From: a virus
Virus genome (UHGV): UHGV-2150566
Reading direction: 5' to 3' (one strand)
Length of the DNA: 16,926 bases
This document shows positions 1 to 16,926 of the stretch, in pieces. Position 1 is the stretch's first letter, and the number at the start of each line of letters is the position of its first letter. The position numbers and the translations under genes are program-made. The notes below the pieces were generated by a model. That model was not told where the DNA came from. It was given only the letters and a program-made list of their open reading frames with translations, and made no database searches.

Positions 1-636
1 TCAGCATGGATGATTGACGTCATCGGTCACGCAATAAGCGGTACGCAGGAGCGTGAATTATCTCTGGCTGAATTATCTTGGTGGGCGGTCTGCAATCAGG
101 TAGCGGACGCACTACCGGAGGCTGTATTACGCCGCTCACTGGGATTACCGGCGGAGAAAATCCGCTCGCTTTATCGCGAGAGCGACATCATACCGGGAGA
201 GCAGACAGCCACCAGCATACTGAAGCAGCGCACAAAAAATATTGCGCTACCACTTCACGCCCACCAGCAACAAATCCGGCCACAGGAAAAGACGGTGGTC
301 AGCATTGCCGTTGATCCGGAGTCACCGGCTCAGTATCTCCAGCGCCAGAAACCACAACGGGAAGAGATGCCTGTATACACGCGCTGGGTAAAAACGCAGA
401 AATGCATGACGTGCGGTAATCAGGCAGATGATCCGCATCACATCATTGGTCATGGACTGGGAGGGATGGGAACAAAGGCTGACGATTTGTTTGTTATTCC
501 GTTGTGCCGTAAATGCCATAACAAACTACATGCCGGAGTAAAAGATTTTGAAGAAAAACACGGCAGTCAGCTGTTGTTGCTGATTCGTTTTTTAATGCAC
601 GCGAGAAATTCGGGTGTTCTGAAGTGGAAAGCATAA
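1..636 (+). CDS. DUF968-family protein (YdfU-like), C-terminal part with HNH-like Cys/His motif; 5' end may lie upstream of the window
   Basis: ORF track 10..636; frame stays open back to nt 1 (S-A-W before the first ATG). C-terminal CMTCGNQADDPHHIIGHGLGG...CRKCHNKLH motif is HNH/zinc-finger-like. Sits directly upstream of rusA (stop TAA 634-636, rusA ATG 637), as DUF968 genes do in lambdoid nin regions. Family assignment from memory. Confidence 0.55.
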   Translation, partial: SAWMIDVIGHAISGTQERELSLAELSWWAVCNQVADALPEAVLRRSLGLPAEKIRSLYRESDIIPGEQTATSILKQRTKNIALPLHAHQQQIRPQEKTVVSIAVDPESPAQYLQRQKPQREEMPVYTRWVKTQKCMTCGNQADDPHHIIGHGLGGMGTKADDLFVIPLCRKCHNKLHAGVKDFEEKHGSQLLLLIRFLMHARNSGVLKWKA

Positions 637-1017
637 ATGACCGAACGCATAGAATTTGTTTTGCCTTACCCGCCGACGGTGAACACTTACTGGCGACGCC
701 GTGGCAGCACATATTTTATCTCGGAGGAGGGAAAGCGTTATCGCCGGGCTGTGGCGCTTATTGTTCGCCAGCAGCGGCTGAAATTAAGCCTGTCCGGAAG
801 GCTGGTAATCAGGATTATTGCAGAGCCACCGGATAAGCGTCGTCGTGACCTGGACAATATTCTGAAAGCACCGCTGGATGCGCTGACGCACGCGGGGTTG
901 TTAATGGACGATGAGCAGTTTGATGAAATCAATATTGTACGTGGCCAGCCAGTATCTGGTGGACGTCTGGGGGTGAAGATTTACCCCATAATGCTTGAAG
1001 GGCAGGTCAAAAAATGA
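637..1017 (+). CDS. rusA: crossover junction endodeoxyribonuclease RusA (Holliday junction resolvase)
   Basis: 126-aa translation aligns along its length with E. coli RusA as recalled, including the catalytic acidic cluster PDKRRRDLDN and LDDEQF. Position upstream of Q is typical. Confidence 0.85.
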   Translation: MTERIEFVLPYPPTVNTYWRRRGSTYFISEEGKRYRRAVALIVRQQRLKLSLSGRLVIRIIAEPPDKRRRDLDNILKAPLDALTHAGLLMDDEQFDEINIVRGQPVSGGRLGVKIYPIMLEGQVKK

Positions 1018-1835
1018 AACTGGAAGATTTACCGAAATACTACTCCCCAAAATCCCCCGGCCTGACTGATGCATCGGCCTCAACGTCGAAAGATGCGCTG
1101 AGTATCACTGATGTGATGGCCGCGCAGGGCATGACACAGAATCGGGCTGAGATGGGGTTTTCTGCGTTCCTTGGGAAAATGGGCATTAGTATGAATGACA
1201 GAGAGCGGGCAACAGAATTGCTGACAGAATATGCACTCAGTCGGTGTGATCGCGTGGCGGCGTTAAGAAAACTCCCGGCAGAAATAAAACCGGCAGTGAT
1301 GCGTATTATGGCTTCGTATGCGTTTGAAGATTATGCCCGTAGCGCGGCGAGCAAAAAACAGTGCCCCTGCTGTCACGGAAAAAAATTTATTGAAAGCGAG
1401 GTTTTTACAAACAAGATCCAGTATCCGGATGGTAAGCCGCCAGTGTGGGCAAAGTGCACAAAAGGCGTGTATCCGTCTTACTGGGAGGAATGGAAAAAAG
1501 TCAGGGAGGTGGTAAAAGTTGCCTGTCCGGAGTGTGGAGGGAAGGGAGAGGTATCCACTGCCTGTAAAGATTGTCGTGGGCGCGGTGTTGCCATTCATCG
1601 TGAAGAGTCGGAAAAACAGGGTGTGCCGGTTTTCAGAAACTGTCAGCGTTGTGGTGGGCGTGGCTATGAAAGATTACCTTCAACGGAGGCATTTAATGCC
1701 ATATGTAATGTAACCGATGCCATATCTCTTGATACATGGAAAAAAACAGTTAAACGTTTTTACGATACGCTGGTGGTGCAGTTTGATATTGAAGAAGCAT
1801 GGGCAGAACAACAACTGAAAAAGGTGACCAGATAG
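1014..1835 (+). CDS. Q: late-gene antitermination protein Q (QuuQ/YdfT-like, zinc-binding)
   Basis: 273-aa ORF overlapping the rusA stop (ATGA at 1014-1017). Four CxxCxGxG-type knuckles (CPCCHGKKF, CPECGGKGE, CKDCRGRGV, CQRCGGRGY). Followed immediately by a lambda-PR'-like promoter and a short-leader intrinsic terminator. Confidence 0.8.
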   Translation: MKLEDLPKYYSPKSPGLTDASASTSKDALSITDVMAAQGMTQNRAEMGFSAFLGKMGISMNDRERATELLTEYALSRCDRVAALRKLPAEIKPAVMRIMASYAFEDYARSAASKKQCPCCHGKKFIESEVFTNKIQYPDGKPPVWAKCTKGVYPSYWEEWKKVREVVKVACPECGGKGEVSTACKDCRGRGVAIHREESEKQGVPVFRNCQRCGGRGYERLPSTEAFNAICNVTDAISLDTWKKTVKRFYDTLVVQFDIEEAWAEQQLKKVTR

Positions 1836-1840
1836 CTTTG

Positions 1841-1868
1841 TTGATTTTTCCCGAATCTGTGGTAAATT
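1841..1868 (+). promoter_or_regulatory. PR'-like late promoter (-35 TTGATT, 16-bp spacer, TG-extended -10 TAAATT); qut-like region just downstream
   Basis: gtggTAAATTtg...aatgatggg closely resembles the lambda PR' -10/pause region (gggTAAATTtgactcaacgatggg) as I recall it. Begins 6 nt after the Q stop. Confidence 0.5.
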
Positions 1869-1917
1869 TGCCCTAATGATGGGCGTTTTATGCCTGACGT
1901 TAGAAGATTTTTTACAC

Positions 1918-1940
1918 CCCGCCGCCTGGCGGGTTTTTTA
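1918..1940 (+). terminator. tR'-like rho-independent terminator
   Basis: Stem CCCGCC / GGCGGG (6 bp), loop GCCT, followed by TTTTTT; about 45-65 nt downstream of the predicted PR' start. Confidence 0.6.
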
Positions 1941-2061
1941 TGACTGAAATCGCGTCAGTACAGTAAACGCGCTGGTGGCGGTGAATACCTGTCTTTCAGC
2001 TTGCTGGCTTTTTCGACAAGAGTTATTGGTGTGTCACGTTAACCGGAAAAGGGAAAAAGAC

Positions 2062-2259
2062 ATGCTGAAACAGCAGGATATGACCGAAACCGCCAGAGTG
2101 GTGTTTAATGAATTAAGTGCCACCGAACCGGCGACAGTCGGGGAGATTGCGCAGAATACTTACCTTTCACGTGAACGCTGCCAGTTAATACTGACCCAGC
2201 TTGTTATGGCGGGGCTGGCAGACTATCAGTTCGGTTGTTACAGACGCCTTCAGTCCTGA
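2062..2259 (+). CDS. hypothetical small protein (65 aa), possible winged-helix DNA-binding fold
   Basis: ATG at 2062 with AGGGA about 8 nt upstream. The ORF track starts this frame at an upstream GTG (1975), which I consider less likely. Motif TVGEIAQNTYLSRERCQLILTQLVMAGL looks HTH-like. An intrinsic terminator overlaps the stop codon. Confidence 0.35.
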   Translation: MLKQQDMTETARVVFNELSATEPATVGEIAQNTYLSRERCQLILTQLVMAGLADYQFGCYRRLQS

Positions 2260-2272
2260 AGGCTTTTTTATT
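2246..2272 (+). terminator. rho-independent terminator
   Basis: Stem GCCTTCA / TGAAGGC (7 bp), loop GTCC, then TTTTTTATTT; overlaps the stop of the small ORF. Confidence 0.55.
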
Positions 2273-2429
2273 TGTGGTAAATGGGCGGCTGGTGGGTGTT
2301 AGGGGCACTCACCAGCCATCTGCTCATGCGTCCGGATCACAAGCAAACCTCAGGCCCACTGCTTTGCGCAAAAGCAGAATGAGCCTATCAGAGACAGGCT
2401 TAATGATCCATGCTTAGTACTGTAAAAAT

Positions 2430-2504
2430 NNNNNNNNNNNNNNNNNNNNNNNNNNNNNNNNNNNNNNNNNNNNNNNNNNNNNNNNNNNNNNNNNNNNNNN
2501 NNNN
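2430..2504. other. run of 75 N (assembly gap or masked sequence)
   Basis: Directly visible in the sequence. Interrupts the 5' end of the methyltransferase gene. Confidence 0.99.
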
Positions 2505-2510
2505 TTTAAA

Positions 2511-3449
2511 GTGAAGCCTGAGGGCTGGGATAACCAGTGGAAGGGCGACGATGATTACCTGAAGTGGCTGGACCAGTGTCTTGCGCAGTTCTGGCGGGTG
2601 CTGAAACCTGCCGGAAGTCTTTACCTGTTCTGTGGCCATCGCCTGGCGTCTGACATTGAAATCATGATGCGTGAACGCTTCAATGTGCTGAACCATATTA
2701 TCTGGGCGAAGCCGTCCGGACGCTGGAACGGGTGCAACAAGGAAAGCCTGAGGGCATATTTCCCCGCCACAGAGCGCATTCTGTTCGCGGAACATTATCA
2801 GGGGCCGTATCGCCCGAAAGATGCCGGGTATGAGGCGAAGGGCAGGGCACTGAAACAGCATGTGATGGCCCCGCTGATTTCTTACTTTCGTGATGCGCGT
2901 GCTGCCCTGGGGATAACGGCAAAACAGATTGCTGATGCCACAGGAAAGAAAAACATGGTGTCGCACTGGTTCAGTGCCAGCCAGTGGCAGCTACCGGACG
3001 AAAGCGATTATCTGAAATTACAGGCGCTGTTTGCCCGGGTGGCAGAAGATAAGCATCAGCGCGGAGAACTGGAAAAGCCACATCACCAACTGGTCAGCAC
3101 ATACAGTGAACTGAACCGGCAGTATACGGAACTGCAGAGTGAATATAAGCATCTGCGGCGGTATTTTGGTGTGACGGTGCAGGTGCCGTACACCGATGTG
3201 TGGACGCATAAACCGGTGCAGTACTATCCCGGGAAACATCCGTGCGAAAAACCGGCAGAAATGCTGCAGCAGATAATCAGCGCGAGCAGTCGTCCGGGTG
3301 ACCTGGTTGCAGATTTCTTCATGGGGTCAGGTTCGACAGTCAAAGCAGCGATAGCGCTGGGACGTCGTGCAACTGGCGTTGAGCTGGAGACTGAGCGTTT
3401 TGAGCAGACGGTCAGGGAAGTTCAGAATTTAGTCAGTCAGAACGGATGA
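2511..3449 (+). CDS. DNA amino-methyltransferase (N6-adenine or N4-cytosine, beta-class N6_N4_Mtase family); 5' end missing in the N gap
   Basis: 312-aa readable portion ends with the SAM-binding motif I DLVADFFMGSGST. The expected N-terminal DPPY motif (motif IV) is not in the visible part, consistent with beta-class order and loss into the gap. The GTG at 2511 is just the first codon after the Ns, not a real start. Confidence 0.7.
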   Translation: MKPEGWDNQWKGDDDYLKWLDQCLAQFWRVLKPAGSLYLFCGHRLASDIEIMMRERFNVLNHIIWAKPSGRWNGCNKESLRAYFPATERILFAEHYQGPYRPKDAGYEAKGRALKQHVMAPLISYFRDARAALGITAKQIADATGKKNMVSHWFSASQWQLPDESDYLKLQALFARVAEDKHQRGELEKPHHQLVSTYSELNRQYTELQSEYKHLRRYFGVTVQVPYTDVWTHKPVQYYPGKHPCEKPAEMLQQIISASSRPGDLVADFFMGSGSTVKAAIALGRRATGVELETERFEQTVREVQNLVSQNG

Positions 3450-3451
3450 TA

Positions 3452-3480
3452 TTGCAGAATTAGTTACGTACCGTTATTAT
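3452..3480 (+). promoter_or_regulatory. candidate sigma70 promoter for the tRNA pair (-35 TTGCAG, 17-bp spacer, -10 TATTAT)
   Basis: Hexamers with 17-nt spacing; -10 ends 9 nt before the mature 5' end of tRNA-Ile2. Sequence inspection only. Confidence 0.4.
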
Positions 3481-3489
3481 CCTATGCCC

Positions 3490-3565
3490 GGCCCTTTAGC
3501 TCAGTGGTGAGAGCGAGCGACTCATAATCGCCAGGTCGCTGGTTCAAATCCAGCAAGGGCCACCA
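3490..3565 (+). tRNA. ileZ: tRNA-Ile2 (anticodon CAU, lysidine-type; ileX/ileZ-like)
   Basis: 76-nt cloverleaf: acceptor GGCCCTT / AAGGGCC, anticodon loop cuCAUaa, T-loop TTCAAAT, 3' CCA encoded. Near-identical to E. coli ileX as recalled; differs clearly from elongator and initiator tRNA-Met. Confidence 0.85.
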
Positions 3566-3574
3566 TATCACATA

Positions 3575-3651
3575 CCGCCATTAGCTCATCGGGATAGAGC
3601 GCCAGCCTTCGAAGCTGGCTGCGCGGGGTTCGAGTCCTCGATGGCGGTCCA
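3575..3651 (+). tRNA. tRNA-Arg (anticodon UCG; argN-like)
   Basis: 77-nt cloverleaf: acceptor CCGCCAT / ATGGCGG, D-stem GCTC/GAGC, anticodon stem CCAGC/GCTGG with loop cuUCGaa, T-stem CGGGG/CCTCG with loop TTCGAGT, CCA encoded. Unusual C1-G72 first pair. Confidence 0.7.
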
Positions 3652-3929
3652 TTATCTGCATTATGCGTTGTTGGTTCTGATGAGTGAATCATTGTCTTTT
3701 GAGCAACAGGCTATCATATAAGATAGCCTCAGACTTCCTTGTTTATTCTCGCCGGATGCTTCGTAGATATTTGCAGGCATCTGTATGCAGGGGTATTATT
3801 GCGGCATATATCATCCGGAAAAATAAAAACTACATGCTGATCCGGAGATGATAGTTACAAGTCCTCCCGGATCCCGCATATTTACTATATTTTATAGATA
3901 ATTGTTCTTGTTAATATGGAGATGGATAA

Positions 3930-4358
3930 ATGTATTGCCGTGCTGTACCAGTTCTTGTTTTGATATTAGCCAGTCTGACAACTGGCTGCACAAAAGATGT
4001 ATCGACAAATAATTATGATGCTTCTCTGTATCACTCAGATAAATTAATAAAGTCGCAAAATTTGAGCTCATCGGAACGTACCCCTGATGCCAGTGAAGAA
4101 ATCAGGCAGTATGCCATTCAGGTCAGGAAAGCCATAGAAGAACAGTTAAAGGATGCGAGTAAGTATTCAGGAAAAGAGTGTTCACTGAGAATGTATATGG
4201 CCCCGAATGGTCTTCTGCTACAGGTTAAAAGAGAAAGCGGTGATCCCGATTTATGTCGTGAAGCGATGAATGCAGTAAAGAATGCTGATATACCATCACC
4301 ACCGTCTTCAGGAGTATATAAAGCATTTAGAAATGGCGTGCTGGATTTTAAACTCTGA
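3930..4358 (+). CDS. signal-peptide (lipobox-like LTTGC) protein with TolA C-terminal domain (TolA-III)-like region; prophage moron
   Basis: RBS GGAGA before ATG 3930. N-terminus MYCRAVPVLVLILASLTTGC is a signal peptide with a lipobox-like Cys. The C-terminal ~85 aa (IRQYAIQVRKAIEE...GKECSLRMYMAPNGLLLQVKRESGDPDLCREAMNAVKNADIPSPPSSGVYKAFRNGVLDFKL) align colinearly with the C-terminal domain of chromosomal TolA as recalled. Visibly AT-richer than its neighbours. Confidence 0.7.
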   Translation: MYCRAVPVLVLILASLTTGCTKDVSTNNYDASLYHSDKLIKSQNLSSSERTPDASEEIRQYAIQVRKAIEEQLKDASKYSGKECSLRMYMAPNGLLLQVKRESGDPDLCREAMNAVKNADIPSPPSSGVYKAFRNGVLDFKL

Positions 4359-4674
4359 CAGGGGGAGAAGATTTTCTCCTGTCCTGATGATTTTGGGGCG
4401 CTGGAAAGATATTGTGCTGTGAAGTGTTAAATTCCTCACAACTCAGTAAGTTGACAGTTGCCTGTCAGACTGAGCATTTGTTAAAAAAATTTCGCATGGT
4501 GAATCCCCCTGTGCGGAGGGGCGACTGGTGAACGGTATGATCTCTTTGATGATCGTAAGCGAGAATATGCGGGTTTAGTGTCACCGGGCTGAACTCACCG
4601 GGAGGCACCCGGCACCATGCAATGGCACATAGCGCCACTCTCCAGCCCCTCTCCGGAGGGGCTTTCTTGTGGGC

Positions 4675-4701
4675 AAAAAAAAAGCCCGAGTGGGTTCGGG
4701 C
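4675..4701 (-). terminator. rho-independent terminator in minus-strand orientation
   Basis: On the + strand an A9 run precedes stem GCCCGA / TCGGGC with loop GTGGGT; read on the minus strand this is hairpin plus T9. Confidence 0.45.
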
Positions 4702-4756
4702 AACAGCATGAGATATACATTTTTATAATCGAATGGATTTTAACCAGAATTCATAA

Positions 4757-4781
4757 GGCTGCGCAACTGCGCGGCCTTTTT
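4757..4781 (+). terminator. rho-independent terminator (+ orientation) upstream of nanS-p
   Basis: Stem GGCTGCGC / GCGCGGCC (8 bp, one G-U), loop AACT, followed by TTTTT. Confidence 0.45.
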
Positions 4782-4883
4782 CGTATTGCGGGCTGTAGTC
4801 TTCCTCCTGCCATTGTCCTGTAACTTCCGGACTTCAGCCCGCCCCTCATCTGACTCACAACATTATCCCGACCGGGAGGATTC

Positions 4884-6872
4884 ATGACATTTAAACACTA
4901 CGATGTGGTCAGGGCGGCGTCGCCGTCAGACCTTGCGGAGCGACTGACACAAAAACTGAAGGAGGGGTGGCAGCCATTTGGCAGCCCTGTCGCCATCACG
5001 CCTTATACCCTGATGCAGGCCATTGCGGCGGAAGGTGATGTCACCACACCTGTGGTGGTGAAGCCGTCGGATGGAGAAGGCACAGTTATCAGCACCACCA
5101 GCGAACCGGAGTATTACTTTGTTGTTGTTCTGGCGGGGCAGTCAAACTCGATGTCTTTTGGGGAAGGGCTGCCGCTGCCGGAGACATATGACCGTCCGGA
5201 CCCGCGTATTAAACAGCTGGCGCGTCGCAGTACGGTGACGCCGGGTGGTGCCGCCTGTAAATATAACGACATCATTCCGGCAGACCACTGTCTGCATGAT
5301 GTGCAGGATATGAGTAACCTGAATCATCCTGAAGCGGACCTTAATAAAGGGCAGTACGGTTGTGTGGGGCATGCTCTGCATGTTGCCAAAAAGCTGCTGC
5401 CGTTTATGCCTGCGAATGCGGGTATCCTTCTTGTTCCATGTGGCCGTGGCGATTCGGGATTTACTGCGGGGGCCGAGGGGGCGTTTAACGCAGCGTCGGG
5501 AGCGACCGCAGGCTCGTCCCTGTGGGGGGCGGATAAACCGCTGTATTATGACCTGGTCAGCAGAACCCGTGCGGCCCTGAAGAAAAATCCGAAGAACGTG
5601 CTGTTATCAGTGATTTGGATGCAGGGAGAAAAAGATGTCAGTTCGGGGAGACATGCAGAACACAATGCGCTTTTCCTTGCCATGGTAAATCAGTTCCGTA
5701 CGGAACTGGCAGATGTGGCAGAGCAGTGTACTGGCGGGACAACGGCCAGCGTCCCGTGGATTTGCGGTGATACCACGTACTACTGGAAGGAAAGGTATGC
5801 AGCGCCGTATGAGGCGGTTTACGGTGGGTATAAAGGCAAAGCTGCGCAGAATATTCACTTTGTGCCGTTGATGACGGATGAGCATGGTGTGAATGTGCCG
5901 ACAAACGAGCCGTCAGAAGATCCGGACATTATCCCGGCGGGATACTATGGCGCTGCGTCACGCACTGCCAGTAACTGGACGTCAGCCGATCGTAAAACGC
6001 ACTTCAGTTCATGGGCGCGAAGAGGCATTGTTTCAGACCGCCTGGCAGGTGCCATTTTGCAGTACGCCGGGCGGACATTATCGTTCCTTACCGGGCAGAG
6101 CGCACCGCAGTCGGGTGGTACAACTCCCGGTGATGATGTCAGTCCGGGGGTACCGGGTGTTGAGAAACCGCAGGATGGCGGTGTTGCTGGTACTGGTCAT
6201 GATGAGGCCGTGAGCAGTACCAGGACGGTGGCTGAATATGATGCGAACAGTGGAAATGGTGTATGGACAGAGCAGCAGTGGGGGGCTGCCGGTGGCAAAG
6301 GCACTGTGACTGATGACGGTGGACGGAAAGCGCTGCGACTGGAAAAACAGCCCGGTAAACTGACGTCCTGGAAAATGTTCTGTACTGTTGCAGTGGAGGA
6401 GGCAAAAAATCTTCTCAGCAAGGGGGGTGAAATTGCCGTACGGTTCAAAATTCCGGATGGAAGCGAACTGGTGAACGGACAGTTTGTCTTTGGTCTCTAC
6501 TGGCCGGTGTCGCAGTGGGCGTCAGGCGCGGCAGCAAACAGTATGCTGGCATCATTCTTCCTTCAGACGGATGCATCAAATCTGAATCTTATGCACCACA
6601 AGGGCACGTCGAATGCACAACTGGGTACATTTGGTGCGTTTGACCATAACTGGCATACGGTTGTTTTCCGCTTTGCGGGAAATAACAGCGAAAGAGTCGT
6701 TCCGGTGATTGATGGTACAGAGCAGACGGCGTTTGACCTTGTGATGTGGACAAATGATGGCTTTACAGCAGATACGCTGACGCTGACAGATATCACGGGG
6801 GCAAAAGCGACGTATCCGGTACTGCTTGATACGGTCACAGTCAAAGTTAACGAAAGCCGGGCATCATCATAA
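4884..6872 (+). CDS. nanS-p: prophage-encoded sialate O-acetylesterase (NanS-p-like: N-terminal DUF1737-like region, SGNH/SASA esterase core, C-terminal putative carbohydrate-binding region)
   Basis: 662-aa ORF with RBS GGGAGG. N-terminus MTFKHYDVVRAASPSDLAE and esterase motif VVLAGQSNSMSFGEG match the NanS-p family found between the stx slot and lysis genes in EHEC prophages, as recalled. Confidence 0.8.
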   Translation: MTFKHYDVVRAASPSDLAERLTQKLKEGWQPFGSPVAITPYTLMQAIAAEGDVTTPVVVKPSDGEGTVISTTSEPEYYFVVVLAGQSNSMSFGEGLPLPETYDRPDPRIKQLARRSTVTPGGAACKYNDIIPADHCLHDVQDMSNLNHPEADLNKGQYGCVGHALHVAKKLLPFMPANAGILLVPCGRGDSGFTAGAEGAFNAASGATAGSSLWGADKPLYYDLVSRTRAALKKNPKNVLLSVIWMQGEKDVSSGRHAEHNALFLAMVNQFRTELADVAEQCTGGTTASVPWICGDTTYYWKERYAAPYEAVYGGYKGKAAQNIHFVPLMTDEHGVNVPTNEPSEDPDIIPAGYYGAASRTASNWTSADRKTHFSSWARRGIVSDRLAGAILQYAGRTLSFLTGQSAPQSGGTTPGDDVSPGVPGVEKPQDGGVAGTGHDEAVSSTRTVAEYDANSGNGVWTEQQWGAAGGKGTVTDDGGRKALRLEKQPGKLTSWKMFCTVAVEEAKNLLSKGGEIAVRFKIPDGSELVNGQFVFGLYWPVSQWASGAAANSMLASFFLQTDASNLNLMHHKGTSNAQLGTFGAFDHNWHTVVFRFAGNNSERVVPVIDGTEQTAFDLVMWTNDGFTADTLTLTDITGAKATYPVLLDTVTVKVNESRASS

Positions 6873-13953: not shown

Positions 13954-14500
13954 TTTTTTACCGTATGTCCGTCGCCATATCAGTGGTCCGCTGAACATTA
14001 TGATGACGGATGCGTTATCCATGTCGGCAGTGGCATTCTGCCGTCAGTCCCTGTTGTGCCGCCGTGAAGCCACGCTGTCACCGCCAGCCGGAGAGGACTG
14101 TGTGCTGCCATATGACGCGGAGAATGAAGAGTGCGTACATATTATTCGTATCCTCGCTGACGGGCGTGAGCTTTTTGCCGGTCATGATGTGGAAATCCGC
14201 CCGGGGCGGGTAATGCATTTTGCCTGTTCGCCCGGAGAGGTGAGTGTGCTTTATGCCGTTGCTCCGAAAGCAGGGAGCCGTCAGGTGCAGGATGAACTGC
14301 GGGCATGGTCTGAAGAAGTGGCTGCAGGGGCGCTTGAACGGTTGTTCATGCAGACCGGGGTTTCATGGTCAGACCCGTCGCGCGCACAGTATTTCTCTGT
14401 GCTGTTTTCTGAGGGTATCCGTCGGGCATATCGCGACACACTGGCGACAAGTCCGTACTCCTCATACCGCAATCCTGTCCGCAGACAAAGGTTTTACTGA
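13937..14500 (+). CDS. hypothetical virion-module protein
   Basis: ATG at 13937 overlaps the preceding stop by 17 nt (MAELTDFLPYV...). The ORF-track start at 13877 would overlap by 77 nt and seems less likely. Confidence 0.45.
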   Translation: MAELTDFLPYVRRHISGPLNIMMTDALSMSAVAFCRQSLLCRREATLSPPAGEDCVLPYDAENEECVHIIRILADGRELFAGHDVEIRPGRVMHFACSPGEVSVLYAVAPKAGSRQVQDELRAWSEEVAAGALERLFMQTGVSWSDPSRAQYFSVLFSEGIRRAYRDTLATSPYSSYRNPVRRQRFY

Positions 14501-15150
14501 TGACGACGATTACTGAAATCATCGGACGAGTGAACACGCAACTGGTTGACCCGATGATGGTGCGCTGGCCTCTGGCTGAGCTGTGTGATTATTACAATGA
14601 TGCTGTGCGGGCGGTGATTCTGGCAAGGCCGGATGCAGGCGCAAGTCTGGAGACGCTGAATTGTGTTCCTGGTGCACGTCAGACTTTGCCTGATGGCGCA
14701 ATACAGCTTCTTGACGTGATATGCCTCAGCGATGGCAGTGCTATAAAACCGCAATCCCGTGAGGTGCTTGATGCACAGTATCCCGACTGGCACATGCTGA
14801 GGGGGAAACCGGAATGCTTTATCAGCAGTGACCTTGCCCCGCGCGTGTTCTGGCTGTTTCCGGCACCGGAGGAGGCTGTGAGTGTTGATGCTGTGGTCAG
14901 CCGCATTCCGGAGGCGGTGTATGTTCTGACGCAGGATGATGACACGCCTGTACCGCTGGAAGAGGCTTATGTTAACCCGCTGGTTGACTGGATGTTGTTT
15001 CGTGCATTCAGCAAGGATGCAGCCGGTGGTGCAGAGTCAGGACTGGCAGCACAACATTATCAGAGTTTTGTTGAGCAGCTCGGGATTAAACAGGGTGCAG
15101 ACAGTGCATTGTCTGCCCGCAAGAAGGTGTTTAACGGAGGTGGAATGTGA
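14500..15150 (+). CDS. hypothetical virion-module protein (possible tail/adaptor component)
   Basis: 216-aa ORF starting at the TGATG overlap with the upstream gene; its stop overlaps the GTG start of the tail fibre gene. Confidence 0.5.
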
Positions 15151-16926
15151 GTGTTGTTGTTTCGGGGACGCTGAAATCTCCTGATGGTGAGGCAATATCA
15201 GGCGCAAATATTACCCTGACGGCGCTGACAGTTTCACCGGATGCGCTCAGCGGCACCAGTGCGTCAGCAGTGACTCGTGACGGCGGGTATTACGGAATGA
15301 CGCTGGAGCCGGGGGAGTATGCGGTTTCTGTGACGGTGAAAGGGAAGACTGCTGTCTACGGACGTGTGCGTATTGAGGGGACTGAAAGTACGGTGACGCT
15401 CAATATGCTGTTACGCCGCAGTCTTGTTGAGGTGAGCATACCCGGAGAACTGCTGACAGATTTCCGGCAGATACAGAACAATGTGGCGGATGACCTTGCC
15501 ACGATTCGTCGTCTGAACGAAGACACGGCGGTGAAAAATAATCAGGCTTCACAGTCGAAGGAAAGCGCTGCTGCCAGTGCGAAGACTGCATCAGAAAGCG
15601 CGAAGGCTGCGACCAGCAAAGCGACGGAGTCTGCACAAAAAGCCAGTGAGGCTGCAGAGGCGGCGACCCGGGCAGGTGAGTCTGAAAAGGCAGCGGCAGC
15701 TGACGCTAAAGAGGCCAGACGACATGCTGAAACCGCCAGAGTGGCTCAGGAGGCCGCCGGAGACGTTCTTAAACGTGCTGAGGCTGCTACAGTTAGTGCT
15801 GAAGAAGCCAGACGTATGGCTGAGAATGCACGAGGACCTAAAGGCGATACAGGGCCGAAAGGTGATGCTGGTCCTCGTGGTGAAACAGGTCCGGCGGGTC
15901 CGCGTGGGGAGAAAGGTGAGCAGGGAGAGCGCGGACCTCAGGGCATACCGGGCCAGAAAGGTGATACAGGAGAACGGGGACCTCAGGGAGTACAGGGGCC
16001 AGCTGGCGCAACAGGGCCATCTGGCCCACGTGGTGCGACCGGGCCACAGGGAGCAATGGGGCCGCGTGGTGAAACCGGGGCCAGAGGCGAAAAAGGAGAC
16101 CCGGGGGGGCCTCAGGGACCAAAGGGGGATACTGGTCCGAGAGGTGAGCCGGGGCCGGCAGGAGCAAAGGGAGAGCGCGGTGAGACCGGACCTGCGGGGC
16201 CGAAAGGTGACACCGGCCCACGTGGAGAGGCCGGACCACCCGGACCACAGGGTCCGGCAGGGCAAACCGGCCCGAAAGGGGATAAAGGTGAACCCGGCGC
16301 AACAGGTCCGGCAGGTCCCGCAGGCCCTCGGGGAGAAACCGGCCCCGCAGGTCCTGCGGGTCCCGCAGGCAGTGTCGCCAGTGTTCCGGATGCCAGCACA
16401 TCACAGAAAGGTGTTGTACAGCTGAGCAGCGATACCAACAGCGATGATGAAACAAAAGCGGCAACCCCAAAGGCTGTGAAAGCGGTAATGGCAGAAGTGC
16501 AGGCAGCAAAAACGAAGGCAGAAGAGGCAGCAACCCGGGCAGCAGTCCCCGGACCGAAGGGGGACAGGGGGGAACCTGGCGCACCTGGTGCAGTGGGGCC
16601 CGCAGGCCCACGGGGACCGGCTGGTGCAGCTGGTCCCAAAGGTGATGCAGGCCCGGCAGGCCCTGCGGGTAAAACGGGGCCACAGGGCCCTGCCGGAGGG
16701 CGAGGGCCGATGGGACTGCCCGGGTTGGATGGTAAAACCGGACCACAGGGACCACAAGGGCCAACCGGAAGGCTGGTACCCGGGGAAATTTACAGCATCG
16801 GAACATACATTATTGCCGCACTAGCCCCGTATACAACCGACATCGGCAGAACCTATCAGCCAGGAGAAACTGTACAGGGTTCACGCCTTAAGCGATGCGC
16901 CATAATCAAAGATGCAAGCGGGAACT
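15147..16926 (+). CDS. tail fibre protein with collagen-like Gly-X-Y repeats (3' partial, continues beyond window)
   Basis: Frame open from GTG 15147 (GGAGG 7 nt upstream) to the window end. Missing from the ORF track because no stop lies in the window. N-terminal transthyretin/CarboxypepD_reg-like motif ([20 protein letters not shown]), Ala/Glu-rich coiled-coil segment, then two Gly-X-Y blocks separated by a non-collagen spacer. Confidence 0.8.
15834..16370 (+). repeat. collagen-like Gly-X-Y coding repeat block 1 (about 60 triplets by my count, one register interruption at a G7 tract)
   Basis: Manual translation gives [37 protein letters not shown]... through [10 protein letters not shown]; homopolymeric G7 at 16103-16109. 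Confidence 0.8.
16551..16769 (+). repeat. collagen-like Gly-X-Y coding repeat block 2 (about 24 triplets)
   Basis: Translation [73 protein letters not shown]. Confidence 0.8.

What the first reader, a model, noticed from the sequence alone, without database searches (positions are those of the whole stretch)
3930..4358. Prophage moron encoding a periplasm-targeted TolA domain III mimic in the stx-equivalent slot
Seen: a 142-aa ORF with a signal peptide ending in a lipobox-like LTTGC, a linker, and a C-terminal ~85 aa that align colinearly with the C-terminal domain of chromosomal TolA as I recall it (TolA ...YAGKTCTLRIKLAPDGMLLDIKPEGGDPALCQAALAAAKLAKIPKPPSQAVYEVFKNAPLDFKP versus GKECSLRMYMAPNGLLLQVKRESGDPDLCREAMNAVKNADIPSPPSSGVYKAFRNGVLDFKL here). 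The gene is AT-rich relative to its neighbours, has its own RBS and AT-rich upstream region, and sits between the phage tRNAs and nanS-p, where Stx phages carry stxAB. Established: TolA-III binds TolB/Pal/CpoB and is the co-receptor for Ff filamentous phage g3p and for import of group A colicins; periplasmic over-production of isolated TolA-III gives colicin and phage tolerance. Inference: this is a lysogenic-conversion decoy that titrates TolA-dependent invaders (superinfection exclusion or colicin tolerance) or remodels the Tol-Pal envelope system. It lacks the TolA TM and long helical domains, so it cannot replace TolA.
Basis: partly seen in the sequence, partly recalled or inferred. Interest (0 to 1): 0.85.

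Follow-up and report, generated by a model that had tools for sequence, protein, structure and literature searches.

The report
Prophage lipoprotein copy of TolA domain III
A Shiga-toxin-phage-like prophage of E. coli carries, where such phages keep the toxin genes, a small gene for an outer-membrane-anchored copy of the tip domain of the host protein TolA; it probably acts as a decoy against colicins and filamentous phages that enter through TolA, and it belongs to a large, unstudied family on prophages and plasmids.

Summary
ORF 3930-4358 (+) encodes 142 aa: a signal peptide with a lipobox (Cys20, Thr at +2, so outer-membrane sorting is predicted), a disordered linker of about 31 residues, and a complete TolA domain III (Pfam PF06519 E=6e-23; 50% identical to E. 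coli TolA 333-420; predicted fold rmsd 1.8 A to 2X9A_B).

It lies in an AT-rich cassette (about 3706-4436) that replaces stxAB of Stx phages. In all 82 related loci with recognisable neighbours it sits between the Q antiterminator and the lysis genes.

- RefSeq calls the gene "tolA", and it occurs in 895 of 5426 complete E. coli genomes.
- A second, divergent TolA-III lipoprotein follows it in mEp460-type prophages and also sits on pO157-like plasmids.
- TonB C-terminal-domain proteins accompany the family on prophages and on a cloacin-type plasmid.
- Two relatives are linked to Tol-dependent bacteriocin genes.
- About 50 deep clusters of such lipoproteins exist.

The beta3 edge (LDFK), which binds TolB, colicin N and g3p, is conserved, and dN/dS is 0.25-0.4.

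Best reading: a motor-uncoupled decoy that gives tolerance to Tol-dependent invaders. This is inferred, not shown. Expression in lysogens is unproven, and I found no functional literature.

The parts
3706..4436 (.). AT-rich cassette that occupies the stxAB-equivalent slot. The left edge lies between 3672 and 3706 and the right edge between 4403 and 4436, depending on the relative used.
   Evidence: blastn against Stx2 phage P13374 (L003) and stx-less phage phi296 (L004). GC profile. No flanking direct repeats.
3930..4358 (+). CDS of the 142-aa TolA-III lipoprotein, stop codon included.
3918..3921 (+). GGAG ribosome-binding site, 8 nt before the ATG.
   Evidence: read from the sequence
3930..3989 (+). 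Signal peptide with lipobox L-T-T-G-C. The Cys20 codon is 3987-3989. Thr21 at +2 predicts Lol sorting to the outer membrane.
   Evidence: Cys20 is invariant in the 9 full-length prophage alleles. No Asp at +2 in 47 family representatives.
3990..4082 (+). Flexible linker or tether, residues 21-51.
   Evidence: AF2 pLDDT below 50 for residues 1-51. No Pfam match. dN/dS 0.33-0.81 between allele classes.
4083..4355 (+). TolA domain III, residues 52-142, equivalent to E. coli TolA 331-421.
4179..4256 (+). Span between the codons of Cys84 (4179-4181) and Cys109 (4254-4256). These correspond to the TolA Cys363-Cys388 disulfide pair.
   Evidence: alignment to TolA. Both Cys are invariant in the 9 full-length alleles, and the two positions are 96% Cys in 49 lipoprotein representatives.
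4215..4232 (+). beta2 segment L96-L-Q-V-K-R101. It is equivalent to the colicin A binding box of TolA, 375-LLDIKP-380.
   Evidence: alignment. Box as defined in PMC4339652.
4338..4352 (+). beta3 strand V137-L-D-F-K141, equivalent to TolA P416-K420. This is the strand-addition edge used by TolB, colicin N and g3p.
   Evidence: Role of D418 and K420 from PMC4339652 and PMC7391070.
3770..3799 (+). Weak sigma-70-like match, TTTGCA-18-TATTAT (9 of 12), 130 nt upstream of the ATG. Function unproven.
   Evidence: The region holds fewer such sites than its shuffles.
4360..4383 (+). Hairpin just after the stop codon, followed by a U-poor tail. A weak terminator candidate.
   Evidence: dG -15.8 kcal/mol, z = -1.5. 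Not called by the terminator scan.
1014..1835 (+). Q antiterminator gene, the left landmark of the late-operon slot.
   Evidence: Pfam PF03589, E=5e-52. Annotation of the identical locus L001.
3490..3651 (+). Two phage tRNA genes directly left of the cassette: CAT anticodon (annotated tRNA-Ile in RefSeq) and Arg-TCG.
4884..6872 (+). NanS-p-type SASA esterase gene, the right landmark of the slot.
   Evidence: Pfam DUF1737 + SASA + DUF6645. Annotation.

Best explanation
The gene makes a small lipoprotein that is exported, lipidated at Cys20 and, having Thr rather than Asp at +2, sorted to the inner face of the outer membrane. The mature protein is a flexible tether of about 31 residues carrying a folded, disulfide-bonded copy of TolA domain III.

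It has no membrane anchor and no helical domain II, so it cannot be coupled to the TolQR motor. It keeps the two exposed beta-sheet edges of TolA-III. These are beta3, which binds the TolB N-terminus, colicin N and filamentous-phage g3p, and beta2, which binds colicin A.

Most likely it works as a decoy or dominant-negative competitor placed where invaders emerge from their outer-membrane translocator. It would capture the TolA-binding epitopes of group A colicins and of g3p, and perhaps the TolB N-terminus. These would then not be pulled in by energised TolA, and the cell carrying the prophage would become tolerant.

Shown here: sequence, fold, predicted topology, cassette position, distribution, selection and genetic associations. 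Inferred: lipidation, outer-membrane location, binding partners, expression in the lysogen and the tolerance phenotype.
For: 1. The domain is a full TolA-III. The TolA parts that couple to the motor are absent.

2. The lipobox Cys is invariant in the prophage alleles. Asp at +2 is absent in 47 family representatives.

3. The beta3 edge is preserved as L138-D139-F140-K141, equivalent to TolA L417-K420. In E. coli TolA the D418P and K420P mutations abolish TolB, ColN and g3p binding (PMC4339652; PMC7391070). Across 49 lipoprotein cluster representatives, LDFK is conserved at least as well as in 57 full-length TolA proteins. Several alpha2 residues that the paper chose to mutate because alpha2 is a g3p-contact region are identical to TolA (I58, Y61, A62, Q64, I69, E70).

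4. Selection is purifying. dN/dS is 0.25-0.40 for the domain, with no indels among five alleles spanning the three classes.

5. Relatives sit with the matching domain of the other import motor. A TonB-CTD lipoprotein lies in the same prophage type (L001). A periplasmic TonB-CTD directly follows a TolA-III lipoprotein gene on a 10-kb Klebsiella plasmid. What TolA-III and TonB-CTD share is import of colicins and phages, not envelope stability.

6. Two relatives lie near Tol-dependent bacteriocin genes. One is a cloacin-type gene (Cloacin T domain + E2 R domain + rRNase). The other is a ColA_N pore-former.

7. From my own knowledge, not found in the searched library: periplasmic over-production of TolA-III makes E. 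coli tolerant to group A colicins and Ff phages and makes it leaky (Levengood-Freyermuth, Click and Webster 1993; Click and Webster 1997). Periplasmic TonB-CTD blocks FhuA- and FecA-dependent uptake (Howard et al. 2001).
Against: - No experiment exists on this protein or on any relative. Ten literature searches found none.
- Expression in the lysogen is unproven. The gene lies in the Q-dependent late operon. The only sigma-70-like match is weak and 130 nt upstream. Upstream regions are not conserved between allele classes.
- Identity to E. coli TolA-III is only 50%. Several alpha2 positions in the g3p-contact region differ (N338R, N339Q, G342I, S346K), and the ColA box is LLQVKR rather than LLDIKP. 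Binding to any given ligand is therefore uncertain.
- TolA-TolB affinity is weak, Kd about 40 uM, so titrating TolB would need a lot of protein.
- Over-produced TolA-III damages the outer membrane (own knowledge), which would be a cost.
- Some relatives are in ordinary chromosomal neighbourhoods. A housekeeping role for the family is therefore not excluded.
Confidence: 0.5

Rival explanations
1. Late-phase envelope saboteur. The gene would be transcribed mainly from pR' after induction. The unanchored TolA-III would compete with TolA for TolB, switch off Tol-Pal, and so weaken or vesiculate the outer membrane. That would help lysis, progeny release, or release of co-expressed cargo such as NanS-p. 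Colicin tolerance would be a side effect.
For: - In all 82 loci with recognisable neighbours the gene lies on the late strand, between Q and the holin/endolysin/Rz genes.
- No convincing own promoter or terminator was found.
- The slot otherwise holds stx, whose main expression is Q-dependent (own knowledge).
- Periplasmic TolA-III is known to cause leakage and hypervesiculation (own knowledge: Levengood-Freyermuth 1993; Henry et al. 2004).
- The PMC7391070 review notes that modulating TolB-TolA or TolB-Pal contacts could regulate vesicle production.
Against: - Relatives occur where no lysis module exists: the IncF leading region after psiB-psiA-hok, IncR plasmids, and chromosomal sites.
- Pairing with TonB-CTD proteins is not explained by outer-membrane weakening.
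- The phage already has a complete holin, endolysin and Rz/Rz1 set.
- A secreted lipoprotein needs minutes of Sec/Lol traffic late in infection (inference).
Confidence: 0.2
2. Host-fitness modulator of Tol-Pal. An outer-membrane-tethered TolA-III would tune TolB-Pal or CpoB dynamics to the host's benefit, for example in bile, detergent or serum resistance or in vesicle-mediated functions. It would be a lysogenic-conversion factor in the manner of lambda Bor, with no decoy role.
For: - It is a lipoprotein in a classical moron position.
- The family also occurs in chromosomal, non-mobile contexts.
- It is under purifying selection.
- The TolB-binding edge is conserved.
Against: - There is no evidence that extra, motor-uncoupled TolA-III improves envelope function. 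Published manipulations go the other way (own knowledge).
- It does not explain the linkage to bacteriocin genes or the TonB-CTD partners.
Confidence: 0.12
3. Exclusion of other, so far unknown Tol-dependent invaders, for example tailed phages or tailocins whose DNA or protein entry needs TolA or TolB, possibly including relatives of the carrier phage itself. Colicins and Ff phages would not be the target.
For: - mEp460-type prophages carry two divergent TolA-III lipoprotein genes in tandem, 27% identical, which suggests different specificities.
- The family is deeply diversified, as expected under an arms race.
Against: - I know of no tailed coliphage that requires TolA (own knowledge).
- A 2024 review of superinfection exclusion lists none.
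Confidence: 0.1
4. A decaying fragment of a captured tolA gene with no function, that is, a mis-annotated pseudogene.
For: - RefSeq names it tolA although it has only the last domain.
- Frameshifted variants that lose beta3 recur in assemblies.
Against: - It has a complete signal peptide and lipobox that TolA lacks.
- Five alleles spanning the three allele classes are all exactly 142 aa, with dN/dS 0.25-0.40.
- It is present in 895 of 5426 complete genomes.
- About 50 deep clusters share the same architecture.
Confidence: 0.03

Closest known systems
E. coli TolA domain III (residues ~331-421; PDB 1S62, 3QDP, 1TOL, 2X9A)
   Same: - Same fold: TM 0.88, rmsd 1.8 A.
- 50% identical over 88 residues.
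- Same disulfide pair.
- Same beta3 LDFK edge.
   Different: - Not attached to TolA domains I and II.
- Preceded instead by a lipoprotein signal peptide and a short disordered tether.
- Encoded in a prophage late operon, not in the tol-pal operon.
Laboratory constructs that export isolated TolA-III to the periplasm (Levengood-Freyermuth, Click and Webster 1993; Henry et al. 2004; own knowledge)
   Same: A motor-uncoupled TolA-III in the cell envelope. Those constructs give tolerance to group A colicins and Ff phages, and also leakiness and vesiculation. These are the phenotypes predicted here.
   Different: This one is natural, only 50% identical to the host domain, predicted to be lipid-anchored to the outer membrane rather than soluble, and expressed at an unknown level.
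Phage exclusion lipoproteins Cor (phi80, N15, mEp167) and Llp (T5)
   Same: Small phage-encoded outer-membrane lipoproteins that act from the periplasmic side to block entry of other phages and colicins. Cor is listed in PMC11436027. Llp is described in the abstract of bioRxiv 10.64898/2026.03.26.714494.
   Different: Cor and Llp inactivate one receptor, FhuA, and are not copies of a host protein. The protein here mimics a domain of the host energy transducer and would act on the ligand or on TolB. Pfam and PADLOC show no homology to them.
g3p-mediated immunity of Ff-infected cells (Boeke, Model and Zinder 1982; own knowledge)
   Same: It targets the same TolA-III/g3p/colicin interaction to make cells tolerant to colicins and to superinfection.
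   Different: It is the mirror image. There the phage makes the ligand (g3p) that occupies TolA. Here the element makes a copy of the receptor domain.
Late-operon morons of lambdoid phages (stxAB, bor, lom, nanS-p)
   Same: A foreign-composition cassette between Q and the lysis genes, in the very interval that stxAB fills in Stx phages. Like Bor, it is a small lipoprotein.
   Different: The cargo differs. An own promoter and terminator, part of the classical moron definition (abstract of PMC3594210, seen), are not established.
Mobile-element TonB C-terminal-domain proteins (prophage WP_000828068.1; Klebsiella plasmid WP_072354022.1)
   Same: Same design principle, an exported C-terminal domain of an energy transducer without its anchor. 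They are found in the same prophage type and next to a TolA-III lipoprotein gene.
   Different: The domain is different (PF03544). One is a lipoprotein and the other has a signal-peptidase-I type signal peptide. They are equally uncharacterised.

Membership tests
TolA proper (NCBIfam TIGR02794 / PRK09510 'cell envelope integrity protein TolA', the name RefSeq gives this gene) | N-terminal transmembrane anchor (domain I) that couples to TolQ-TolR | tested here: not met
   The N-terminus is a cleavable lipoprotein signal peptide. The TolA models align only to their last ~90 positions, 297-386/387 and 266-361/362.
TolA proper (NCBIfam TIGR02794 / PRK09510 'cell envelope integrity protein TolA', the name RefSeq gives this gene) | Long Ala/Lys/Glu-rich helical domain II that spans the periplasm | tested here: not met
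   Only 31 residues lie between Cys20 and the domain, and they are predicted disordered. The PRK09510 score is 103 bits against a cut-off of 213.
TolA proper (NCBIfam TIGR02794 / PRK09510 'cell envelope integrity protein TolA', the name RefSeq gives this gene) | C-terminal globular domain III | tested here: met
TolA proper (NCBIfam TIGR02794 / PRK09510 'cell envelope integrity protein TolA', the name RefSeq gives this gene) | Encoded in the tolQRA-tolB-pal operon | tested here: not met
   It lies between phage tRNAs and nanS-p in a prophage late operon.
Pfam PF06519 TolA C-terminal domain | Profile match above the gathering score over the whole domain | tested here: met
   81.4 bits against a cut-off of 25, covering 7-96/96.
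Pfam PF06519 TolA C-terminal domain | TolA-III fold: alpha/beta with a three-stranded sheet, a disulfide, and an exposed beta3 edge | tested here: met
   AF2 and Foldseek: 2X9A_B TM 0.88, rmsd 1.8 A. Cys84, Cys109 and LDFK are conserved.
Bacterial outer-membrane lipoprotein | Signal peptide with a lipobox ending in Cys (PS51257-type pattern) | tested here: met
   R4, hydrophobic A5-L16, then L-T-T-G-C20. Other alleles have IIGC or TAGC. No dedicated predictor was available.
Bacterial outer-membrane lipoprotein | No Asp at +2 (Lol avoidance signal absent) | tested here: met
   Thr21. None of 47 family representatives has Asp at +2.
Bacterial outer-membrane lipoprotein | Actual lipidation and outer-membrane localisation | not testable with these tools
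   Needs globomycin or palmitate labelling and membrane fractionation.
Moron (independent transcription unit added to a phage genome) | Inserted between genes that are adjacent in relatives, with deviant composition | tested here: met
Moron (independent transcription unit added to a phage genome) | Own promoter | tested here: inconclusive
   There is one weak 9/12 match 130 nt upstream. The mEp460-type allele has a perfect TATAAT about 33 nt before the ATG, but that region is not conserved in the window allele.
Moron (independent transcription unit added to a phage genome) | Own terminator | tested here: inconclusive
   The hairpin at 4360-4383 is weak, z = -1.5. The strong hairpins at 4644-4663 and 4755-4778 lie in the segment shared with Stx phages. 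The first of them is the 3' end of the STnc100 match.
Phage superinfection-exclusion / colicin-tolerance factor (works-like class: Cor, Llp) | Expression makes the cell resistant to entry of specific phages or colicins | not testable with these tools
   Needs plating and killing assays.
Phage superinfection-exclusion / colicin-tolerance factor (works-like class: Cor, Llp) | Sequence homology to Cor, Llp or any catalogued defence protein | tested here: not met
   Pfam shows no such match. PADLOC-DB gives 0 families.
PHROG phrog_5772 (function unknown) | Profile match | tested here: met
   E=1.4e-57, covering 2-127/128.

The most novel reading that the evidence does not exclude
Prophages and plasmids of Enterobacterales would widely deploy exported, mostly outer-membrane-anchored copies of the C-terminal domains of both host energy transducers, TolA and TonB. 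These would form a general 'import blockade' immunity against bacteriocins and phages. This defence class is hidden by the annotation 'tolA' / 'TonB family protein'. It would be present in roughly a fifth of E. coli genomes and on about 1300 sequenced plasmids. The window gene is one member, sitting in the Shiga-toxin slot of an Stx-like phage.
Probability: 0.4. Interest if true: 0.8.

Novelty: new variant of a known kind. Interest (0 to 1): 0.66.

Why it matters
If the decoy reading is right, a common prophage cargo gene sets whether E. coli strains, STEC among them, are killed by Tol-dependent colicins and infected by filamentous phages. That bears on strain competition in the gut, on colicin- or phage-based control of pathogens, and on phage display hosts.

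It would also be a natural example of defence by copying a host domain, receptor-domain mimicry, with a parallel TonB version.

It would give Tol-Pal researchers natural dominant-negative probes.

In practice, the RefSeq name 'tolA' on these 142-aa proteins is misleading. It hides the family from defence-gene catalogues.

Tried and rejected
Searches that found nothing:
- Literature. Ten full-text searches on phage- or plasmid-encoded TolA homologues, decoys, klebicin plasmids, the accession WP_000271631 and superinfection exclusion found no functional study. One paper merely lists 'TolA' and 'TolB family' genes on a cloacin plasmid. A Tol-Pal evolution paper and a superinfection-exclusion review do not mention such proteins.
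- PADLOC gave no match for the protein or four relatives.
- BFVD viral structures gave no significant match.
- The phage genome collection holds the gene in only one record, mEp460_ev081.
- The GTDB species-representative scan returned only one Shigella locus, but the peptide patterns it used were narrow.

Features looked for and not established:
- Own promoter: weak or unconserved.
- Own terminator: weak.
- Flanking repeats that would explain insertion: none.
- Structured RNA inside the cassette: none.

Readings rejected:
- That it is a TolA orthologue or paralogue able to replace TolA. Domains I and II are absent.
- That it is a dead gene fragment. dN/dS is 0.25-0.4, the length is fixed and the lipobox is conserved.
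- That the short proteins are repeated recent captures of host tolA. In a rough NJ tree, full-length TolA domains form one tight clade and the lipoproteins form many deep ones. Resolution on 90 residues is low.

Not possible with these tools:
- Mapping onto PDB coordinates.
Full report
**1. What is in the sequence**

ORF 3930..4358 (+) is real. It starts at the first possible start codon after a stop and encodes 142 aa. A GGAG at 3918-3921 lies 8 nt before the ATG.

The N-terminus is M-Y-C-R-AVPVLVLILASL-TTG-C20. That is one basic residue, a 12-residue hydrophobic core, and a lipobox-type L-T-T-G-C. Thr at -3 is unusual. The other two E. coli allele classes have canonical boxes (GIIIGC, CLTAGC), and the Cys is invariant in the 9 full-length prophage alleles.

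The residue after the Cys is Thr. By the E. coli +2 rule (established knowledge), the lipoprotein would go to the outer membrane.

The N-terminal 51 residues, which include linker residues 21-51, are predicted disordered (pLDDT below 50). Residues 52-142 fold with pLDDT 72-92.

**2. The domain is TolA-III**

- Pfam PF06519 matches at E=5.7e-23 over 7-96 of 96 profile positions.
- phmmer against PDB sequences finds E. coli TolA-III (1S62, 3QDP, 2X9A, 1TOL) at E~2e-25, aligning residues 54-141 to TolA 333-420 without gaps at about 50% identity.
- The AF2 model superposes on 2X9A_B with TM 0.88 (normalised to the target) and rmsd 1.8 A. Every hit with E below 1e-3 is a TolA-III.
- Cys84 and Cys109 correspond to the TolA 363-388 disulfide.
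- The NCBIfam TolA equivalog models match only with their last ~90 positions. Domains I and II are therefore absent and the protein cannot be a working TolA.
- The TIGR02794 score (75.9 bits) exceeds its cut-off (59.45). That presumably explains why RefSeq names these genes 'tolA: cell envelope integrity protein TolA'. The name fails three of the four defining features of TolA.

**3. Position**

The window is a lambdoid late region. In order it holds:
- DUF968, RusA and the Q antiterminator (1014-1835);
- a hairpin-plus-T-run just after Q (1918-1933);
- a small ORF and a DNA methylase, which is cut by an N-run at 2430-2504;
- two tRNAs;
- the TolA-III gene;
- the SASA/NanS-p esterase, DUF1378 and DUF826;
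- the P21-type holin, the lysozyme and Rz/Rz1;
- then the packaging and head genes.

The structural module is 99.6% identical to Escherichia phage PhiR12_3 and 88-94% identical to Stx1/Stx2-converting phages. The element is therefore an Stx-phage-like prophage without stx.

Homology to Stx2 phage P13374 ends at 3706 and resumes at 4436, and stx2A/B fill the corresponding gap. The stx-less phage phi296 joins at 3672/4403.

GC is 0.38-0.44 in the cassette and 0.50-0.60 outside it. The 'stx-equivalent slot' statement is correct.

No flanking repeats were found.

**4. Is it an independent transcription unit?**

This is not established.
- The scan finds only a 9/12 sigma-70-like match at 3770-3799, and the region holds fewer such sites than its shuffles.
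- The mEp460-type allele has a perfect TATAAT about 33 nt before its ATG, but the upstream regions of the allele classes do not align.
- The hairpin right after the stop codon is weak (z = -1.5).
- The strong hairpins further downstream belong to the segment shared with Stx phages. Rfam identifies that segment as sRNA STnc100 (4465-4674) plus an AsxR-like RNA on the other strand (4679-4731).
- By synteny the gene must be transcribed with the Q-dependent late operon (inference). Whether it is also made in the lysogen is open.

**5. Distribution of close relatives**

- The gene, at 80% or more nucleotide identity, is in 895 of 5426 complete E. coli genomes. It is nearly always single-copy and chromosomal: 123 genomes at 95% or more and 772 at 80-90%.
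- There are three allele classes, at 100%, about 72% and about 66% amino-acid identity. Five alleles spanning them are all exactly 142 aa. One mosaic allele shows recombination. dN/dS is 0.25-0.40 in the domain. The gene is therefore under purifying selection.
- In 83 fetched loci (IMG/VR, RefSeq, Shigella), every locus with a recognisable neighbour has the gene on the late strand, between the Q side and the holin side.
- Two architectures occur: MTase-tRNA-TolAIII-NanS-..., and Q-TolAIII-(131-aa gene)-holin.
- Only one of 50,697 deposited phage genomes (mEp460_ev081) has it. BFVD holds no viral protein with this fold.

**6. A much larger family**

An exhaustive HMMER search of 1.8 billion cluster representatives gave 303 hits. 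Besides full-length TolA proteins there are many proteins of 115-160 aa at 32-48% identity.

Of 86 representatives of 170 aa or less, 47 pass a simple lipobox test. Most of the rest are fragments, or near-misses of my regular expression. None of the 47 has Asp at +2.

Contexts are mixed:
- The 131-aa gene that follows the type-1 gene in mEp460-type prophages is itself a TolA-III lipoprotein (PF06519 E=1.3e-14, 'FVAGC'). It is 88% identical in DNA to a gene on pO157-like IncF plasmids, where it lies after psiB-psiA-hok. This type-2 gene is in 1269 of 5426 genomes, at 825 chromosomal and 525 plasmid places.
- tblastn finds TolA-C proteins on about 1300 plasmid records, 672 of them Klebsiella and 549 E. 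coli.
- On 10-kb ColRNAI Klebsiella plasmids a TolA-III lipoprotein gene ('LLLTAC') overlaps the start of a gene for a periplasmic TonB C-terminal domain. The plasmid's bacteriocin is cloacin-like: Cloacin T domain, E2 R domain and rRNase. That is a Tol-dependent type.
- Another relative lies about 0.5 kb from a ColA_N pore-forming colicin gene.
- On IncR plasmids and one metagenomic contig the neighbour is a thioredoxin-fold (DsbA-like) protein.
- Others are in ordinary chromosomal neighbourhoods, or next to dinI downstream of icd.
- The prophage that carries a gene 100% identical to the window gene (E. coli G1/2) also encodes a 108-aa TonB-CTD lipoprotein ('LVMGC', PF03544 E=1.3e-14) after its lysis genes. 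That gene is in 415 of 5426 genomes. The window itself has no such gene.

**7. Binding surfaces**

In E. coli TolA, the TolB N-terminus, colicin N and g3p-N1 all bind by beta-strand addition to beta3 (A415-K420). D418P or K420P abolishes these contacts and gives a full tol phenotype. Colicin A binds beta2 through the box 375-LLDIKP-380 (PMC4339652; PMC7391070).

- The window protein has G-V-L-D-F-K at the beta3 position. L, D, F and K are invariant in the prophage alleles.
- In 49 lipoprotein representatives the frequencies are L .67, D .71, F .92, K .51. In 57 full-length TolA proteins they are .65.32.98 and .46.
- The ColA box is LLQVKR.
- Among the alpha2 positions the paper mutated because alpha2 is a g3p-contact region, I58, Y61, A62, Q64, I69 and E70 are identical to TolA. 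N338, N339, G342 and S346 are replaced.

The generic strand-addition edge is thus kept. Ligand specificity cannot be read from the sequence.

**8. Mechanism**

The anatomy is a motor-uncoupled TolA-III held by a ~31-residue tether at the inner face of the outer membrane. This is where colicin translocation domains emerge and where TolB-Pal resides.

From my own knowledge, soluble periplasmic TolA-III makes cells tolerant to group A colicins and Ff phages, at the price of leakiness. Periplasmic TonB-CTD blocks TonB-dependent uptake.

Two observations point to import blockade rather than envelope remodelling as the common purpose: the co-occurrence of TolA-III and TonB-CTD genes on the same elements, and the two linkages to Tol-dependent bacteriocin genes. 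I therefore commit to the decoy or dominant-negative model at about 0.5.

The main rival (0.2) is a late-phase Tol-Pal saboteur that helps lysis or release. It fits the constant position next to the lysis genes and the lack of a clear promoter. It does not explain the plasmid and chromosomal relatives or the TonB partners.

Lesser rivals are a beneficial Tol-Pal modulator (0.12), exclusion of unknown Tol-dependent invaders (0.1) and a dead fragment (0.03, rejected by the selection data).

**9. Novelty**

- The gene is annotated everywhere, wrongly, as tolA, and it sits in a PHROG of unknown function.
- It is absent from PADLOC.
- I found no functional paper. The library lacks most subscription-journal papers, so an older report cannot be excluded.
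- The predicted phenotype follows from 1990s experiments with artificial constructs. The idea is therefore an extension, not a new principle.
- What is new is that mobile elements appear to do this naturally, at scale, with both TolA and TonB domains, and in the very slot that Stx phages use for toxin genes.

I rate it a new variant of a known kind (phage- or plasmid-encoded exclusion lipoproteins and decoys), with interest 0.66.

Noticed in passing
window 4465-4674 (+) and 4679-4731 (-): Rfam finds sRNA STnc100 (179 bits, full length, ending at the strong hairpin 4644-4663). It also finds an AsxR-like anti-sRNA on the opposite strand (63 bits, exactly at the gathering score; the AgvB model scores 43 bits, below its threshold). 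Both lie in the segment shared with Stx phages, just right of the cassette.
   Followed up: partly
L002 6870-7265 (phage mEp460_ev081); L088 5947-6378 (pO157-like plasmid pTA130): A second, divergent TolA-III lipoprotein (131 aa in the phage and 143 aa as annotated on the plasmid; 27% identical to the window protein). It directly follows the type-1 gene in mEp460-type prophages. It also sits in the leading region of pO157-like IncF plasmids after psiB-psiA-hok. It is present in 1269 of 5426 complete E. coli genomes.
   Followed up: partly
L001 15988-16314 (E. coli G1/2 prophage carrying a gene 100% identical to the window gene): A 108-aa lipoprotein ('LVMGC') that consists of a TonB C-terminal domain. 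It is encoded after the Rz genes, in the position where lambda has bor. It is found in 415 of 5426 complete E. coli genomes and is not present in the window.
   Followed up: partly
L086 2725-3458 (Klebsiella pneumoniae 10,060-bp ColRNAI plasmid): A TolA-III lipoprotein gene overlaps the start of a gene for a periplasmic TonB C-terminal domain. The plasmid's bacteriocin is cloacin-like: Cloacin T domain, E2 R domain and rRNase.
   Followed up: partly
L097 6193-8414: A 137-aa TolA-III lipoprotein gene lies about 0.5 kb from a ColA_N pore-forming colicin gene, in an island with phage-like replication genes.
   Followed up: no
L087 4173-5202; L099 367-2049: On IncR Klebsiella plasmids and on one metagenomic contig, the TolA-III lipoprotein gene is preceded by a gene for an exported thioredoxin-fold (DsbA/TraF-like) protein. 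This fits a need for disulfide formation in the domain.
   Followed up: no
window 3652-3706: The third tRNA of Stx phages (Arg-TCT, argO) is missing. Homology to the stx-less phage phi296 stops at 3672, just after the second tRNA.
   Followed up: no
window 2430-2504: A run of N (a masked stretch) truncates the 5' part of the DNA methylase ORF. The identical locus L001 has a 1059-bp gene there.
   Followed up: no
proteins P0019-P0029: Frameshifted type-1 variants of 157-163 aa recur in public assemblies. They end in ...RRKYIKYFKMGCWILNPDIYCFVINGFGLGLF and lose alpha3 and beta3. This suggests occasional inactivation, or else sequencing errors.
   Followed up: no
phage genome collection as a whole: Only 1 of 50,697 deposited phage genomes encodes a type-1 homologue, although 16% of complete E. 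coli genomes do. No viral protein in BFVD has this fold. The carrier prophages may rarely be isolated as free phage. This is unexplained.
   Followed up: no
family-wide: Many short lipoproteins keep the motif [VI]DD[LI]F..L..GK, which in E. coli TolA (DDIFGELSSGK) precedes domain III. The family thus seems to derive from the last ~130 codons of a tolA gene fused to a lipoprotein signal. In the window protein the motif is degenerate.
   Followed up: no
window 15577-16806: Long overlapping ORFs in several frames, rich in Gly/Pro/Arg repeats, appear on both strands. They suggest a collagen-like Gly-X-Y tail-fibre gene, and the matching phage records annotate a tail fibre protein there.
   Followed up: no

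Follow-up and report, generated by a model that had tools for sequence, protein, structure and literature searches.

The gap upstream of nanS-p in a lambdoid prophage as a convergent STnc100 and AsxR-type sRNA gene pair

The viral sequence UHGV-2150566, of which the whole stretch of 16,926 nucleotides is called here the window, contains a gap of about 520 nt (4359-4883) between a gene whose product resembles the TolA C-terminal domain and nanS-p. What, if anything, is encoded in this gap? The initial annotation, made from the sequence, regarded it as one structured non-coding region and as a candidate small RNA or regulatory leader. We consider with high confidence that it holds the STnc100/EcOnc27 gene on the plus strand, convergent with an AsxR-type anti-sRNA gene on the minus strand, at the late-operon "moron" site of lambdoid and Stx-type prophages. 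This gene pair is real and largely ordinary, since it has already been described in lambdoid and Shiga-toxin prophages between a cargo gene and nanS-p. The idea of a single element of about 520 nt has to be abandoned: the gap is a composite of two convergent genes, an extra plus-strand terminator and the nanS-p leader (Table 1). The main gain is the correct label for DNA overlooked by annotation. What is new, all within known families, is the parsing of the hairpins, a fourth seed allele of the anti-sRNA (read from sequence comparison), a corrected 5' boundary for STnc100 (predicted by analogy) and a covarying pseudoknot.

Table 1. Features located in and around the gap (window coordinates)
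Feature	Position	Strand	Parts and basis
TolA-C-terminal-domain moron gene	3930-4358		142 aa; Pfam, RefSeq
Hairpin right after the TolA-like stop codon	4357-4368 with 4372-4383	+	12 bp; fold
Imperfect palindrome, 33 nt	4442-4474		pairs 4442-4447/4469-4474 and 4451-4457/4462-4468; overlaps -35 of putative STnc100 promoter
Putative sigma-70 STnc100 promoter	4458-4487	+	-35 TTGCCT 4458-4463, 18-nt spacer, extended -10 TGtTAAAAA 4479-4487
STnc100 (RF02076), full-length match	4465-4674	+	Rfam
Structured STnc100 core, 127 nt	4494-4620	+	MFE fold
Core helices	4494-4620	+	P1 4494-4501 with 4613-4620; P2 4505-4522; P4 4571-4596; P5 4598-4612
Pseudoknot	4525-4531 with 4581-4587	+	CUGGUGA (just after P2) with P4 loop UCACCGG
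Variable single-stranded 3' tail of STnc100	4621-4643	+	
Rho-independent STnc100 terminator	4644-4670	+	8-bp GC-rich stem AGCCCCTC/GAGGGGCT 4644-4663, then TTCTTGT (UUCUUGU)
Anti-sRNA, AsxR/AgvB/EcOnc03 family, predicted 53-57 nt	4731->4675	-	Rfam, fold
Anti-sRNA parts	4731->4675	-	variable 5' region 4731->~4703; terminator stem 4701->4684; U9 tail 4683->4675
Putative anti-sRNA promoter	4766->4737	-	-35 TTGCGC 4766->4761, -10 TGgTTAAAAT 4746->4737, start 4731; read from sequence
Second intrinsic terminator, between sRNA pair and nanS-p	4755-4783	+	10-bp stem (7 GC) 4755-4778, T5 4779-4783
Long hairpin in nanS-p 5' leader	4788-4842	+	GCGGGCUGUAGUC with GACUUCAGCCCGC, 29-nt loop; 13-bp stem, 4788-4800 with 4830-4842
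Shine-Dalgarno and start of nanS-p	4874-4886	+	GGGAGGA 4874-4880, ATG 4884; conserved in aligned homologues

Content and distribution of the gap

Pfam and the RefSeq annotation of an E. coli prophage with 99.8% identity, from a human urinary-tract isolate, give the gene order DUF968, RusA, antiterminator Q (1014-1835), DNA methylase, tRNA-Ile2/Met(CAT), tRNA-Arg, the TolA-like gene, the gap, nanS-p (4884-6872), DUF826, holin and lysozyme. At the curated Rfam thresholds, the window has four matches, namely tRNAs at 3490-3565 and 3575-3651 and two curated sRNA families on opposite strands of the gap, 4 nt apart: STnc100 (179.1 bits, where the gathering score is 47; E = 2e-41; covering model positions 1-206 of 206) and AsxR (RF02703, 4731 to 4679 on the minus strand, 63.0 bits, equal to the gathering score of 63, E = 4e-8). 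Such a covariance-model search had been suggested together with the initial annotation, whose reading of the gap as a candidate small RNA it bears out. Below-threshold matches from a permissive search of 3300-7900, including Leu_leader and YrlA, were at chance level.

Folding and conservation, proposed at the same time as a check, also agree with a structured RNA locus. Compared with shuffles, the folding z-score is -3.07 for 4494-4674 (+), -3.60 for 4750-4895 (+) and -2.23 for the minus-strand RNA, and compensatory changes occur in 13 of 26 consensus pairs, mainly in P1 and P4, over 49 non-redundant cores among the matches listed. Four terminator-like sites are found in 3400-5400, against 1.4 +/- 1.2 in shuffles. 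The bidirectional insulator evoked initially is a partly apt image for what are three separate unidirectional terminators within 140 nt, two on the plus strand and one on the minus strand.

Among phage records, 351 carry the region (for the most part Stx phages, with 80-90% identity), as do 2837 of 5426 complete E. coli genomes. Among the best 25 matching E. coli records in RefSeq, no feature is annotated under the match. The layout is that of Tree et al. 2014 (PMC4104026), in which Hfq-binding sRNAs converge in the interval from a "moron" located downstream of Q/PR' to a conserved ORF, places taken in the present sequence by the TolA-like gene and nanS-p, respectively. Orthologues of both RNAs in Sp5 were detected by Hfq-CRAC and Northern blot (PMC4104026). 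Rechecking Sp5 (VT2-Sakai), we found STnc100 (207.7 bits) and AsxR (88.1 bits) 1 nt apart in the equivalent place, the AsxR end lying 282 bp past stx2B, in agreement with the published figure.

STnc100 on the plus strand

The MFE fold reproduces the closing stem enclosing hairpins, together with the GGUGAAUCCCCC...GGGGC and UCACCGGGAGGCACCCGG motifs of the family. A terminator follows the variable tail, with a weak, poor U-tract after its stem, which is the perfect 8-bp stem recognised at the outset. The location, between Q and the lysis genes that follow it in the late region of a lambdoid prophage, is likewise that of the family. The largest unit of the gap, this plus-strand RNA of about 180-210 nt, had itself gone unrecognised in the initial annotation. 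Homologues were collected by scanning IMG/VR with an exact 20-nt core pattern, which gave at least 120 loci and 127 unique contexts; the most divergent of those listed are still recognised as RF02076, with 52-87 bits. The motifs GGUGAAUCCCCCU..GCGG.GGGGC and UCACCGGGAGGCACCCGG are near-invariant in the core, an invariance which is partly built in because the homologues were gathered by the exact 20-nt core pattern.

Sequence comparison indicates that the core carries a strongly covarying pseudoknot between the strand just after P2 and the P4 loop. Among the matches listed, the first strand exists in 36 distinct versions with which the second co-varies, and the P4 loop is the best partner within the RNA in 41 of 49 homologues. 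Duplexes with the own partner have a mean energy of -9.7 kcal/mol, which drops to -4.9 kcal/mol in strength once partners are swapped (Mann-Whitney p = 1e-23), and PasD2 has an equivalent pseudoknot (AAUGAUC with GAUCAUU). The pairing is absent from the RF02076 structure line printed by cmscan (the structure line alone, as distinct from the seed alignment), and it cannot appear in the RNAalifold structures of Zhu et al., since RNAalifold does not predict pseudoknots.

Where this RNA begins can be approached by analogy. In E2348/69, RNA-seq and Northern blot place the PasD2 5' end at the first G of GCAUGGUG (NC_011601:741157), and the sequence TTGACT-17-TTAAAA stands upstream of it. In divergent homologues, strong promoters (TTGACA-18-TAAATT) lie a constant 8 nt ahead of GGUGAAUCC. 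The putative promoter of the window is a weaker match to the consensus (score 6.4 against 11-14 in the divergent homologues, by promoter scan), and TTG and TGTTAnAAAA are invariant in the alignment of homologous loci (A1). By analogy with the PasD2 5' end and with the promoter spacing of the homologues, STnc100 probably starts at about 4494, which would give an RNA of about 177 nt. This predicted length agrees with PasD (172-173 nt) and EcOnc06 (~177 nt). EcOnc27, the Sp5 orthologue, is longer (~235/247 nt on Northern blots), and a longer form of STnc100, with another 5' end or by read-through, is therefore possible.

With a start at about 4494, the Rfam model would cover promoter DNA in its initial ~29 positions, and the palindrome would overlap the -35 region. 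This palindrome, given initially as about 33 bp at 4447-4480, is indeed present and imperfect, but measures 33 nt and lies slightly upstream (Table 1). It is long only in the sub-lineage of the window and Sp5, being shorter or different in other lineages, and could serve as an operator or as the 5' hairpin of a longer transcript form. At the other end of the RNA, the alignment shows that lineages have exchanged tail and terminator as modules. In EcOnc27 the Hfq-CRAC peak covers the 3' part of the RNA, and the PasD seed UGUGAG occupies the equivalent tail position in PasD; by this analogy, the tail is a probable seed and Hfq-contact region.

The minus-strand anti-sRNA and the flanking elements

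The A9 hairpin at 4675-4701 that was initially read as a T9 terminator on the minus strand has proved to be one (A9 at 4675-4683, hairpin at 4684-4701), and it terminates the predicted anti-sRNA. The start at 4731 is that of the Rfam model; 5' ends of the founding family members were mapped by RLM-RACE (Tree et al., PMC4104026). The -10 element CTGGTTAAAAT is kept in all AsxR/AgvB-type loci, and the promoter as a whole in every locus with this type of cassette. Several features place the RNA in the anti-sRNA group, namely the conserved 3' region of ~42 nt including GCCCGAACCCAYUCGGGC and the U-run, a predicted length of 53-57 nt within the 51-60 nt of the group, and a longer sRNA as convergent neighbour in the interval from the moron CDS to the downstream conserved ORF, as in Sp5. 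The discrete short transcript initially suspected between opposed terminators thus has a counterpart in this predicted RNA, but the plus-strand hairpin with its T5 overlaps the promoter instead of forming a boundary.

Within the group, the score of 63.0 bits compares with 88.1 bits for true AsxR copies, and the AgvB model (RF02702) gives 43.4 bits, under its cut-off of 56. The 127 copies sampled fall into four sharp alleles: AgvB-type (59), the type of the window (27), EcOnc03-type (23) and AsxR-type (18). The window allele, CGAUUAUAAAAAUGUAUAUCUCAUGCUGUUGCCCGAACCCACUCGGGC followed by U8-9, has its 3' part in common with EcOnc03 and its first 7 nt in common with AsxR. At the level of sequence it is a recurrent fourth 5'-seed allele.

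What this allele might pair with was approached through FnrS and GcvB, whose sequences were verified by BLAST and Rfam. The published pairing of AsxR with the FnrS terminator loop was reproduced (AsxR nt 1-11 with FnrS 101-112, -7.3 kcal/mol). In the window allele, the change U8->A splits this helix (from -7.3 to -4.6 kcal/mol, the level of the non-FnrS alleles) and a second FnrS helix (ACGAGU/AUUCGU) is lost. The best RNAduplex energies on FnrS 74-114, which ignore accessibility, are -13.5 kcal/mol for AsxR, -8.8 for the window, -9.7 for AgvB and -10.0 for EcOnc03. In this energy model, the 5' end therefore lacks the complementarity to the FnrS terminator loop that defines AsxR in the strict sense. 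The GcvB R1-target mimic AACAACACAACAA is absent from the window allele, whose predicted GcvB duplex reaches -12.0 against -26.0 kcal/mol for AgvB. When whole RNAs were run through RNAduplex with FnrS and GcvB, the AsxR-FnrS pair, although published, could not be told from shuffles (fraction 0.20), so that only the site-restricted comparison is informative. The RNA is a member of the group but, because the predicted FnrS pairing is weakened and its second helix lost, probably not a functional AsxR, and the duplex energies indicate that its target is probably neither FnrS nor GcvB. The neighbouring STnc100 was tried as a target and rejected, the duplex of the 5' region (-16.4 kcal/mol) being no better than shuffles (fraction 0.12). 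A fourth seed allele would mean that the anti-sRNA family targets at least one more host RNA, the partner of this allele.

The second plus-strand terminator, initially placed at 4757-4781 as a hairpin with T5, is confirmed as a terminator with slightly wider limits (Table 1), and it overlaps the -35 of the anti-sRNA promoter. Loci of other cassette types, with a different minus-strand cassette, still conserve its right arm and T-run. A 22-nt BLAST match gives about 90% identity with the PasD2 terminator, and by pattern count similar GGCYGC...GCRGCC-Tn terminators directly end STnc100 copies elsewhere. From this BLAST match and pattern count, on which the proposal rests, we suggest that it is probably the ancestral STnc100/PasD terminator, upstream of which tail, terminator and anti-sRNA cassette were inserted; a MAFFT alignment with loci lacking the anti-sRNA cassette did not bring the terminators into register. 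It probably acts now as a back-up stop that shields nanS-p and the lysis genes in lysogens.

Two further hairpins flank the gene pair. The GGAGAA/TTCTCC hairpin noted initially at 4364-4379 exists and is longer than was claimed, with 12 bp at 4357-4383. It lies outside the conserved sRNA module and belongs to the 3' end of the TolA-like gene, for which it is possibly a weak terminator or a stabiliser. The surrounding 95 nt show no unusual stability (z = -1.06), the hairpin is not conserved, being absent downstream of the mEp460 TolA gene, and homology with Stx phages begins only at about 4403-4436. Four types of nanS-p leader retain the long hairpin; the compensatory and G.U changes among them favour the plus strand, and the hairpin may influence the processing or translation of nanS-p. 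Between nanS-p and holin, a search for PasA/PasC-like sequence gave no similarity to PasA of E2348/69.

Proposed role, rival readings and closest known systems

Judging from the orthologues, in a lysogen both genes would be transcribed from their own sigma-70 promoters and stopped by their own intrinsic terminators, and both RNAs would bind Hfq. In STnc100, the 5' domain would be compact and pseudoknotted, and pairing with target mRNAs would most likely fall to the variable 3' tail. The conserved 3' part of the anti-sRNA would provide stability and Hfq binding, while its variable 5' region of ~25 nt would pair with a host sRNA and hence inactivate it. The terminator at 4755-4783 would, as an insulator, prevent transcription in the lysogen from entering nanS-p and the lysis genes, and in lytic growth Q-modified RNA polymerase coming from PR' would pass all three terminators. 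In published work, overexpressed sRNA103/EcOnc27 raises espA and fimZ transcript levels (PMC12711010, PMC5030294), AsxR raises the haem oxygenase ChuS via FnrS removal, and AgvB blocks GcvB (PMC4104026).

The reading that competes most directly with this proposal concerns the STnc100 core. It could be chiefly a structured functional domain, binding a protein or ligand or acting in cis on the late transcript, with Hfq binding by the tail as a secondary trait; we hold this to be unlikely, while giving it some weight. We are similarly doubtful, without dismissing it, of the related proposal that the 127-nt core is a pseudoknotted tertiary domain with its own function (protein or small-molecule binding, RNA protection or marking), to which the swappable tail would add pairing specificity. 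Such readings draw on the near-invariant core with its multi-helix junction and covarying pseudoknot, on a conservation that far exceeds the need of a seed-pairing sRNA, and on the tandem arrays of 3-5 STnc100 copies present in some loci. The Q genes upstream of the conserved core also belong to at least three unrelated Pfam families (PF03589, PF06530, PF06323), and DUF1133 proteins take the same position: among 45 non-redundant nearest upstream ORFs, 19 match one of these Pfam families and 6 more are DUF1133. Moreover, no direct target of EcOnc27/sRNA103 is known and its espA effect appears indirect. However, PasD has many RIL-seq partners and its seed in the 3' tail, both PasD and the 247-nt form of EcOnc27 are Hfq-dependent, and many copies possess, as ordinary sRNA genes do, a terminator and, at a set distance, a strong promoter of their own; neither a ligand nor a protein partner is known, and the collecting pattern accounts for part of the invariance.

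Other readings would deprive the RNAs of a role or change their nature. It is quite improbable that the locus acts at the DNA or transcription level as a cluster of terminators by which the moron is insulated from nanS-p and the lysis genes, the short RNAs being functionless by-products. The three intrinsic terminators upstream of the lysis cassette would suit such a cluster, as would the terminators that, in unrelated phages, again separate STnc100 copies from holin genes, but a 127-nt core with covarying helices and discrete minus-strand seed alleles, base-identical over dozens of copies, would be superfluous for insulation, and trans effects of AsxR and AgvB have been demonstrated (PMC4104026). 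We regard as very improbable that STnc100 is a PR'-tR' late leader RNA, analogous to lambda 6S or StxS, produced by constitutive initiation at the Q-dependent late promoter. A Q gene does lie upstream on the same strand in 80 of 97 STnc100 loci among the matches listed, STnc100 is usually found between Q and the lysis genes, and 11 loci have it only 181-300 nt past the Q stop. However, the Q-STnc100 distances of the listed loci range from 181 to 4758 nt, and for the window STnc100 the leader identity was rejected in view of the distance from the Q stop (2662 nt, far from a Q-adjacent start) and of the intervening terminators: a separate candidate tR' lies at 1918-1933, 83 nt past the Q stop, and a terminator stands between Q and STnc100 even in the most closely spaced loci. 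In addition, at least three unrelated Q families would each need their own binding element. In Stx phages, PR' is located upstream of the tRNAs and stx. Finally, a decayed coding remnant or a small-protein gene, such as the 68-aa ORF at 4617-4823, is hardly credible, even though several phage records annotate "hypothetical proteins" here. These annotations are spurious and inconsistent in strand and frame between records, and the 68-aa ORF would run across the antisense gene as well as two terminators. When the five ORFs of the gap (this one and four minus-strand ORFs of 41-57 aa) were compared by tblastn with 13 homologous loci, all were interrupted by stops or frame breaks in homologous phages, and the gap is therefore non-coding, as the initial annotation had held in finding no convincing ORF. 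That annotation had named a decayed coding remnant without conserved structure as the outcome that would speak against it; the comparison gave instead broken ORFs and a covarying core.

The convergent sRNA gene pair thus remains our preferred reading. Prophage sRNAs of such pairs rewire host Hfq networks in EHEC and EPEC, and the copy described here adjoins a TolA-like gene in a sequence matching a urinary-tract E. coli at 99.8%, which shows that stx is not the only cargo with which the module travels. If right, the pseudoknot and the new 5' boundary would improve the family model and guide mutational work.

Among known systems, StxS and lambda 6S are likewise short, terminated late-operon leader RNAs, made without Q and read through with Q; unlike them, STnc100 is here not adjacent to Q and has its own putative promoter downstream of the cargo genes. 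PasD of EPEC E2348/69 is a related RNA of 172 nt that depends on Hfq (Pearl Mizrahi et al. 2021; Zhu, Shabalina, Storz 2026 preprint). PasD1 and PasD2 have the same fold family, the same place upstream of a sialate esterase gene and a 5' end at the P1 stem. They can be aligned with the window only in short stretches (83% identity over 29 nt, plus a 22-nt local match), so the near-identity of a PasD1 or PasD2 allele is missing, and the UGUGAG seed is absent from 4621-4643. The P5 hairpin of PasD is also degenerate and the PasD2 locus is without the anti-sRNA cassette.

EcOnc27 is sRNA103 of EDL933 (Paganini et al.; PMC12711010, PMC5030294) and is also STnc100, since the Northern probe of Tree et al. 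is the reverse complement of the Sp5 STnc100 tail. It has the same core, position and convergent partner, with ~81-85% DNA identity between the window and the Stx-phage copies. In those copies the upstream cargo gene is stx, whereas the window has the TolA-like gene. The internal variable hairpin and the 3' tail and terminator of the window are "Sp15/phi315" modules and not those of Sp5, so that any seed borne by the tail would differ from that of EcOnc27. On the minus strand, AsxR (EcOnc02, Sp5), AgvB/EcOnc01 and EcOnc03 occupy the same position, convergent with STnc100 and upstream of nanS-p. The window allele differs from the AsxR consensus at 6 of 53 positions, four of them in the 5' variable region; it has the first 7 nt (CGAUUAU) in common with AsxR, and the two changes in the conserved part match EcOnc03, whose conserved 3' part UCUCAUGCUGUUGCCCGAACCCACUCGGGC and U-tail are identical to its own.

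Complementarity between the convergent terminators

The two convergent RNA genes, STnc100 on the plus strand and the AsxR-type anti-sRNA on the minus strand, have terminators with complementary ends. The last bases of the STnc100 terminator together with its U-tract, GGGCTTTCTT (4659-4668), are 90% complementary to AAAAAAGCCC (4678-4687), where the A-run passes into the first bases of the anti-sRNA terminator. An extra hairpin would therefore form on read-through of either gene.

STnc100 copies and the alternative cassette

Among the homologous loci compared, L096, L016 and L024 contain two STnc100 copies apiece, and three contigs (see table) have STnc100 in tandem, as 3-5 units that repeat about every 253 nt and are each provided with a terminator. 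The array of L070 also includes a match to isrI (RF01392). In phage mEp460 (L010 730-1459), the order is reversed relative to the window, with one STnc100 copy upstream of the TolA-like gene.

In L003, L005, L006 and L012 (Sp15/VT1-Sakai, phi315, ASU11 and Lyz12581), a different minus-strand cassette, ending in GCCGCCCGCGTCTCCCAGCGCGGGC and T6, is aligned to window 4675-4750. This cassette matched no Rfam family and resembles the E2348C_1409-1408 intergenic sRNA candidate (Pearl Mizrahi et al., Fig. S5).

Flanking genes and terminators

The cargo gene (3930-4358) encodes a 142-aa protein with a TolA C-terminal domain (PF06519, E = 5.7e-23), named "cell envelope integrity protein TolA" by PGAP. 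The tRNA at 3490-3565 was assigned to Met (anticodon CAT) by ARAGORN; the identical gene of E. coli EC2 is annotated tRNA-Ile by PGAP, the ileZ-like kind that Stx phages often carry.

Terminators and STnc100 arrays
Feature	Location	Strand	Remarks
Strong terminator	1918-1933 (region 1869-1933)	+	CCCGCCGCCTGGCGGG + T6; 83 nt past Q stop codon
Terminator	2246-2263	+	after small ORF ending at 2259
Terminator	6879-6898	-	directly after nanS-p stop codon
Strong terminator	7531-7567	+	12-bp stem + T4; just before holin gene
STnc100 tandem array	L026:342-1038		IMG/VR metagenome contig
STnc100 tandem array	L037		IMG/VR metagenome contig
STnc100 tandem array	L070:4349-5513		IMG/VR metagenome contig

As a candidate tR', the strong terminator following Q could end a short StxS-like PR' leader. 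The terminators after nanS-p and before the holin gene share no sequence similarity with PasA of E2348/69, and they lie at the positions occupied by PasA/PasC (EcOnc51/52) in EPEC and EHEC.
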